A stretch of 64,000 nucleotides of DNA from an uncultured Christensenella sp. (GCA_948468595.1 CAOKIU010000002.1:369-64368); one strand, 5' to 3'; positions 1-64,000 are shown, counted from the first letter of the stretch. A program made the numbers and translations. The notes: generated by a model from the sequence alone, not told the origin.

Positions 1-1
1 G

Positions 2-382
2 GATATCTTTATGATGGAAAAGCAGTACACCATTGAAGTGACCGAGGTGCTCAAGGGCAAGGACGTCAAGGTCAAGGACAACATCACCCTCTCCCTCCCC
101 TACCGCGATAAGTTCCAGGGCGATGCGGATTACACCATGCGCACCTTCCAGGAGCCCCCGCTGAACCAGTCCATGCTCTTCTTCCTCAACAAGGACGACT
201 CGGTAACGGGCACCATCGTCTATTACCCCGAAAACGAGCCCCACTCCTTCCTCATCAAGGACAACAAGCTGTTCACCTTCGGCAACAGCGCGGACCTTGC
301 CAAGTCCTTTGCCAAGGGCGACGGCGCTTCGGACAAGGGCATCTCCCTTCCCGCCGCCAAGAAGGAAATGGGCGTCAAATAA
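2..382 (+). CDS. Hypothetical protein, probably 5'-truncated by the window edge
   Basis: The frame is open from position 2 to TAA at 380-382, with strong GC3 codon bias. No recognisable motif. Confidence 0.6.
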   Translation, partial: DIFMMEKQYTIEVTEVLKGKDVKVKDNITLSLPYRDKFQGDADYTMRTFQEPPLNQSMLFFLNKDDSVTGTIVYYPENEPHSFLIKDNKLFTFGNSADLAKSFAKGDGASDKGISLPAAKKEMGVK

Positions 383-394
383 TCCGTTTACTGT

Positions 395-430
395 AAAAAA
401 GAAGCTGCCGGTTCTCCGGCAGCTTCTTTT
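395..430. terminator. Bidirectional intrinsic terminator
   Basis: AAAAAAGAAGCTGCCGG-TTCT-CCGGCAGCTTCTTTT between convergent genes. Confidence 0.85.
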
Positions 431-451
431 CTCATCTTCTGCTTTTCGCCA

Positions 452-1297
452 TCACATCAGCGCTCTTAGGTTGCTCAGGGAGAGGCGCACGGCTTCCTGA
501 CAGGGCTCCATGCCCTCAAACTCAATGGCCACCGCGCCGTCGTAGCCCGCGCGGCGCAGGATGCGCAGCGCCGCCTCCACCGGCACCACGCCGTGCCCGA
601 TGATTGTGCCGCGCAGATATGCGCCCGCGCGCGTCTCAAACCAACCCTGGCCCGGATTGCGGGCGGTGCAGGGCTTATAGAAGAAGTCCTTGGCGTGAAC
701 GTGGAAGGCGTGGGGCGCCATGATGCCCACAGCCTTGGCGGGGTCCTCGTCCGCGCAGAGGAAGTTTCCCATGTCCACCAGCGCGCCGAAGTTCTCATGG
801 TCCACGCGCCCGATGAGCGCCTCCACCCGCGCGCTATCCTGCACAAAGGTGCCATGGTTTTCCACCATTGTGGGAATGCCCAGGGTCTGGGCGTACTCCG
901 TCACCGCGCGGCAGCCCTCGGCAATGCGGGGCAGCGCCTGCTCAAAGGTGCGCGCGGGGCCCTTCTTATCAAGGCCCCAAGCCGCGTCGTGGCGGAAGGT
1001 CTTGGCCCCCAGGCGAACGGCGTTTTGCAGCTCGTCCTTGACGCGCTCGATCTCCGCCTTGAGGTCGTTGTTCAGAAAGTCCGCCGCGACGGCGTAATTG
1101 CTCACGGTCAGTCCCGCGTCCTTGGCCTGTGCGCCCAGCTTATCGCACATCTGGGGCAGGGGATCGTCTCCCAGCAGCACCGCAAAGTCGATGGCCTCAA
1201 ATCCCCTGCGCGCCGCCGCGTCCACAATGTCGTAGGTGCTCATGCGCCCCGCGCTGACTGCCTGATGGAAACTGTAACTGCTCACGCCGATCTTCAT
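452..1297 (-). CDS. Sugar phosphate isomerase/epimerase (xylose-isomerase-like TIM barrel)
   Basis: Metal-ligand motifs VENHG, DMGN, HVHAKD and IEFEG; GGAGG RBS. Confidence 0.85.
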   Translation of the reverse strand: MKIGVSSYSFHQAVSAGRMSTYDIVDAAARRGFEAIDFAVLLGDDPLPQMCDKLGAQAKDAGLTVSNYAVAADFLNNDLKAEIERVKDELQNAVRLGAKTFRHDAAWGLDKKGPARTFEQALPRIAEGCRAVTEYAQTLGIPTMVENHGTFVQDSARVEALIGRVDHENFGALVDMGNFLCADEDPAKAVGIMAPHAFHVHAKDFFYKPCTARNPGQGWFETRAGAYLRGTIIGHGVVPVEAALRILRRAGYDGAVAIEFEGMEPCQEAVRLSLSNLRALM

Positions 1298-1333
1298 GTC
1301 CGTTTCCTCCTATCCTATTTCACTCTGCCCGCC

Positions 1334-3118
1334 TCACGGCGCGCCGCCCTCCGCCATGCGCTGGGCGAGCTGCTCGGCCAGGATGCGGATGTGCTCGCGC
1401 GCCTCCTGCTGCAAGAGCAGCGCTTCATCCCTTGCGGGCACGGCATCCCCCATCAGCTGAACAAATTGACTGACCTTCAGTCCCAGCGCCTCCTGCATCT
1501 GCGCGTCGCTGCCGCGCGGGCTCACCAAATAGTAGCAAAGCACGCTGTCCTTCTGGCCCATGCGATGGGCGCGATCCTCGGCCTGGGTGTGAACGGCGGG
1601 CGACCAGTCCAATTCGCCGAAAACCACGCAGGTAGCGCGCTGCAAGTTGAGGCCCGCGGCCGCGCGCATGGAGATGCAGCACAGGTCGGTCTTGCCGCTC
1701 ATAAAGGCGTTCACGGCGCGGTCCTTCTGCGCGGTGTTTTCCCGCCCGGTGATAAAGACGGGCCGCGCGGCGGAGAGCGCCTCCCGATAGGCATCCATCA
1801 CCTGGTGATGATGGGCAAAGAGCAGCACCTTCTCCCCGCCCTCCAAGAGCGCGCGCACAAAGGCCGCCACATACGGCGCCTTGGCCACGCCCGTGGCCTG
1901 GCGCATGTGTTGGCAGATCTCGTCCTCAATTCGCGTGCGGTCAAAGTTGGTGCGCGCGTCATACAGGCGGCGGAGCGCCTCCATGGCGGGCTGCATCAGC
2001 TGCCGGTATACGTCGTCGTCCGCATCGATTTCCTGTACCAGTCGGCGCTTGGGCGGCAATTGGTCGAGCACCGCGTCCTTGGTGCGGCGCAGCATGTACC
2101 CCTCCTCCCGAAGCATCTCGCCCAGCACGTCGGGCTTGGCCACGATGTTGTTGCCGTAGCCGTAGCACCACTCGCGCGTAAAGCTCTCCCAGTCGCCCAG
2201 CGCATGGAAATCCAGGATGTTGATCACGTTCCAAATCTCCCCGCCGCGGTTGTAGATGGGCGTGCCCGAAAGGCCAAAGACGCGCGGCGCACGCTCGGCA
2301 AGCAGGGAGGCGGCGCTGTACTTTTCCGTGCCGCTGTGGCGCAGTTCCTGAATCTCGTCGTAGATCACCGCGGCAAAGTCCGCTTTGGCCAGCGTTTCCT
2401 TCCAGCCGCGCAGCAACAAATAGTGCACAATGTAGATCTGCGCCGGCGGCAGGGCGTAGGGCTTGAGTCCCTTGAGCACGTGCACCGTGGGCGCGCTGCC
2501 ATCCGCGTTCTTGAGGAAGTGTGCAATTTCGCGCTGCCAGTTGGTCATCAGGTGCGATGGCACCACCAGCATCAACGGATAGGCCTGCAGCTCCGCCACC
2601 GCCGCCAGCGCCTGCACGGTCTTGCCCAGGCCCATCTCGTCGGCCAGCAGGGCGCGGGGCGTGTTGACCAGATAGGCCGCGCCCTCGCGCTGAAAGGGCA
2701 TCAGCTTCCCCGAAAAATAGGCCGGAGAGGGGTCCAGCGCCTGCGGCGCGCTGCGCGCCCGCTCCCGGGAAAGCGCGAAATCCCGCGCGCCGCGCAGGGC
2801 TTGTTCCCACCGCACGGCATCGCTGGGCCGCACGCGGAGCGGGTAGCGCAGCATCAGCCAATTCAGGTCCCCCGCGTTGCGGCGGTTGGCGGTGAAGCGC
2901 GCCACGCCGCGGCCCTTGCCATCGCAGCCGGGGAACAGGCGCTTGGCCATCTGGCATACGATGGGCTCGCCCTTGATCACCCAGGAGCGGGTGCGCTTGT
3001 TGTAGCTCAGTTCGCCGTAAACGCGGCGGCCGCCCTCGCCGTCCCTTTGCAGGTAAGGCGGCAGCAGAAGCTCCTCGGGCAGGTCGGGCAGCTCGTCATA
3101 CGGATCGTATTCCGTCAT
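1334..3118 (-). CDS. SNF2-family ATPase/translocase, SMARCAL1/HARP-like
   Basis: Motifs LLADEMGLGKT, VVPSHL, DEIQ, LSGTPIYN, LRRTK, LLFAHH, AAAGLNLQ and QAEDRAHRMGQ. The start was moved to ATG 3118 (MTEYDPY), which overlaps the upstream stop (TGATG). Confidence 0.9.
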   Translation of the reverse strand: MTEYDPYDELPDLPEELLLPPYLQRDGEGGRRVYGELSYNKRTRSWVIKGEPIVCQMAKRLFPGCDGKGRGVARFTANRRNAGDLNWLMLRYPLRVRPSDAVRWEQALRGARDFALSRERARSAPQALDPSPAYFSGKLMPFQREGAAYLVNTPRALLADEMGLGKTVQALAAVAELQAYPLMLVVPSHLMTNWQREIAHFLKNADGSAPTVHVLKGLKPYALPPAQIYIVHYLLLRGWKETLAKADFAAVIYDEIQELRHSGTEKYSAASLLAERAPRVFGLSGTPIYNRGGEIWNVINILDFHALGDWESFTREWCYGYGNNIVAKPDVLGEMLREEGYMLRRTKDAVLDQLPPKRRLVQEIDADDDVYRQLMQPAMEALRRLYDARTNFDRTRIEDEICQHMRQATGVAKAPYVAAFVRALLEGGEKVLLFAHHHQVMDAYREALSAARPVFITGRENTAQKDRAVNAFMSGKTDLCCISMRAAAGLNLQRATCVVFGELDWSPAVHTQAEDRAHRMGQKDSVLCYYLVSPRGSDAQMQEALGLKVSQFVQLMGDAVPARDEALLLQQEAREHIRILAEQLAQRMAEGGAP

Positions 3119-3477
3119 CAGACCGCCACCCCCCACAGCCGGTTGAGCGCCACCACCGCGCAGGGCTTGCCCATGACGGTGCGGGGCAGGTCGGCCGTGC
3201 GCTCCACCACCAGAATCACCGCGCGCACCCCTTCCTGCGCGGCATAGCGGCGCAATTGCTCCAGCAGGCGTCCGCGCGGGGGCTTGCCGCGCTTGACCTC
3301 CACGGCTATGCCGCCCGCGCACAGGAAGTCCACCCGGCACCGCGGCGCCAGGCGCGCCTCCTTTTCAAAGGCGATTCCCTCCCTGCCCAGCGCCTCGCCC
3401 ACCAGGGCCTGCAATTGGTATTCGTCCGTCACCAACGGGATGCGCAGCGCCCCAAGAGCGGATATGATTTCCTCCAT
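3118..3477 (-). CDS. Small PD-(D/E)xK superfamily nuclease
   Basis: 119 aa with E...E(A)R...RVD...EVK...QLRRY, the restriction-like/RecB-NucS-type catalytic pattern. Coupled to the SNF2 gene. Confidence 0.7.
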   Translation of the reverse strand: MEEIISALGALRIPLVTDEYQLQALVGEALGREGIAFEKEARLAPRCRVDFLCAGGIAVEVKRGKPPRGRLLEQLRRYAAQEGVRAVILVVERTADLPRTVMGKPCAVVALNRLWGVAV

Positions 3478-3557
3478 GCCTTTTTCATCGCTCCTCTTTT
3501 CTTAGGCTCATTTTATCATAAAGCAGGCGCTTAGAACAGCCCAATTTCCCAAGCGAC

Positions 3558-3587
3558 GCACGTTTTTCGGAACGCACTCATAAGATG
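3558..3587 (+). promoter_or_regulatory. Putative SigK/SigE-type sporulation promoter
   Basis: GCAC-N17-CATAAGATG upstream of the LysM gene. Confidence 0.45.
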
Positions 3588-3620
3588 GTACAGAAAAACG
3601 CAGAGAGGAGCTGTTTCCCT

Positions 3621-4766
3621 TTGAAGAGAATCAAACCTACATATGGCGCCTACACAAAAGAGGATATGGACGCGCTCTACGGCACGCGGCCCGCGACCAG
3701 CACCCTGCAAACGGTGGAGTGCCCCGATGGCTACGAAGCCTATACCATCATGGCGGGCGATACCCTGCGCTCCATCGCCACGTCCCGCGGCATCACCGTG
3801 ACCGAACTGCTCTTCTACAATCCCTCGCTCAACCCTTATGGCTATAAGAGAGGGGATGTCATCTGCGTGCCGGCCAACTCCACCGCGGCGCCCCGCAACG
3901 CCGCCAGGACCGCCCCCGCCGAAGATGACGCCGCGCCCGCTGAGACGGAGGATGGCGCCGAATCCAACGGCGAAGGGACCATGCCCCTGCCCACGCCCTC
4001 CTTGCCTGGCGGCGACGACTCCACCACCCCGCCGACCGCCGAGCCCGACGAGGACATGCAGCCCACGCCCTCTCTGCCCGACAACACCCAAAACAACGAC
4101 ATCGACCAGCAGCCTGCCTCGCCCGACGAAGGTCCGCTGCCGCTGCCCACGCCCGCCTTGCCCTCCCCCTCTCAGCCCGCGGAGCCTGGCGAGGGGCCGG
4201 TGCCGCTGCCCACGCCTTCTGTGCCCTCCACGCCCGCCCTGCCGCCCACGCCGCGCTGCCCGAATGGAACACTGTATACCGTCCGTTCCGGCGACACGCT
4301 GCGCCTCATCGCCCAGCGGTTTGACGTCACGCTGGACGCCCTGATGGCCGCCAATCCCGGTCAGACCAACAGCCGCCTCATCATCGGGCAAAAGCTGTGC
4401 ATCCCCCAGCCCATTTGCGAGGCTTGCTGCCCGGCGGGCACGTCCTCCGTGCGCATTCAGTCCACCAACTTTGTGGACTATCTTGTGAACTATAACATCT
4501 CCTACGCGGCCCTTGCCGCCGCCAACCCCAACCTGGATCTCGATCGCCTGATCACGGGCCGGCAGATCTGCATTCCGCCCATCGGCTCCCGCGGCAACTG
4601 CTCGCAGGGCGTCGGCACCCAGGAGCTGGCCATCGATCTGACCGCGGCGGAGCTCGCCCAGCAGCTGCGCGTGACCATTGCGCAGCTGATGAAGTACAAC
4701 CCCAATTACACGCCCACGGACTTCCGCAGGGGCCGCATCATCTGCGTACCCCCGGCGCTGCGCTGA
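3621..4766 (+). CDS. Multi-LysM, Cys-rich, Pro-rich protein, probably spore coat/cortex associated
   Basis: Four LysM-like units (YTIMAGDTL..ICVP, YTVRSGDTL..LCIP, and two degenerate ones) and a Pro/acidic linker. In-frame TTG at 3621 follows GAGAGGAG. Confidence 0.8.
   Translation: MKRIKPTYGAYTKEDMDALYGTRPATSTLQTVECPDGYEAYTIMAGDTLRSIATSRGITVTELLFYNPSLNPYGYKRGDVICVPANSTAAPRNAARTAPAEDDAAPAETEDGAESNGEGTMPLPTPSLPGGDDSTTPPTAEPDEDMQPTPSLPDNTQNNDIDQQPASPDEGPLPLPTPALPSPSQPAEPGEGPVPLPTPSVPSTPALPPTPRCPNGTLYTVRSGDTLRLIAQRFDVTLDALMAANPGQTNSRLIIGQKLCIPQPICEACCPAGTSSVRIQSTNFVDYLVNYNISYAALAAANPNLDLDRLITGRQICIPPIGSRGNCSQGVGTQELAIDLTAAELAQQLRVTIAQLMKYNPNYTPTDFRRGRIICVPPALR
3973..4227 (+). repeat. Intragenic repeat encoding EG(P/T)xPLPTP(S/A)(L/V)P, four copies
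   Basis: Recurring GCCCACGCC-cored units near 3973, 4050, 4128 and 4191; the second is degenerate. Confidence 0.7.
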
Positions 4767-4852
4767 GCCGCGCTCCCCGCGACCTAGGCATGTAGGCTAA
4801 ACTGTGCTATAATCAAGTCACCTCACAATCACGAGAGGGGGCTTGATTTTTT

Positions 4853-5530
4853 ATGGGAACGCGCGCAACAAGGGAGACGCTCCCCCTGCCGCCGCAGGTA
4901 AAGGAGGGGGCGCTAACGAGCGGAGACCTGCTCGCCCTCATGGGGGAAGAGGACTTCGCGGAAGCGGAGGCGGAGGGCCTGTCATTCACCGGGCAAGACG
5001 CCTCCTATGTCTCAGGCCGAGGGGTGGAGATGCGCGGCTGCGCGTTTAGCGGCTGTTCGCTGCGCGGCGCGCGCCTCAAGGGCGTCAGCTTTACCGACGT
5101 GGTCTTTCAAAACTGCGACTTTTCCAACGCAAAGCTGCAAGAGCTCTACATGCAGCGCGTGCGCTTTATCGGCTGCAAGCTGGTGGGTACGGACATGGTG
5201 GAGGCGCGCCTGCGCAACGTCGTGATGGAGGACTGCGTGCTGCGCATGGTCAACCTCACGGGCAGCAAGTTGGACACCGTGCGCCTTCTCTCCTGCGACG
5301 CGGCGGAGGCGGCGCTGCAAATGATCTCCGAGCTCAAGCGCGTGACGCTGACGGACTGCGACCTAACCCGCGCGGAGCTGATGAACACCCGCCTTTCCGG
5401 ACTGGATCTGACCACCTGCCGCATCGACGGGCTGATGGTCACCGGCGCATTGGAGCTGCGCGGGGCGATCGTCACGCCCATGCAGGCCCTGTCGCTGTCC
5501 ACCCTGCTGGGCATCCGCATCAAGGAATAG
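4853..5530 (+). CDS. Pentapeptide repeat protein
   Basis: Tandem A(D/N)LXX-like pentapeptides (CDFSN AKLQE, CKLVG TDMVE ARLRN). TGCTATAAT extended -10 near 4805. Confidence 0.85.
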   Translation: MGTRATRETLPLPPQVKEGALTSGDLLALMGEEDFAEAEAEGLSFTGQDASYVSGRGVEMRGCAFSGCSLRGARLKGVSFTDVVFQNCDFSNAKLQELYMQRVRFIGCKLVGTDMVEARLRNVVMEDCVLRMVNLTGSKLDTVRLLSCDAAEAALQMISELKRVTLTDCDLTRAELMNTRLSGLDLTTCRIDGLMVTGALELRGAIVTPMQALSLSTLLGIRIKE

Positions 5531-5563
5531 TGCCGATTGGCTTTTTCAGAAAGGAGCTTCTTC

Positions 5564-6268
5564 ATGCAGGGCTTGTTTCATCCTTTTCGCACCGACCCGG
5601 CGTTCCGCGCCCAGGTCAGGCGCTATAACCGCCGGGACGGCTGGTGCGCCGTCCTGCTCTTTTTGTTGGTAATGGCGCTCTATTACGCCGCGGGGCTGCT
5701 GATGCGCTGGCGCAATCTGTATGTCGGCGTGCCCATGAATCTTCTGCTGACGGCCGCCTGCGTGGCTTTGGCGCTGGGGCGCGGCGGCACGCTCGCCTCT
5801 TTGGGCATCACCGTGCGCAACGCGGGAAAATCAGCCCTGCTCGGCCTTCTGGCCGGTTTGCTCTTCCTCTTGCTGAGCAGCGTGCTCCCCGGCCTGCGGG
5901 CCGGAAGGGCGCTGGCTCCGCTCGGCGCCTTAATCGGCAAGCTGCTCTACTATTTCTTTGTCATTGCCCTGATGGAGGAGGTGGTCTTCCGCGGCTACAT
6001 CCTCACGCGCATCCAGGGCCTGGTGGGCAGCGGATGGGCGGCCACTGTGCTTTCCGGCGCGATGTTCGTGCTGATGCACATTCCCTTCCAGATGGGGCAA
6101 GCCGGTATGGGGCTGATCGAATTTTGCAAGGGCAATCTCTTTTGGTTTCTCCTGCTCTTCCTGTGGCATTTGGTCTTCACCCTCCTCTACCGGCGGTACG
6201 CGAACCTGCTCGCCCCCACGATCTTTCATGCGCTGATGGACTTTGGCAACGCGCTATTCATGGCCTGA
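5564..6268 (+). CDS. CPBP family (CAAX/Abi) intramembrane metalloprotease
   Basis: EEVVFRG, FVLMH and HALMD motifs; hydrophobic; AAGGAG RBS before ATG 5564. Confidence 0.85.
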   Translation: MQGLFHPFRTDPAFRAQVRRYNRRDGWCAVLLFLLVMALYYAAGLLMRWRNLYVGVPMNLLLTAACVALALGRGGTLASLGITVRNAGKSALLGLLAGLLFLLLSSVLPGLRAGRALAPLGALIGKLLYYFFVIALMEEVVFRGYILTRIQGLVGSGWAATVLSGAMFVLMHIPFQMGQAGMGLIEFCKGNLFWFLLLFLWHLVFTLLYRRYANLLAPTIFHALMDFGNALFMA

Positions 6269-6332
6269 GTGGCAGCGCCTCACCGGCTGTCTTAGCAAGG
6301 GATCAAACCATCGCTCACCATCCCCCTTATGC

Positions 6333-6407
6333 AAAAAGCCGGAGCCAACCGCTCCGGCCCAGCCGCCCCTCCCGCGTCCCAGCCGGCGCCGGAGGGGCGG
6401 CTCCTTT
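6333..6407. terminator. Two adjacent hairpins between convergent genes
   Basis: GCCGGAGC/GCTCCGGC and AGCCGCCCCTCC/GGAGGGGCGGCT. Confidence 0.65.
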
Positions 6408-7290
6408 ATGCGTCCGCATACTCCACGCGCACGGCGATGTTCTCCCCATAGTTGCCAAATCCCTTGCCAAAGAGCGTCAGCCCCCCGCCCTGCTGCGCGC
6501 TCTCCACGCTCAGGCGATAGGTCAGCGGCTCGCCCGGGCGCAGCGGGAGCTGCGCGGCCGTCACGCCGCCGATGCGCTCGCCGTCCATGTAAGCGCCGCG
6601 CGCGTCCACCCGCAGCGTTTTGCGCAAGCCGTATTGATTGAGCCCGTCGCTCCACCAGGGTGGGTTGTGCAGCCCGCGCCGGTCGCCGTAGTCGCCGGGA
6701 CTGACCCAGCTGCCAACCCCGGCGCCGCAGAGCGAAAAGTCGATGCGGCTGGGCCAATCCCCGCACACGCCCGGGGCCTCGGAGGAGATCTCCTGGGTGA
6801 TCAAGACCGCCTTGAGCCGCTTCCCCTTGGGGATATAGTTGGGGATGCGATACGTCACTTGCCCCGCCATCAGCCAGAGCACGCCCGCGGAAAAATGCGC
6901 CGGATCGTCAAAATAGCGCGGATCGTCTATCTGCCCCAGAAATCCCTCCGCCGTGGCCAGCCCGCACGTGGGCCGCACCTCGTGCTCGACATAGCTGCCC
7001 ACCGGGATCTCCACTTCGTACCCTTCCTGGGCCCTTCTCTCCGGCGCGAAGCACAGCAACAGCCGCTCCTCCCCCAGGGAGACCATGCGCCGCACCCCAT
7101 GCACGCCGTTTACATTGTCCACGCGCACCAATCCCGCCTCCCGCAGCGCGCGCACATGGCCCGTCACCGCCCCGCCGGAAAGGCCCAGCCGCTGCTTGAG
7201 TTCTCCCGCCGAAAGCGCCCCCTCCTCCGCCAGCATGCGCATCAGCCTTATCCTCGCCTCATGCGCCAGCGCCCGGCCCAATTGCTCCAT
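6406..7290 (-). CDS. ArsR-like winged-HTH regulator with a large C-terminal putative sugar-sensing domain
   Basis: ALAHEARIRLMRML...GHVRALREAGLV HTH, followed by PTCGLAT..DDP and GDYGDRRG..NPPWW..NQYG. Divergent from the GH51 gene. Start uncertain. Confidence 0.8.
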   Translation of the reverse strand: MEQLGRALAHEARIRLMRMLAEEGALSAGELKQRLGLSGGAVTGHVRALREAGLVRVDNVNGVHGVRRMVSLGEERLLLCFAPERRAQEGYEVEIPVGSYVEHEVRPTCGLATAEGFLGQIDDPRYFDDPAHFSAGVLWLMAGQVTYRIPNYIPKGKRLKAVLITQEISSEAPGVCGDWPSRIDFSLCGAGVGSWVSPGDYGDRRGLHNPPWWSDGLNQYGLRKTLRVDARGAYMDGERIGGVTAAQLPLRPGEPLTYRLSVESAQQGGGLTLFGKGFGNYGENIAVRVEYADA

Positions 7291-7332
7291 CCCCTCATAC
7301 CCGATTTCTCGCGTAAAAACCCCTCCTGTCCC

Positions 7333-7407
7333 TTGACATCGCTCTGCCCGCATGATATCATGCCCGTATAGTTTAAGTCAACCTAAATCTTTTTAAGAAA
7401 ACATAAA
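7333..7407 (+). promoter_or_regulatory. SigA promoter plus two tandem palindromic operator candidates
   Basis: TTGACA-17-TATCAT with extended TG; TTTAAG-N4-CCTAAA (7372-7387) and TTTAAG-N4-CATAAA (7392-7407). Confidence 0.6.
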
Positions 7408-7424
7408 ACAAAGGAGCGAGTGCA

Positions 7425-8912
7425 ATGGCACAGCAGGTCATCTTTCCCGCCGAGCGCGGCGCGGTCATCCGGCCGGAAGTGTACGGCAACTTTTCTGAGC
7501 ACCTGGGGCGCTGCATCTATGAGGGGCTTTACGTGGGCGAGGACAGCCCCATTCCCAACGTAAACGGCCTGCGCACCGACGTTGTGGAGGCGCTGCGCAA
7601 CCTCAGCCTGCCGGTTCTGCGCTGGCCGGGCGGATGCTTTGCCGATGAATACCATTGGAAGGAGGGCATCGGCCCCAAGAAAGGGCGCAAGCGCATCGTC
7701 AACACCAACTGGGGCGGCGTTGTGGAAGACAACAGCTTCGGCACGCACGAGTTCATGGAGCTGTGCCGCCAGGTGGGCTGCAAGCCCTACATCAACGGCA
7801 ACGTGGGCTCCGGCACCGTGCAGGAAATGGCGGAATGGATCGAGTACATGACCGCCGGTGGGGATTCCACCATGGCGCAGATGCGCGCGGCCAACGGACA
7901 TGCCGAGCCCTGGCAGGTGGATTACTTCGGCGTGGGCAACGAAAACTGGGGCTGCGGGGGCAACATGCGGCCGGAGTACTACGCGGACCTGTTCCGCCGC
8001 TACCAGTCCTATGTCAAGCGCTACGGCGAAAAGCCCGTCTACAAGATCGCCTGCGGCGCGGGCACGAGCTTGGAAAACCCCAATTACGAGTGGACAGAGG
8101 TGCTGATGAAGAACGCCGCACCCTATATGGACGGCCTCTCCCTGCACTACTACACCGTGCCCGGACCGGATTGGCAGCACAAGGGCAGCGCCACGGACTT
8201 CGACCGCCAGGAATACTATGTAACGCTGCAAAAGGCGCTCTTCATCCAAACGCTGGTGGAGGGCCACGGCGCGGTGATGGACAAGTACGACCCCGAAAAG
8301 CGCATCGGCCTTATTGTGGACGAATGGGGCACCTGGTACGACGTGGAGCCCGGCACCAACCCCGGCTTCCTCTACCAGCAGAACACCATGCGCGATGCGC
8401 TGGTTGCGGGCCTGAGCCTCAACGTCTTCAATAAGCACTGCGACCGCGTGCACATGGCCAACATCGCCCAGACGGTCAACGTGCTGCAAGCGGTTGTGCT
8501 CACCGATGGCGCCAAGATGGCGCTCACCCCCACCTACCACGTCTTTGACCTATACAAGGTTCACCAGGGCGCGCGCCTGCTCGCTTCGTCGCTGACCTGC
8601 GACCGCGTCGAGGGCCTGCCCGCGGTGCAGGAATCCGCCTCCATTTCCGCGCAGGGCGCCATCTCCACCACCGTGTGCAACCTCTCCCTGGATTCCGCCG
8701 CACCCATGCGCACGGTGCTCACCGGCGTCAACGTCCGGCCCACGCAGGCGCTGGTGCTCACCGGCGATATGCGCGCGTACAACGACTTTGAGGCGGGCAG
8801 CTCAGTTGCCCCGCAGCCCCTTGCCGGGGTGGAAGCGGTCTATGATGGGCGCGATACGGTGCTCACCTATACCCTTCCCCCCTGCTCGGTGGCGCGCATC
8901 ACGGTCCAGTGA
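7425..8912 (+). CDS. abfA: Alpha-L-arabinofuranosidase, GH51
   Basis: [33 protein letters not shown] (acid/base) and DEWG (nucleophile). Confidence 0.93.
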
Positions 8913-9172
8913 GCGCGTCCGCAAGGCCGCCCTGCCGCAAGTGCCTGCTCTCGGACGAGGAGGACCGCAGGGCCTACGCCACGATACGCGACTACATCGA
9001 CTCGCTCGATCCCGCATCCAAGGTGGACGACGCCCTCTATCAGGCGCGGCTGATGCAGTGCCGCGCCTGCGAGCACCTGCGCAACGCGCTGTGCCTCAAG
9101 TGCGGCTGCTATGTGGAGGTGCGCTGCGTGAAAAAACGCCTTTCCTGCCCCGACGTGCCCGCCAGATGGTAA
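8909..9172 (+). CDS. Small Cys-rich protein (DUF6171-like)
   Basis: CRKC, CRAC, CLKCGC, RC..SCP..W; GTGA overlap with the GH51 stop. Confidence 0.75.
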
Positions 9173-9225
9173 AAAAATGCGGCCATCCCTCCCAAGCGCA
9201 AGCGCGCTTATGAGGGATGGCCGTT
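9172..9225. terminator. Bidirectional terminator
   Basis: GGCCATCCCTC...GAGGGATGGCC preceded by an A-tract. Confidence 0.75.
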
Positions 9226-9229
9226 CGGA

Positions 9230-10642
9230 TTAAACCTGGATCTTTGTCCACTTGCCGGAGCTAAAGCGCGGCAAGGTGGCCAGCAGGCGGCTGTACTGGT
9301 CCAGGATCAGTCCAACCCACGCGCCGATTAAGCCGAAGTTGAGCGGGTAACACAGCACGTAGGAGAGCACTGGCCTTAAGAACAGGATGCTGACAAAGGA
9401 GACCATGGCAACATACTTGGTGTCGCCCGCGCCGCGCAGGCAGCCGGAGAACACCACCTGCGAGGTCTGGGCAAAGGTGATAATCGCGGTGAAATAGAGC
9501 AGGGGGATGCCCGCCCGAATGATCGCGGGGTCGTCGGTGAACAGGCGCATAATGGGCTCGGCACAGGTAAAGAACGCCACGCACAGCCCCGAGGAGATGC
9601 ACATGGCCAGCCGGTTGCCCACCTTGCCATAGATGATGGATAGATCCGGCCGGCGCGCGCCCAGGTTCTGCCCCACCAGGGAGGCGCAGGCCACCGACAG
9701 CCCATCGCCAAAGGTGAAGGACATGCTCATGGCGTTCATGACGATTTGGTGCGTGGCAAAGGCGTCGGTGCCCAGGCCCGCGATGATCTTGGCATAGGTA
9801 AAAAAGCCCACGCGCATGAATACCTGCTCCACAAAGGCGCTGGAGGAGATGGACCACATGCTCTTTAGGGAGAACTTGTCCATCATCCAACTGCACCGAA
9901 TGCGCATCGAGAGGAACCCATCGTGATACAGCAGGGAGGCGATCGCAATCACCAGCGACACGGCCGAGCCGATGACCGTGGCGATGGCCGCGCCCGCGAT
10001 GCCCAGGCGCGGGAAGCCGAAATTGCCGCCGATGAGCAGGTAGTTGAAGACCATGTTGATGCCGTTGGCGGCAAGGTTGGTCACCATGGAGATCTTGGTG
10101 TTGCCCGCGCCGCGCTGGGCGGCGTTGATGGTCATGGACAGGCCGTTGAAGATGGTGCCCAGCATGATGATCTGAAAATAGATCACCGCCATGTCGATGA
10201 TGTCCTCGCCTGCGCCCGCAAAGCGCATCATCGGCCGCGCAAAGGCAAAGCCCAAGCCCCCGAAGATCAGCGAAATCACCGCGCCCAGGAGAATGGAAAA
10301 GCGCAGGCATTGGTTGGCGCCCTTTCGGTCCATACCGCCCTTGCGCCGCGCCACAATCGCCGTGACCGAGACGTTGAGGGACATAATGATGGCCAGCACG
10401 ATCATCTTGGGCTGATTGGTCAATCCCACGGCGGCAATCGCGCCGGCGCCCAGCGTGCTGACCATGATGGTATCAATGACGCCCACCAGCCCCACCAGCA
10501 CCGCTTCCAGCGTCGAAGGCCAGGCGATGCGGAAGGCCGTGGCGTAGATCTCTTTGGTCGGCGGAATCACTCCGCACACCTGATCCGGTCGAATCATGTG
10601 CGCGGGAATGAAGAAGTTGCGTATTCGATCCAGCAATCCCAT
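9230..10642 (-). CDS. MATE family efflux transporter
   Basis: IAWP..DTIMVS, RGAGNTK and RGAGDTK repeats, about 12 TM segments. TTGCAT-17-TATAAT promoter at 10709-10681. Confidence 0.92.
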   Translation of the reverse strand: MGLLDRIRNFFIPAHMIRPDQVCGVIPPTKEIYATAFRIAWPSTLEAVLVGLVGVIDTIMVSTLGAGAIAAVGLTNQPKMIVLAIIMSLNVSVTAIVARRKGGMDRKGANQCLRFSILLGAVISLIFGGLGFAFARPMMRFAGAGEDIIDMAVIYFQIIMLGTIFNGLSMTINAAQRGAGNTKISMVTNLAANGINMVFNYLLIGGNFGFPRLGIAGAAIATVIGSAVSLVIAIASLLYHDGFLSMRIRCSWMMDKFSLKSMWSISSSAFVEQVFMRVGFFTYAKIIAGLGTDAFATHQIVMNAMSMSFTFGDGLSVACASLVGQNLGARRPDLSIIYGKVGNRLAMCISSGLCVAFFTCAEPIMRLFTDDPAIIRAGIPLLYFTAIITFAQTSQVVFSGCLRGAGDTKYVAMVSFVSILFLRPVLSYVLCYPLNFGLIGAWVGLILDQYSRLLATLPRFSSGKWTKIQV

Positions 10643-10747
10643 AGTCGACGGTTCCCCCCTGATTTGTGTTTTTCTCTTTTATTATATCGCATACGGGGGG
10701 GAAATGCAAATTAGCGGAGGAAGCCATCGTTTGCTGAGAAAAGAAAA

Positions 10748-11140
10748 ATGGTTATAAAGGCCCAAATAGAAAACTTGCACATTGTGGCGGGCTTGGCGGC
10801 ACTTTTGTGGAATCATCATTCCGCTGATGGACGCAATCAAGAGTTTACCGTGCTCGCTTTATCGGGCAGCGCCCAGTTTTTCCTAAAATATGAGGGCGGC
10901 GTTCCCGTCGGCTTCGCACAATGCCAGCTGCGGCACGATTATGTGGAAGGAACCGCTACAACGCCCGTGGGTTACTTGGAAGGGATCTTTGTTCAGCAGG
11001 CGCATCGCCGCAAGGGTTACGCACGGGAGCTGCTTTCCGCCTGCGAGGCCTGGACAAGGGACAAGGCTCGCTGGAGCGTCCCCCTCGGAGAGCGCACGGC
11101 TGCCGCCAGGCAGTACCATCGCCGATCCTGCCGGTGGTGA
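10748..11140 (+). pseudogene. Truncated AAC(6')-I-like GNAT acetyltransferase
   Basis: GFAQCQLRHDYVEGT..PVGYLEGIFV...RRKGYARELL..CEAW matches AAC(6')-I. The C-terminal EFASD...FH..GF part is lost after about 11065. Confidence 0.7.
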
Positions 11141-11252
11141 GTAAGTGCGCACTTAGAAAAAGGTCGGCATCTTGTAACCGTTTCCTTGATGCGCTATAAT
11201 TCCAACACGGCTCAACGGAGCGACAAATCTATGTTTTGATGAGAGAAAAAAT

Positions 11253-11756
11253 ATGAAAAAGCATCTATTTTTAATTGGCGGTGCAAGTGGATCTGGTAAA
11301 ACCGCAATCTGCCAAATGTTAGCGGGAACAATTGACAAGGTTATTTGCTTGGATGGCGATTCTTTGTGGCATCCTCAAATATTCAATTTGGAAAATACGA
11401 TGCAATTCTATGACCTGTGGTTTAAACTGGCAAATGACATTACAGACAATGGTGTGTCTGTGGCCATCTTCCATGCAGGCCTCGGCCTACCAGAAAATTT
11501 GACTTCGTTTGCAAGAGATACCTTTGATGTTCATTTCTTAACTCTATATTGTTCAAATGAAGAACTGGAGTTCAGATTGCTTTCAAGACCCGAATGGAAG
11601 AACTCAGGCGAAAGTGCAATAGGTTTTATAAATGCGATGAAAGGGATGAATATGAAGTACCAACATTTGCCAGTTAAGACTAAAATTGACACGTCCGATG
11701 TATCGCTTTCTGAAAGTTCTTCAAAAGTTAAAGAGTGGATTTTGTCGTGTATGTAA
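11253..11756 (+). CDS. P-loop small-molecule/nucleoside kinase-like (AAA_33-type) protein, AT-rich
   Basis: GGASGSGKT, LDGD, L..RL..R lid and IDTS. Own TTGTAA-17-TATAAT promoter at 11172-11200. Confidence 0.75.
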   Translation: MKKHLFLIGGASGSGKTAICQMLAGTIDKVICLDGDSLWHPQIFNLENTMQFYDLWFKLANDITDNGVSVAIFHAGLGLPENLTSFARDTFDVHFLTLYCSNEELEFRLLSRPEWKNSGESAIGFINAMKGMNMKYQHLPVKTKIDTSDVSLSESSSKVKEWILSCM

Positions 11757-11780
11757 GCTCCTGTTTGTAGGGCTGTAAAA

Positions 11781-11824
11781 GGGGACATGACCGCCCATCG
11801 GCGTGTCATGTCCCCATCTGTTTT
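11781..11824 (+). terminator. Intrinsic terminator
   Basis: GGGGACATGAC...GTCATGTCCCC followed by ATCTGTTTT. Confidence 0.75.
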
Positions 11825-11883
11825 GCGTCCGCCCTCCTTTCAGCCTGGCGCTTCACTTTGCCACAAATGAGCCGCCAGCCATG

Positions 11884-11985
11884 TGTATTAGGTAGGTGAA
11901 ACTACCCTTTATACAATAACTCTCACCAGGCGATGCATTTCACCCAGGTAAATCGCATTGTCTGTTTTGCATTGTCTGTTTTGCC
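11884..11985 (+). ncRNA. Orphan structured RNA / riboswitch-like attenuator remnant
   Basis: Hairpin GGTAG-GTGAAA-CTACC, then stem AGGCGATGC..GCATTGTCT followed by GTTTT. There is no downstream + strand gene. Confidence 0.35.
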
Positions 11986-12010
11986 AAGAAGCTGCCTGGC
12001 CGGGTAGGCT

Positions 12011-12065
12011 AGCGCGCAAAACGCCCCGCACCGGTGGTTTCGCCGGTACGGGGCGTTTGCGCGCT
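12011..12065. terminator. Long hairpin terminator for the 12078 gene
   Basis: GCGCGCAAAACGCCCCG...CGGGGCGTTTGCGCGC. Confidence 0.7.
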
Positions 12066-12077
12066 TAAAAGCATGCG

Positions 12078-13328
12078 TCACTCCAAGGAGATGACGTTCT
12101 CCTCCTGCTCCGGGCTGTCCTGACGAATGTAGCGCAATTCACCCGCCACGCGCCGCATCGCAAACAGCGGCACGCCCTCCAGCACCTGGCGCACGTCGCC
12201 ATCGCTGGTGCGGTAGCGGTAGAGCTGGCTGTCCTGCTCCTCCAAGTAGTAGACGTTATCCCCCAGCACGGCCAGCGCCGTGGGCTGCGCCTGCGCCACC
12301 TCGATGACGTCCCCGCTGCTCAGGTCGAACCGGAACACGCCGTCCAGGCCCTCCATGCGCGTAAAGTAAAGGGCGTTGCCCGCAGTTTCCACGTCGGCAT
12401 AGGGCGCTTCTTTGACCCCGGTTAAGATCTCCGCGTCGCAGTCGAGCAGCGCGCGGTTTTCGCTCGTATAGGTATTCCACCCGTTTTTCTCCGATAGCTC
12501 CCGATCGCTCAGGCCAAAGAGGGTCAGCGCCTGGCCGCCGTTTAGGCCAGACTCCACCTGCGGATCGCAGTGGAAGGACATGCCCTCCATCGTCAGCACG
12601 TTCCAGGCGTGCGTCCCGTCCTCGGAGAAGACGACGGTGTTTTGCACGCCGATCTGGTCCAGCAAAAAGCTGTAGGCATAGGCGTATGCGCTCTCCACGC
12701 CCTTGCCCAGCACCAGCGCGCCGTACAGGCCGCCATCCGCCGCCTCATAGTCCTCTTCAATGGTCTGTGCCACGTATTTATACAGCGCCACCGCCGCGGA
12801 AAGCTGCGTGCACCCCTCCGGGATCGTCGTCTCCAGGATGAGGCTTACCGCCTCGTCGAACTTCTGCGCGTTCAAGGCGCGCTCCTCCACGTCCTCCGTC
12901 GCGTAGGTCAGCTTGATCGCGCCCTCCTGGTCGCGGGTGATGTCGGTCAGCGTCCCCCACGGGTTCCGGCTGAGCAGGAACGCGCGCACGCCCTCAAACT
13001 GTTCGTCCGTAAAGGCAAGGCCCTGGGGGTCCGCCTCGTCGCTGCCCGCGCGGATGCTGCTGGTAAGCAGCGCGTAGAGCTCGCTGGAAAAGGTCTCGCT
13101 CTGGGCGAAGGCGCTGGGCACGGTCTCCGGGCGGTAGACCGCCTTGCCGGCAATCGCGCTTCCCGGCAGGGGCGTGGCCGTGCTCTGCGCCGGGCTGGGC
13201 TCGGGCGTGCTCTCGGGCAGGGACACCACGTCTTGGCTGGGCGCCGCGGTCCCGTCCACATGCGGCGCAGCGCAGCCCGTCATCAGAAGCAGAAGCGCCA
13301 CCGCGCCCGCGATCCATCTTTTTTTCAT
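12078..13328 (-). CDS. Lipoprotein with a transglutaminase-like domain and a C-terminal beta-propeller-like region
   Basis: Lipobox MTGC; YGALVLGKGVESAYAYAY..LL..IG and HAWN....D; repeated YYL/LYR beta strands. Confidence 0.75.
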   Translation of the reverse strand: MKKRWIAGAVALLLLMTGCAAPHVDGTAAPSQDVVSLPESTPEPSPAQSTATPLPGSAIAGKAVYRPETVPSAFAQSETFSSELYALLTSSIRAGSDEADPQGLAFTDEQFEGVRAFLLSRNPWGTLTDITRDQEGAIKLTYATEDVEERALNAQKFDEAVSLILETTIPEGCTQLSAAVALYKYVAQTIEEDYEAADGGLYGALVLGKGVESAYAYAYSFLLDQIGVQNTVVFSEDGTHAWNVLTMEGMSFHCDPQVESGLNGGQALTLFGLSDRELSEKNGWNTYTSENRALLDCDAEILTGVKEAPYADVETAGNALYFTRMEGLDGVFRFDLSSGDVIEVAQAQPTALAVLGDNVYYLEEQDSQLYRYRTSDGDVRQVLEGVPLFAMRRVAGELRYIRQDSPEQEENVISLE

Positions 13329-13349
13329 ATTTTGTTCACCTCTCTAAAA

Positions 13350-13393
13350 CGAAAAGCGACTGACAAAATTGCGCTTTCGTCGGTCGCTTTTCG
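13350..13393 (-). terminator. Intrinsic terminator after prsA
   Basis: CGAAAAGCGAC...GTCGCTTTTCG. Confidence 0.7.
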
Positions 13394-13418
13394 CGTGATC
13401 ATGCTTATTTCTCCACAA

Positions 13419-14615
13419 TTAGAGCTTGTTGCTCTTGATCTCTACGTTGGCCTCGCTGATCCAGGCATCCACCTGCTCATCGTATTTCTGGCTCTTCTTG
13501 TCGTTGAGCATCGCTTCCATCAGCGCATCCTTGACGTCCTCAAACTTGGCTTCGCCCGCGGGCAGCGTGTCAACCCTACGGATGATGTGGTAGCCAAAGT
13601 CCGTGCCCACCAGGCCCGTGGTCATGCCGTCGGCCGTCAGGCCCTCGCACGCCTTGGCAAACTCCGCCACAAATCCGGTGTCGCCGGCATAGGTCAGGTA
13701 GCCGTCCTTGTAGTTTTCGTTCTTCATGCCCGGGTCCTCGCCGTATTCCTCCATCAGCGCGTCAAAATCGCCGCCATCGTTGACAAGGCCCAGCACGGTA
13801 TCCGCCTTTTCCTTGATGGTCAAAAGGTACTCCTCCCGCTTGGCGTCGGCGGTCGCCGCAACGGCTTCGTCATCGTCGGCGCGCAGATCGGTGATCTCCT
13901 TCTTCTGCTCATCGGTAAGGCCAATGAGAATGTGCTTGACAAAGAAAGCTCCCTCGGGCGTGTAATAGAGGGTCCGGCCGCTTTCATAGGCGCTGATGAA
14001 GCTGGCAAGGTCCTTTTCATAGGTCTCCTTGTCCGCCTTGGCCTTCTGCGCGAACTCCAGCTTGGCCTCCTCCTCGGTCACGGTGACTTCGCCCGTCACA
14101 TGATCGTAGAGCTTCTGGGTGGAAACCGCGGCGATCTCCTCTTCCTTCATGTCCTCCAAGGTGATGCCGTACTGATCCAGATAGTCCTCAATGGTAGAAG
14201 CCGCCTTCTCCTCGGGATTTTCGACGCTCTCATCCGCCTTGAACTGCTCCAGGAGCATCGCGTACTGCTCGTCGTACCAGTCCTGTACCCGCTGCTCGGC
14301 CTCGGCCTTTTCCGCATCGGTCACGGTGTCAAAGCCCAGCTCCTTGATCTTGTTTTCCAGCACGAGGTTTTCCACCATGGAGTCAATGTAATTCTGCTTA
14401 AGATCCTTCAGCTGTTCGGCGATCTCCTCGCTCTCCTGCGTGTAACCAAACTGCGAAAGGAACGAATTGAACTGCTGATCGAACTCCGCCTTGGTGATCT
14501 GCTGATCCCCCACGGTCGCCACCACGATTTTTTCGGTGTTGACCGTCACCAGCGAGCAGCCTGCAAGCGCCGTGACCGCAAGCGCGGCGGCCAGCAGCTT
14601 GATAAACTTCTTCAT
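13419..14615 (-). CDS. prsA: Foldase PrsA-like peptidyl-prolyl isomerase lipoprotein
   Basis: Lipobox LAGC, VATV..ITK, parvulin VKHILI, EDPG and FGYHIIR; downstream of mfd. Confidence 0.8.
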   Translation of the reverse strand: MKKFIKLLAAALAVTALAGCSLVTVNTEKIVVATVGDQQITKAEFDQQFNSFLSQFGYTQESEEIAEQLKDLKQNYIDSMVENLVLENKIKELGFDTVTDAEKAEAEQRVQDWYDEQYAMLLEQFKADESVENPEEKAASTIEDYLDQYGITLEDMKEEEIAAVSTQKLYDHVTGEVTVTEEEAKLEFAQKAKADKETYEKDLASFISAYESGRTLYYTPEGAFFVKHILIGLTDEQKKEITDLRADDDEAVAATADAKREEYLLTIKEKADTVLGLVNDGGDFDALMEEYGEDPGMKNENYKDGYLTYAGDTGFVAEFAKACEGLTADGMTTGLVGTDFGYHIIRRVDTLPAGEAKFEDVKDALMEAMLNDKKSQKYDEQVDAWISEANVEIKSNKL

Positions 14616-14735
14616 TGTAACGTATCTCCCTTTCTTTACAAGACAGTCGTATCCTCGGGCACTGGTCCATTATACATGATAATGGGTTGGGATGCAAACA
14701 CAATTCTGTGTCCAATTTTTGAACAATGCTTAAAC

Positions 14736-15425
14736 TCAATTGGTTTGCGCATCGAGAACCTGCTTTAGCTCCTCCTGCCCGCATTGGTACATTTCACTGA
14801 CCTCCTTGAGCAGGTCTTCATAAAACCTTACGGCTGTATTCCTTCTCTTGCCCGCGAGCTCTTTCCCGCTGCGGGTATAGAACGTTGAATAAATTTTTTC
14901 CAATTTATATCTGTATTCCTGGAAGAAGGAGGGCTGTGCATCCCCCGCGCCGTCCGACACCGTCCCATCCGGCAGCACCCTATAAATGGGTTCGGAAACA
15001 AACCCCTTGTATATCAGCGTTCTTGCCAAGCCAATCGCGCCGGCCGCATCCAGTTTATCCGCGTCAAACAGGATCTTGGCTTCCAGGCTTTCCGGCTCGC
15101 AGTTCTTTCTATACCGGTGCGTCTGAATGCAGTGCTTTACTTTTTCCGCAAAATCCACCGCAAATCCATGCTCCACCAAGAAATCAAACGCCTTTTCTCC
15201 GCCCAGGGTCGCATGGCAGATCTCGGGATTGGAGAACTGATCGACGCGGGCAATGTCGTGCAGCAGGCAGGAGGCAACCAAAACATCATAATCGACATGG
15301 CGCTCCGATTTGGCAATCATCAGCGCGTTGTACAGCACCCGATAAATGTGCTCGCGGTCATGCGCGCTGTCGCGCATGCAAGAGAGCATGTATTCTTCCA
15401 TCGTCCTATATTGTACTTGATCCAT
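14736..15425 (-). CDS. HD-domain phosphohydrolase
   Basis: HDREHIYRV, LLHDI, H..THRY and DADKLD; AT-richer than its neighbours. Confidence 0.88.
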   Translation of the reverse strand: MDQVQYRTMEEYMLSCMRDSAHDREHIYRVLYNALMIAKSERHVDYDVLVASCLLHDIARVDQFSNPEICHATLGGEKAFDFLVEHGFAVDFAEKVKHCIQTHRYRKNCEPESLEAKILFDADKLDAAGAIGLARTLIYKGFVSEPIYRVLPDGTVSDGAGDAQPSFFQEYRYKLEKIYSTFYTRSGKELAGKRRNTAVRFYEDLLKEVSEMYQCGQEELKQVLDAQTN

Positions 15426-15475
15426 TCCTCTTCCCTCGCCTTCATCTTTGTTTCGCGGCCTGCGCTTCGGCGCTT

Positions 15476-18400
15476 TTACAGCCTCTCCATCTCCCGCAGC
15501 AGCTGCTCCACCGCGTCCACGGCCTTCTCCATCAACACCTCGGTCTCGCCCTTTTCATCGAGCACCAGCGCCGTGCTGGTTCCCACCCGTTGCAGCGCCA
15601 GGCGCTGCTTTTTCATCCGCCCCAGCGCGGTGACGAGCTTCCCCGCGTCCACCTTAGCATAGGGGGAAAAGCGCATTAGGATTCTCCCGCCGCGCATGAA
15701 GACCATCTCCACGCCCAGGCGCGCGCATAGCGACTTGAGCAGCGCGATCCAAAGCAAGTGCTCCGCCTCCACGGGCACGTCGCCAAAGCGGTCAATGAGC
15801 TCATCCATGGCATCGCGCCAATCCTCGCGGTTCTCAATGGCCGCAATGCGCTTGTAGACCTCCATGCGCACCTGGTCGCCCTGCACAAACTCGATGGGCA
15901 AGTAGGCGTCCACGCGCAGCTCCACCTTGGTTTCGATTTCGGTATCCAAGCCCGCCTGGCCGCGCAGCTCCGCCACCGTCTCCTCCATCAATTTGCAGTA
16001 AAGGTCGTATCCCACGTCCGCAAGCTGGCCGTGTTGCTGGCTGCCCAGCAGATTGCCCGCCCCGCGGATCTCCAAGTCGCGCATGGCGATTTTAAATCCC
16101 GAGCCGAACTGCGTGAACTCGCGTATGGCCGAGAGGCGCTTTTCCGCGACCTCGGTGAGCACCTTGTTGGGCGGCACCGTGAGGTAGCAGTACGCCAGGC
16201 GGTTGGAGCGCCCCACGCGCCCCCGCAACTGGTAGAGCTGCGACAGGCCGAAGCGGTCCGCGTCGCAAACGATCATGGTGTTGGCCGCGGGCACGTCCAG
16301 GCCGGACTCGATGATGGTGGAGCAGACCAGCACGTCAAACTTGCCCTCGTAGAAGTCGAGCATGACGTCCTCCAGGCTGTTCTCCCGCATCTGCCCATGG
16401 CCCACGGCCACGCGCGCCTCGGGCACCAGGCGGCAGATGTGCTCGTAAAACCGCTCGATGCTGCGCACGCGGTTGTAGAGGATGTAGACCTGCCCCTGGC
16501 GGGAAAGCTCGCGCAGGATGGCGTCCCTGAGCAGCGCGTCGGAGAGCTCCAGCACATAGGTCTGCACGGGGTACCTTTCCTCGGGCGGCGTCTCCAACAG
16601 GGACATGTCGCGGATGCCCACCATTGACATGTGCAGCGTGCGCGGAATGGGCGTGGCCGAAAGGGTGAGCACGTCCACGGTGTTCTTGAGCTGCTTGAGC
16701 TTTTCCTTATGCGCCACGCCAAAGCGCTGCTCCTCATCGACAATGACCAGCCCCAGGTCCTTAAACCGCACGTCCTTGCCCAGCAGGCGGTGCGTGCCGA
16801 TGAGAATATCCACCTTCCCCTCCTTTAGCTGCTCCAACACCTGCTTTTGCTCCTGCGGCGTGCGGAACCGGGAGAGCATCTCAATGCGCACGGGGAAGTG
16901 CTTGAACCGCTTTTTCACCGATTGAAAGTGCTGTTGGGCGAGCACCGTGGTGGGCACCAGGAAGGCCACCTGCTTGGAGTCCATCACGGCCTTGAACGCC
17001 GCGCGCACCGCCACCTCGGTCTTTCCGTACCCCACGTCGCCGCAGAGCAGGCGGTCCATGGGGTAGGGTTTTTGCATGTCCTCCTTGATCTCTTGAATGC
17101 ATTGGAGCTGGTCTGGCGTCTCCTCATAGGGGAAGTCGTCCTCAAAGTCCCGCTGCCAGGGCGTATCCTGGGAAAAAGCAAATCCGGGCGTCATCTGCCG
17201 GGCCGCATAGAGCTTGATCAGCTCGTCGGCCATTTCGCGGATCTCGCTTTTGACGCGCGCCTTGCTGCGGCTCCACTCCGCGCCCCCCAGCTTGTTGAGC
17301 TTGGGGGTCTTGTTCTCCATGCCGATGTACTTTTGCACGCGGTCCAGTTGATCGGTGGGAACGTAGAGCGCGTCGCTGCCCTGGTATTGAATGTGCAGGT
17401 AGTCGCGCGTCTTGCCCTCCATGGTCATGCGCACCGTTCCCGTATATACGCCCACGCCGTGACTCTCATGTACGACATAATCCCCAATTTTCAGGTCGGT
17501 AAAGGCCTGTATCTTCTGCCCCGCCTTGTGCCTGCGGCGCGCCGCGCGCTGCCGGGTGGTGCCAAACAAATCTGCGTCGCCCAAAAACACCGCCCCGGCC
17601 TGAGGCAGCTCGAATCCCCGCGTAAGGCCAATGGGCAGCACCGCCATGCGCCCCGGGGAGAGCGCGCGCGGCTCCTCCTCAAACTGGACGGGCAGCCCCT
17701 TATCCCTCAGCGTCTCGGCCAGCCGCTCGCCGCGCGCCCGGCCGCCCGAGAGCAGCGCGACCGCCATTCCCTTATTGCGGTAGTCCTCCATCTGCTCCGC
17801 CAACAGCGCGTTCTGCCCCTGAAAATCCGGCGCCTGGCGCGTCTCCAAGTTGCACACGGCGGAGAGTTTCATCTCCCCAAGACCCACGGAGAGCAGGCCC
17901 AGAATCACGCTCTTGCGCTTGTGCAGGATGCGGGAGAAGTTGTCCCAGGTATCCATCAGCGCCTGTTGGCCGGGGAAGCCCTCCCCGCGCTCCAGCGCGC
18001 TCTCCAACTGCGCGGCAAACTCCAGCCCCATGTTGATCGCGCGCTCGCGCAGGCGCCCAATTTCGTCCAGGATCACAAGCTGCGGGTCGAAATAATCGCT
18101 AAAGTAGGTGGTTTTTTCATATAAATAGGGAATGAAATTCTCCAGCGCCTCGGTGCGCCGGCCCTCCCTTAGGCTCTCTACGGTCTCGCGCCGCTTGGAG
18201 CCCGCCGCGCCCGTCACGGCAATCTCGCCGCCCTCCTCCTGGCTCAGCCAGGGGGCTTCCTTGTATTGCGCGCCGCCCTTGGGCGCGCCCCTTAGGCTCT
18301 CTAACTCCTTTTCCAGCAGCGCCGCCGCGCGCCGCATTTCCTGCCCGCCGGCCACGGCCTCGGTGGCGGGGTAGATTTCGCAGGGCCCGTCCACAGGGTT

Positions 18401-19039
18401 GGATCGCTGCGTCATCACGTCCAGCTCGCGCACCGAGTCCACCTCGTCGTCAAAGAGCTCCACGCGGTAGGCCGAAAGCGCCTGCACGGGATAGACGTCC
18501 AGGATGCCGCCGCGCACCGCGAACTGTCCCCGTCCTTCCACCACGTCCTCGCGCGCATAGCCCGCGCGCGTCAGGCGCGCCGCGATATCGTCCAGATCCA
18601 CCTGGTCCCCCGGCTCCAACCGGATGAGGGAGGCGCGAAAACCCTCCAACGGCATCAGCGGGGTGAGCAGCGCCTCCACCGGCGCGACGACCACTTGCGT
18701 TTCGCCGCCCAGCAGCTTGCCCAGAACGGAAATGCGCTTGTGGATCAGCTCGCGGCTCTCGGCCGCCATGTGGTAGAGCGTCATTTCCCGGGCCGGGAAG
18801 TGCAGCGCCGTTACGCCCAGGCGCGTCAAGTCCTCCGCCATGCGCATGGCGGCCTGGTCGCCGGTGGTGACTACCAACGTGGTGTTGCCCTGGGAAAGCG
18901 CGCCGGCCACCACCGTCTTGGCCCCTTCCGCCAGCCCAAAGACCGCCACCGGTTTGCCCGCGGACTTGCCCAGGGCGCGCACCGCCTCCTGGTAGCCCTG
19001 TGTGCGAAGCAGCGGCTGCAAAAAAAGGTCAGAAATCAT
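15476..19039 (-). CDS. mfd: Transcription-repair coupling factor
   Basis: UvrB-like N-terminus, CarD-like RID (VVHESHGVG), GDVGYGKTE, DEEQRFG, QLRGRVGR and TRG motif. Confidence 0.97.
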   Translation of the reverse strand: MISDLFLQPLLRTQGYQEAVRALGKSAGKPVAVFGLAEGAKTVVAGALSQGNTTLVVTTGDQAAMRMAEDLTRLGVTALHFPAREMTLYHMAAESRELIHKRISVLGKLLGGETQVVVAPVEALLTPLMPLEGFRASLIRLEPGDQVDLDDIAARLTRAGYAREDVVEGRGQFAVRGGILDVYPVQALSAYRVELFDDEVDSVRELDVMTQRSNPVDGPCEIYPATEAVAGGQEMRRAAALLEKELESLRGAPKGGAQYKEAPWLSQEEGGEIAVTGAAGSKRRETVESLREGRRTEALENFIPYLYEKTTYFSDYFDPQLVILDEIGRLRERAINMGLEFAAQLESALERGEGFPGQQALMDTWDNFSRILHKRKSVILGLLSVGLGEMKLSAVCNLETRQAPDFQGQNALLAEQMEDYRNKGMAVALLSGGRARGERLAETLRDKGLPVQFEEEPRALSPGRMAVLPIGLTRGFELPQAGAVFLGDADLFGTTRQRAARRRHKAGQKIQAFTDLKIGDYVVHESHGVGVYTGTVRMTMEGKTRDYLHIQYQGSDALYVPTDQLDRVQKYIGMENKTPKLNKLGGAEWSRSKARVKSEIREMADELIKLYAARQMTPGFAFSQDTPWQRDFEDDFPYEETPDQLQCIQEIKEDMQKPYPMDRLLCGDVGYGKTEVAVRAAFKAVMDSKQVAFLVPTTVLAQQHFQSVKKRFKHFPVRIEMLSRFRTPQEQKQVLEQLKEGKVDILIGTHRLLGKDVRFKDLGLVIVDEEQRFGVAHKEKLKQLKNTVDVLTLSATPIPRTLHMSMVGIRDMSLLETPPEERYPVQTYVLELSDALLRDAILRELSRQGQVYILYNRVRSIERFYEHICRLVPEARVAVGHGQMRENSLEDVMLDFYEGKFDVLVCSTIIESGLDVPAANTMIVCDADRFGLSQLYQLRGRVGRSNRLAYCYLTVPPNKVLTEVAEKRLSAIREFTQFGSGFKIAMRDLEIRGAGNLLGSQQHGQLADVGYDLYCKLMEETVAELRGQAGLDTEIETKVELRVDAYLPIEFVQGDQVRMEVYKRIAAIENREDWRDAMDELIDRFGDVPVEAEHLLWIALLKSLCARLGVEMVFMRGGRILMRFSPYAKVDAGKLVTALGRMKKQRLALQRVGTSTALVLDEKGETEVLMEKAVDAVEQLLREMERL

Positions 19040-19096
19040 ATTGCCCTCCCAAGCGCCTTGGGGAGCGCCCGCCCGGCGTCTCCAAAGGCCGCGTCC

Positions 19097-19627
19097 CTAC
19101 AATTCGTATTCCTCCAGGCAGCAATTCTGCGCGGAGTAACGCACGAACTGCTCGTTGGTCATGTCCTCAAAATACGTGCGGACAAGGCGCATCACGCCGC
19201 CGTGGCAGAGCAGCAGCACGCCGCGCTCCGCTCCCCGCGCCTTGATTTCGTCCAGGAGCGCGTAGACGCGGTGCGCTACCTGCATCATGGACTCCCCGCC
19301 CGGATAGCGGTAGGCAAACTGCCCTTTGGCGCGCAAAAAGCCCTCGTCCAGCCGGCTCAAGCCCTCAAACGCGCCGTAGTCCTGCTCGATGAGCCTCTCC
19401 TCCACCCAGAGCGGCGCGCCCGCCGCCTCCGCCACGATGGCCGCCGTGCGCCGCGCCCGCATCAGCGGGGAGGTTAGGACCGCCCCAATCCCCTTAGGCG
19501 CGACAAGGCGCGCGAGTTCGCGCGCCTGCCTTTCTCCCTCCGGCGTCAGGTCCAGATCCGTCCGGCCTAAGATTTTGCCCTGTGCGTTCCAGGCGGTCTG
19601 CCCATGCCTGGCCACGTATAGCTTCAC
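19097..19627 (-). CDS. Histidine phosphatase family protein
   Basis: RHGQT..N, SPL.RA..TA, GES and HGG. Confidence 0.9.
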   Translation of the reverse strand: MKLYVARHGQTAWNAQGKILGRTDLDLTPEGERQARELARLVAPKGIGAVLTSPLMRARRTAAIVAEAAGAPLWVEERLIEQDYGAFEGLSRLDEGFLRAKGQFAYRYPGGESMMQVAHRVYALLDEIKARGAERGVLLLCHGGVMRLVRTYFEDMTNEQFVRYSAQNCCLEEYEL

Positions 19628-19648
19628 CCGTTCATCCCTCCGGTCCGC

Positions 19649-20212
19649 TTAACCATTGTGCTTTGCCATGGCCCGATCCACGCCGTTGCGCACGATCTCC
19701 TCCACCGCGTCCGCCGCGCGCAGAAATGCCTGGAACATCGTCTCACGGTCGCCGGCGGGGTATCTCCCCAGCACGTAGTCCGCCAGCTCGTACCCCGGAT
19801 GCTCCGGCCGGCCGATGCCCACGCGCACGCGGGGAAAGTCCATCGTACCGGTGAGCGAGACGATGGAGCGCATGCCGTTGTGCGTGCCCGCGCTGCCGGA
19901 GGCCCGCACCCGCAGCCGCCCCTTGTCAAGGTCTATGTCGTCATAGACCACAATCAGGCGCTTGGAATCGATCTTGTACCAGTTCATCAGCTGCACAACC
20001 GCCTCGCCCGATAGGTTCATATAGGTCTGCGGCGCGGCCAGAACCACCTTTTCGCCCCCCACGGCGCCTTCGCCCACCAGGGACTTGCAGCGCGCCTTGT
20101 TAATGGGGATGCGCAGCTTTTCCGAAAGCACGCTCAGCACGTCAAAGCCGACGTTGTGCCGCGTGTGCTCGTATTTTTTATCTGGATTGCCCAGGCCCAC
20201 GATGACAAACAT
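19649..20212 (-). CDS. pth: Peptidyl-tRNA hydrolase
   Basis: VGLGNP..Y..TRHNVG, TYMNLSG, DDIDL and HNGMRS. Confidence 0.96.
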   Translation of the reverse strand: MFVIVGLGNPDKKYEHTRHNVGFDVLSVLSEKLRIPINKARCKSLVGEGAVGGEKVVLAAPQTYMNLSGEAVVQLMNWYKIDSKRLIVVYDDIDLDKGRLRVRASGSAGTHNGMRSIVSLTGTMDFPRVRVGIGRPEHPGYELADYVLGRYPAGDRETMFQAFLRAADAVEEIVRNGVDRAMAKHNG

Positions 20213-20285
20213 AGTTCCTCCCCGCCGCGATTCGTCAGTGCGGCTTCCCTTCGTCATGCGCTCCGGCCGGCGTGCGCGCGCCGGA

Positions 20286-21662
20286 TCAGAGCTTGCCCTC
20301 CGCCTTACGCGCGTCCACCCAGCCGTTTAGGTTGGCCTGACGGCTGCGCGCGATGGCCAGCGCACCGGCGGGCACGTCCTTGGTGATGGTGGAACCCGCG
20401 GCGATATACGCCCCCGCCTCCACGACAACGGGCGAGACAAGATTGACGTTGCAGCCGATGAAGGCGCCGTCGCCCACGCTGGAGCGGTACTTGCGCTTGC
20501 CGTCGTAGTTGGAGAACACCACGCCGCACCCCAGGTTGATGCCCTCGCCCAGGTCCGCATCGCCCACATATGTCAGGTGCGAAACCTTGGTGCCGTTGCC
20601 AATGACGCTGTTTTTAATCTCCACAAAGTCGCCGATGCGGCAATGGTCGCCCACCTCGGCCTTGGGCCGCAAATAGGCGTTGGGGCCGACGGTGGTGAAG
20701 CTGCCCACGCGGCAATCCAGCAGTACGGAGGATTCCACCGTGGTGCCATCGCCCACGCGCGCGTTGTTCATCCGGCAGCCCGGGTAGATGGTGCAGTCCT
20801 CCCCGATGACCGTTTCCCCCATCAGCGTGCAGCCGGGGTATACGGTGGTGTCCCGGCCGATGGTCACGGTGTCGTCAACGTAGGTCGCCTCCGGATCGAT
20901 CATCGTCACGCCGGCGCGCATCAGGCGCTCGTTGATCCTACGGCGCATGACGCGCTGCGCCTTGGCCAGCTGCACCTTGTCGTTGACGCCCATGCAGCTC
21001 TCCATAGAGATCTCCACCGGCACGACGCGCTCCCCATCGCCGCGCAGAATGCTCACCGCGTCCGTCAAATAGTATTCCTTCTGGCTGTTGTCGTTTTTAA
21101 GCCGCGGCAAAGCCTCCAGCAGCTTTTCCACGCGGAAGCAGTAGATCGCGGCGTTGACCTCCTTTACGGCCCTCTGCGCCTGGTCGCAGTCCCGTTCCTC
21201 CACGATGGCCAGCACCGCGCCCGTCCCGTCGCGCAGCACGCGGCCGTAGCCGGTGGGGTCCTCAGCCCGCGCGGTGAGCATCGCGCAGGCCGCGCCTTCC
21301 TCCACCGCCGCGCCCAGCTTTAGCAGGTCCTTTCCTTCCAGCAGCGGCATGTCGCCGGCAAGGACGTATACCAAGCCCTTGCGGCCCGCCAGGTGCTCCC
21401 GCGCGCTCATCACCGCATGCCCCGTGCCCCAGCCGGTAGAGGGGTCCTGCACGGCAAAAACCGCCCGGCCGGCCAGGTGTTCCCGCACGCTGTCGGCCGC
21501 GTGGCCCACCACCACGACCGGCTTTTCCACGCCCACCTCGCTCACCGCGCGCAGAGGGTACTCCACCATCGCCCTGCCGCAGAGGGGGTGAAGCACCTTA
21601 TGCAACTTTGACTTCATGCGCGTGCCCTCGCCCGCCGCGAGGATGATCGCCGTTTGCTCCAT
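20286..21662 (-). CDS. glmU: Bifunctional GlcNAc-1-P uridyltransferase / acetyltransferase
   Basis: LAAGEGTRMKS, hexapeptide repeats and NYDG. Confidence 0.96.
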   Translation of the reverse strand: MEQTAIILAAGEGTRMKSKLHKVLHPLCGRAMVEYPLRAVSEVGVEKPVVVVGHAADSVREHLAGRAVFAVQDPSTGWGTGHAVMSAREHLAGRKGLVYVLAGDMPLLEGKDLLKLGAAVEEGAACAMLTARAEDPTGYGRVLRDGTGAVLAIVEERDCDQAQRAVKEVNAAIYCFRVEKLLEALPRLKNDNSQKEYYLTDAVSILRGDGERVVPVEISMESCMGVNDKVQLAKAQRVMRRRINERLMRAGVTMIDPEATYVDDTVTIGRDTTVYPGCTLMGETVIGEDCTIYPGCRMNNARVGDGTTVESSVLLDCRVGSFTTVGPNAYLRPKAEVGDHCRIGDFVEIKNSVIGNGTKVSHLTYVGDADLGEGINLGCGVVFSNYDGKRKYRSSVGDGAFIGCNVNLVSPVVVEAGAYIAAGSTITKDVPAGALAIARSRQANLNGWVDARKAEGKL

Positions 21663-21818
21663 TTGCCGACGCCTCCTTACAAGTTCCAGAATTTGCTTCC
21701 TTATTTTATCAGCATTCTCCCGCGTTTGCAAGATCGGTTAAAAAACGCGCTCCAAGCGCAGCAATCCCCCGGCGGGCTGCGTTTTTCCGCCGGGGGATTG
21801 GGCCTTGGGGGCCGCTGT

Positions 21819-22646
21819 TTAGGTCTCCAGCAGCCAGGCGGCCGGGTGAACAATGGCGCCCTGGTGCGCGTCAATGGCGTCGGACACCACAAAGAGCGAG
21901 CGGATGTCCTCGTAGATGCGCGGCGCGCCCTCCTTGCGGCGCTCCACCATCACGCCCACACCCACGCACGTGACGTCGAACTCCTGCATCAGCTCCACCA
22001 TGCCGCGCACGGTTCCTCCATCCTTGGTAAAATCGTCCACAATCAGCGCCTTCTGGCCGGATTTTACCGCGCGCTTGGCCAGGGACATGGTCTTCATCTC
22101 CCCGCCCGCGCCGGAGATGTAGTTAATCGTCACCACCGACCCTTCAAACGCCTTGTGATCGCGCCTTGCAATCACCAGCGGCACGCCCAGCGCCCGCGCC
22201 ACCATCAGCGCAAAGGGGATGCCCTTGGTCTCCACCGTCAGCACAAAGTCCGGCGACGCGGCATAGTATGGCGTGGCCATGATGGCGCCCAGCACCTCCA
22301 GCGTATCGGGCTGGGAGAGGATGTCCTGGATGTAGAGAAAGTTGCCCGGCAGCACGCGGCCAGGGTCGGACAGCTGCCCGCACAGGCCGTATAAATAGTC
22401 CAGCGCGCCCTTGTGGGTCATCTTGGGCAGGAACTTCACCCCGCCGGCCGCGCCCGTCACGGTCTCAATTTCGCCCAAGCCAAATTGGCGATACACCTGG
22501 CGCAGCAGCTCAATATCCTCGCTGATGGTGGATTTGGCCGCGTCAAACATGCCGCAAAAATGGCTCAATGTAAAAATATGGTTGGGCGACGCGGTCAGTA
22601 TCCGCGACATTGCGCCGATGCGTTCGTTTCTCTTGATCTTATCCAT
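21819..22646 (-). CDS. purR: Purine operon repressor (PRT family)
   Basis: KSTISED, GAAGGV and VDDFTKDGGT PRPP loop. Confidence 0.95.
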   Translation of the reverse strand: MDKIKRNERIGAMSRILTASPNHIFTLSHFCGMFDAAKSTISEDIELLRQVYRQFGLGEIETVTGAAGGVKFLPKMTHKGALDYLYGLCGQLSDPGRVLPGNFLYIQDILSQPDTLEVLGAIMATPYYAASPDFVLTVETKGIPFALMVARALGVPLVIARRDHKAFEGSVVTINYISGAGGEMKTMSLAKRAVKSGQKALIVDDFTKDGGTVRGMVELMQEFDVTCVGVGVMVERRKEGAPRIYEDIRSLFVVSDAIDAHQGAIVHPAAWLLET

Positions 22647-22663
22647 GGCTTCCTCCGCTATAC

Positions 22664-22684
22664 CCGAATGTTCGGAACATTAGG
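22664..22684 (-). promoter_or_regulatory. PurBox-like site upstream of purR (possible autoregulation)
   Basis: The minus strand reads TTCCGAACATT inside the palindrome AATGTTC-G-GAACATT, between the TATAAT and the RBS. Confidence 0.55.
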
Positions 22685-22832
22685 TATTATTATATACGCC
22701 ATTTCCCCCAAATTGCAAGGGTTTTACAGAATTTTCATTCAGATTTACAGAAAGATGCGCTCATTTGTATTTTGCCGGGCAATACGATATAATATATGGA
22801 AATGATTCTTGAGTAAGGATGGGTGTAGGGCG

Positions 22833-24218
22833 ATGCAGAACGTGCGCTTGATCGACTATAAGGGCAAACAGATTCACTTCATCGGCATCGGCGGCAGCTC
22901 CATGTCCGGTCTGGCGGAGCTTTTGGCGGGCCGGGGCTATCGGGTGCGGGGCGACGACCGCGTCGCCAGCCATTCCACGGAAAAGCTCGTGCGCGAGGGG
23001 ATTTCCGTTGTGATCGGCCACGACGCGCAAAACGTCCATGGGGCGGACCTTGTGGTCTATACCGCCGCCATTGCCGAGGACAACGTGGAGCGCCTGGAGT
23101 GCGTGCGCCTGGGCATCCCGCAGATGGAGCGCGCCGAGCTGCTGGGCCAGCTCGCGGATGAATACGCCCGTTCCATCGCCGTGTGCGGCACGCATGGCAA
23201 AACCACCACCACCGCCATGCTCTCCACCGTGCTGCTCCACGCGCGCCAGGACCCCACCATCCACATCGGCGGCGAAATGGACTTAATCGGCGGCAGCGTG
23301 CATTCCGGCGCGGGCGATACCTTCCTTACCGAGGCCTGCGAGTTTAAGGCCAGCTTTCTCACCCTGCATCCGACGCTGGCGCTGGTGCTCAACATCGATG
23401 CCGATCATCTGGACTTCTATCGTGATCTTGCGCACATTGAGGAGACCTTCCAAAAGTTCCTCTCGCAAATCACCCCGGGCGGCACAGCGGTGCTTTGCGG
23501 GGACAACGCGCGCGCCAAGGCGATGAAGGAGCGCATCGCGGCGCATTGCGTCACCTACGGCCTGGACGACGCCCAAAGCGATTACACGGCCGCGGACCTT
23601 TGCCATGACGACGCGCTGTGCTATTCCTTTACGCCCTTGGAGCATGGTCAGCCGCTTGCGCGCGTGACGCTGCGCGTGCCGGGGCGGCACAACGCGCTCA
23701 ACGCCCTGGGCGTTGTGGCCACGGCGCGCCAGCTTGGTCTTGCCGGCGAGGAGATCTCCGCTGGTCTATCCGCCTTTGCCGGCGCGCACCGCCGCTTTGA
23801 GCTGACGGGGACGGTGTGCGGCGTGAAGCTCTACCACGACTACGGCCACAATCCCGCTGAGTTCCGCTCGGTCATCCCCTTGGCTGACGCCGTTGCCGGC
23901 GCGCACCATCTCTTTGTGGTGTGCCAGCCGCATACCTATTCGCGCACCAAGCTGCTCTTTGAGGAGTACATGACCTGTTTTTCGGGTGCGGATACCGTGC
24001 TCATCACCGATATTTACGCCGCGCGCGAAAAGGACCCGGGCGACATCCACGCGACCATGCTGGTGGATGCCCTCCGAGCGCGCGGAGTGCCGGTCGTCTA
24101 TACCCCTGGCTTTGACGACTGCGAGACTTATTTGCGCGCGCATTGGCAGGCCGGGGACGTGGTCATCACCCTGGGCTGCGGCAACATCAACCTCTTAAAC
24201 GAACAGATCAACCGATAA
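22833..24218 (+). CDS. murC: UDP-N-acetylmuramate--L-alanine ligase
   Basis: HFIGIGGSSMSGLA, GTHGKTTT, EACEF, DHLD, DYGHNP and QPHTYSRT. Confidence 0.95.
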   Translation: MQNVRLIDYKGKQIHFIGIGGSSMSGLAELLAGRGYRVRGDDRVASHSTEKLVREGISVVIGHDAQNVHGADLVVYTAAIAEDNVERLECVRLGIPQMERAELLGQLADEYARSIAVCGTHGKTTTTAMLSTVLLHARQDPTIHIGGEMDLIGGSVHSGAGDTFLTEACEFKASFLTLHPTLALVLNIDADHLDFYRDLAHIEETFQKFLSQITPGGTAVLCGDNARAKAMKERIAAHCVTYGLDDAQSDYTAADLCHDDALCYSFTPLEHGQPLARVTLRVPGRHNALNALGVVATARQLGLAGEEISAGLSAFAGAHRRFELTGTVCGVKLYHDYGHNPAEFRSVIPLADAVAGAHHLFVVCQPHTYSRTKLLFEEYMTCFSGADTVLITDIYAAREKDPGDIHATMLVDALRARGVPVVYTPGFDDCETYLRAHWQAGDVVITLGCGNINLLNEQINR

Positions 24219-24236
24219 AACGCCTCGCGCTTCCCG

Positions 24237-24285
24237 CAAACAAACCGCGCACGCTTTGTCCGACAAAGCGTGCGCGGTTTGTTTG
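24237..24285. terminator. Long perfect inverted repeat, bidirectional terminator
   Basis: CAAACAAACCGCGCACGCTTTGTC-C-GACAAAGCGTGCGCGGTTTGTTTG between convergent genes. Confidence 0.8.
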
Positions 24286-24297
24286 CCTTAGGGGTCC

Positions 24298-25425
24298 TCA
24301 GGCGTTGTAGCGGTATGCCTTGACCATGTCTCCCTTGAGGGGGAACCCAAGCCCTTCCAGCACCTGGGAGAGCGCCTTTAGCAGATCGAGCATGTCCTCG
24401 TCGTTGCAGCCCTCGCCCATGTGCCCGATGCGGAGGACCTTGTGCGCCAGGGCGCCAAAGCTGCCGGCAATCAGGATGTTGTGCTCCCGCATCAGCGCCT
24501 CGATTATGGCGGTATCGTCAAGGCCCTGCGGGACCTTAAACGCCGTCACCGTATTGGAAAATCCGTCCTTTAGATACAGCGATAGGCCGCCGGCCATCAG
24601 CGCGGCGCGCACGGCCTTGGCCACGCGGGCATGGCGGGCAAAGATCTCCTTGTCCTCCAGGACGTTGTCCAGCGCCTGGGCGAACCCGGCAATATCGCTG
24701 GCCGGCATGGTGTAGGGAAACCACTTGTCCTTGTAATAATCCCGGAAGGCCATAAGATTGCAATAATAGGAAGCGATGGGCGTGCGCCGCTGCTCCATGG
24801 CGCGCATCGCGTCGTGGGAGACGCTCACCATCGTCAGCCCCGGCGGGCAGGAGAGCGCCTTCTGCGAGCCGCCCAGCAGCACGTCCACGCGCGCCCGGCG
24901 CACGTCCACGGGATTGCCGAACATCCCGGAAACCGAGTCCACCACCGTCAAAATCCCCTGCTCTTTGAGCAGCGGGCACAGGGCGTGGATGTCGTTGAGC
25001 ACGCCGGAGGGCGTGTCGCAGTGCACCAGCGTCGCGTACTTAAACGCGCTGTCTTTTTTGAGGAAGGCGCGCAGCGGCTCCGGCGCGATGGGGCGCAACC
25101 CGTCCACGGTGTAGAGCACCGGCTCCCCGCCGTAGAGGCGCACAAAGTCCGCAAATCCCTTGCCGTACTCCCCGTTATCCAGCACCAGCACGCGGTCCCC
25201 CGGTTCGGTCAACGAGGCGCAGGCCGCTTCCAACCCCAAGATCCCTTCTCCGCTGAGAATATAGGAGGGATTGGCGGTGTTTAAAAATTTGGAGTACCGC
25301 TGGCACACCGCGCGGTAAAAATCGAAGAACGCCGGGTCCAGGTCGGCGTTGGTCGCCTCCAGGGCGCGCGCGCCGCGCACGTTCGCGCGAACCTTGGTGG
25401 GCCCGGGGGTCAGGACATTGTACAT
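24298..25425 (-). CDS. Class V aminotransferase, pyridoxamine-pyruvate aminotransferase-like
   Basis: LTPGP, GEGILGLEAACASL, YGKGF, HCDTPSG, DSVS, SQK (Schiff-base Lys), PYT and RIGHMG. Confidence 0.8.
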   Translation of the reverse strand: MYNVLTPGPTKVRANVRGARALEATNADLDPAFFDFYRAVCQRYSKFLNTANPSYILSGEGILGLEAACASLTEPGDRVLVLDNGEYGKGFADFVRLYGGEPVLYTVDGLRPIAPEPLRAFLKKDSAFKYATLVHCDTPSGVLNDIHALCPLLKEQGILTVVDSVSGMFGNPVDVRRARVDVLLGGSQKALSCPPGLTMVSVSHDAMRAMEQRRTPIASYYCNLMAFRDYYKDKWFPYTMPASDIAGFAQALDNVLEDKEIFARHARVAKAVRAALMAGGLSLYLKDGFSNTVTAFKVPQGLDDTAIIEALMREHNILIAGSFGALAHKVLRIGHMGEGCNDEDMLDLLKALSQVLEGLGFPLKGDMVKAYRYNA

Positions 25426-25428
25426 GTT

Positions 25429-25962
25429 TTACGCCTCCTTTGTGTGAACGACGCGCCGCATCAGCTTTCGCATGGGCAGGGCCAGCGGCAAGGTGACGGC
25501 GATGGCCACGCCCATCTGCAAGAGATTTCCCGGCACCGAGTTCAGCGGCGCGATCCAGTTGGCGTATAGAATGCCCTCCGCCGCGTAATAGCCCGCAATC
25601 TTGATCAGGAGCGCCAACCCCGCGCCCAAGGCGAAGGACCAAAGCGTTGGAAACCTCTCCCCCAGCGCGCCCACCACATAGCCCATCAGCCCCACGATCA
25701 CCAGCGTAAACGGCGCCCAGGGCGTCCAGCCCGAGATCAGGTCGAACATCGCCATGCCAAGGCCCCCGCACAGCGCGCCCGTGCGCCGCCCAAAGCAGAA
25801 GGCTGCCAGCAGCAACGGCACGTTCCCCAAGTGGATCAGCCCGCCGTTGGCCGCAATGGGCAGCCGAACATTGATAAACATCGTAAAGGCCAGTACCAAC
25901 GTCACGCTCAGCGCGTCAACCGCAAGGTCCAGCGTCGCGTACTTCCTCTTTCCCACCGCCAT
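25429..25962 (-). CDS. ECF transporter S component (PdxU/HmpT-like)
   Basis: ALxxxL..TM, GGLIHLGN and DL..GW..WAPFT; 3 nt from the aminotransferase gene. Confidence 0.82.
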   Translation of the reverse strand: MAVGKRKYATLDLAVDALSVTLVLAFTMFINVRLPIAANGGLIHLGNVPLLLAAFCFGRRTGALCGGLGMAMFDLISGWTPWAPFTLVIVGLMGYVVGALGERFPTLWSFALGAGLALLIKIAGYYAAEGILYANWIAPLNSVPGNLLQMGVAIAVTLPLALPMRKLMRRVVHTKEA

Positions 25963-26050
25963 GGAAGCACCCTCTTTCCGCTTAAGATGCCTCCATCATA
26001 GCGCAAATCTGACCGCTTGAAAACATCCAGTTTTAAAAAACTTTAAGGGG

Positions 26051-27346
26051 TCAGTTTGTCTCCACGCGAATGGCGGTCGATTGCGCCGTGCGGTGAAGGT
26101 GGCTGGTGAGCGCGATTCCGGCAAGGGAACTGATGAGCACCGCCACAAACACGGGCAGGAAGGAAAAGACCTCCGCCGCCAGGCCCGCAAAGTAGCTGCA
26201 AAAGGTAAAGGGGAACTGTATAATGGACTGCAACACCAGGTAGCCGGTGCGCTTTTTCGGGTCCACGGTATCGATGACGCGGTGGGCGTAACCCAGCCAA
26301 GCGGAAAGATTCATGCCCGCCATGAGCACCATAACCGCCACAAAGCCAAAGCAGGACCGACCCGTAGCCGGGCCGATGAAGTGAACGGCGATGCCCAATA
26401 CGGCGATTAGGACGGGCAGAACGTGGGAGATGACCATCAGCGCGGTATTGCCCCACTTCTTGGTGACGCGGACCCAGGCAAAGCCGCCGATGATCTGGCC
26501 GATGACCTGGATGTAGAGCATGGAGCTGATCTGCGTGGGGGTGAGGTTTCCGCGCGAGGAGCCAAAGAGCACGATGAGCGAGGAAACCATGGAGGAGACG
26601 ACGTAGAGGATGCGGCCGTACATGATGCGGCGGAAGTTTCCGTCCGCGCGCCACAGCTCCACGAAGGAGCGCAGATAGGGCACCAAACGCACGCGCTCCC
26701 AATGCTGAATCTTCTCCCGGGGGAAATCCCGAATGCCGTAGAGGAGGAACATGTTCAGGAAGTACACGCCCCCGCACATACCGAAAATCCAGGCGTAGCG
26801 CTGGGCAAAGGTGAGGGTGGGCGCATCCATCAGCGCCTTGACCACAAAGGCGGCGCCAAGGCCCGCGATGCCGCCAAACACCTGCTGATACCCCTGAATG
26901 GCCGCGCGCGGGCGGGGAGGCACGGTCCTTGCGCCGATCTCCGTCCAAAACAGACCCACCAGGCCATCGGAGAAGAAGAACAGACTCACTAGCACAATGA
27001 CGCAGATCGCCGCCGGCGTCCCCGTCACGCCCATCAGCAGCAGAGGCGCCATCAGGGCAATGACCCATCTGGAGGAAAAGGCGATGGTGTGCATGGCGCG
27101 GCCAAAGTTGGATACGTTCATAATCACCATGCCGAGCAGAAATTGCGCCACAATCGTCATGGCCGAGCGCAGGGCCGCGGCCAACCCCGCCAGCTGCAAG
27201 GACCCCGTCGCCTCGCTGATAAAGACCGAGATGACGGCGTTGCCGTCGATAAAGGACGCGGCGATCCAGAACGAGGCCCCCTCGGCGATCATGAGATAGT
27301 AATTGCGCCTGGCGATGCGCTCGTTCTCCGTCAGTGTTTTTTTCAT
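26051..27346 (-). CDS. MFS transporter
   Basis: 431 aa with about 12 hydrophobic segments; RA..QG and DPKKR..Y loops. Confidence 0.8.
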   Translation of the reverse strand: MKKTLTENERIARRNYYLMIAEGASFWIAASFIDGNAVISVFISEATGSLQLAGLAAALRSAMTIVAQFLLGMVIMNVSNFGRAMHTIAFSSRWVIALMAPLLLMGVTGTPAAICVIVLVSLFFFSDGLVGLFWTEIGARTVPPRPRAAIQGYQQVFGGIAGLGAAFVVKALMDAPTLTFAQRYAWIFGMCGGVYFLNMFLLYGIRDFPREKIQHWERVRLVPYLRSFVELWRADGNFRRIMYGRILYVVSSMVSSLIVLFGSSRGNLTPTQISSMLYIQVIGQIIGGFAWVRVTKKWGNTALMVISHVLPVLIAVLGIAVHFIGPATGRSCFGFVAVMVLMAGMNLSAWLGYAHRVIDTVDPKKRTGYLVLQSIIQFPFTFCSYFAGLAAEVFSFLPVFVAVLISSLAGIALTSHLHRTAQSTAIRVETN

Positions 27347-27557
27347 TCCGTCTCCCCCTCCACGCTGCTTTGTATATAGATTAAGAATAGTCCTTCCGAT
27401 TTCGTTTGTAAACGGCGCGCGCAGGCTTTTGGCCGTTCCGTTTCAAAGCGTGAAATGGCGAACAATTTATGAACATTGGAGGAAGGGTTTGACCGACCGG
27501 CGATTTTGTGTTACCATATCAGCAGATTTTGATCTGTTCATCAAAGGGGTGTTTACC

Positions 27558-27893
27558 ATGAAAACTGTCAAGGCGCTGCGCGCGGCGGTGGTGGCCGCGC
27601 TGTTGCTCGCGCTGCTCACGTCCTGCGGCGCGGGATCGCTGATTCGGGGCACCTGGGCGGAATCCACCGGCACGATGTCCTTGGAGCTGAAAAAGGATGG
27701 AAAGGCGGTCGTCACGGCCTACAACTTCCCGTTGGAGGTCTCCTATACCTATGAAAACGACGTGCTGACCATCATCTACTCCGAGGACCTGACCGAGTCC
27801 GGCGCCATCACCTTCTACGGCGATAACGAGTTCATTTGGGAGAAGACGGACAGCAACGGCGATCCCTATTGGGAGACCTACACGAGGCAATGA
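27558..27893 (+). CDS. Small lipoprotein (lipocalin-like/DUF5640-like)
   Basis: Lipobox LTSC, then I.GTW..LEL..DG..Y.Y. Followed by a terminator at 27900-27934. Confidence 0.75.
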   Translation: MKTVKALRAAVVAALLLALLTSCGAGSLIRGTWAESTGTMSLELKKDGKAVVTAYNFPLEVSYTYENDVLTIIYSEDLTESGAITFYGDNEFIWEKTDSNGDPYWETYTRQ

Positions 27894-28162
27894 GCGCCGA
27901 ACGGAGAGCGTGAACCGCTCTCCGTTTTCTTTTTGGGTCCGGTTCACTGCCGCTTCCTCGAGCGGTACACCCGGATGAGGATGAGCAGGACCACGACTCC
28001 TCCCTTTCGCCTGCATCAAAACCCAATGCGCCTCCGGCAAAGAAGCATAAAACACCTTGATGGATGAGGTTTACTACCTCCTTGCATTATGGGGATTATA
28101 TCCTCTTAGCGAGAAGGACTATAACCCCCATAATGATCTCTGTCAAGAAGGAGGTTGCGATC

Positions 28163-28379
28163 GTGATTGTATTTGACGGGTTGTGGAGGGTTATGCAGGA
28201 ACGGGGAATTTCAACCTATGTGCTCAGAGAAAAATGCGGAATCGATTCCAAGACGATTCGCCGGTTGCGGGCCAATGAGAACATGGAGACCAAAAACGCT
28301 TAACAAGCTCTGCGCCGCCCTGAGCTGCCGGTTGGATAAAATCGCGGCATACAGGCAAGACGATCCAACGGAGAAATAA
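28163..28379 (+). pseudogene. Frameshifted Xre/Cro HTH regulator
   Basis: MIVFDGLWRVMQERGISTYVLREKCGID...METK continues as TLNKLCAALSCRLDKIA in another frame, at the A-run around 28292-28296. Confidence 0.75.
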
Positions 28380-28382
28380 AGG

Positions 28383-28411
28383 TTGACATTTTATGCGAGC
28401 TGTGCTATAAA
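28383..28411 (+). promoter_or_regulatory. SigA promoter of pheST
   Basis: TTGACA-17-TATAAG. Confidence 0.75.
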
Positions 28412-28417
28412 GAGCTA

Positions 28418-28660
28418 AGGTCGGCTGTGATGAGAGTTTGAGTAAGCCGCTTTTGCAAAGTCCCCAAAGAGAGGTTCGCCACCGGCTGAAAGCGAATCGG
28501 GATGGAAGAGCGTGCCGAAGTTCGCCTCGGAGCCGCGCGGGCGCGCCCGTTACAGCGTACAAGAGGCCGCGCGTTGTTGGACGGCGGCGAACTTGGGTGG
28601 TACCACGAAGGGTCTAAGGCTCTGCGTCCCAATGCTTTGGGGGCGCGGGTCTTTTTTTCA
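28418..28660 (+). ncRNA. T-box riboswitch (Phe)
   Basis: AGAGA and GCTGAAA stem-I motifs, specifier TTC at 28521-28523, T-box TGGGTGGTACCACG, and terminator with a U-tract. Confidence 0.92.
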
Positions 28661-28690
28661 CCCGAAAAGTTTGAAAAGGGAGGATGCATT

Positions 28691-29725
28691 ATGCAGGACA
28701 AGCTCAATGAAATCAGAGAATCCGTGCGGAGCACGCTGAATAAGGCCAAAGAATCCTCGCACATTGAGGATCTGCGCGTTCACGTGCTGGGCCGCAAGGG
28801 CGAACTGACCGCCCTGCTCAAGGGCATGGGCAAGCTCAGCCCCGAGGAGCGCCCCGTCGTAGGGCAGAAGGTCAACGCGCTGCGCCAGGAAATCGAGGGC
28901 TGGCTGGACGAAAAGAGCCGGGAGCTCGCCGCGAAGGAGCGTCAGGCGCGCCTGAATGCCGAGACGTTGGACATCTCCATCCCCGGCGATGAGGTAAAGG
29001 TGGGCAACCCCCATCCCCTCTCCACAACGCTGGAAAAGATCATCGATATTTTCGTGGGCATGGGCTTCTCGGTCGCCGAGGGTCCGGAGGTCGAGCTGGA
29101 CCGCTATAACTTCGAACTGCTCAACCTGCCCAAGGATCATCCCGCCAGGGACGCGCAGGATACCTTCTATTTCAACGAAAACATCCTGCTGCGCACCCAC
29201 ACCTCCCCGGTGCAGGCGCGCACCATGCTCGCGCAAAAGCCGCCCATCCGCGTCATTTGCCCGGGGCGCGTCTACCGCGCGGACGAGGTGGACGCCACCC
29301 ACAGCCCGGTCTTCTCCCAGTGCGAGGGCCTTGTCGTGGATGAGGGCGTCACCATGGGCGATCTCAAGGGCACGCTGGATACCTTTGCCCGGGAGCTGTA
29401 CGGCGAGGGCATCCGCACCCGCTTCCGCCCCTCCTTCTTCCCCTTCACCGAGCCCTCTGCCGAGGTGGACGTCACCTGCGCCGCCTGCAAGGGTGAGGGC
29501 TGCCGCATCTGCAAGGGCACCGGCTGGATCGAGATTCTGGGCGCGGGCATGGTCAATCCCCACGTGCTGGAAATGTGCGGCATCGATCCCAAGCGCTACA
29601 CGGGCTTTGCCTTCGGCATCGGCATTGAGCGCGTGACCAACCTAAAGTACAACGTGCCGGATATGCGTCTTTTGTTTGAGAACGACCTGCGGTTCCTTTC
29701 GCAGTTCGGAAAAGGGAGGGTGTAA
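28691..29725 (+). CDS. pheS: Phenylalanyl-tRNA synthetase alpha subunit
   Basis: HPARDAQDTF, LRTHTSPVQ, FPFTEPS and GFAFG. Confidence 0.97.
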   Translation: MQDKLNEIRESVRSTLNKAKESSHIEDLRVHVLGRKGELTALLKGMGKLSPEERPVVGQKVNALRQEIEGWLDEKSRELAAKERQARLNAETLDISIPGDEVKVGNPHPLSTTLEKIIDIFVGMGFSVAEGPEVELDRYNFELLNLPKDHPARDAQDTFYFNENILLRTHTSPVQARTMLAQKPPIRVICPGRVYRADEVDATHSPVFSQCEGLVVDEGVTMGDLKGTLDTFARELYGEGIRTRFRPSFFPFTEPSAEVDVTCAACKGEGCRICKGTGWIEILGAGMVNPHVLEMCGIDPKRYTGFAFGIGIERVTNLKYNVPDMRLLFENDLRFLSQFGKGRV

Positions 29726-29728
29726 ACC

Positions 29729-32125
29729 ATGCTTGTACCGCTTTCTTGGCTGAAGAGATATGTTAAGATCGATCTTTCCTTGGAGGAGTTCGTCCGCCGC
29801 ATGATCATGAGCGGCACCGCGGTGGAAGGCTATGAGGACCTGGGCGCCCAGGTCACCAATGTCGTCGTGGGCAAGATCCTCTCCATCGTCCCGCATCCCA
29901 ATTCCGACCATCTGAACATCTGCCAGGTGGATGTGGGCCAGGAGGCGCCCATCCAAATCGTCACCGGCGCGGACAACATGAGCGAGGGCGACTGCGTCCC
30001 CGTGGCCCTGCACGATTCCCACCTTCCCGGCGGCGTTCACATCAAAAAGGGCAAGCTGCGCGGCGAGGTCTCCAACGGCATGATGTGCTCCGGCGAGGAG
30101 CTGGGCGTGCCCGCGGACGTCTATCCCTCCAATACGGAGCATGGCCTGCTCATCCTCCAGGGCGAGCTCACGCCCGGCCAGGACATTCGTCCCGTGCTGG
30201 GGCTTGACGACGCCGTGATCGACTTTGAGATTCTGGCCAACCGGCCGGACTGCCTTTCGGTGCTGGGCCTTGCGCACGAGGCGGCGGTGGCGGCGGGCCA
30301 TCCCGTTGAGGAGCCGGAAAAGAGCTATACCGCCGCGGGCGGCGACATAGGCGACCTGGTCTCCGTCCAGGTGGAGGACACCGCCCTCTGCCCCCGCTAC
30401 TGCGCAGCCGCCGTCAAGAACATCAAGATCGAGCCCTCCCCGCTCTGGATGCGCCAGGCGCTTCACAAGGCGGGCGTGCGGCCCATCAACAACATCGTGG
30501 ACATCACCAACTTCGTCATGCTGGAGATGGGCCAGCCCATGCACGCTTTTGACCTCAACTCCGTGCGCGGCCGGCGCATCATCGTGCGCCGCGCTCAGCC
30601 GGACGAGCAGATGATGACGCTGGACGGCAAGGACCGCAAGCTGACCGAAAGCATGCTCGTCATTGCGGATGCCGAGGGCGCCACCGGCCTTGCCGGCATC
30701 ATGGGCGGCCAGGAGAGCGAGATCACGGACAACACCCAGCTCGTGCTCTTTGAATCCGCTTGCTTCGACCGCGCGAATATCCGCCAGTCCGGCCGCGCGC
30801 TGGGCATGCGCACCGAGGCGCAGGGCCGCTTTGAGCGCGGCGTGAACGTGCGCCTTTGCCGGGAAGCGCTGGAGCGCGCCCTGCACCTGGTTGAGGAGCT
30901 GGGCGCGGGCGAGATTGTGGAGGGGATCATCGACCTCTACCCCAATCAAGAGCCGCTGCCCACGGTGGAGGCAGAGATCCCCTACTTGCACACCCTCATG
31001 GGCATCCAGGTTCCCGCGCAAAAGATGGTGGAGATTCTGGACTCCCTGGGCATAAAGACCATTCAAAAGGGCGATTCCCTCCTCTGCCAGAGCCCGCTCT
31101 GGCGACAGGACATCGCCTGCGGCGCGGACATTGCCGAGGAAGTGCTGCGCATCTACGGCTATGATCACATCCCCTCCACCCTCATTCGCGGCGAGGCCAT
31201 GGCCGGGCACAACAGCGCGCACCAGAAGCGAGACGCGGCGCTCAGGCGCCTTCTGTGCGGCATGGGCGCCTACGAGGCGCTGACCTATTCCTTCATCAGC
31301 CCCAAGTGGTACGACGCGCTCAACCTCTCCGCGGACGATCCGCTTCGGCTCTCCGCCCAGCTGCTCAATCCCTTGGGCGAGGATTATTCCGTGATGCGCA
31401 CCACGCTCATCCCCTCCATGCTCGGCACCCTGGCCACCAACCTGAGCCGCGGCAACGCGAACGCGGCCTTCTTTGAGATTGGCAAGCGCTTCCTCCCCAA
31501 GTCCCTGCCCCTGACGGAGCTTCCCGAGGAGCGCCCGGTGCTCTGCCTCGGCCTGTATGGTGAAAACGCCACCTTCTACACGCTCAAGGGCATGGTGGAG
31601 GCGCTGTTTAAAGCCTTTGGCATCCAGGATGCTGCCTGGCAGCGCGCACAGGCCCCCTATCTGCACCCCGGCCGCGGCGCGGAGGCGCTCTTTGGCAAGC
31701 GCAGTTTGGGCGTCCTGGGTGAAGTGCATCCCGACGTTGCGGAGAACTTCAAAATCAAGTCCCGCGTCTACGTTGCGGAAATCGATTGGGACGTGCTGGA
31801 CGCGGTCGCCACCGAGGTGGGCCAGGCCAAGGAGATGCCCAAGTTCCCCGCCGTGCAGCGCGACTTCGCCTTTGTGATGAAGGAAGAGGTTCCGGTGGGC
31901 GACGTGATGCGCACCATGCGCCGCGCCGCGGGCGCCCTGTGCGAAGAGGTCAAGCTCTTTGACGTCTATCGCGGCGTGCCCATCCTGCCGGGCGAGAAGT
32001 CCGTCGCCCTTTCCATCGCGCTCAGGGCCGCCGATCACACCCTCACCGAAGAGGAGATCGGCAAGGTCTCCGCAAAAATCGTGGACGCGGTTTCGACGAA
32101 TTACGGCGCACAGTTGCGTTCTTAA
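29729..32125 (+). CDS. pheT: Phenylalanyl-tRNA synthetase beta subunit
   Basis: HPNSDHL, NRPDCLS, VDITNFV, EEVLRIYG and FDVYRG. Confidence 0.97.
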   Translation: MLVPLSWLKRYVKIDLSLEEFVRRMIMSGTAVEGYEDLGAQVTNVVVGKILSIVPHPNSDHLNICQVDVGQEAPIQIVTGADNMSEGDCVPVALHDSHLPGGVHIKKGKLRGEVSNGMMCSGEELGVPADVYPSNTEHGLLILQGELTPGQDIRPVLGLDDAVIDFEILANRPDCLSVLGLAHEAAVAAGHPVEEPEKSYTAAGGDIGDLVSVQVEDTALCPRYCAAAVKNIKIEPSPLWMRQALHKAGVRPINNIVDITNFVMLEMGQPMHAFDLNSVRGRRIIVRRAQPDEQMMTLDGKDRKLTESMLVIADAEGATGLAGIMGGQESEITDNTQLVLFESACFDRANIRQSGRALGMRTEAQGRFERGVNVRLCREALERALHLVEELGAGEIVEGIIDLYPNQEPLPTVEAEIPYLHTLMGIQVPAQKMVEILDSLGIKTIQKGDSLLCQSPLWRQDIACGADIAEEVLRIYGYDHIPSTLIRGEAMAGHNSAHQKRDAALRRLLCGMGAYEALTYSFISPKWYDALNLSADDPLRLSAQLLNPLGEDYSVMRTTLIPSMLGTLATNLSRGNANAAFFEIGKRFLPKSLPLTELPEERPVLCLGLYGENATFYTLKGMVEALFKAFGIQDAAWQRAQAPYLHPGRGAEALFGKRSLGVLGEVHPDVAENFKIKSRVYVAEIDWDVLDAVATEVGQAKEMPKFPAVQRDFAFVMKEEVPVGDVMRTMRRAAGALCEEVKLFDVYRGVPILPGEKSVALSIALRAADHTLTEEEIGKVSAKIVDAVSTNYGAQLRS

Positions 32126-32177
32126 GCAAAAGCGGGTATAATAGGGATGCGCGCGAACGCGATAAGGAGGGACGAAG

Positions 32178-32471
32178 ATGGAGAAAAACAAAGCCGTGGT
32201 CACGGTACACGGCAGAGAATACACCCTCGTCGGCGCCGAGCCTCCGGAGTACATGCAGCGCGTGGCCGCGTATGTGGATCGCCGCATGTCGGAGATTTCG
32301 TACTCATCCTATCTATCGGACGAACGGCTGATGGCGCTTACCGCGCTCAACCTGGCGGACGAACTGCTCAAGAGCAAAGACGAGGTCAGCGCCATTCGCA
32401 AGGAACTGACGCTGATGCGTCAAGCGCTGCACAAGGCGGAGCTGGAAGCCAAAAAAAGTGAAAAAAAGTAA
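32178..32471 (+). CDS. zapA: Cell division protein ZapA
   Basis: V.V.GREYTL..EY...VA.YVD..M, LTALNLADEL and a coiled coil. Confidence 0.9.
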   Translation: MEKNKAVVTVHGREYTLVGAEPPEYMQRVAAYVDRRMSEISYSSYLSDERLMALTALNLADELLKSKDEVSAIRKELTLMRQALHKAELEAKKSEKK

Positions 32472-32482
32472 CCCAAAGCATT

Positions 32483-32514
32483 AAAAAACGGGGCCGGATC
32501 GGCCCCGTTTTTTC
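32483..32514. terminator. Bidirectional terminator
   Basis: AAAAAACGGGGCCG-GAT-CGGCCCCGTTTTTT. Confidence 0.85.
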
Positions 32515-32598
32515 TGTTTCGTGGAACGTCGGCGGTCAATCGCCGCACAAACGCCGCTCCACTCCGCCGCCCAATGCCGAAGCACATGGCGCGCCGCT

Positions 32599-33999
32599 TT
32601 AGCTCCACAGGCGGTCGTAGCTGTATTCCTTGTCCCACTCCTCGGTGGAGACCCAAATGTCGGGCGATCCCTTCCACTGGTGCTGGCGAAGCACCTCGTC
32701 GTTGAAGTCGTCCATGCCCAGGCCGGGCTTGTCGTTGGGCCGCATGGTGCCGTTCTGGATCAACGGCTCATCCAGGCCGGTCACAATGTCCTGCCAATAG
32801 TCGTCGTCCGGCGCGTTGAACTCCATGGCAAAGAAGTTCTCCGTCGCAACGCCGGCGTGCGTGGTGGCAAGGGCCGCCACCGGCGTCTCGCACATGTGCA
32901 TGGCCATGGCCGTCTTGTACTTCTGGGCCATGTCGCCCATCTTCTTCGTCTCCAGGATGCCGCCGTTGGAGCAAATATCGGGGTGAATCACGGCAACGGC
33001 GCGCCGCTGGCAGAGGGGCTCGAAGCTCTCGGTGAGGTAGGCGTCCTCTCCGGTGGCCAGGGGCGTGGTGGTGTACTCGCGCAGCTGCGCGTACTCATCC
33101 ACCATATACCAGGGCAAAACGTCCTCCGCCCACATCAGGTTGTATTTCTCCAACCGCTTGAGCAGGCGTTTGGCGTCGTCCAGGCCCAGGTGTCCCAGGT
33201 GGTCGATGGCCAGCGGCGTGCGCCAGCCCAGCACCTCGCGCATCTGCGCGATGTGCTCCTCGTAGCGGTCGAGGCCGCGGTCGGTCACGCGCAACATGGT
33301 GTAGGGATGCTCCGTGTAGAGGTAGTCGTTCATCTTGCGCTCGGCGGGCTTGTCCGCCACCAGCGCAAGGCCCGTCACGGGGTCGGTCGCCTGGGAATTC
33401 TCAGGCTTGTGCAGGATGCTCTCCATGAAGTCCGGCGGGGCGATGACGATATCCTCATCGGGGTGGCGCTTGGCCACGTCCTCAATGCCCAGCACGGTCT
33501 TGCACATCTTGAATCCAAAGCGATCCATGCGCTCCTTGATGGCCTTGGCCTGGGTGATGCCGTTTTCGCGCAGGTGGGGCGGAGTGCGGCCCTGATCGCA
33601 GTACATGCGCACGCAGTCGCGGAACTTGCCGCCCAGCATGCGGTAGACGGGAATGCCGTAGGCCTTGCCCGCCAGATCCCACAGGGCGATCTCCAAGCCG
33701 CTGACGCCGCCGCCCTGCCGGGACTGGCCGCCGAACTGCTTGATTTTGCGGAACAGGCGGTCCACGTCGCAGGGATTCTCGCCCAGAAGGCGGCTCTTGA
33801 GCATAGCGGCATAGGTGGCGGAGGCGCCGTCGCGCACCTCGCCCATGCCCACCAGGCCCTGGTTGGTATAGATTTTCACAAGAATGCAGTGCATCGAGGC
33901 GGCGGTGACGTGCGCAAAGCGAATATCGGTGATTTTGAGCTCGCTGGGCTTGGAATACGTGCGCACATGCGCCAGCGTCTCGTCATAAGGTCTATCCAT
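32599..33999 (-). CDS. Mandelate racemase/muconate lactonizing (enolase superfamily) protein
   Basis: G.GEVRD, ALWDLAGK..G.PVYRMLGG, IDH, WAED, TGED and HPD. Confidence 0.9.
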   Translation of the reverse strand: MDRPYDETLAHVRTYSKPSELKITDIRFAHVTAASMHCILVKIYTNQGLVGMGEVRDGASATYAAMLKSRLLGENPCDVDRLFRKIKQFGGQSRQGGGVSGLEIALWDLAGKAYGIPVYRMLGGKFRDCVRMYCDQGRTPPHLRENGITQAKAIKERMDRFGFKMCKTVLGIEDVAKRHPDEDIVIAPPDFMESILHKPENSQATDPVTGLALVADKPAERKMNDYLYTEHPYTMLRVTDRGLDRYEEHIAQMREVLGWRTPLAIDHLGHLGLDDAKRLLKRLEKYNLMWAEDVLPWYMVDEYAQLREYTTTPLATGEDAYLTESFEPLCQRRAVAVIHPDICSNGGILETKKMGDMAQKYKTAMAMHMCETPVAALATTHAGVATENFFAMEFNAPDDDYWQDIVTGLDEPLIQNGTMRPNDKPGLGMDDFNDEVLRQHQWKGSPDIWVSTEEWDKEYSYDRLWS

Positions 34000-34182
34000 G
34001 GATAAACGGCCTCCTTCTCTGTTTTTCTCCATTATAGCCCTTTTTGCCGCGCAGGGAAAGCCGTGCTGCGCAATATTGGGCGCGGCGTTCCGCATACCGC
34101 ACCGAGCAGGCGGGCGGCGCGATATGCGGGTGTAATCGTTCTTCCATTGCGCCCTCGCGCTCCCACCGCCCTCTCCCCCGCC

Positions 34183-34395
34183 CTAATGCCGCGTGCGCTG
34201 GTCTGTCAGCCCAATGGGATAATCTACGCTCGTCTCAAAGAGCTCCGCCAGCGCCACCAACCTCCGAATTTTTGGCCTTCGCCGCCCCTGCTCCAACGCC
34301 CCATAGGTCCGCATGCTGACCTCCAGATACTCCGCCACCTGCTTTTGCGTCAGCCCCTTCTCCTGGCGAAGGGCGCGAATCCGATCATATACCAA
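34183..34395 (-). CDS. Xre-family HTH regulator
   Basis: IRALRQEKGLTQKQVAEYL...EQGRRRP...LAELFETSVDY; TTG start after AAGGAGG. Confidence 0.8.
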   Translation of the reverse strand: MVYDRIRALRQEKGLTQKQVAEYLEVSMRTYGALEQGRRRPKIRRLVALAELFETSVDYPIGLTDQRTRH

Positions 34396-34419
34396 GCATA
34401 TTCCTCCTTTAAGCCCTTG

Positions 34420-34527
34420 TTAACTCTTTTGAGTCAATTTTATCTCTTCACTTCGCATAAGTCAACTCAATTGAGTTAACTTTTCTTTTGAAATTTTCTT
34501 ACACTGTATTTAGCTCAATTGAGCAAA
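34420..34527. promoter_or_regulatory. Three palindromic operators and divergent promoters
   Basis: TTAACTC-TTTT-GAGTCAA (34420), TCAACTC-AATT-GAGTTAA (34462) and TTAGCTC-AATT-GAGCAAA (34510); leftward TTGACT-17-TAAAAT. Confidence 0.75.
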
Positions 34528-34541
34528 GCGGAGGTAAGAAT

Positions 34542-34784
34542 ATGAACGTTGGAAAGGCTGTTAAAGCGAGGATTTTAGACCTATGCTCACAACGCAATAT
34601 TACGATCAACAAATTGGGGACGATAAGCGGTGTATCGCAATCAACCATCAACAACCTTTTAAGTGGGAGGAACTATAGCATGACGGTCGCAACCGTCAAA
34701 AAACTATGCGATGGCTTGAGCATCTCTCTTGCAGAGTTTTTTAGCAGTCCCATTTTCGATGATTTGCCACAAGAAATCAAATAA
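34542..34784 (+). CDS. Xre-family HTH regulator, AT-rich
   Basis: RI..LC..RNITINKL..SGVSQSTI...TVKKLCDGL.ISL.EFF; GGAGG RBS. Confidence 0.85.
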   Translation: MNVGKAVKARILDLCSQRNITINKLGTISGVSQSTINNLLSGRNYSMTVATVKKLCDGLSISLAEFFSSPIFDDLPQEIK

Positions 34785-34823
34785 AAGGGAGTATGCCTAT
34801 TCGGCACACTCCCTTCGGTTGCT

Positions 34824-35654
34824 TTACTTTAGTATCTGATTGATGAACTCCAATTCCGTCTGGAACAGCTTCTCCGCCGCCATGGGTTCGTTGTGCAGCT
34901 CGTGGAAAGCGTCGGGGAACTCCGCATACTCAACCCCCGGCGCGCTGCGGGCAAAGGCGCGGCTGCCCTCCACCGAGCAGATGGGGTCCTGCTCGCCATG
35001 GCAGAGCAGCAGCGGCACATTCAGCTCCTCGGGGTGCGCGAGCACCCAATCGGCAGCGCGATCCGCATCCCCGGCCAGCGCAAGGCCGATGCGGCCGTGG
35101 TTGTAGGGGTCCACGTCGTATTGCGCGCAAACCGCCGGATCATGGGAGAGCGCGGAGGAGGGAATGCCGTTGGCTATGGAAAAGGGCGCGAGCACGCCGC
35201 TCAGGCCGCGAACGGCGCCAAAGAGCGCCTTGGGCGGCGGGTTGACCAGCAGGAGCCAGGGGCTGGTGATGATGGCGCCCACAACGGGCGGCTTGGCGTG
35301 CAAGGTGGTGTACAGCCCCACCAGCCCGCCCAGCGAATGTCCGAATTGAATGATGGGCAATCCGGTCTCCCGCTTGGCGTAATCGATCATGGCGACCATG
35401 TCGCTCTCCAGGTCCGCCATGCGGGCAATGCCGCGCTGGCTCTTCTTTTCGACATTGCGGCCGTGGCCGCGATGGTCATGCACATAGACCGTCACGCCGT
35501 TCTGGTTCATAAACGCGGCAAACCTTTGGTACCGGTCGCCATGTTCGCCCAGGCCGTGCGCCACGCACAGCGCCGCGCGGGGTTCGACCGCGACAAACGC
35601 GCGCGCGAACAGGCGCGTCCCGTCCCGACAGGGGAGCATAAACTCTTTTCGCAT
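34824..35654 (-). CDS. Alpha/beta hydrolase (lysophospholipase/monoacylglycerol lipase-like)
   Basis: HGLGEH, DHRGHG, GHSLGG, HGEQD and HELHNE. Confidence 0.9.
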   Translation of the reverse strand: MRKEFMLPCRDGTRLFARAFVAVEPRAALCVAHGLGEHGDRYQRFAAFMNQNGVTVYVHDHRGHGRNVEKKSQRGIARMADLESDMVAMIDYAKRETGLPIIQFGHSLGGLVGLYTTLHAKPPVVGAIITSPWLLLVNPPPKALFGAVRGLSGVLAPFSIANGIPSSALSHDPAVCAQYDVDPYNHGRIGLALAGDADRAADWVLAHPEELNVPLLLCHGEQDPICSVEGSRAFARSAPGVEYAEFPDAFHELHNEPMAAEKLFQTELEFINQILK

Positions 35655-35681
35655 ACTTCCGCTCCTTTTCGATCGCGCCTG

Positions 35682-35969
35682 TTACCGCCGCTCCGCTCTC
35701 TTACCCGTTTCAGCAAAGCCGGTGCTCAGCAGCGCGGCAACAGCCTGCATGGCCTCTCTCTCGTCCGCGCCGTTGACGGTGAGCGTCACGCGGTCGTGAA
35801 TGCCCACGCCCAAGGAAAGCACGCCCATCATGGATTTGGCGTTGATGATCTTGGTTCCCTGTTCAATGAGGATCTGCGCGCGGTAACGGCAGGCCACCTG
35901 GACCAACTGGGCCGCGGATTTGGCGTCCAGGCCGTCGCGGTTGGCGATGACGATGTCTTGCTCTAGCAT
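35682..35969 (-). CDS. HPr/Crh-like protein lacking His15
   Basis: GLDAKSA in place of GLHARPA; NAKSMMG (Ser46) and GADE are retained. Confidence 0.85.
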   Translation of the reverse strand: MLEQDIVIANRDGLDAKSAAQLVQVACRYRAQILIEQGTKIINAKSMMGVLSLGVGIHDRVTLTVNGADEREAMQAVAALLSTGFAETGKRAERR

Positions 35970-35976
35970 TATCGAG

Positions 35977-36927
35977 TCATTCCCCTTTCTGCTTTTGCAT
36001 CTCCTGGGCTATTTCGATCAGTTTCCGCAGCCGGTGATTGACCGCGCTCTTGCTGATGGGGGGAATAAAGCACTCCCCCAGTTCCTTCATGGGCGTCTCC
36101 GGGTATTCCATCCGCTTTTCAGCCATCTGACGCAGGTGGCGGGGCAGCTTGGCAAAGCCCATCTTCTCTTCAATGATGCGGATGGCGTCAATCTGCCGCT
36201 GCGAGGCGTTCATCGTCTTGTCGACGTTGGCGCTGTCGCAGTTGGTGGCGCGGTTGACGTTGTTGCGCATGTTTTTTTTGATGCGCACATCCTCAATGGC
36301 AAAGAGCGCCTTGTGCGCGCCCATGCGATTTAAACACTCTACGATGGATTCGCTCTCCTTCAAGTATATCACAAAGCTCTCCCGCCTGGGAATCATCTTG
36401 GCGGGGATTTCCAGCTTATTTATAAAATTAGACAGCGATTGCGCGTATTCCTCCGAGGCGGAGGTGATTTCCAGGTGATAGGCCTTGCCGGGGTCGGATA
36501 AGGTGCCGGTGGCCAGGAACGCGCCGCGCAGGTAGGCATGGCGGCAGCAGGTCTTGCGCAGGAGCGAGAGCGGCACCGCCCGGCTGATGCGCACACCCTC
36601 CTCCGTCTCCCGCATCAGCCCCGTCTCCATCAGGATCTCGGGCACGCGGCAGTCCTGACCCAGCACCACGTGGTATACGTTGCGCTTGCCCAGGCGCTTG
36701 CGCAGCTGCGTGCGCACCTCCGGGCTTACGGCAAAGCACTCCTTGCACAGGGAGAAAATGCGCCGCGCCACCGCGGGGGATTCGGTGGTCATCACCATGG
36801 ACTGGCCGCCCCGCTGGATGCGCAGCGTGCCGATGCCATGGATGAAGGCGGCAAGCTCCGCCCGCTTGCAGCAGGGCTTATCGGCGATCTGGCACAGCTC
36901 CTGCTTGGTGTCCGACGAAAACGACAT
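35977..36927 (-). CDS. whiA: DNA-binding protein WhiA
   Basis: MSFSS..K.EL, YLRGAFL..G..SDP..YHLE, NR..NCD.AN and SKSAVNHRLRK. Confidence 0.95.
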   Translation of the reverse strand: MSFSSDTKQELCQIADKPCCKRAELAAFIHGIGTLRIQRGGQSMVMTTESPAVARRIFSLCKECFAVSPEVRTQLRKRLGKRNVYHVVLGQDCRVPEILMETGLMRETEEGVRISRAVPLSLLRKTCCRHAYLRGAFLATGTLSDPGKAYHLEITSASEEYAQSLSNFINKLEIPAKMIPRRESFVIYLKESESIVECLNRMGAHKALFAIEDVRIKKNMRNNVNRATNCDSANVDKTMNASQRQIDAIRIIEEKMGFAKLPRHLRQMAEKRMEYPETPMKELGECFIPPISKSAVNHRLRKLIEIAQEMQKQKGE

Positions 36928-36946
36928 GGCACTTCTCTCATTTCCA

Positions 36947-37807
36947 TTATTTTTCCAGTACGGTATCCCGGTGCGATACGGCGCAGTGGAAGCCCGCCTG
37001 GTTTAGCCCCTGATAAATCTCCTGGGCCAGGCAAACGCTGCGGTGCTGGCCGCCGGTACAGCCGATGCCGATCACCAGCCGGTCCTTTCCCTCGGAGACG
37101 TAGTGCGGGATGAGGAACTTGAGCATATCCAGCGTCTTTTCCACAAAAATGCGGCTCTCGATAAAGCTCATCACATAAGCGCGCACCGGCTCGTCCGTGC
37201 CGTTCATGGGCCGCATCTCGGGGATGTAGAAGGGATTGGGGATGAACCGCACGTCCAGGATCAGATCCGCATCCTGCGGCAGGCCATGCTTAAACCCAAA
37301 GGAGAGAACGTTGACCGACAGCGCCTTATCCACATCCCCGTCGCCGTAGAGGCGCAGCAGCGTCTCGCGCAGCTGCCGGGTGAGCATGGTGGTGGTATCG
37401 ATGACGCGCGTGGCGCGCTGCTCCATGCCGCGCAGCATCTGCCGCTCTTTTTGAATGTTCTGGATCAGCATCGTGTCGCTGCCCATGGGATGGGCGCGGC
37501 GCGTCTCCTTGTAGCGGCGGATGAGCTCCTCGTCCGAGGCGTTGAGGTAGATGATGTCGTAATGGATGTCCATGCGCCGCAGCTCGTCCAGGGCGTCGTC
37601 CGTCTCCCCGAAAAACGCGCCGCTGCGCGTGTCAATGCCCAAGGCCACCTTATCGATCTCGCCGTCGTGATCCACGCACAGCTTCGCCATGTTGGGAATC
37701 AGCATCGGCGGCAGGTTGTCCACGCAGTAAAACCCCATGTCCTCCAGCGCGTGCAGCGCCTGGGACTTGCCCGCGCCGGAAAGGCCCGTGACCACGACCA
37801 ACTTCAT
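36947..37807 (-). CDS. rapZ: RNase adapter RapZ/YvcJ
   Basis: GLSGAGKS, CVDNLPP, DTRS, SFGFKHG, DVRFIPNP and GCTGGQHRS. Confidence 0.95.
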   Translation of the reverse strand: MKLVVVTGLSGAGKSQALHALEDMGFYCVDNLPPMLIPNMAKLCVDHDGEIDKVALGIDTRSGAFFGETDDALDELRRMDIHYDIIYLNASDEELIRRYKETRRAHPMGSDTMLIQNIQKERQMLRGMEQRATRVIDTTTMLTRQLRETLLRLYGDGDVDKALSVNVLSFGFKHGLPQDADLILDVRFIPNPFYIPEMRPMNGTDEPVRAYVMSFIESRIFVEKTLDMLKFLIPHYVSEGKDRLVIGIGCTGGQHRSVCLAQEIYQGLNQAGFHCAVSHRDTVLEK

Positions 37808-37842
37808 ATCGCCCGCTCCTTCCACACTCTCTTCTTTCCCCG

Positions 37843-38256
37843 CTACCCTTGCAGCTTCCTTTTGAGGATCGCCGCAATGTCCCGTGCCTGCTCGGGGGTT
37901 GTCACGCGGTAGTGTATCCACCCGCCGTCGCCGCAGGGGTATCTGCGGTCGATGACCCCTTGGGCATAGGGGGAAAGCTGAGGGTAAACCTCGAAAAACT
38001 GCTCGTCCTTTAGGCGAACCATCACGGTAAAGGCCCCGTTTTCGGCAAATACATCGCAGACGTGCTTGTTCTTTTTGCGATGCTCCACGCCCCAGCCATA
38101 GTTCTTGCCGTAGGGAAAGCGGATGCTGGTCTGGGTGCTCCAATCCCTTTCCATCTTTTCGTTCAGCGCCGCAAACAGCGCGCCCGTCTCGCCGCAGACG
38201 GCCGCCATTTCCTCCCGCGTGGGCGGGGTCTGCTTGTCCAGCATTCTTTCGTACAT
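37843..38256 (-). CDS. DUF3788-like protein
   Basis: ERMLDK..PT, RFPYGKNYGW, F.E.GAFTV and GDGGWI.YRV. Confidence 0.7.
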   Translation of the reverse strand: MYERMLDKQTPPTREEMAAVCGETGALFAALNEKMERDWSTQTSIRFPYGKNYGWGVEHRKKNKHVCDVFAENGAFTVMVRLKDEQFFEVYPQLSPYAQGVIDRRYPCGDGGWIHYRVTTPEQARDIAAILKRKLQG

Positions 38257-38284
38257 GAAAAGAACCCCCTTTTTGGTCCTTCCC

Positions 38285-39190
38285 TCAGTCCTCGCCCAGA
38301 ATGCGCACCTCCGGCTCCAGGCGCACGCCAAACTTTTCATACACCGTGCGCTGCACAAGCGCCATCAAGTCCAGCACGTCCTTGGCAGTGGCGTCGCCGA
38401 GGTTGACCAGGAAACCGGCGTGCATCTCGGAGATCTGCGCCCCGCCCACGCGCGCGCCCTTAAGGCCCGCGTCCTGGATGAGCTTGCCGGCAAAGTATCC
38501 CTCCGGCCGCTTGAAAAAACTGCCCGCGGAGGGGAGCTTGAGCGGCTGCTTCTCGCGCCGGCGCCGGTTGTAATCCGCCATGCGCGCGGCGATCTCCTCC
38601 CGGCTGCCGGGCTCAAGGGCAAAGGTCGCCTCAAGGGCCACGGCTCCCAGGTCCATCAGCTTGGTATGGCGGTAGGACATCTCCATCTCCTCCCGGGTGA
38701 GGGAGGCGATTTCGCCCGTGGGCAGCAGCGCCCGCACGCTTTCCAGCACCTGGGAAATCTCCCCGCCATAGGCGCCCGCGTTCATGTACACGCCGCCGCC
38801 CACGCTGCCGGGTATTCCCTCGGCAAACTCCAGGCCCGCAAGGCCCGCCTCCTGCGCCGCGCATGTTACGGCGCCCATGCTCGCGCCCGCCTGGGCAAAG
38901 ACGCGCGTGCCCTCGGCGCGCACGCAGGCAAAGTCCTCCCCCAGCACCAGCACCACGCCGCGGATGCCGCCGTCGCGCACCACCAGATTGCTGCCCCGGC
39001 CGATCACCGTCAGCGGCAGCGCGCGGTCTGCGCAAAGCAGCGCGACCTGCTCCACGTCGCGTACGCTCGCGGCAAAGATCACGCAGTCCGCGCAGCCGCC
39101 CACGCGCATCGTGGTCAGCCTCTTCATGGGCACGTCCATCTCCACGCGGCCGTCAAGGTCCAGCGCCCGAAACAAATCCAAAACTTTCAC
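38285..39190 (-). CDS. murB: UDP-N-acetylenolpyruvoylglucosamine reductase
   Basis: T.RVGG, GRGSNL, GIPGSVGG..MNAGAYG, PSAGSFFK and LEPEV; GTG start. Confidence 0.95.
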   Translation of the reverse strand: MKVLDLFRALDLDGRVEMDVPMKRLTTMRVGGCADCVIFAASVRDVEQVALLCADRALPLTVIGRGSNLVVRDGGIRGVVLVLGEDFACVRAEGTRVFAQAGASMGAVTCAAQEAGLAGLEFAEGIPGSVGGGVYMNAGAYGGEISQVLESVRALLPTGEIASLTREEMEMSYRHTKLMDLGAVALEATFALEPGSREEIAARMADYNRRRREKQPLKLPSAGSFFKRPEGYFAGKLIQDAGLKGARVGGAQISEMHAGFLVNLGDATAKDVLDLMALVQRTVYEKFGVRLEPEVRILGED

Positions 39191-39280
39191 GTTCACACCT
39201 CGGTTATAATTTAAGTACAGTTTACCCCAAACCGTCCAAATTTTCAAGAAGAACTCGCATGGCCGCGCGCCTGACCGGCT

Positions 39281-40318
39281 CTAGCGAAAGGCCTCGGCGC
39301 ATTGAAGCTCCCCTTGCAGCGACCTTTCAATGACGCCCATTTGCGTATCCGCATCGTATACGCCCTCTACCTGTGTTGCGGGAAACAGCCCTGCCTGGGA
39401 AAGCCGCAGCTGCATCTCATCCGTCAGCAGAAAGGAAAACAGGCGGCCCGCCCACTCGGCGCGGTAGAGCGCGTCGTCTGACTTGAGGGAGTATTTGGGG
39501 TCCACCATGCCGCCCAACAGCACCTGATCGACGTATACGGGCTCCTCGGGCGTCAGGATCACGGTATCAAAGCCCTTGCCCGCGCTTTGCAGCGTCGCCA
39601 TCCGCCGCACCTCGCGTTGGGTGGCCACGTAAAAGGCATACTTCTTCTCCAACGCGAAATCCGGCCAAATCTTCGTGTGCTCGCGCTCGCTGTCGACCTT
39701 GATCCCGCTCGTCTCCCCCATCTGCTCAAAGGCCGTCAGCGGCTGGGTGTAGGGCATGGCGGGACTGGCAACGGCCAGATCCTTCTCCTTGATCAGCTCA
39801 AGCGTCTGACCCATGGTCAGGTTGGGCGACCACCCCGCGCCGTCCAACAAAGAGCGGTTGCCCAACAGGCAGTATCCGCCCATGGCCAGGGGCACGGCGT
39901 ACCGCTCGCCGCCCACGCTCCCCAGCTCCGACAGGCCGGGCTTGACCGCGGCCGCGCCGCGCATGCGCGTGAGCAAATCCTGCGGGCGGTTGAACACGCC
40001 CGCGCCAAAGAGCAAAATGTCGGGCAAATTGCCCGCGGCCGCGCCGGTGAGCACGCCCTCCTGCGTCATCTCCCGGAGGGAGACCAGCACGTTGCCCTCC
40101 TGCTTCTCAAAATCGCGGCTGCATGCGCCCAGCCAGCCGTTGAGGTTCAACGTGGGAAAGGACGGCACCACCGCCACCGACAGCACGCCCTCCCAGACGG
40201 GTTTGGGGGGCTTGAGCTTTTCCTTGACATCCACCACCGCCGTCTGCGCCGCCCAGGGCGCGGCAAGCATCACCGCCGCCAGCATCAACAGCGCAAAAAA
40301 CCGGCCTGCCCGCTTCAT
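39281..40318 (-). CDS. Membrane-anchored protein resembling an extracellular solute-binding protein
   Basis: N-terminal hydrophobic signal; FEKQ..V.V, PDIL and YAVPLAMGGY.L..N, typical of SBP family 1. Confidence 0.6.
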   Translation of the reverse strand: MKRAGRFFALLMLAAVMLAAPWAAQTAVVDVKEKLKPPKPVWEGVLSVAVVPSFPTLNLNGWLGACSRDFEKQEGNVLVSLREMTQEGVLTGAAAGNLPDILLFGAGVFNRPQDLLTRMRGAAAVKPGLSELGSVGGERYAVPLAMGGYCLLGNRSLLDGAGWSPNLTMGQTLELIKEKDLAVASPAMPYTQPLTAFEQMGETSGIKVDSEREHTKIWPDFALEKKYAFYVATQREVRRMATLQSAGKGFDTVILTPEEPVYVDQVLLGGMVDPKYSLKSDDALYRAEWAGRLFSFLLTDEMQLRLSQAGLFPATQVEGVYDADTQMGVIERSLQGELQCAEAFR

Positions 40319-40421
40319 GTACATCCCTCCCTCCACCAGTATAGGAGGGAGGCGGGCGGGATATGCCGCCTCGCCGCAAGATCGCGCGCAAAAACCTGGG
40401 CGGTATTCCCGCTGCGCATGC

Positions 40422-40479
40422 AAACAGCGCGGGCAGCGCACTTGGAGCGTTTGCTCCAAACGCGCTGCCCGCGCTGTTT
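40422..40479. terminator. Long hairpin after the ABC operon
   Basis: AAACAGCGCGGGCAGCGC-AC-TTGGAGC-GTTT-GCTCCAA-AC-GCGCTGCCCGCGCTGTTT. Confidence 0.7.
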
Positions 40480-40548
40480 CGTCCCATGTTCGTTTGCAGG
40501 CGAGTCCCAGGCAAGTTCACAGGCGCTTTTGCTACCTGTCCGCGCCCG

Positions 40549-41889
40549 TCACTCGTTGCGAATGGCGGCCAAGGCGCTCAAGCGCATGGCGCGCTGGGAG
40601 GGATACAGGCCCGCCATGACGCCCACCAGAATGGAGAAGAGCAGGGCGCCCAGGGCCAGGTAGGGCGGGATCACCGAGCGGAAGGATTCCTCCGCGCCGT
40701 TGGCGGTGATGAGGGTGTTGATCAGCGAGGAGAGCCCGTAGCTGATGCCCAGGCCCATGATGCCTCCGCCCAGGCCGATGATGCCGGCCTCGGTCAGGAA
40801 CATGGCGCCGATCTTGCTCATCTTGCAGCCCAGCACCTTCATCACGCCGATCTCGCGCGTGCGCTCGTAGATGGACATGAGCATGGTGTTGCAGATGGAG
40901 ATAGCCGCCACCAGCATGGCCACGCCGCCGATGCCGCCCAGCATCAATTGCAGGGACTTGGAGGATTCCTGCATCTGCTTAATCATGTCCGCCATGGACC
41001 AGCAGGAAAGGCCCATCTCCTCAATCTGCTTCTGCACGCCGGAGACGTTGTTGAAGTCGTCCACCTTGACCACGGCGCTGGGGTACTCGTCGGTCTTCAT
41101 GCCGCTGTTGGTGAAGACCTTCTTGTACTTTTTCATGATGTTCTTCATGGTTTCCAGCGAGCAGTACATGTTGTAGCCGCCCTCACCGCCGTCGGCCGGG
41201 ACGATGCCCACCACGCGGCCCTTAAACTCGTAAACCTTGGGGTTGCCGTCGTCGTCGACGTTGTTGTAGTCGTTGAGCTTTACGGTGTATTTGGCGTTGA
41301 GCCAGTCCAGGTCCGGCGCCTCGCCGTCCCATCGGTTGGACTTGGGGTTGCGGAAGCTTCTTTTTACGCTCTCGCCCATGAGGATTTCAATGGTATCCGG
41401 CGAGGCGTTCCTGGAAAAATAGCTGCCCTCCGAAAGCTTGATGCCCATGGCCTCCGCCGCCTCGGGGTTGATGGCCAAAAGCGAGTAGTAGCTCACCAGC
41501 TTGCCGGTGCCCACCTGCATGTTCCAAATGTCCAATTTGGGCGATGCCACGGTGACATGCTCCAGCTGGCTGATCTTGCGCATGGCCGAATCGTCCAGCT
41601 TGATGGCCTTAACCTGTTTGCTGTCGGAGCTTGAAGCACTTCCATTTACAGAGACGATGACATAGCCCCCGCCTCCGCCGTAATAGGTGTTGGAATTGAC
41701 GTTGATGGTGGTCAGCTCGCCGGTGGCGGCCAGGGAGTCTATATAGCCCTGGTTGATGCCGATGCCAAGGCTAACCATGACCACAATCGAGGCCGTGCCG
41801 ATCATCACGCCCACCATCGTCAGGACCGAGCGCAGCTTGCGCCGCCAAAGGTTGGTGGCCGAGAGCTTGATCAGATCAATCCATTTCAT
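40549..41889 (-). CDS. ABC transporter permease, MacB/FtsX family
   Basis: RKLRSVLT, large extracellular domain, ERTREIGVMK and GLYP..RA. Confidence 0.92.
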   Translation of the reverse strand: MKWIDLIKLSATNLWRRKLRSVLTMVGVMIGTASIVVMVSLGIGINQGYIDSLAATGELTTINVNSNTYYGGGGGYVIVSVNGSASSSDSKQVKAIKLDDSAMRKISQLEHVTVASPKLDIWNMQVGTGKLVSYYSLLAINPEAAEAMGIKLSEGSYFSRNASPDTIEILMGESVKRSFRNPKSNRWDGEAPDLDWLNAKYTVKLNDYNNVDDDGNPKVYEFKGRVVGIVPADGGEGGYNMYCSLETMKNIMKKYKKVFTNSGMKTDEYPSAVVKVDDFNNVSGVQKQIEEMGLSCWSMADMIKQMQESSKSLQLMLGGIGGVAMLVAAISICNTMLMSIYERTREIGVMKVLGCKMSKIGAMFLTEAGIIGLGGGIMGLGISYGLSSLINTLITANGAEESFRSVIPPYLALGALLFSILVGVMAGLYPSQRAMRLSALAAIRNE

Positions 41890-43390
41890 CGTCTTCCACC
41901 TTCGCCTTCTTGCGCTTGCGCGCAATGACGAGGACGACGATCACAACCGCGGCCGCGACCCCGCCGCCGATGACGAACCACGCCCATGTCGGGAATCCGC
42001 CCGCGGGCTGGCCCATGCCGCCGACCTCCATCATGTTGCCGTCGTCCACGGGTTCCATGGGCATATCGTCATACCCCATGTCCATGGACGCGACGTTGAC
42101 GGTGATGGGCGTGCGCTTTTCGGTGACGTTGCCCTCGGCGTCCTCATAGGTGACGACGATTTCGCCATCCACCTGTCCGCTGGCCTCCTCGGTGGGGGTG
42201 ACCATGACGTCATAGCTCTTGCTGGAGCCGGAGTCCATGTTGCCGGCGTAATAGTTCTCGTCCGCCTTCAAGCCATCGCTCTCCAGGTGAACCGAGACGT
42301 TGTAAAGCGTGGATTTACCCTTGTTGTACAGGCTCATCATCAGGTTAAAGCTGTCGCCCTGATAGACCTCCACAGGGTAGTTGGGCGCGTCCAGGGAGAG
42401 GTTGGCCACCTGCTTTACCGGCATGGAGAAGGTATCGGCGGACTTCTTCGCCGTCTTATCCTGCACAAAGTCGTTGGAGAGGGTCAGCTCCACCGGCTGC
42501 ACGCCCGCAGTCGCCGTGGCCTTTAGGCGCATGGTGTATTCCGCGGTCTCCCCCGCGGCGATCTTTTCGATAAAGAAGCTGGATGCGCCGTTTACAGGGT
42601 TGATGGTCTTGTTGGCCTCCGTCAGGGTGGACTTGACGTCCGTGACCGCCTTGGAGGAGGTGTTGCGGATTTTAAGCGTCAGATCGAACTCATCGCCCGC
42701 GGTGATCTCCTGGGGGTTTAAGGTGTAGCCTTCCAGCAGGAGGATCGCCGTGGAGGGATCGGTGGAGGGGTCCGAAGGCTGGGTCGTCTCGGTCGGCTTC
42801 TTGCCGTGGCGGATCTCAACGTATGTGGTGATGGTGGTTTCCGCGGGTTTGGTTTCCTGCAAATTGGTGTTGGCGTAGAGGTGGTAGACCTTAAACGTGA
42901 TGGGGTAGTAGCCGTTCACGGCGTCGCTTTTGACGGTGAAAGGATACTTAAAATAGGTGGCTACGACTTCTCCGTCCGCATTTTTCTCTTCCATCAGGTC
43001 GCCCAGCTCCTGAACATAGGAAGAGTATTCCAGCTTAAAGGGGAAGCTCTTGGGGTCATCGGGAATCTGCGGCTCGATGCGCAGATACGAGATGGGCGCG
43101 TCCCTGAGGTTGCTGTTGCCCTGATAGGCAAGGTAGAGATCCAGCGTCACCTTGCCGTCAGAGGAGTCCTTTGCAATTTCCTTTTTGAGCAGGGTGATGT
43201 CGTAAATGGTTTGCAGCTGCGATTTGTCAATATCCTGCGTGACGTATCCCGTCCAAGGATCGCTGTTCGTCGGCGACGGCTTGGGCGACGTGGTGTCCCC
43301 GTCCCCTGTGGCCAGGGCGGTGTTTACGTTCAATGCAATGACCATCAGTAGGGTCAGCATGAGGGCGAGCGGTTTCATCAGGCGTTTCAT
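41876..43390 (-). CDS. COG1361/S-layer-like Ig-domain membrane-anchored protein
   Basis: Signal peptide, repeated G..F.L...I.N Ig-like modules, and a C-terminal TM with a basic tail; sits in the ABC operon. Confidence 0.75.
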   Translation of the reverse strand: MKRLMKPLALMLTLLMVIALNVNTALATGDGDTTSPKPSPTNSDPWTGYVTQDIDKSQLQTIYDITLLKKEIAKDSSDGKVTLDLYLAYQGNSNLRDAPISYLRIEPQIPDDPKSFPFKLEYSSYVQELGDLMEEKNADGEVVATYFKYPFTVKSDAVNGYYPITFKVYHLYANTNLQETKPAETTITTYVEIRHGKKPTETTQPSDPSTDPSTAILLLEGYTLNPQEITAGDEFDLTLKIRNTSSKAVTDVKSTLTEANKTINPVNGASSFFIEKIAAGETAEYTMRLKATATAGVQPVELTLSNDFVQDKTAKKSADTFSMPVKQVANLSLDAPNYPVEVYQGDSFNLMMSLYNKGKSTLYNVSVHLESDGLKADENYYAGNMDSGSSKSYDVMVTPTEEASGQVDGEIVVTYEDAEGNVTEKRTPITVNVASMDMGYDDMPMEPVDDGNMMEVGGMGQPAGGFPTWAWFVIGGGVAAAVVIVVLVIARKRKKAKVEDDEMD

Positions 43391-44118
43391 GCGGGTTCCT
43401 CCTCCGTGTTTTCGGGTGCTTTATTTTTTTCGCGCTGGTCCACGATGTCCACGATCAGACCATCCAGAATGTTGACCACGCGATCCGCGTGCTCGGCAAC
43501 GGAGGGATCGTGCGTGACCATGACCAGGGTGTGCCCGTCTCTGCGGGAAATCTGCTGGATCAAGCCCAGGATCTCCTCGCTGGTGCGGCTGTCCAGGTTG
43601 CCGGTGGGCTCGTCGGCGAAGATGACCTCCGGATTGGCCACCAACGCGCGCGCAATGCCCACGCGCTGCTGCTGGCCGCCGCTCATCTGCGACGGCCGGT
43701 GGTTGATGTGCGTCTTAAGTCCCAAGTCCCTGAGCATGCTGGCCGCCGCGGCCTTGCGCTTGCGCGTCCCCACGCCGCGATAGACCAGCGGCATGGTCAC
43801 ATTCTCCAGCGCCGTCATGGACGGGAACAGGTTAAACTGCTGAAAGATGAATCCCACATGCTTTAGCCGGAAGTTCACCAACTGCTTCTCGCTCATCTTT
43901 TCCAGATGCTCGCCCGCAATGACGATGCTGCCCTTGGAGGGCTTCTCCAATCCCGCCATCATGTTCAGAAGCGTGGATTTGCCGCTGCCCGAGCGGCCGA
44001 TGATGCACACGAATTCCCCCGGGTAGATGTCCAGGTCTATCCCGTTGAGCGCGCGCACCCGCTCTTCCCCCACGTGATAGACCTTTTTCAGCCCCCGTAT
44101 GCGGATGATCGGCTCCAA
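43387..44118 (-). CDS. ABC transporter ATP-binding protein (LolD/MacB-type)
   Basis: GRSGSGKST, MSGGQQQR, DEPTGNLD and VTHD. Confidence 0.95.
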   Translation of the reverse strand: MEPIIRIRGLKKVYHVGEERVRALNGIDLDIYPGEFVCIIGRSGSGKSTLLNMMAGLEKPSKGSIVIAGEHLEKMSEKQLVNFRLKHVGFIFQQFNLFPSMTALENVTMPLVYRGVGTRKRKAAAASMLRDLGLKTHINHRPSQMSGGQQQRVGIARALVANPEVIFADEPTGNLDSRTSEEILGLIQQISRRDGHTLVMVTHDPSVAEHADRVVNILDGLIVDIVDQREKNKAPENTEEEPA

Positions 44119-44406
44119 TTTCCTACCTCCCTTGCCTCCCCAAGAGCCTCCCCTTGGACCTTCTTTGTCTATTCTTAGACGATACAGCCCCTAAAAAGTT
44201 TCTGCACAAGAAAATTTTACAAGCGGAAGAATTTCGGGAGGTGTACCATCCGTAATCATACACATAATCCTAGCACACTCCCTCGCAAAAAGGAAGGGGT
44301 TGGAACGCCTTTTCCATGTTTCATTTTGGTGAACGGACTATAGGCGCGCCTTTTGTTGAAATGCGCCCGCGCTGTGGTATAATGATATGGATAAGGAGGG
44401 CGGCGC

Positions 44407-47400
44407 ATGAGCTTTGCACATCTGCACCTGCATACGGAATACTCCCTGCTGGACGGCGCCTGTCGGATCAAGCCATTGATCAAGCGCGCCAAGGAGCTGG
44501 GCATGGAATCGCTGGCCATCACGGATCACGGCGTGATGTACGGGGTGGTGGACTTTTACGAGGAGTGCCTGAAAGAGGGCATTCATCCGGTCATCGGGTG
44601 CGAGGTCTATGTGGCGCCCGGCAGCCGGCTGGACAAGACCTCCGCCGCGCGGGAGTACGCCCACCTTGTGCTGCTGTGCGAAAATCAAACGGGCTATCAA
44701 AACTTGATCAAGCTCTGCTCCAAGGGATTCATCCAGGGCTATTATTACCGCCCGCGCATCGACATGGAGCTTCTTGAGCAGATGCATGAGGGCATTATCG
44801 CGCTTTCCGCCTGCCTTTCGGGCGACGTGCCCCGCCTCATCCTGCAAGGGCGCATGGACGAGGCCAAAGCCCTTGCGCTCCGCTTTGAAGCGATCATGGG
44901 CAAGGGCAACTACTTCTTGGAGGTGCAGGACCACGGGATGCGCGAGCAAAAGGTCGTGGTGCAGGGCATCCTCCAGCTCTCCAGGGAGACGGGCATTCCC
45001 GTGGTCTGCACCAACGACGTGCACTACATCCGGCAGCAGGACGCCCGGGCCCAGGAAATCCTCATGTGCATTCAGACGGGCAAAAAGCTGATGGATCAGG
45101 ACCGCATGCGCATGGAGACGGACCAGCTCTACCTCAAGTCCGAGCAGGAGATGCGCGCGGTGTTCCCGCAGCTGGAGGACGCCATCGAGCGCACCGGGGA
45201 AATTGCCAAGCGCTGCAACGTCGCCTTTGAATTCGGCCACTATCACCTGCCCGACTTCCCCGTCCCCAACGGCGAGCCGCATGAGGCGTATCTGCACAGG
45301 CTCTGCCTGGAGGGCGCGGCCAAGCGCTACGGCGCGGTGGAGGGCGAGGTCAAGGAGCGCCTGGAATACGAGTTCTCCATGATCTGCCGCATGGGCTATG
45401 TGGATTACTTTTTGATTGTTTGGGATTTCATCCATTACGCCCGGAGCCAGGGAATCCCCGTGGGGCCCGGAAGGGGCAGCGGCGCGGGCTCGCTGTGCGC
45501 CTATGCGCTGGGCATCACCGGCATCGACCCGCTCAAGTACAACCTCATCTTCGAGCGGTTCCTCAACCCCGAGCGCGTGTCCATGCCGGATTTTGACATC
45601 GACTTTTGCTACGAACGGCGGCAAGAGGTGATTGATTACGTCACCCGCAAGTACGGCGAGGATCGCGTCTCCCAGATCATCACCTTCGGCACCATGGCGG
45701 CGCGGGCGGTGGTGCGCGATGTCGGCCGCGTGCTGGGCATGCCCTATGCCGAGGTGGACCAGATCAGCAAAATGATTCCGAGCGACCTGAAGATGACGCT
45801 GACCAAGGCGCTGGAGATCTCCACCGAGCTTAAAAAGCTCTACGACACCAGCGACCAGGTCAAGGAATTGATCGATAACGCGCTCACCCTGGAAGGGATG
45901 CCCCGCCACGCCAGCACGCACGCGGCGGGCGTGGTCATCGGCGCGCGGCCGCTGGACGAATTCGTGCCGCTGCAAACCAACGACAACGTGATCACCACGC
46001 AGTTCAACATGACCACCGTGGAGCACCTGGGGCTGCTGAAGATGGACTTCCTGGGGCTTAGGACGCTTACGGTCATCAGCGACGCGCAGGAGATGGTGCG
46101 CGCCAGCGTGGACCCGGGCTTTGACGCCGACCGCGTGCCGGTGGATGATCCGGCCGTCTACAAGATGCTGGGCCAGGGCGATACCGACGGCGTGTTCCAG
46201 TTGGAATCGGCGGGCATGCGGCGGGTGCTGATCGATTTGCAGCCGGAGTCGCTGGAGGATATCATCGCCGTCATCTCCCTATACCGCCCCGGACCCATGC
46301 AGTCCATCCCGCGGTTTATTCAGGGCAAGAAGGACCCCGCCTCCGTCAAATACCTCTCCCCCATCCTGGAAAAATCGCTGGACGTGACCTACGGCTGCAT
46401 GGTCTATCAGGAGCAGGTCATGCAGATCGTGCGGGATGTGGCGGGCTACACGCTGGGCCGCAGCGACATGGTGCGCCGCGCCATGTCCAAGAAAAAGCGC
46501 GAGGAGATGGAGAAGGAGCGCAAGGTCTTTGTCGAGGGCTTTGTGGATGAGAGCGGCAAGGTGGTGGTGCCCGGGGCCGTGCGCCTGGGGACCAGCGCGG
46601 AGGTTGCGCTGCAAATCTTTTCGGAGATGGACTCCTTCGCGCAATACGCCTTCAACAAGTCGCACGCGGCAGCCTACGCGGTGGTCGCCTGGCAGACGGC
46701 GTATTTAAAGTGCCACTATCCCGTGCAGTTCATGGCCGCGATCCTCAATTCCGTAAACGGAAACCCCGGCAAGATCTCCGGCTTCATTCAGTATTGCCGC
46801 AAGCACGGCATCGACGTGCTGCCCCCGGATGTCAACCGCTCGCAGGCCAAGTTTTCCGTGGAGGGCAACAGCATCCGCTACGGCCTGGGCGCGGTGCGCA
46901 ACGTGGGCGGAAACGCGGTGCAGGCGATTCTCCACGGCCGCCAGGACAAGCCCTATCGTGATCTATATGATTTTGTGGAGCGCGTGGAGCTGGAGTCCAT
47001 CAACAAGCGCGTGGTGGAATCCTTAATCAAGGCTGGGGCCATGGACGAGTTCGAGGGCTATCGCACGCAGAAGCTGGCGATCTACGAGTCGCTGATGGAC
47101 GCGGAGCAGAACAAGCGCAAGAACATGATTGCCGGGCAGCTCTCCCTCTTTGGAGACGAGGGCATAGAGGCCCCGCGCGCGCCGCTTCCCAAGCTAGGGG
47201 AAATGACGCGCCGCTTGATGCTGCAATTTGAAAAGGAGATGACCGGCGTCTACATCACCGGCCATCCGCTGGACGAGTACCGCGACGCGCTGGAAAAGAT
47301 GCCCTACAACCTGCAAATCGTGAACGAATACAGCGAAGAGGAGAACTGGGAACAGTACGACCGGATGCCCATGGCGCTCAGCGGCATGATCATCGAGACG

Positions 47401-47847
47401 CGCATGAACACCACCAAATCCAACAAGCTGATGTGCTTTGTGACGCTGGAAGACCTCTACGGAAGCATCGAGTGCCTGGTCTTTCCGCGGGTGTACGAGC
47501 GGGTTTCCCGGCTGGTCCAGGTGGATTCCACCGTCACGGTTCGGGGCGCGCTGTCGCTCCGGGAGGACGAGGCGCCCAAACTCATTGTGGACGACATTTA
47601 TCCGCTCCAGTTGGATCAGCAAAAGGCCACGCCGCGCCCCCGCCGCTTCTACATCAAGGTGGAGGATCAAAAACTGATGCCGATGGTGCAGAACCTGCTC
47701 ACCGCCCACGGCGGGGACACGCCCGTGCGCGCCGTAATCGAGGGCAAGGTCTACGAGCTCCCCGCGGCTTTTCACGTCACCTGCAACGACGTGCTCGTTA
47801 AGAGCCTGGAAAACCTGTTGGGGCCGGGCACGGCAAAACTCGCTTAA
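44407..47847 (+). CDS. dnaE: DNA polymerase III alpha subunit
   Basis: PHP HLHLHTEYS, GRGSGAGS, PDFDID, KMDFLGL, FNKSH and OB fold. Confidence 0.97.
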   Translation: MSFAHLHLHTEYSLLDGACRIKPLIKRAKELGMESLAITDHGVMYGVVDFYEECLKEGIHPVIGCEVYVAPGSRLDKTSAAREYAHLVLLCENQTGYQNLIKLCSKGFIQGYYYRPRIDMELLEQMHEGIIALSACLSGDVPRLILQGRMDEAKALALRFEAIMGKGNYFLEVQDHGMREQKVVVQGILQLSRETGIPVVCTNDVHYIRQQDARAQEILMCIQTGKKLMDQDRMRMETDQLYLKSEQEMRAVFPQLEDAIERTGEIAKRCNVAFEFGHYHLPDFPVPNGEPHEAYLHRLCLEGAAKRYGAVEGEVKERLEYEFSMICRMGYVDYFLIVWDFIHYARSQGIPVGPGRGSGAGSLCAYALGITGIDPLKYNLIFERFLNPERVSMPDFDIDFCYERRQEVIDYVTRKYGEDRVSQIITFGTMAARAVVRDVGRVLGMPYAEVDQISKMIPSDLKMTLTKALEISTELKKLYDTSDQVKELIDNALTLEGMPRHASTHAAGVVIGARPLDEFVPLQTNDNVITTQFNMTTVEHLGLLKMDFLGLRTLTVISDAQEMVRASVDPGFDADRVPVDDPAVYKMLGQGDTDGVFQLESAGMRRVLIDLQPESLEDIIAVISLYRPGPMQSIPRFIQGKKDPASVKYLSPILEKSLDVTYGCMVYQEQVMQIVRDVAGYTLGRSDMVRRAMSKKKREEMEKERKVFVEGFVDESGKVVVPGAVRLGTSAEVALQIFSEMDSFAQYAFNKSHAAAYAVVAWQTAYLKCHYPVQFMAAILNSVNGNPGKISGFIQYCRKHGIDVLPPDVNRSQAKFSVEGNSIRYGLGAVRNVGGNAVQAILHGRQDKPYRDLYDFVERVELESINKRVVESLIKAGAMDEFEGYRTQKLAIYESLMDAEQNKRKNMIAGQLSLFGDEGIEAPRAPLPKLGEMTRRLMLQFEKEMTGVYITGHPLDEYRDALEKMPYNLQIVNEYSEEENWEQYDRMPMALSGMIIETRMNTTKSNKLMCFVTLEDLYGSIECLVFPRVYERVSRLVQVDSTVTVRGALSLREDEAPKLIVDDIYPLQLDQQKATPRPRRFYIKVEDQKLMPMVQNLLTAHGGDTPVRAVIEGKVYELPAAFHVTCNDVLVKSLENLLGPGTAKLA

Positions 47848-48052
47848 CATGCGCGCCATGCCCAAGCCTTTCTGCGGCACGGCGCAAAAAAAGCCGGTGC
47901 GCATCCCGGTTTCCGCACGCCCGCGGCGCGCATGAAATCAGCGAGGAAATGGGAAAAAACGGCATTAGGATTGCTTTATCCAATTTACACCTGTTTTATA
48001 ATGTGGTATAATCAGGCTGATCGGTTGGCTAAAAACGACCGAAGGGGGGAAA

Positions 48053-48259
48053 ATGATGGGGACGTGGATCGTCATCCATATGGCGCACAGCCAGCAGGAA
48101 GCGGAGCGGCTAAAGCAAAAGCTCACCGAAGAGGGCATTCTTGTGCGGCTCAAACCGGTATACAAAAATAGGCCCGCCAAGGAGAATTGCTACGAGCTAT
48201 TGGTCCTGCATTCCGAAATTGAGGCAGCGCGCGAGATTTTCCTCGAAAAGGGCTTTTGA
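48053..48259 (+). CDS. Small conserved hypothetical protein (DUF2007/P-II-like)
   Basis: W.V..MA...AE.LK..L..EGILV..YELLV..SE..AR; GGGGG RBS and upstream TGGTATAAT. Confidence 0.7.
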   Translation: MMGTWIVIHMAHSQQEAERLKQKLTEEGILVRLKPVYKNRPAKENCYELLVLHSEIEAAREIFLEKGF

Positions 48260-48307
48260 GCGAGCCTTTATGGCATAGACACAACACAGGTAAGGAGAGA
48301 AATCGAT

Positions 48308-49336
48308 ATGGCGGAAAAGAAGAGAATCGCAATTTTGACCAGCGGTGGCGACGCGCCGGGCATGAACGCGGCCATTCGCGCGGTGGTGCGCGCCGCGCTG
48401 TATTTCGATATGGAGGTCTATGGCATTCGGGATGGGTATTATGGCCTGATGACGGACGATATGAGTTTGCTCAGCGCGGGCAGCGTGGGCGACATCATTC
48501 ATCGCGGCGGAACGATGCTAGGCACCGCGCGCCTGCCTGAATTCGCCACCGATCCCGCGACCCGCCAGAAGTGCTACGACAACCTGCACGCGCATGGCAT
48601 TGAGGGGCTGGTTGTCTGCGGCGGCGACGGCTCTTACCGCGGCGCGAGCCTTGTCCAGAAGGAGAGCGGCGGCATCAACGTCGTCGGTCTGCCCGGCACC
48701 ATCGACAACGACTTGGCCTATACCGATTACACCATCGGGTTTGATACCGCGGTCAACACCTGCGTTGACAACATCAACAAACTGCGCGATACCATGGCCT
48801 CGCACGGTCGCGTTTCCGTGGTGGACGTCATGGGCCGCGGTTGCGGCGATATCGCCGTGCGCTCCGGCATTGCCGCGGGCGCGGAGGCCATCCTCATCCC
48901 GGAAATCAAAAAGACGGATAACCAGTGGCTGGATTACATCGTCCAAAAGCTGCGCACCTCCTTTGCGCGCGGCAAGAAGTACGGCATCATCGTCATGGCC
49001 GAGGGCGTTTACGCCGCGCCCAAGATGCAGCACTTTACGGCCGATTATATCGCCTCCTGGCTCAACGCCAATTCCAATACCATTGGCCACCGCGTCGATG
49101 CGCGCGGCTGCGTGATCGGGCACGTACAGCGCGGCGGCTCCCCCACCGCGTCCGACCGCATTCTCTCCGCGCGCATGGGCGAAATGGCCGTCAACCTCCT
49201 GCGCGAGAACAAGGGCGGCTTGTGCGTGGGCATCGTCAAAAACCGCATCGTGGCCGCGGATATCGATAAGGCCCTTTCCATGCGGCGCCGCGTCGACAAG
49301 CACTTGATTGAGCTGGCCGACATTCTGGCGCGGTAA
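48308..49336 (+). CDS. pfkA: ATP-dependent 6-phosphofructokinase
   Basis: TSGGDAPGMN, GGDGS, PGTIDND, MGR and GHVQRGG. Confidence 0.96.
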   Translation: MAEKKRIAILTSGGDAPGMNAAIRAVVRAALYFDMEVYGIRDGYYGLMTDDMSLLSAGSVGDIIHRGGTMLGTARLPEFATDPATRQKCYDNLHAHGIEGLVVCGGDGSYRGASLVQKESGGINVVGLPGTIDNDLAYTDYTIGFDTAVNTCVDNINKLRDTMASHGRVSVVDVMGRGCGDIAVRSGIAAGAEAILIPEIKKTDNQWLDYIVQKLRTSFARGKKYGIIVMAEGVYAAPKMQHFTADYIASWLNANSNTIGHRVDARGCVIGHVQRGGSPTASDRILSARMGEMAVNLLRENKGGLCVGIVKNRIVAADIDKALSMRRRVDKHLIELADILAR

Positions 49337-49345
49337 TCAAACCAC

Positions 49346-49378
49346 AAATCCCCCGGCAAATGCCGGGGGATTTTGCTT
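49346..49378 (+). terminator. Intrinsic terminator
   Basis: AAATCCCCCGGCA-AA-TGCCGGGGGATTTT. Confidence 0.8.
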
Positions 49379-49422
49379 TACGGCAATACGCTTTTCATTT
49401 AAAAGGCCCTGCTATCGCCGGA

Positions 49423-50208
49423 TCAGCGCCCGTAACGAAACTCGCGGAACAGGTCGTAGATCAGGATGCCGGCGGCGACGGAGGCGTTGAGGGATTCCGA
49501 CCCGCCTGCCATGGGCAGGCGGAACCGGTGCGTGGCGCAGGCCGCCACGGCCGGACTCACGCCGCGCCCCTCGCTGCCGATGACCAGGATGAGGTCCTGC
49601 GGCAGAGGATCGCGCGTGTAAAAGTCCTCCCCATCTAGCGCGGAAACCACAACGGCGCGGCCCTCCGCCCGGCGCGCGGCGAGATATTCCGCCAGGTCGG
49701 GAACCTTTATCAACGGCACGCGGAACAGGCTGCCCATCGTGGCGCGCACCGCCTTAGGCGCGTAGGGATCGGCGCAGCCCGCGCCCAGAATCACGCCGCC
49801 AAGGCCCGCCGCGTCGCAGGTGCGGATCACCGTGCCGCAGTTCCCCGGGTCCTGCACGCCGTCCAGCGCCACCAAGGGGCCCTCGCCCAGCGGGCGCTGG
49901 GGAATGTGCGCGGAGAGCACCACGTCCTGCGGGGTCTTGGCCTCAGAGGCGTAATGGATGACGCGCGCGGCGACGGGATAAACCGCCGCGCCCTGCGCAA
50001 GGCATTGATCCATCAGCGCCGCGTATTCCCCGATCTTGTCCGCGTCCACAAAGAGGGTGTCCACGCGCAGGGCGTTGACCGCCTCCAGGCAGAGCTTGCG
50101 TCCCTCCACGCGCATCAGGCCCGACGCACGGCGCGCCTTCGCCTCGTCCAGGGCGCGCATAAAGCGCACCTTTTCATTGGCGGTGCTGGTCACAAGGTCC
50201 ATCAGCAT
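49423..50208 (-). CDS. TrmH/SpoU family RNA methyltransferase
   Basis: QDPGNCGTVIR, RATMG, GSEGRG and ESLNASVAAG. Confidence 0.92.
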   Translation of the reverse strand: MLMDLVTSTANEKVRFMRALDEAKARRASGLMRVEGRKLCLEAVNALRVDTLFVDADKIGEYAALMDQCLAQGAAVYPVAARVIHYASEAKTPQDVVLSAHIPQRPLGEGPLVALDGVQDPGNCGTVIRTCDAAGLGGVILGAGCADPYAPKAVRATMGSLFRVPLIKVPDLAEYLAARRAEGRAVVVSALDGEDFYTRDPLPQDLILVIGSEGRGVSPAVAACATHRFRLPMAGGSESLNASVAAGILIYDLFREFRYGR

Positions 50209-50278
50209 CGGCGATCCCCCTCTCATCAAATAAAAAGCTGCCTCTGGGAATGAGCAGTTTTCTGCGTGAAAACACTTA

Positions 50279-50470
50279 TTAAAGACTCATAACCATTTTG
50301 ATTTCCGTTATTTTTTCGCCCTCTAAACTCCAAGTGGTATTTTCTCTCTCTTCCACGGGGCGGAAGCCGAATTTTTCATAGTGGCCAATTGCGGATTTAG
50401 GGGGACTTGCGGTCCACAGGATCAGCTTTCCCTCTGTTTCGGCAACCCACAGTTCTTCGCCCTCATCTTA
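50279..50470 (-). pseudogene. Internally deleted GNAT acetyltransferase remnant (absent from the ORF track)
   Basis: The minus strand reads EGEELWVAETEGK joined directly to LILWTASPPKSAIGHYEKFGFRPVEERENTTWSLEGEKITEIKMVMSL*. There is an in-frame TAA just upstream. Confidence 0.65.
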
Positions 50471-50566
50471 TTCTCGATTGAGATCCAACGCGCTTTTCAA
50501 CGTGCTATTCTTCTCTTTACATCTCTTACTGCGCTTCCATCACATATCAATGCCAATAAAACGATG

Positions 50567-50607
50567 AAAAAAGACTGCCCGGCGAGCGACGCGCGGACAG
50601 TCTTTTC
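50567..50607 (-). terminator. Terminator of the infC-rpmI-rplT operon
   Basis: AAAAAAGACTGCCC...GGACAGTCTTTT. Confidence 0.75.
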
Positions 50608-50619
50608 TTGGCAAGCAGA

Positions 50620-50976
50620 TTAGGCGATCTTCTCCTTCGCCGCGTCCACGAGCTTGGCAAACGCCGCGGGATCGCTGATGGCGAGCTCGGAGAGGATCTT
50701 GCGGTTGACTTCAATCCCCGCCAGCTTCAGGCCGTTGATGAACCGGCTGTAGGACAGGCCATAGGGACGGACCGCCGCGTTGATACGCGCAATCCACAGC
50801 TTGCGGAAGTCGCGCTTGCGCAGACGGCGACCGATATAGGCGTAACGCAGGGAGCGGGCGACCTGCTCGCTGGCTGCACGGTATTGCTTGGACTTCGCCC
50901 CGAAGTAGCCCTTGGCAAGTTTGAAAACCTTCCTGCGGTGCTTCTTGGCGTTGACCGACATCTTAATTCTGGCCAT
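50620..50976 (-). CDS. rplT: 50S ribosomal protein L20
   Basis: [24 protein letters not shown] and NRKILSELA. Confidence 0.97.
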
Positions 50977-51015
50977 TTTGGGTATGCCTCCTTTAGTTTA
51001 CCACAACAGGTTTTC

Positions 51016-51213
51016 TTACTTGTAGGGGATGAGCTTCTTGATGGTCGCACCCTCGGTGGTGGTGGTGTAACCGGTCTGGCGCAGATTGCGCTTGCGCTTG
51101 GTGCTCTTCTTGGTGAGGATGTGGCCCTTGAAGGCCTTCTGATGCTTGACCAGGCCGTTCTTCGTCACCGAAAAGCGCTTTGCGGCGCCCTTATGCGTTT
51201 TTTGCTTAGGCAT
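51016..51213 (-). CDS. rpmI: 50S ribosomal protein L35
   Basis: [27 protein letters not shown]. Confidence 0.97.
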
Positions 51214-51252
51214 GGAAATGATCCTCCTCTCTTTAGGGGAAATTTATGAGAA

Positions 51253-51768
51253 TTACTTGTCCTGCTTGGGCGAGAGCATCATCGTCATGATCCGCCCCTC
51301 GGTGGAGGGCTTGCGGTCCTGAACGGCGTACTCCTTGACCCTGTCGTAGAACTCGTTCATCACATCAAGGCCAACGTTGGAATGGGTGATCATGCGGCCG
51401 CGGAATCGGATGGAGACCTTGATCTTGTCACCATTTTTCAGGAACTTGATGCAGTCGCGCACGCGCACCTGCACGTCATGCTCCTCAATGGTGGGAGAAA
51501 GGTGAATCTCCTTGACAGAGATGACCTTCTGGTTCTTCCGCGCTTCCTTTTCACGCTTGGATTGCTCAAAACGATACTTGCCGTAGTCCATGATCTTGCA
51601 TACCGGCGGCTTGGCCGTGGGAGCGATCTTGACCAGGTCAAGTTCCATTTCCTCCGCCATGTCCATTGCCTGCTGTGTCGGCATCACGCCGAGCTGTTCG
51701 CCGTTCTGGCCAATCAAGCGGATTTCCTTGTCGCGGATTTCTTCATTGATCATCATGTCCATATTGAT
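51253..51768 (-). CDS. infC: Translation initiation factor IF-3, probable non-canonical ATC start
   Basis: INEEIR, PPVCKIMDYGK and FRGR. GGAGGTG lies 7 nt before the in-frame ATC at 51768; the first ATG is at 51762. Confidence 0.95.
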   Translation of the reverse strand: MNMDMMINEEIRDKEIRLIGQNGEQLGVMPTQQAMDMAEEMELDLVKIAPTAKPPVCKIMDYGKYRFEQSKREKEARKNQKVISVKEIHLSPTIEEHDVQVRVRDCIKFLKNGDKIKVSIRFRGRMITHSNVGLDVMNEFYDRVKEYAVQDRKPSTEGRIMTMMLSPKQDK

Positions 51769-51799
51769 TCCGATGCACCTCCAAATGCGTTATTCTCTG

Positions 51800-51920
51800 C
51801 AAGCGAAAAAGCGGACAGACATAGTCTACCCGCTGCTCATCTTTTCCATGACTGCATGTGCTTGCATTGTGACCCGCAAGCCTTTGGCGCGGGTGAGAAG
51901 CGGGCGCTTCTTCTTCAACA
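51800..51920 (-). ncRNA. Ribosomal protein L20 leader
   Basis: AGAAGCGCCCGCTTCTCACC...GCGGGT..CCGCTTTTT upstream of infC; promoter TTGACA-17-TATACT at 51954-51926. Confidence 0.85.
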
Positions 51921-51985
51921 GGGAGAGTATAGCAGTTTCGTCGCGCGCTGTCAAGCACCGGAGCGAATTTTAACACGAATCGCCC

Positions 51986-52708
51986 TCACGCTTTTACAAA
52001 GACCGGCACTTCCAGCCTCGCCGAAAGCCGGCGGCGCAGCGGCTCCAGCGCCACGCGCTCCGTTTCGTCATGGCCAGCGATGATGATTTCCATCCCCAGC
52101 CCTTGCGCCTCGATGCGCTCATGGTGCTTCATTTCCCCCGTCAAAAACAGATCGGCGCCCAGCGCGGCGGCCTCGCGGAAGTAGCACCCGCCCCCGCCGC
52201 AGGACACCGCCACCCGCTCGATGCTTCGCCCCGCCTCGCCGTAAAACACGGCTTGCGGGCTGAGCGTCTGTCTCACTGTCGCAAGGAAGCTCCCGGCGGT
52301 CTGCGGCGCGACGCGCCCCGCGCGCACGTACTCCGTCCCCCCGTCAACCGCCAGGCCCAGCGCGGCGGCCAGGCTGTCCTCTACCCCGCCTTCCGTCCGG
52401 TCCAGGTTGGTGTGCGCGGCAAAGAGGGCGATGCCCTCCCGAATGAGGCGGGCGAGCAGCGCGCCCTCGTAGCGGTCGGTGCGCAGGGTCTTGATTCCGG
52501 CAAACATCAGCGGGTGATGGGCCACGATGCACGTCGCCCCGCGCGCAATCGCCTGGTCGATCGCCTCCCCCGTCGCGTCCACGCACAGCAGCACGCCGCT
52601 AAGCGCATCCTCCGGATTGCCCGTCAGCAGGCCGGGATTATCCCATTCCTCCGCCAGCCGCTCGGGCGCGATCTCCTCCATCTCCCGCATCAAATCGCGT
52701 ATCTTCAC
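51986..52708 (-). CDS. Nif3-like dinuclear metal centre protein
   Basis: WDNPGL, HHP, HTNLD, TGE.KHH and GHDETE; GTGA overlap with trmK. Confidence 0.92.
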   Translation of the reverse strand: MKIRDLMREMEEIAPERLAEEWDNPGLLTGNPEDALSGVLLCVDATGEAIDQAIARGATCIVAHHPLMFAGIKTLRTDRYEGALLARLIREGIALFAAHTNLDRTEGGVEDSLAAALGLAVDGGTEYVRAGRVAPQTAGSFLATVRQTLSPQAVFYGEAGRSIERVAVSCGGGGCYFREAAALGADLFLTGEMKHHERIEAQGLGMEIIIAGHDETERVALEPLRRRLSARLEVPVFVKA

Positions 52709-53421
52709 CGCAGCCTCTCCTCCTTCTCCGCTCTTGTCCGGCCGCTCCCGGCAGCAACCTCCTCCAGCGCGCGCTCCACGTCCTGCGCGTCGCGCTCGGC
52801 TTGCCGCCGCTTTTCCGCGTTGCCGCCCAGGCGCATGCCCTCCAGCGCCCGCCGCGTCACACCCTGGCGCCACTTTAGGTAGGGCAGCAGCAGCGGCGAC
52901 CGGTCGCGCAGCAGGGTCGGCCCCATGTGCGCCTCGTAATCGCTCATTCTCTCGCGCCGGCCCGGCTCGGCGCGCAGCAGCACGTAGTAGCGCCCTGCGG
53001 CCAGGGCAATATCCTCCCGCTCCACGTGCATCCCAATCGCCTCCACATGCCTGCGCAGCAGCCGCAGCTCCACGTTGGCCTGCATCACCACCGGGCAGGG
53101 CGCGCCCTCCCGCAGGATGTGGGCGATGGTGCGCGCGCCCATCCCGCAGATGGTCACAACGTCCGCCGCCGCAAGCGCTATGCCGGTTAGCCCGTCCGTC
53201 ACGCGCAGTTCCGCCCGCCCGTCAAGCCCCGTCTTTTCCACCAGCCCCTGCGCACGCGCCAGCGCGTCGCGGCTGATGTCGCAAATCAGCGCCCGCTCGC
53301 ATAGCCCTGCTTGCAGCATGTGAACCGGGAGAAAGCCGTGGTTGCTCCCCACGTCCACCAGGCGCGCGCACCTGCCCGCCAAGCGCTCGGCACAGGCCAG
53401 CCGCTCATCCAGCGTTACCAT
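52705..53421 (-). CDS. trmK: tRNA (adenine(22)-N1)-methyltransferase
   Basis: L.ERL, DVGSNHGFLP, DGL and ICGMG; conserved position downstream of sigA. Confidence 0.88.
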   Translation of the reverse strand: MVTLDERLACAERLAGRCARLVDVGSNHGFLPVHMLQAGLCERALICDISRDALARAQGLVEKTGLDGRAELRVTDGLTGIALAAADVVTICGMGARTIAHILREGAPCPVVMQANVELRLLRRHVEAIGMHVEREDIALAAGRYYVLLRAEPGRRERMSDYEAHMGPTLLRDRSPLLLPYLKWRQGVTRRALEGMRLGGNAEKRRQAERDAQDVERALEEVAAGSGRTRAEKEERLR

Positions 53422-53510
53422 TGATCAACCTCCACCCTTTCCCGCGGCTTTCCTCGCTTCCACCTTGCCTAGATGCGAAGAAAGCGGGGCTTTCGTCCCG
53501 CTTCCTGCGT

Positions 53511-54617
<1,107 letters not shown>

Positions 54618-54700
54618 TCCTTTCGGTCGGACGCCCGTCCCGCCCTTTGGCGGAACCGCCTAAAGCCTTCTATCTAAAACCTTTCTCGGGATTATTTTTA

Positions 54701-56467
54701 TCATTCGCTTCCGCCCTGCTTGAGGCGCTCCAGCCTGCCATAGAGCTGGCCCAGCATCGAGGCGATCTCCAATTGTTCCTCTACCGTGAGCCCCGGCTGG
54801 GCGGATCGCTCCTCCATCTGGGCGATTTCCCGCTCCACGCGCCGCCGCAGCAGCTGGTCTACGCAGTTGGCGATCAGCCGCGGCTTCTTGTCCGGGTCGC
54901 ATTGCTCGCCGATGAGCAGGATGCGCGAGATGTCCCCGCGCAGGCCCTCGTCCTCCATTTGCTCCATGGCCGATTGGACGCGGCGGATGTCCCCGCCCTC
55001 CTCCAGCAGAATCTTGGCCATGAACGCACACGCGGGGTCGGTAAAATCCTCAAGCCGCATGAGGTCCCTGGGGACCTTTTCCCCGATGGCCAGCATGGCG
55101 ATCAGGTCCTTTTGCGCGCGGATATACCCATCATCTTCCCTATTCTTCCCCGCATACGCCGGCGTATGCACAGGGGTTTGCGCGCGCTTTGCGGGCCGCC
55201 GCCTTCCCACCTGCTCCATCAGCGTTTCCTCTGAAAAGCCGGTTTCAATCGCCAGGCGCTTGAGGAATCGCTCCACCTCCACGGGGTTTTCCAGCTTGCG
55301 CAGCACCTGCGCCGCCTCCACGGCGTATTTGGCGCGCTCCTCTTCCGTCGCAAGGTCGTGCGACGCCGCCAGCACGTCCAGCCGGTAGGTCGTGGGGTCC
55401 ACGCTGCCCAGATCGTTTAGGGCTTGTCCGCCGCGGGCGCGAACATATTCGTCCGGATCCATTTTGTCGGGCACCACGGTCACCCGCACGGGCACGTTTT
55501 CCATCTCAAATAGGTCCAGTCCGCGCGATATCGCCCGCTGCCCCGCGCCGTCGCCGTCGTAGGTGATGAGCACCTGCGGCGCGTACCGCTTCATCAGGCG
55601 GATTTGCTCGTTGGTCAGCGCCGTGCCCAGGGTGGCCACGCATCCGTCCACGCCGTGTTGGTAGAGGGAAACCACATCCATGTACCCTTCCACCAGGCGA
55701 AGATGCTCCCGCTTGCCGCCCTTTAAAAAGTTGAGGCCGTAGACGTTGCGGCGCTTGTTGAACACCGGCGTATCCGAGGAGTTGAGGTACTTGGGCTGTC
55801 CGTCGCCCATGACCCTGCCGCCAAAGGCGATCACGCGGCCGCGGGGGTCGAAGATGGGGAACATCACCCGGTCGCGGAAGGTATCGAAGACGCGGCCGCC
55901 GCGCTCCAGGATGAGATTTGCGTCCGTGAGCTCCTGATTGGTAAAGCCCATGTCCGTTAAATACTTATGCAGGCTTTGCCAGCCGTTAGATGTGCACCCC
56001 AGGCCAAATCTTCGGATCACGTTGTCGCGGATGCCGCGGCCGTGCAGATAGTCCAGCGCCTTTGCGCCCTCCGGCGTATAGAGCGTTCGATTGTAAAATT
56101 TCGCCGCCTCCACCAGCGCCGCGTAGAGGCGGTCGCGGTTTTTCTTAGGCGCGGCGTCCTCGCCCCTGGTTTCAGGGATGGGCATGTGCGCCCGCTCGGC
56201 CAAATGGCGCACGGCCTCGGGGAACTCCATGCGCTCCATGCTCATGACAAAGGTGATGACGTTCCCGCCCGCGTGGCAGCCGAAGCAATAGTACATCTGC
56301 TTTTCCTGGTCCACGGAAAACGATGGGGTCTTTTCGCCGTGAAACGGACACAAACCCCAGTGCTTGGAACCCTTGCGCGTCAGCGGCACATATTCCGATA
56401 CGACCGATACGATCTCCGACCGGTCGCGCACCTCGTCGATCCATTCGCTGGGAAACCTGCCTGCCAT
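54701..56467 (-). CDS. dnaG: DNA primase
   Basis: CPFH..C..C zinc finger, KYLNS, EGYMD, DGDGAG and DPDE. Confidence 0.96.
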   Translation of the reverse strand: MAGRFPSEWIDEVRDRSEIVSVVSEYVPLTRKGSKHWGLCPFHGEKTPSFSVDQEKQMYYCFGCHAGGNVITFVMSMERMEFPEAVRHLAERAHMPIPETRGEDAAPKKNRDRLYAALVEAAKFYNRTLYTPEGAKALDYLHGRGIRDNVIRRFGLGCTSNGWQSLHKYLTDMGFTNQELTDANLILERGGRVFDTFRDRVMFPIFDPRGRVIAFGGRVMGDGQPKYLNSSDTPVFNKRRNVYGLNFLKGGKREHLRLVEGYMDVVSLYQHGVDGCVATLGTALTNEQIRLMKRYAPQVLITYDGDGAGQRAISRGLDLFEMENVPVRVTVVPDKMDPDEYVRARGGQALNDLGSVDPTTYRLDVLAASHDLATEEERAKYAVEAAQVLRKLENPVEVERFLKRLAIETGFSEETLMEQVGRRRPAKRAQTPVHTPAYAGKNREDDGYIRAQKDLIAMLAIGEKVPRDLMRLEDFTDPACAFMAKILLEEGGDIRRVQSAMEQMEDEGLRGDISRILLIGEQCDPDKKPRLIANCVDQLLRRRVEREIAQMEERSAQPGLTVEEQLEIASMLGQLYGRLERLKQGGSE

Positions 56468-56626
56468 TGCACCCTCCGATCCAAATTCCGAACGTCCATA
56501 TCGCAAATTGACCGCTAGATATATTCGCTAAATACGACAATATTCCTGCAAGTTTTCAACTTTTCCTCACAAAAAACAAATTTCTATGTAAAGTCTTGGA
56601 AAAACTGCGCATAGCCTGTCACCCGC

Positions 56627-57634
56627 TTACCGCAAAAGCGTTTCGTGCCTGGGGATGAACAAGGCGGCAAACCGGTCCACGGCGTAGTTATCGGTCATGC
56701 CCGCAATGTAATCGCAGACCGCCTGCTCCACCGGCTCGTGCCGGTCCGCGCTTAGAAACTCCTCCGGCATCTGCTCGGGATAGCGCAGATAATAGCCAAA
56801 CAGGCTTTCCAGCATGAACGCGGCCTTGCGCTCCTCCCGCTCGACCTCCTGGCGCGTGTAGACGTGCTGAAAAAGGAACGCGCGCAGGTCCATGGTGGCG
56901 GTGAACACCTCCCGGCTCATGCGCACGGCGTCCGTATTCCGGCTGGCGCGCCAAATGTCGGTGATCATCGTGTCGATCCGCTCGCCATGGGAGTGGCCCA
57001 GCACCTGCAATAGGGGCGCCGGGATCTCCTCCTGCCGGAGCACGCCCGCGCGGATGGCGTCGTCAATGTCGTGATTGATGTAGGCGATGCGGTCGGACAG
57101 GGAGACCACCGCGCCCTCCAGCGTCTTGGGCTTTCCGCGCGAGGTGTGCTCCAGAATGCCGTCGCGCACGGCTTCGGTCAGGTTTAGGCCCTGCCCGTCG
57201 TTTTCCAGCAATTCCACCACGCGCAGCGACTGCCGCTCGTGGGCAAAACCGCCTTTGTTGAGCTTTGACAGGATGCGCTCACCCATGTGGCCGAAGGGCG
57301 TGTGGCCCAAATCGTGCCCCAGGGCGATGGCCTCGGTCAGGTCCTCGTTGAGTTGCAGGGCGCGGGCGATGGTGCGGGCGATCTGCGCCACCTCCAACGT
57401 GTGCGTCAGCCGCGTGCGAAAATGGTCGCCCTCCGGCGCGAGAAAGCACTGCGTCTTGTGCTTCATGCGGCGGAACGCCTTGCAGTGGATGATGCGGTCG
57501 CGGTCTCGCTGAAAATCCGTGCGCAAGGGGCAGGGCTGCAAAGGGCGCGCCCGCCCGGTGAGCTCTTCGTCGCCGCAGGCCCAGGGAGAGAGCGTCTCCC
57601 GGTGCTGCGCAATGGTCCGATCCCGAACTTCCAT
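56627..57634 (-). CDS. dgt: Deoxyguanosinetriphosphate triphosphohydrolase-like protein
   Basis: FQRDRDRI, RTRLTH, HDLGH.PFGH, DRIAY..HD and DYIAGMTD. Confidence 0.92.
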   Translation of the reverse strand: MEVRDRTIAQHRETLSPWACGDEELTGRARPLQPCPLRTDFQRDRDRIIHCKAFRRMKHKTQCFLAPEGDHFRTRLTHTLEVAQIARTIARALQLNEDLTEAIALGHDLGHTPFGHMGERILSKLNKGGFAHERQSLRVVELLENDGQGLNLTEAVRDGILEHTSRGKPKTLEGAVVSLSDRIAYINHDIDDAIRAGVLRQEEIPAPLLQVLGHSHGERIDTMITDIWRASRNTDAVRMSREVFTATMDLRAFLFQHVYTRQEVEREERKAAFMLESLFGYYLRYPEQMPEEFLSADRHEPVEQAVCDYIAGMTDNYAVDRFAALFIPRHETLLR

Positions 57635-57920
57635 CCGGCTCCTTCCTCCTTCACGCGCTCGTGCGGGCCGGCCTGCGCTCCTCTTTTCAGCTCAGGCCCT
57701 AATGCTGTGGGTACTTATTCTACATTTATTCGCTTTCTTCCTGCAATACTCTACACCGCCCGGGAAACTCCTTCTCTAGTATAGGCGGCGCGAGGCGGTC
57801 AAATGCCTTTTTCGCGCGCGCAAAAAGGCAGCCCCTTCATGCGCAGGGCAGCCCGATAAGAAAAAACAAATTCCGCGCGCAGCGCCGCGCCGGCTGTCCC
57901 GACCGCGGGAAGCCCATCCT

Positions 57921-59636
57921 TCATGCGCAAGGCAGCCGGACCGTGAAAACAGAGCCCTCGCCCAGCTGAGAGCGGATCTCCAGCTCCCCTTCGTAGCGCC
58001 GCACCAAGTGCTTGACAATGGCCAGGCCGAGCCCCGTGCCGCCGCTGTTGCGGGAGCGGTCCTTATCCACGCGGTAAAACCGCTCGCAAAGGCGCGGCAG
58101 GTCTTCCTGGGGGATGCCCACGCCGTCATCCCGCACGCATAGCGTCACCCAGGCGCCCTCCCGGCGCACCGTAACCCACACGTGCCCGCCCGGATGATTG
58201 TAGTGCACGGCGTTCTCCATCAGGTTTTGGGCAATGCGGCGCAGGCGCTCGGCCGAGGCGCGGCAAAGCGCCGGCTCCCGCGCGTCCACCGCAAGTTCAA
58301 TCTTCAGCTTATCCGCCTGCACGCCCACAGCGCCGGCCGCCTCCCGCACCGCCGCGCAGAGTTCGCCCCGCTCCTCCTCCGGCCCTAAGGCGCTCTCAAT
58401 GCGGGAAAGCTCCAGCATGTCGCTGATCAGGGCTTGCAGCCGCTCGCCCTGCACGTCCATGATCTCCAGCATTTCCAGGAGAAATTGCGGCTCCCCGGTA
58501 TTGATTTGGGGATCGCGCAGGGTCTCGATGCAGCCGCGGATGGCGGTAAGCGGCGTTTTCAACTCATGGGTGGCGTTGGAGACGAACTCCGAGCGCAGGC
58601 GCTCCAAGCGGCGCATCTGCGTCATGTCGCTCAGCGCCAGTACCGCGCCCTGCGCTTCCCCTTCCCCGCCGATGGGCGCGGCAGCGGCGCGAATGACCGT
58701 CTCCCCCCGCGCCCACTCCGCCGCCCCCGGAGCGCCCTCCTGAATTGCCTTGCGCGCCAAGTCCGTCAGGCGGTCGTCCCCTGCCGCGTGGGCAAGCGCC
58801 TCTCCCACCAGCGGAGCGCGCAGGCCGAGCAGCCGAGCCGCCTCGGGATTGAACAGCGTGACGCGGCCCTGCGCGTCCATGGCGATCACCCCGGCCGGTA
58901 TGGCGCGCAGCACCGCGCGCATTTGCGCCTGCTGGCTCTGCTCCTTGCGAAGCGACGCCTCCAGCCGCTCGGCCATGATGTTGAAATCGCGGGCGAGCGC
59001 ACCCAGTTCGTCGGGCTGATCGGCGATGCGGCAGGATAGCTCGCCCTTTGCAAGCCGCCCCGCCCCCAGCCGCAGCGCCTCAATGGGCCGCTGCACCCGC
59101 CGCGCCGCCCAGGTGCTCAGCGCGCAGGCCGCCGCAAGCGCCGCGCCGCCCGTGATCGCCACCGCCATGAGGATCGTCCTTTGCAGATGCTCAATCTGCG
59201 CAAAGTCCTGCGAAATGCGCAGCACCCGCGTCCCGTCCGACACGGCGACATAGAGCGCGGAGCCGCCCAGCGTGGGCGAGTAGCGCAGCGCCTGCCCATA
59301 TCCGCTTCTTCGCGCGCGCTCGATTTCCTCGCGGTTCTGGTGGTTCTCCATCTCCTTGGCGGCCGCGTCGGTGTCCGCGGTCACTTCCCCGCTCATGCCC
59401 ACCACGGTCAGCCGGTAGACATCGTGCTGCGCGTTGAGCGCCGCCGCCCACTTTTCCAGCTGTTCCTGTGCGCCGCCGTCCTCCAGTTGGCCCAGAAGCA
59501 AGTAGGCCATGTCCTCCATGCGCTCGGCTGTCCGTTCGATCAAAAAGGCGCGCAGGAAAAAATAAGTGCCGCCGCCCAGCAGCGCCTCCACCAGAAGCGC
59601 CACGGCCAGCAGCATACAAAATACCTTCCGCCGCAT
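57921..59636 (-). CDS. phoR: Phosphate regulon sensor histidine kinase (HAMP, PAS, HisKA, HATPase)
   Basis: HELKTP, NLMENA, DDGVGI, RFYRVD and GTGLGL; in the pst/pho operon. Confidence 0.9.
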   Translation of the reverse strand: MRRKVFCMLLAVALLVEALLGGGTYFFLRAFLIERTAERMEDMAYLLLGQLEDGGAQEQLEKWAAALNAQHDVYRLTVVGMSGEVTADTDAAAKEMENHQNREEIERARRSGYGQALRYSPTLGGSALYVAVSDGTRVLRISQDFAQIEHLQRTILMAVAITGGAALAAACALSTWAARRVQRPIEALRLGAGRLAKGELSCRIADQPDELGALARDFNIMAERLEASLRKEQSQQAQMRAVLRAIPAGVIAMDAQGRVTLFNPEAARLLGLRAPLVGEALAHAAGDDRLTDLARKAIQEGAPGAAEWARGETVIRAAAAPIGGEGEAQGAVLALSDMTQMRRLERLRSEFVSNATHELKTPLTAIRGCIETLRDPQINTGEPQFLLEMLEIMDVQGERLQALISDMLELSRIESALGPEEERGELCAAVREAAGAVGVQADKLKIELAVDAREPALCRASAERLRRIAQNLMENAVHYNHPGGHVWVTVRREGAWVTLCVRDDGVGIPQEDLPRLCERFYRVDKDRSRNSGGTGLGLAIVKHLVRRYEGELEIRSQLGEGSVFTVRLPCA

Positions 59637-59670
59637 CGTCGCATCTCCTTCACCATCCGCCATACCGGGT

Positions 59671-60390
59671 TCAAAATCCCGGTCCCGATCCATCGCCCGC
59701 AGAAAGCGCGCGCATCCGGTACCCCACGCCGCGCACCGTCTGAATATAGTCTTTGGCGCCCGCCTCGTCCAGCTTGCGGCGCAGGTTGGTCATGTGCATG
59801 TCCACCGCGCGCGCTCCGCCCTCAAAGTCAGCGCTCCAAAGGGCGCCCAGCAGGTTCTCGCGCGAATGCACCCAGTTGGGCCTCTCCATGAGCTTACAGA
59901 GAATGTCGTATTCCTTGGGGGAAAGCGCCAGGGGTCTGCCGTCCACCTTGGCGCAGTGCTCGCGGGGATAAATGGCAAGGCAGCCGTGCGCCAGCGCTGC
60001 GGGCTCCCCTTGGTCCCATTGACGCCGCCGCAGCTGCGCCCGCACGCGGGAGACCATCTCCCTAAAGGAGAAGGGCTTGGTCAGGTAGTCGTCCGCCCCC
60101 GCCTCCAGGCCCAGGACGCGGTCCACCTCCTCGGCCTTGGCCGTGAGCATGATCACCGGCAGCGCGCGCGTCCGCTCGTTCCTCCGAACGGCGGAAAGCA
60201 CCTCCATGCCGTCCGCGCCGCCGGGCAGCATCCAATCCAACAACAGCACGTCCGGCCGCTCCCCCGGCAGCGCGCGCAGGAACGCCTCCCCCGTCTCATA
60301 CGCATGCGGCTCATATCCAGCGGATTTAAGGTGCAGGCAAATCAGGCGGGAAATGGCTTGCTCATCCTCCACAACCGCGATTACCGCCAT
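59671..60390 (-). CDS. phoB: Phosphate regulon response regulator (OmpR family)
   Basis: VEDE, LDWMLP, KPFS and VRGVGY. Confidence 0.88.
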   Translation of the reverse strand: MAVIAVVEDEQAISRLICLHLKSAGYEPHAYETGEAFLRALPGERPDVLLLDWMLPGGADGMEVLSAVRRNERTRALPVIMLTAKAEEVDRVLGLEAGADDYLTKPFSFREMVSRVRAQLRRRQWDQGEPAALAHGCLAIYPREHCAKVDGRPLALSPKEYDILCKLMERPNWVHSRENLLGALWSADFEGGARAVDMHMTNLRRKLDEAGAKDYIQTVRGVGYRMRALSAGDGSGPGF

Positions 60391-60443
60391 AGATCCTCCC
60401 CCTTTTTTTCATTATAGCGCATTTTTCGCCGGACGCATAGGGA

Positions 60444-61118
60444 CTAGGGTTCTTCTGCGCGCAGATCCTTGTCCTGCGGGTGGCATCCGGTGCTCAAATA
60501 GATGCTCCACTCCCCGATGTTGGTGGCGTGGTCCGCGATGCGTTCCAGATACTTGGCCACAAACAGCATATCCACCGCTTGGGATACGGCGTCGGGGCTC
60601 TCACGCATGATGTTGGTCAGGCTCAGCACCACCCGCTCAAACGCGGCGTCCACAATGTCGTCGCGCCGGGTCACGCCGCGGGCCTTTTCCACGTCGTTGT
60701 CAATGTAGGCATTCAGTGCGTCGCGCACCATGCCGCGCGCGGTATCGGCCATCAGGCGAAAGTCCGCCATGGGGTGGATCTGCTGCTTGCCGAGCATGCG
60801 CTCGGTCATGGCCGCAATGTCGGCGCACTGGTCGCCGATGCGCTCCAAGTCCGAAATAATGCCCATGGCCGCGGTCACGGCCCGCAGGTCGCCCGCCACC
60901 GGGGAAAACCTGGCCAGGATGGTCAGGCACTGGGTCTCGATGCGGCGCTCCATGTCGTCGATGCGGTCATCCCGCGCGATCACCTGCTCGGCCAGGTCGC
61001 GGTCCGGCTGCGCAATGACGCCCAGCACTTCGTCAATGCCGCGCTCGCAAAGGCTGCCCATTTCCAATAGTTCGTCGTTCAAGCTATCCATGGCGCTGTT
61101 CATCAAAATTCTGTTCAT
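60444..61118 (-). CDS. phoU: Phosphate signalling protein PhoU
   Basis: DLERIGD and YLERIADHATNI. Confidence 0.95.
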   Translation of the reverse strand: MNRILMNSAMDSLNDELLEMGSLCERGIDEVLGVIAQPDRDLAEQVIARDDRIDDMERRIETQCLTILARFSPVAGDLRAVTAAMGIISDLERIGDQCADIAAMTERMLGKQQIHPMADFRLMADTARGMVRDALNAYIDNDVEKARGVTRRDDIVDAAFERVVLSLTNIMRESPDAVSQAVDMLFVAKYLERIADHATNIGEWSIYLSTGCHPQDKDLRAEEP

Positions 61119-61128
61119 CCTGTCCTCC

Positions 61129-61881
61129 TTAGCCAAATCTGCCGGTGATGTAGTCCTCCGTTCGCTTGTCCATGGGCCTTTGGAAGATTTGCAGCGTGTC
61201 GCCCGCTTCGACGATCTCTCCCTTTAGGAAGAACGCCGTCCGGTCCGCAATGCGCGCGGCCTGCTGCATGTTGTGCGTGACAATGACAATGCAATACCGC
61301 TTCTTGAGCTCGGCCATCAGGTCCTCGATGCGCTGGGTGGAGATGGGGTCCAGGGCGCTGGTGGGCTCATCCATCAGCAAGACCTCCGGCTCCACGGCCA
61401 GCACCCTTGCGATGCACAGGCGCTGCTGCTGCCCGCCGGAGAGGCCCAGCGCGCTTTTGCGCAGCCGATCTCCCACCTCGTCCCAAAGCGCCGCGCCGCG
61501 CAGGGCCGCCTCCACGATCTCGTCCAGCTGCTTTTTGCGGCGGATGCCGTGTATGCGCGGGCCGTAGGCCACGTTGTCGTAGATGGACATGGGAAAGGGG
61601 TTGGGCTTTTGAAACACCATGCCCACGCGCTTGCGCAGGCGGGCCAGGTCGTATCCCTTTGCGAAGATGTCCTCGCCGTCCAGCCGCACGTCGCCTTGAA
61701 TGCGCACGCCGTCCACCAGGTCGTTCATGCGGTTGAGGGTCTTAAGGAATGTGGACTTTCCACAGCCGGAGGGCCCGATCAGGGCCGTTACGCTGTTTGC
61801 CTCCATCTCCAGCGACACGTCCTTGAGGGCGCAAAAATCGCCGTACCAAAGGGAAAGATTTCGAGCGCTCATCTTGTTCAT
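61129..61881 (-). CDS. pstB: Phosphate ABC transporter ATPase
   Basis: [24 protein letters not shown] and YITGRFG. Confidence 0.96.
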
Positions 61882-62720
61882 GTCTTTGCTCCTCCTGTAA
61901 ACCTTTGGGACATGCGCCGCGCAATCCAGCTCGCCAGCGCGTTGAGCCCCACAATGATGACGATGAGAACAGTGGCCGTGGCAAACGCCTCCCCGGCGCC
62001 CAGCCCCTCCTTGACCAAGAGATACAGATGCACCGCCAGAGAGCGCGTGGAGGAAAACACCGTCTGCGGGGCCTTGGCCATGGTGCCCGCCGTGTAGTAG
62101 ACCGCCGCCGTCTCCCCCATGACGCGACCCATGGAGAGAATGATCGCCGAGAGGATACCAGGCACGGCGCTGGGCAGCACCACGCGCATGAGGGTGGTCA
62201 GCTTGCCCGCGCCCAGGGCCAGGCTGCCCTCGCGGTAGCTGACCGGCACGGTAAAGAGCGCCTCCTCCGTGGCGCGGATGATGACGGGCAGCACCATGAT
62301 CGCCAGCGTCAGCGCCGAGGAGAGCAGGGAGAATCCAAAGGCGCACTGCATCACGAAGAAGGTGTAGCCAAATAGGCCGTAGAGGATGGAGGGAATGCCG
62401 GCAAGCGACTCCACGCAAAAGCGAATGGCGGTCAACACCCTGCCCCTTTTGGCGTACTCCGCCATATAGATGGCGGCAAACACCCCCACCGGCACGGCAA
62501 TGGCCAGGGTAAGGCCCGCGATTCCCAGCGTGCCCCAAATGATCTGGCGGATGCCGGTAAGCCCCAACCCGGGCTTGTAGACGGTGGAAAGGAACTGCCA
62601 GTTGACGCCCGGAATGCCGCGCGAGAGCACATAGATCAGAATCACCGCCAGAAACGCGATGGATAGCGCGCCGCAGAGCCACAGCAGGATATAACCCAGG
62701 GCATCCAGGATTTTGCGCAC
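61878..62720 (-). CDS. pstA: Phosphate ABC transporter permease
   Basis: [20 protein letters not shown] and GETA. Confidence 0.94.
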
Positions 62721-62721
62721 G

Positions 62722-63588
62722 TCAGCGTCCCCCCTTTCCGCCGCGAAGGGCTAGATGCGACGCGATATTGATCCCCACAATGAACAGCAGCAGCACAACG
62801 CCCGTCAGGTACAGCGCCTCCTCGTGCAGGCCGCTGGCGTAGGAAAGCTCCAGGGCGATGTTGGCCGTCAGCGGGCGCACGGGGTCCAGTATGGAGGAGG
62901 GCAGCGCCGCGCGATTGCCCGCCACCAGGATGACCGCCATGGTCTCCCCAATGGCGCGGCCGGTGGAGAGCACAAAGGCGTTGAGCACGCCGGACTTGGC
63001 CGCGGGCAGGGTGACGCGCAGCATCGTCTGCATCTTCGTGGCGCCAAGGGCCAGGCTGCCTTCGCGGTAGGCAGCGGGCACGGCGCGCAGGGCGGTCTCC
63101 GCCAGGGAGACCATCGTAGGCAGAATCATGGCCGAGAGAATGACGATCACCGCCAGCAAGCTGTTGCCCGTGCCGCCGAACCACTGGGTGATCAGGGGCA
63201 CAACGGCCATCAGACCAAAGAAGCCGTACACCACCGAGGGAATGCCCGCCAGCAAGTGGATGAGGGGGCGCATCATTCCAGCCAGGGCGCGGGGCGCGAC
63301 CTCGGCCAGCAGCAGTGCGCACGCAAGGCCGATCAGCCCGCCGGCCACCGCCGCCCCCAGGGTGGAGAGCAGCGATGCCGCGATCATGGGCGCAATGCCG
63401 AACTTCTCCGCCGAGGGTTGCCAGACCGTGCCGGAGATGAAGGGCCACAGGCCGATCTTGGACGCAGCGGGCACGCCCTTGGCCACCAAAAAGACCACAA
63501 TCAGCGCGAGCGCCAGCACAGCGGCCGCCGCGCACAGAAAAAAACCGGTCTCCGCAACCCTCTCCAGGGCTTTTTTCATTCGTTTCAA
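62722..63588 (-). CDS. pstC: Phosphate ABC transporter permease
   Basis: WQP..FG, LAGIPSVVYG and RAIGETMAV. Start is TTG 63588 or ATG 63579. Confidence 0.94.
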   Translation of the reverse strand: MKRMKKALERVAETGFFLCAAAAVLALALIVVFLVAKGVPAASKIGLWPFISGTVWQPSAEKFGIAPMIAASLLSTLGAAVAGGLIGLACALLLAEVAPRALAGMMRPLIHLLAGIPSVVYGFFGLMAVVPLITQWFGGTGNSLLAVIVILSAMILPTMVSLAETALRAVPAAYREGSLALGATKMQTMLRVTLPAAKSGVLNAFVLSTGRAIGETMAVILVAGNRAALPSSILDPVRPLTANIALELSYASGLHEEALYLTGVVLLLFIVGINIASHLALRGGKGGR

Positions 63589-63673
63589 AGGCTTCCCTCC
63601 CAGACTTTTCGCGCGCAGCATGCCTGCGGGCGATGCGCGCATACCTGCCGCGCACCGCCTGCCCCGCCGCGCT

Positions 63674-64000
63674 TTACTTTACGGCGATGTATTTGTGTTC
63701 CCGCACGACCGCCTGCCCCTCCTCGGAGAGGGCAAACTGTAAAAACGCCTCGCTGATCTCTTCCGACGCCGAGCCGGCGACCAGCAGGAAGGGCCTTGCA
63801 AGGGCATAGGCGCCGCTCAAGATGTTCTCCTGCGTGCAGGCCACGCCGTCTACGTCCACCGCGGTGACCAGGTTGCCGTCATAGGAGCCCAAGGAGACGT
63901 AGCCGATGGCGCCGGGCTTGCCGGAGACGGTTGTGGAGACCGCGTTGGTGGAATCGGCAATGAGGGCGCGGCTCTCGTCCGTCAGGGAGACGGTATTGCC
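63674..64000 (-). CDS. pstS: Phosphate ABC transporter substrate-binding protein, 3' part only
   Basis: AIGYVSLG, VDGV, Y.LARPF and FALSEEGQ; runs off the window edge. Confidence 0.88.
   Translation of the reverse strand, partial: GNTVSLTDESRALIADSTNAVSTTVSGKPGAIGYVSLGSYDGNLVTAVDVDGVACTQENILSGAYALARPFLLVAGSASEEISEAFLQFALSEEGQAVVREHKYIAVK

Follow-up and report, generated by a model that had tools for sequence, protein, structure and literature searches.

The window analyzed here, a stretch of 64,000 nucleotides from an uncultured Christensenella sp., carries two overlapping genes on its minus strand. The upstream gene (P0002; 3118..3477, minus strand) encodes a 119-aa protein of predicted PD-(D/E)xK fold and ends in a TGA stop at 3118-3120. 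The downstream gene (P0001; 1334..3118, minus strand; stop at 1334-1336) encodes an SNF2-family ATPase of 594 aa, counted from its ATG. Their junction reads TGATG (3116..3120, minus strand), so that the TGA of the first gene and the ATG of the second have one base in common (...GTC TGA TGA CGG...), and this shared base suggests translational coupling of the two genes. The original prediction of a 119-aa ORF running into a 594-aa SNF2 ORF at this point was borne out by the ORF list, the translations and the sequence, and all motifs that it quoted for the two proteins were found in the translations.

The ORF list also contains a 668-aa SNF2 reading from a GTG at 3340, which we disfavored because homologues begin at the overlap. 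Long antisense ORFs are frequent in the window, which has a GC content of 63-69% (an 884-aa ORF on the plus strand is one example); the pair is more than a set of chance ORFs because its minus-strand genes have strong homologues. Both genes are under purifying selection, with dN/dS values against six relatives of 0.10-0.28 for the SNF2 gene and 0.23-0.55 for the nuclease gene, values that are rough because dS is near saturation.

The upstream intergenic region (3478..3584, minus strand) carries GAGGAG, placed 13 nt ahead of the ATG, together with a TGATAAAAT stretch, and may contain a candidate promoter of the pair's own. A consensus promoter scan of 1200-3700 returned no consensus sigma-70 site, and its terminator-like matches were set aside, all lying inside genes. 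With GAAC-N4-GTTC, which we take to be the LexA-type box consensus, a scan allowing up to two mismatches gave no match in 3478-3584, in agreement with the earlier statement that no LexA box is present; across the window this pattern matched 22 times, fewer than the chance mean of 32.75. The sequence is contained in 19 public sequencing runs, none of them on record as RNA.

The small PD-(D/E)xK protein and the SNF2 ATPase

The small protein carries the motif E40..R48.D50..E60-V-K62..Q74..R77-Y78, which together with E19 supplies its signature residues (E19, E40, R48, D50, E60, K62, Q74, and Y78). Alignment of 41 bacterial relatives, and likewise of 35 bacterial and viral relatives, revealed that E19, E40, D50, E60-x-K62, and Q74-xxx-Y78 are invariant; that bacterial and viral members alike keep them speaks for an active nuclease. 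The AF2 model (pLDDT 91.4) contains the alpha-beta-beta-beta-alpha-beta core of the PD-(D/E)xK superfamily (H19-32, E37-44, E47-53, E57-62, H68-79, and E86-91), with D50 on strand E47-53 and E60 and K62 on strand E57-62, the expected placement of the acidic residue and the (D/E)xK element. Structural comparison with VIA returned AF1548 (Z 9.2), BglII (Z 8.8), and NucS (Z 8.4), and PD-(D/E)xK enzymes make up nearly all of the 50 matches listed, including every top match; the Foldseek matches are likewise PD-(D/E)xK nucleases, at weak E-values (best 4.7e-3). Fold and conserved D/E/K residues are in keeping with the earlier assignment of this ORF to the PD-(D/E)xK superfamily, and the model predicts a minimal nuclease of about 120 aa with a complete catalytic signature.

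By sequence, the protein matches phage family phrog_5928 (E 4.2e-18). Searches against Pfam (E up to 1), NCBIfam, and PADLOC (E up to 1) gave nothing meaningful, and when solved structures were searched by sequence, both the protein and its profile drew chance-level matches only (E 0.046 and 0.55). A total of 135 relatives were found by sequence, and the family comprises 3,499 clusters at 50% identity (E up to 0.001). This is thus a large nuclease family without a Pfam entry, and our searches found a described function for none of its members. VRR-NUC proteins (PF08774) resemble it in being small PD-(D/E)xK nucleases, and the VRR_NUC domain 4qbn_B is a structural match (Z 5.7). According to PMC3424549, VRR-NUC nucleases occur in bacteria, eukaryotes, and phages. 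We rejected membership of the small protein in this group: PF08774 gave no match at E up to 1, and many PD-(D/E)xK families fit the fold better.

The downstream product is, by its sequence, an SNF2-family ATPase with intact ATPase motifs. Lobe 1 (residues 143-367; 2018..2692, minus strand) matches Pfam PF00176 SNF2-rel_dom (E 3.8e-27; 95.6 bits, cut-off 24.9), and lobe 2 (Helicase_C, residues 423-521; 1556..1852, minus strand) matches PF00271 (E 2.8e-12; 47.3 bits, cut-off 23.5). Its sequence features include KVLLFAHHHQVMD, GLNLQRATCVVFGELDWSP, QAEDRAHRMGQ, and a Walker B of DEIQ (254-257). Across 37 sequences, the Walker A GLGKT (163-167), motif II D254-E255-x-Q257, and motif VI Q512/E514/R516/R519/G521 are invariant; these elements correspond to what we take to be SNF2 motifs I (GxGKT), II (DExx), and VI (QxxxRxxRxGQ). 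The Pfam domains and the invariant motifs confirm the intact SNF2 ATPase proposed at the outset, and the protein matches phage family phrog_62 over residues 59-570 (E 1.9e-92).

The proposed likeness of lobe 2 to SMARCAL1 was not confirmed. Among the matches listed, the solved chains closest to lobe 2 are Sth1, Ino80, SRCAP, and Snf2, that is, generic Snf2, Sth1, and Ino80 types, and no SMARCAL1 ATPase chain occurs among those matches. By sequence, the closest solved relatives of the whole protein among the matches listed are chromatin remodelers, ISWI included, and the Sulfolobus Rad54-like 1z63 (E 9.7e-25). These relatives, together with the fact that most characterized SNF2 enzymes displace proteins from DNA and that PD-(D/E)xK folds are sometimes non-catalytic, would suit a different role, in which the SNF2 protein acts on protein-DNA complexes, either clearing stalled RNA polymerase and other obstacles as RapA does or working with a recombinase as Rad54 does, and the small protein is a DNA-binding or regulatory subunit. 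We consider this improbable: bacterial and viral members of the small family all keep the complete catalytic signature, the NCBIfam RapA model reaches 36.2 bits (cut-off 576) in two partial stretches, RapA is not among the best 60 solved chains, and the phage genes described below are those of replication and recombination rather than transcription, although one IMG/VR locus (L087) carries a sigma-factor gene.

Pfam leaves residues 1-140 of the SNF2 protein unassigned, in accordance with the unassigned N-terminal domain of about 130 aa reported earlier. An alignment of 34 sequences and the AF2 model place an accessory domain at approximately residues 20-125 (2744..3061, minus strand), with beta-beta-alpha-beta-alpha-alpha topology, an invariant P20-x-Y22, and many invariant Arg, Trp, and Phe residues. 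The model has a pLDDT of 85.6, exceeding 90 for residues 31-110. Its best structural match is the N-terminal domain of T4 UvsW (1rif_B, Z 5.8; 2oca_A, Z 5.5; rmsd 2.2, 63 residues), followed by the N-terminal domains of XPB (2fz4, Z 3.8; 5tnu, Z 3.6; 8ebt_A, Z 3.3) and by MotA (Z 3.7 and 3.4), all of them weak matches, the UvsW and XPB ones at or below 5.8, in a range (Z under 8) that may reflect merely a common arrangement. The UvsW N-terminal domain itself resembles the MotA "double wing". Foldseek against the PDB returned nothing better than E 0.38 for this domain, and a HARP domain N-terminal to the ATPase was found neither in Pfam (E up to 1) nor among the 50 structural matches listed. 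Rich in arginine and aromatic residues, the modeled accessory domain probably recognizes DNA structure.

Gene linkage and phage context

To describe gene linkage among bacteria, we used the best 80 of 306 genome loci. In 73 of these 80, the SNF2 gene lies downstream of the small gene on the same strand. Stop and start overlap at 52 of the 73 two-gene loci, by 4 bases in 48 and by 1 base in 4 (start codons inferred), and two of the 73 carry an in-frame fusion. Three more nuclease-SNF2 fusions, of 743-760 aa, come from a different family, bringing the natural in-frame fusions known to five; a 755-aa protein (P0221) and a 752-aa form (L075) are counted among the real ones. The pair is also present in all 27 IMG/VR loci, and a homologous small gene directly precedes the SNF2 gene in all seven phages examined, as found for three by tblastn and coordinates and for four by hhalign (probabilities 99.1, 98.4, 98.9, and 95.5).

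Pairing of the two genes is near-obligate, and the coupling originally proposed is borne out by this adjacency and by fusion in five genomes. The further description of the pair as a "split" complex is not supported: the word suggests fission, but the two genes are as a rule separate and only exceptionally fused. The small gene is kept without a nearby SNF2 gene at the remaining 7 of the 80 bacterial loci, so the nuclease can persist alone, and the more distant SNF2 gene of Thermus phage MN1 is not accompanied by a small gene. A search of 5.8 billion proteins for longer relatives of the small protein gave one, of 375 aa and with ABC-transporter domains; we rejected it as a fusion, since its gene is probably chimeric or miscalled.

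Both proteins belong to phage families. The SNF2 family, phrog_62, is annotated as "DNA helicase" (SNF2 type), and phrog_5928, to which the small protein belongs, carries no assigned function; the same two families account for the adjacent genes in all eight IMG/VR loci scanned. Phage examples of the pair include Pseudomonas phage LKA5 gp05/gp06, Arthrobacter phage ArV1 ORF077/076, and Paracoccus phage Pyei1 p08/p09. The phage ATPases share approximately 35-37% identity with that of the window over 87-95% of its length, N-terminal domain included, and gene order and stop-start overlap are the same. Annotations of the phage proteins range over "helicase," "endonuclease," "Cas4 family exonuclease," "primosomal protein," and "hypothetical," with no described function in the records examined.

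The genes beside the phage pair encode SSB, RusA-like and other Holliday-junction resolvases, DnaD/DnaC-like loaders, a sliding clamp, methyltransferases, and ParB-like proteins. Integrase and repressor genes adjoin the pair in phages 45A6 and Pyei1, and the pair also occurs in the large lytic-type genomes of Tunturi_5 (309 kb) and Dfl-JY45. PMC6302109 places SNF2-like helicases among the replication genes neighboring phage PolA, and PMC7824862 suggests that phage Snf2 helicases replace UvsW. Our literature search found no publication on the nuclease-SNF2 pair. The phage origin had been missed by the original prediction; the pair belongs to a widespread replication module, and the bacterial copy looks domesticated.

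A chromosomal lineage in gut Clostridia

Whereas the phage copies lie among replication genes, the copy in the window is chromosomal, lies among housekeeping genes, and falls in a separate bacterial clade. Phylogenetic analysis of the SNF2 protein, based on the best 80 of 306 genome loci and rooted on long-branched phage sequences, placed 61 genome rows together with the window in one clade (SH-aLRT 99), which lies inside IMG/VR clades that make up a viral grade. Neighbors of the chromosomal relatives encode PBP1A, Nfo (293.6 bits, cut-off 129.65), a NUDIX-HAD fusion, and a pentapeptide-repeat protein, with no phage genes, and the position of the pair is conserved across genera. The small gene is present in six of the seven other genomes of the window's family and in six of the eight of a second family. 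In the order as a whole its distribution is patchy (16 of 201 genomes).

One nested clade, a conserved housekeeping neighborhood, selection of the purifying kind, and occurrence in nearly all genomes of two families together point to a single domestication of the phage module in a gut Clostridia lineage (Christensenellaceae-like). The earlier lean toward a resident role fits this synteny and lineage-wide conservation.

A functionless origin of the same pattern, with the pair as an inert or decaying prophage remnant, would draw on the phage affiliation of both families, on the nearest ATPase clusters, about half of them viral, and on the loss of the SNF2 gene at 7 of 80 loci. We regard it as very improbable, given that both frames are intact with all catalytic motifs kept, that dN/dS across the two genes is 0.10-0.55, that the GC content of the pair matches that of the surrounding DNA, that no neighbor of the pair in the window was recognized as a phage gene, and that position and family-wide presence are conserved as described above.

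The window locus lacks the Nfo and NUDIX neighbors, and its downstream gene encodes a different TIM-barrel protein. We rejected Nfo as a partner in this genome, as it does not adjoin the pair and none scored above the cut-off genome-wide. RecG (665 bits) and RuvB (476 bits) are present in the genome above their cut-offs, and a replacement of RecG/RuvAB by the pair was rejected on these grounds. With RecG and RuvB already present, a fork-remodeling role for the pair would be redundant or specialized.

Proposed function and relation to known systems

Helicase-nuclease pairs are a common defense architecture, and the association of the pair with temperate phages and prophages (45A6 and Pyei1, beside integrase and repressor), where exclusion genes often lie, makes anti-phage or anti-plasmid defense, or superinfection exclusion by a prophage, a role to be weighed. 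The SNF2 motor would then sense or track foreign DNA and activate the nuclease or deliver it, in the manner of Hachiman (HamAB), the ZorD protein of Zorya, and type I/III restriction enzymes. Hachiman is described in PMC10925250 as a nuclease-helicase heterodimer. ZorD, HamAB, DpdE, and DrmD all resemble the pair in combining an SNF2/SF2 motor with a PD-(D/E)xK-type nuclease, and in PADLOC the ATPase matches ZorD (E 2.4e-46), DpdE, and DrmD best. These matches are limited to the SNF2 core (residues 125-537), in the fused form as well; for ZorD, which has a C-terminal Mrr-like nuclease, they cover profile positions 430-860 of 908. With the NCBIfam models the ATPase falls far short of the cut-offs, for ZorD (76.7 bits, with the cut-off at 1500) as well as for DrmD and DpdE.

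For the nuclease, PADLOC gave no match at E up to 1, HamA-type nucleases included. PADLOC found no ZorA, ZorB, ZorC, or other defense-system partners among the seven neighboring window ORFs, whose one match was a generic HTH match to Csa3. That the module is an uncharacterized one, as first proposed, agrees with the finding that no described defense system matched the pair. The patchy distribution in the order would suit defense, but vertical inheritance, housekeeping synteny, and a single bacterial clade are unlike the turnover of defense islands, and the phage copies lie among replication genes, in the large lytic-type genomes too. We consider defense unlikely, and less likely than the processing of branched DNA.

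We propose instead, with about even confidence, that this is a two-gene operon of phage origin, now a resident chromosomal pair, whose products form a translocase-nuclease machine acting on branched DNA. Most likely, the nuclease and the SNF2 protein would bind each other and act as one machine. The SNF2 protein would be a translocase on double-strand DNA, which its accessory domain may bring to branched or damaged DNA, for example a D-loop, an intermediate of recombination, or a fork that has stalled or collapsed. There the motor, driven by ATP, would regress the fork, migrate the branch, or re-anneal strands, and the nuclease bound to it would cut the structure. Phages could use such a machine to rescue forks and for replication that depends on recombination; the bacterial lineage could gain from it a further means of processing forks or damage, in addition to RecG and RuvAB.

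More speculatively, the pair may be an unrecognized prokaryotic and phage counterpart of the eukaryotic SNF2 fork remodelers, in which a motor guided by a UvsW/XPB-like domain reverses or re-anneals forks and a minimal nuclease cuts them, captured once by gut Clostridia for a near-universal repair function. To our knowledge, SNF2 fork remodelers (SMARCAL1, ZRANB3, and HLTF) are regarded as eukaryotic, and fork remodeling in bacteria and phages is assigned to RecG, RuvAB, and UvsW. SMARCAL1, ZRANB3, and HLTF resemble the pair in joining an SNF2 motor to a substrate-recognition domain, and ZRANB3 is also nuclease-associated; this combination serves as our working model. The ZRANB3 nuclease is an HNH domain, which has another fold than the small protein.

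In the pair, a compact SNF2 motor is linked to a 120-aa nuclease by overlap, fusion, and co-inheritance. If it processes branched DNA, it would be a new type of helicase-nuclease machine in phage replication, a small two-protein system for the action of an SNF2 motor on forks, and a clear-cut case of a bacterial lineage domesticating a phage replication module. If it is a defense system, it would be a new one, carried by phages themselves.

Two further known systems offer architectural parallels. In T4 UvsW, a helicase that regresses forks and anneals strands, the superfamily-2 motor is likewise immediately preceded by an alpha/beta accessory domain at the N terminus, and UvsW too belongs to a phage recombination and replication setting; as far as we know, its motor is not of the SNF2 family and it has no dedicated nuclease partner. 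The archaeal XPB-Bax1 system is similar in combining a superfamily-2 motor that has an N-terminal damage-recognition domain with a separately encoded nuclease, and Bax1 is one of the structures that the model of the small protein matches in fold (6p4o_F, Foldseek E 1.6e-2; VIA Z 6.7 and 6.5). The motor families differ (NCBIfam XPB, 18.7 bits; cut-off 610), the sequences are unrelated, and Bax1, in chains of 374-481 residues, is far larger than the small protein. The best matches of the accessory domain, UvsW and XPB, are both helicases that target branched or damaged DNA, and it is the nuclease partner of XPB, Bax1, that recurs among the fold matches of the small protein.

Conserved linkage of the nuclease and SNF2 genes

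ORF listing and translation place both genes on the minus strand of the window, the small gene (119 aa) at 3118-3477 and the SNF2 ATPase gene (594 aa) running from the overlap to 1334. The DNA (...GTC TGA TGA CGG...) confirmed the predicted TGATG junction at 3116-3120, where the stop of the small gene and the SNF2 ATG have one base in common, and every motif quoted in the original prediction was found in the two translations. Spurious long ORFs are common in this DNA (GC 0.63-0.69); both minus-strand genes, however, have strong homologues. Compared with six relatives, the ATPase gene has a dN/dS of 0.10-0.28 and the small gene one of 0.23-0.55, rough values with dS close to saturation that reflect purifying selection on both genes. 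That the pair is an inert remnant is highly improbable.

To survey the linkage, we scanned one genome per species and found small-gene relatives in 306 genomes, from which the best 80 loci were kept (L numbers below label these and the viral loci). The predicted coupling held widely, with a SNF2 homologue downstream on the same strand in 73/80; the remaining seven (L007, L011, L014, L023, L042, L070 and L071) have no SNF2 within the available locus DNA. With starts inferred, the two genes overlap by 4 bases in 48 of the 73 and by 1 base in 4, show gaps of -34 to +2459 bases in 18 (the largest in L074, where a 758-aa ORF is inserted between them), are fused in frame in 2 (752 and 721 aa) and are ambiguous in 1. 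When 201 genomes of the order were searched, three further open frames of 749-764 aa came up; each encodes a fusion (nuclease, linker, SNF2) of 743-760 aa in which the catalytic residues are intact.

The same arrangement recurs in viruses. All 27 IMG/VR loci carry the SNF2 gene downstream (adjoining in 24, with small inserts between in 3), and the small gene lies directly ahead of it in all seven isolated phages examined: Ruegeria phage 45A6, Tunturiibacter phage Tunturi_5, an uncultured 485-kb phage, and Paracoccus phage Pyei1, Arthrobacter phage ArV1, Pseudomonas phage LKA5 and Dolichospermum phage Dfl-JY45 (hhalign probabilities 99.1, 98.4, 98.9 and 95.5, respectively). Thermus phage MN1 has a more distant SNF2 protein without the N-terminal match, and no small gene upstream. 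That the genes overlap, fuse and are co-inherited across phyla speaks for joint action of their products, probably in a complex.

In L014, the small gene (4004-4354) is kept without SNF2. The gene that follows it (4598-5482) is homologous to window 452-1297, so that SNF2 seems to have been lost cleanly at a point where synteny is otherwise preserved.

Predicted structures of the two proteins

The small protein has no match in Pfam, NCBIfam or PADLOC, and sequence search matched it to no solved structure; it falls in phrog_5928, a phage family of unknown function (E 4.2e-18). We recovered 135 relatives from a 5.8-billion-protein set, chiefly from uncultured Clostridia, while 1.84 billion cluster representatives, searched with a profile, yielded 3,499 proteins at E<=0.001 and 2,215 at E<=1e-10, nearly all of 115-200 aa. 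This is thus a large family that Pfam does not cover. Among 41 aligned bacterial sequences, R12, E19, E40, P45, R48, D50, E60, K62, G64, Q74 and Y78 were invariant, as were others; E19, E40, R48, D50, E60, K62, Q74 and Y78 stayed invariant when 19 viral members were added.

A confident AlphaFold2 model (pLDDT 91.4, pTM 0.86) has the order alpha-beta-beta-beta-alpha-beta, with D50 on strand 2 and E60-x-K62 on strand 3. Foldseek E-values were weak (best 4.7e-3), and the list was almost entirely PD-(D/E)xK: McrC, Bax1, OkrAI, SfsA, NucS and BglII. PD-(D/E)XK nucleases were also matched in a viral structure library, and an independent search returned AF1548 (Z 9.2), BglII (Z 8.8), NucS (Z 8.4) and a solved VRR_NUC domain (Z 5.7). 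We conclude from the model and the alignment that the small protein is in all likelihood a minimal PD-(D/E)xK nuclease with the full catalytic signature, as anticipated from its sequence, and that it forms a separate sequence family of its own. VRR-NUC as Pfam defines it was rejected as its identity, there being no Pfam match.

The SNF2 protein contains SNF2-rel_dom (143-367, E 3.8e-27) and Helicase_C (423-521, E 2.8e-12), with motifs I (GLGKT), II (DEIQ) and VI invariant in 37 full-length relatives. Of the protein families, phrog_62 ('DNA helicase') matches it best, at E 1.9e-92 over residues 59-570, and about half of the nearest language-model clusters are viral. Scores against defence and named bacterial SNF2 models all fell far below the cut-offs: ZorD 76.7 versus 1500, DpdE 67.3 versus 500, DrmD 38-42 versus 610-950 and RapA 36.2 versus 576. 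The closest solved chains among the matches listed were SRCAP, ISWI, Sth1, Ino80 and a Sulfolobus Rad54-like enzyme for the whole ATPase, and Sth1, Ino80, SRCAP and Snf2 for lobe 2 alone. RapA lay outside the best 60 in both searches, in agreement with the proposed non-RapA type; no SMARCAL1 ATPase chain was among the matches listed, and the suggested likeness to SMARCAL1 is putative. The same genome (G000) encodes a second SNF2-like protein outside the window, a 1075-aa open frame (G000:C17:27531-28874, minus strand) with 32% identity to residues 124-556 of the window ATPase.

The first 140 residues of the SNF2 protein receive no Pfam domain, in keeping with the unassigned N-terminal domain of about 130 aa in the original prediction. 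Within them, residues 20-125 are well conserved across 34 sequences, with P20, Y22, G35, L37, W46, P52, R60, F62, P63, R70, F75, R80, W87, R91, P93 and W104 invariant, a composition that would fit a nucleic-acid-binding surface. The model is good over residues 31-110 (pLDDT >90). Foldseek found no match for it; in a wide structural search the top match was the T4 UvsW N-terminal domain (1rif_B, Z 5.8; 2oca_A, Z 5.5; 63 residues of chain positions 1-87 superposed at rmsd 2.2), followed by XPB N-terminal domains (Z 3.8, 3.6 and 3.3) and MotA (Z 3.7 and 3.4), all Z scores under the level that the search tool trusts alone. As a lead from the model, the top matches are all N-terminal accessory domains of motors targeting branched or damaged DNA. 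No HARP domain was seen in Pfam or among the structural matches listed for this domain. Just ahead of the accessory domain, P20-x-Y22 (within LPxYL; SNF2 residues 20-23, window 3050-3061, minus strand) is invariant in bacterial and viral members and follows the linker in fusions; speculatively, it may be a docking motif.

Phage setting and chromosomal distribution

In phages, the pair sits in a replication and recombination module. Neighbours at viral loci include SSB, RusA-like and other Holliday-junction resolvases, DnaD/DnaC-like loaders, sliding clamp, DNA methyltransferases, ParB-like and MazG-like proteins; those in annotated phages include DNA polymerase III beta subunit, C5-cytosine methylases, exonuclease, ribonucleotide reductase and a RusA-like resolvase. 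Passages of PMC6302109 list SNF2-like helicases among replication genes neighbouring phage PolA. Six of the phage or viral loci have a large gene for a DNA methyltransferase no more than a few kb from the pair (L081:3660-5627, L082:7710-9731, L085:1-1591, L084:1-761, L091:1095-2324 and L092:403-2922); methyltransferases near the pair are annotated as C5-cytosine methylases in three isolated phages, and the one in L092 is fused to another helicase.

In the window, the chromosomal neighbours encode a TIM barrel resembling sugar isomerases, LysM and pentapeptide-repeat proteins, a CPBP protease and a regulator of the ArsR type; one more, going by its window coordinates, is probably a glycoside hydrolase. 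No phage gene and no defence-model match was found among the neighbours scanned. In related genomes, PBP1A lies upstream (35 loci), and Nfo (23 loci; 293.6 bits versus a cut-off of 129.65) and a NUDIX-HAD fusion (30 loci) lie downstream. The common order is PBP1A, nuclease, SNF2, (pentapeptide), Nfo (deoxyribonuclease IV) and NUDIX/HAD fusion, as at L012:8735-9565, L046:9606-10616 and L046:3065-6001, a repair-flavoured neighbourhood in many relatives that is absent from the window itself.

The window's pentapeptide-repeat (Qnr/MfpA-like) gene (4853-5530, plus strand) lies 1.4 kb from the pair. tblastn found homologues in 24/80 related genome loci and none in the 33 viral or phage loci or the 7 loci without SNF2. 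Clustering placed the gene in 19 loci, upstream in 4, as in the window, and downstream of SNF2 in 15, there on the SNF2 strand and in several cases overlapping its stop. This proximity could mean that the pair is functionally tied to a DNA-mimic protein, or it could be mere inherited synteny.

The small gene occurs in 16/201 genomes of the order, in 6/7 other genomes of the window's family and in 6/8 of a second family. In a maximum-likelihood tree of 96 SNF2 sequences (quick search, rooted on six long-branched phage sequences, with the genome loci limited to the 80 closest to the query; L002, L003, L010, L038, L043, L045, L062, L068, L072, L076 and L105 dropped as short hits or for stops), 61 genome rows grouped with the window in a single clade (SH-aLRT 99), below which IMG/VR clades branched off in succession. 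The simplest reading is that a phage module was captured once and then passed on vertically.

Two genome rows fell amid viral ones, L029 and L013 (Anaerospora hongkongensis, Negativicutes). Unlike the Clostridia clade, the Anaerospora pair is prophage-borne, since it is identical to IMG/VR prophage contig L087 and has SSB, sigma-factor, RusA-like and MazG-like genes around it. L030, labelled a Phocaeicola dorei bin, has an SNF2 sequence near-identical to Clostridia MAG loci L026, L037 and L047 (branches 0.007-0.019) and is probably a binning error, not a Bacteroidota copy.

Proposed function of the pair

The pair belongs among helicase-nuclease modules, and we propose, with about as much confidence as doubt, that it is a translocase-nuclease machine on branched or damaged DNA. 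The accessory domain would target the SNF2 motor to such DNA, the motor would remodel it and the nuclease would cut it. What the analysis shows is that motor and PD-(D/E)xK active site are both intact, that the accessory domain has conserved basic and aromatic residues, that the genes are near-obligately linked, that they have a replication/recombination setting in phages and that they are retained under selection in bacteria. If true, the pair would be functionally analogous to UvsW together with a resolvase, to XPB-Bax1, or to SMARCAL1 and ZRANB3.

Defence or superinfection exclusion is the main rival, and an unlikely one: the helicase-nuclease architecture fits and temperate phages carry the pair, but the nuclease lacks any defence-model match, the pair occupies a replication-module position in large phages, and its synteny in bacteria is stable and of a housekeeping kind. 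The pair had been put forward as uncharacterised, and a PADLOC check for a described defence system gave nothing for the nuclease and, for the ATPase, strong ZorD and DpdE E-values confined to the motor core. Action on protein-DNA complexes is more doubtful still; this and the inert-remnant reading are both less likely than defence.

Both families are already catalogued in PHROGs and loosely annotated in phage genomes. In the literature searched (supplements aside), including parts of PMC3424549, PMC7824862, PMC6302109 and PMC11551737, we found no description of the pair, its fusions, the accessory domain or the domestication. The pair is well defined, widespread and testable, and its function is one that we infer.

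Replacement of RecG/RuvAB by the pair is ruled out, because RecG (665.4 bits) and RuvB (476.4 bits) are both encoded in the same genome; the translocase-nuclease pair is therefore an addition. A 1206-aa open frame at about 16022-17155 of the window (G000:C2:16390-17523, minus strand) also matches the RecG model, at 389.5 bits and under the cut-off, and is probably Mfd.
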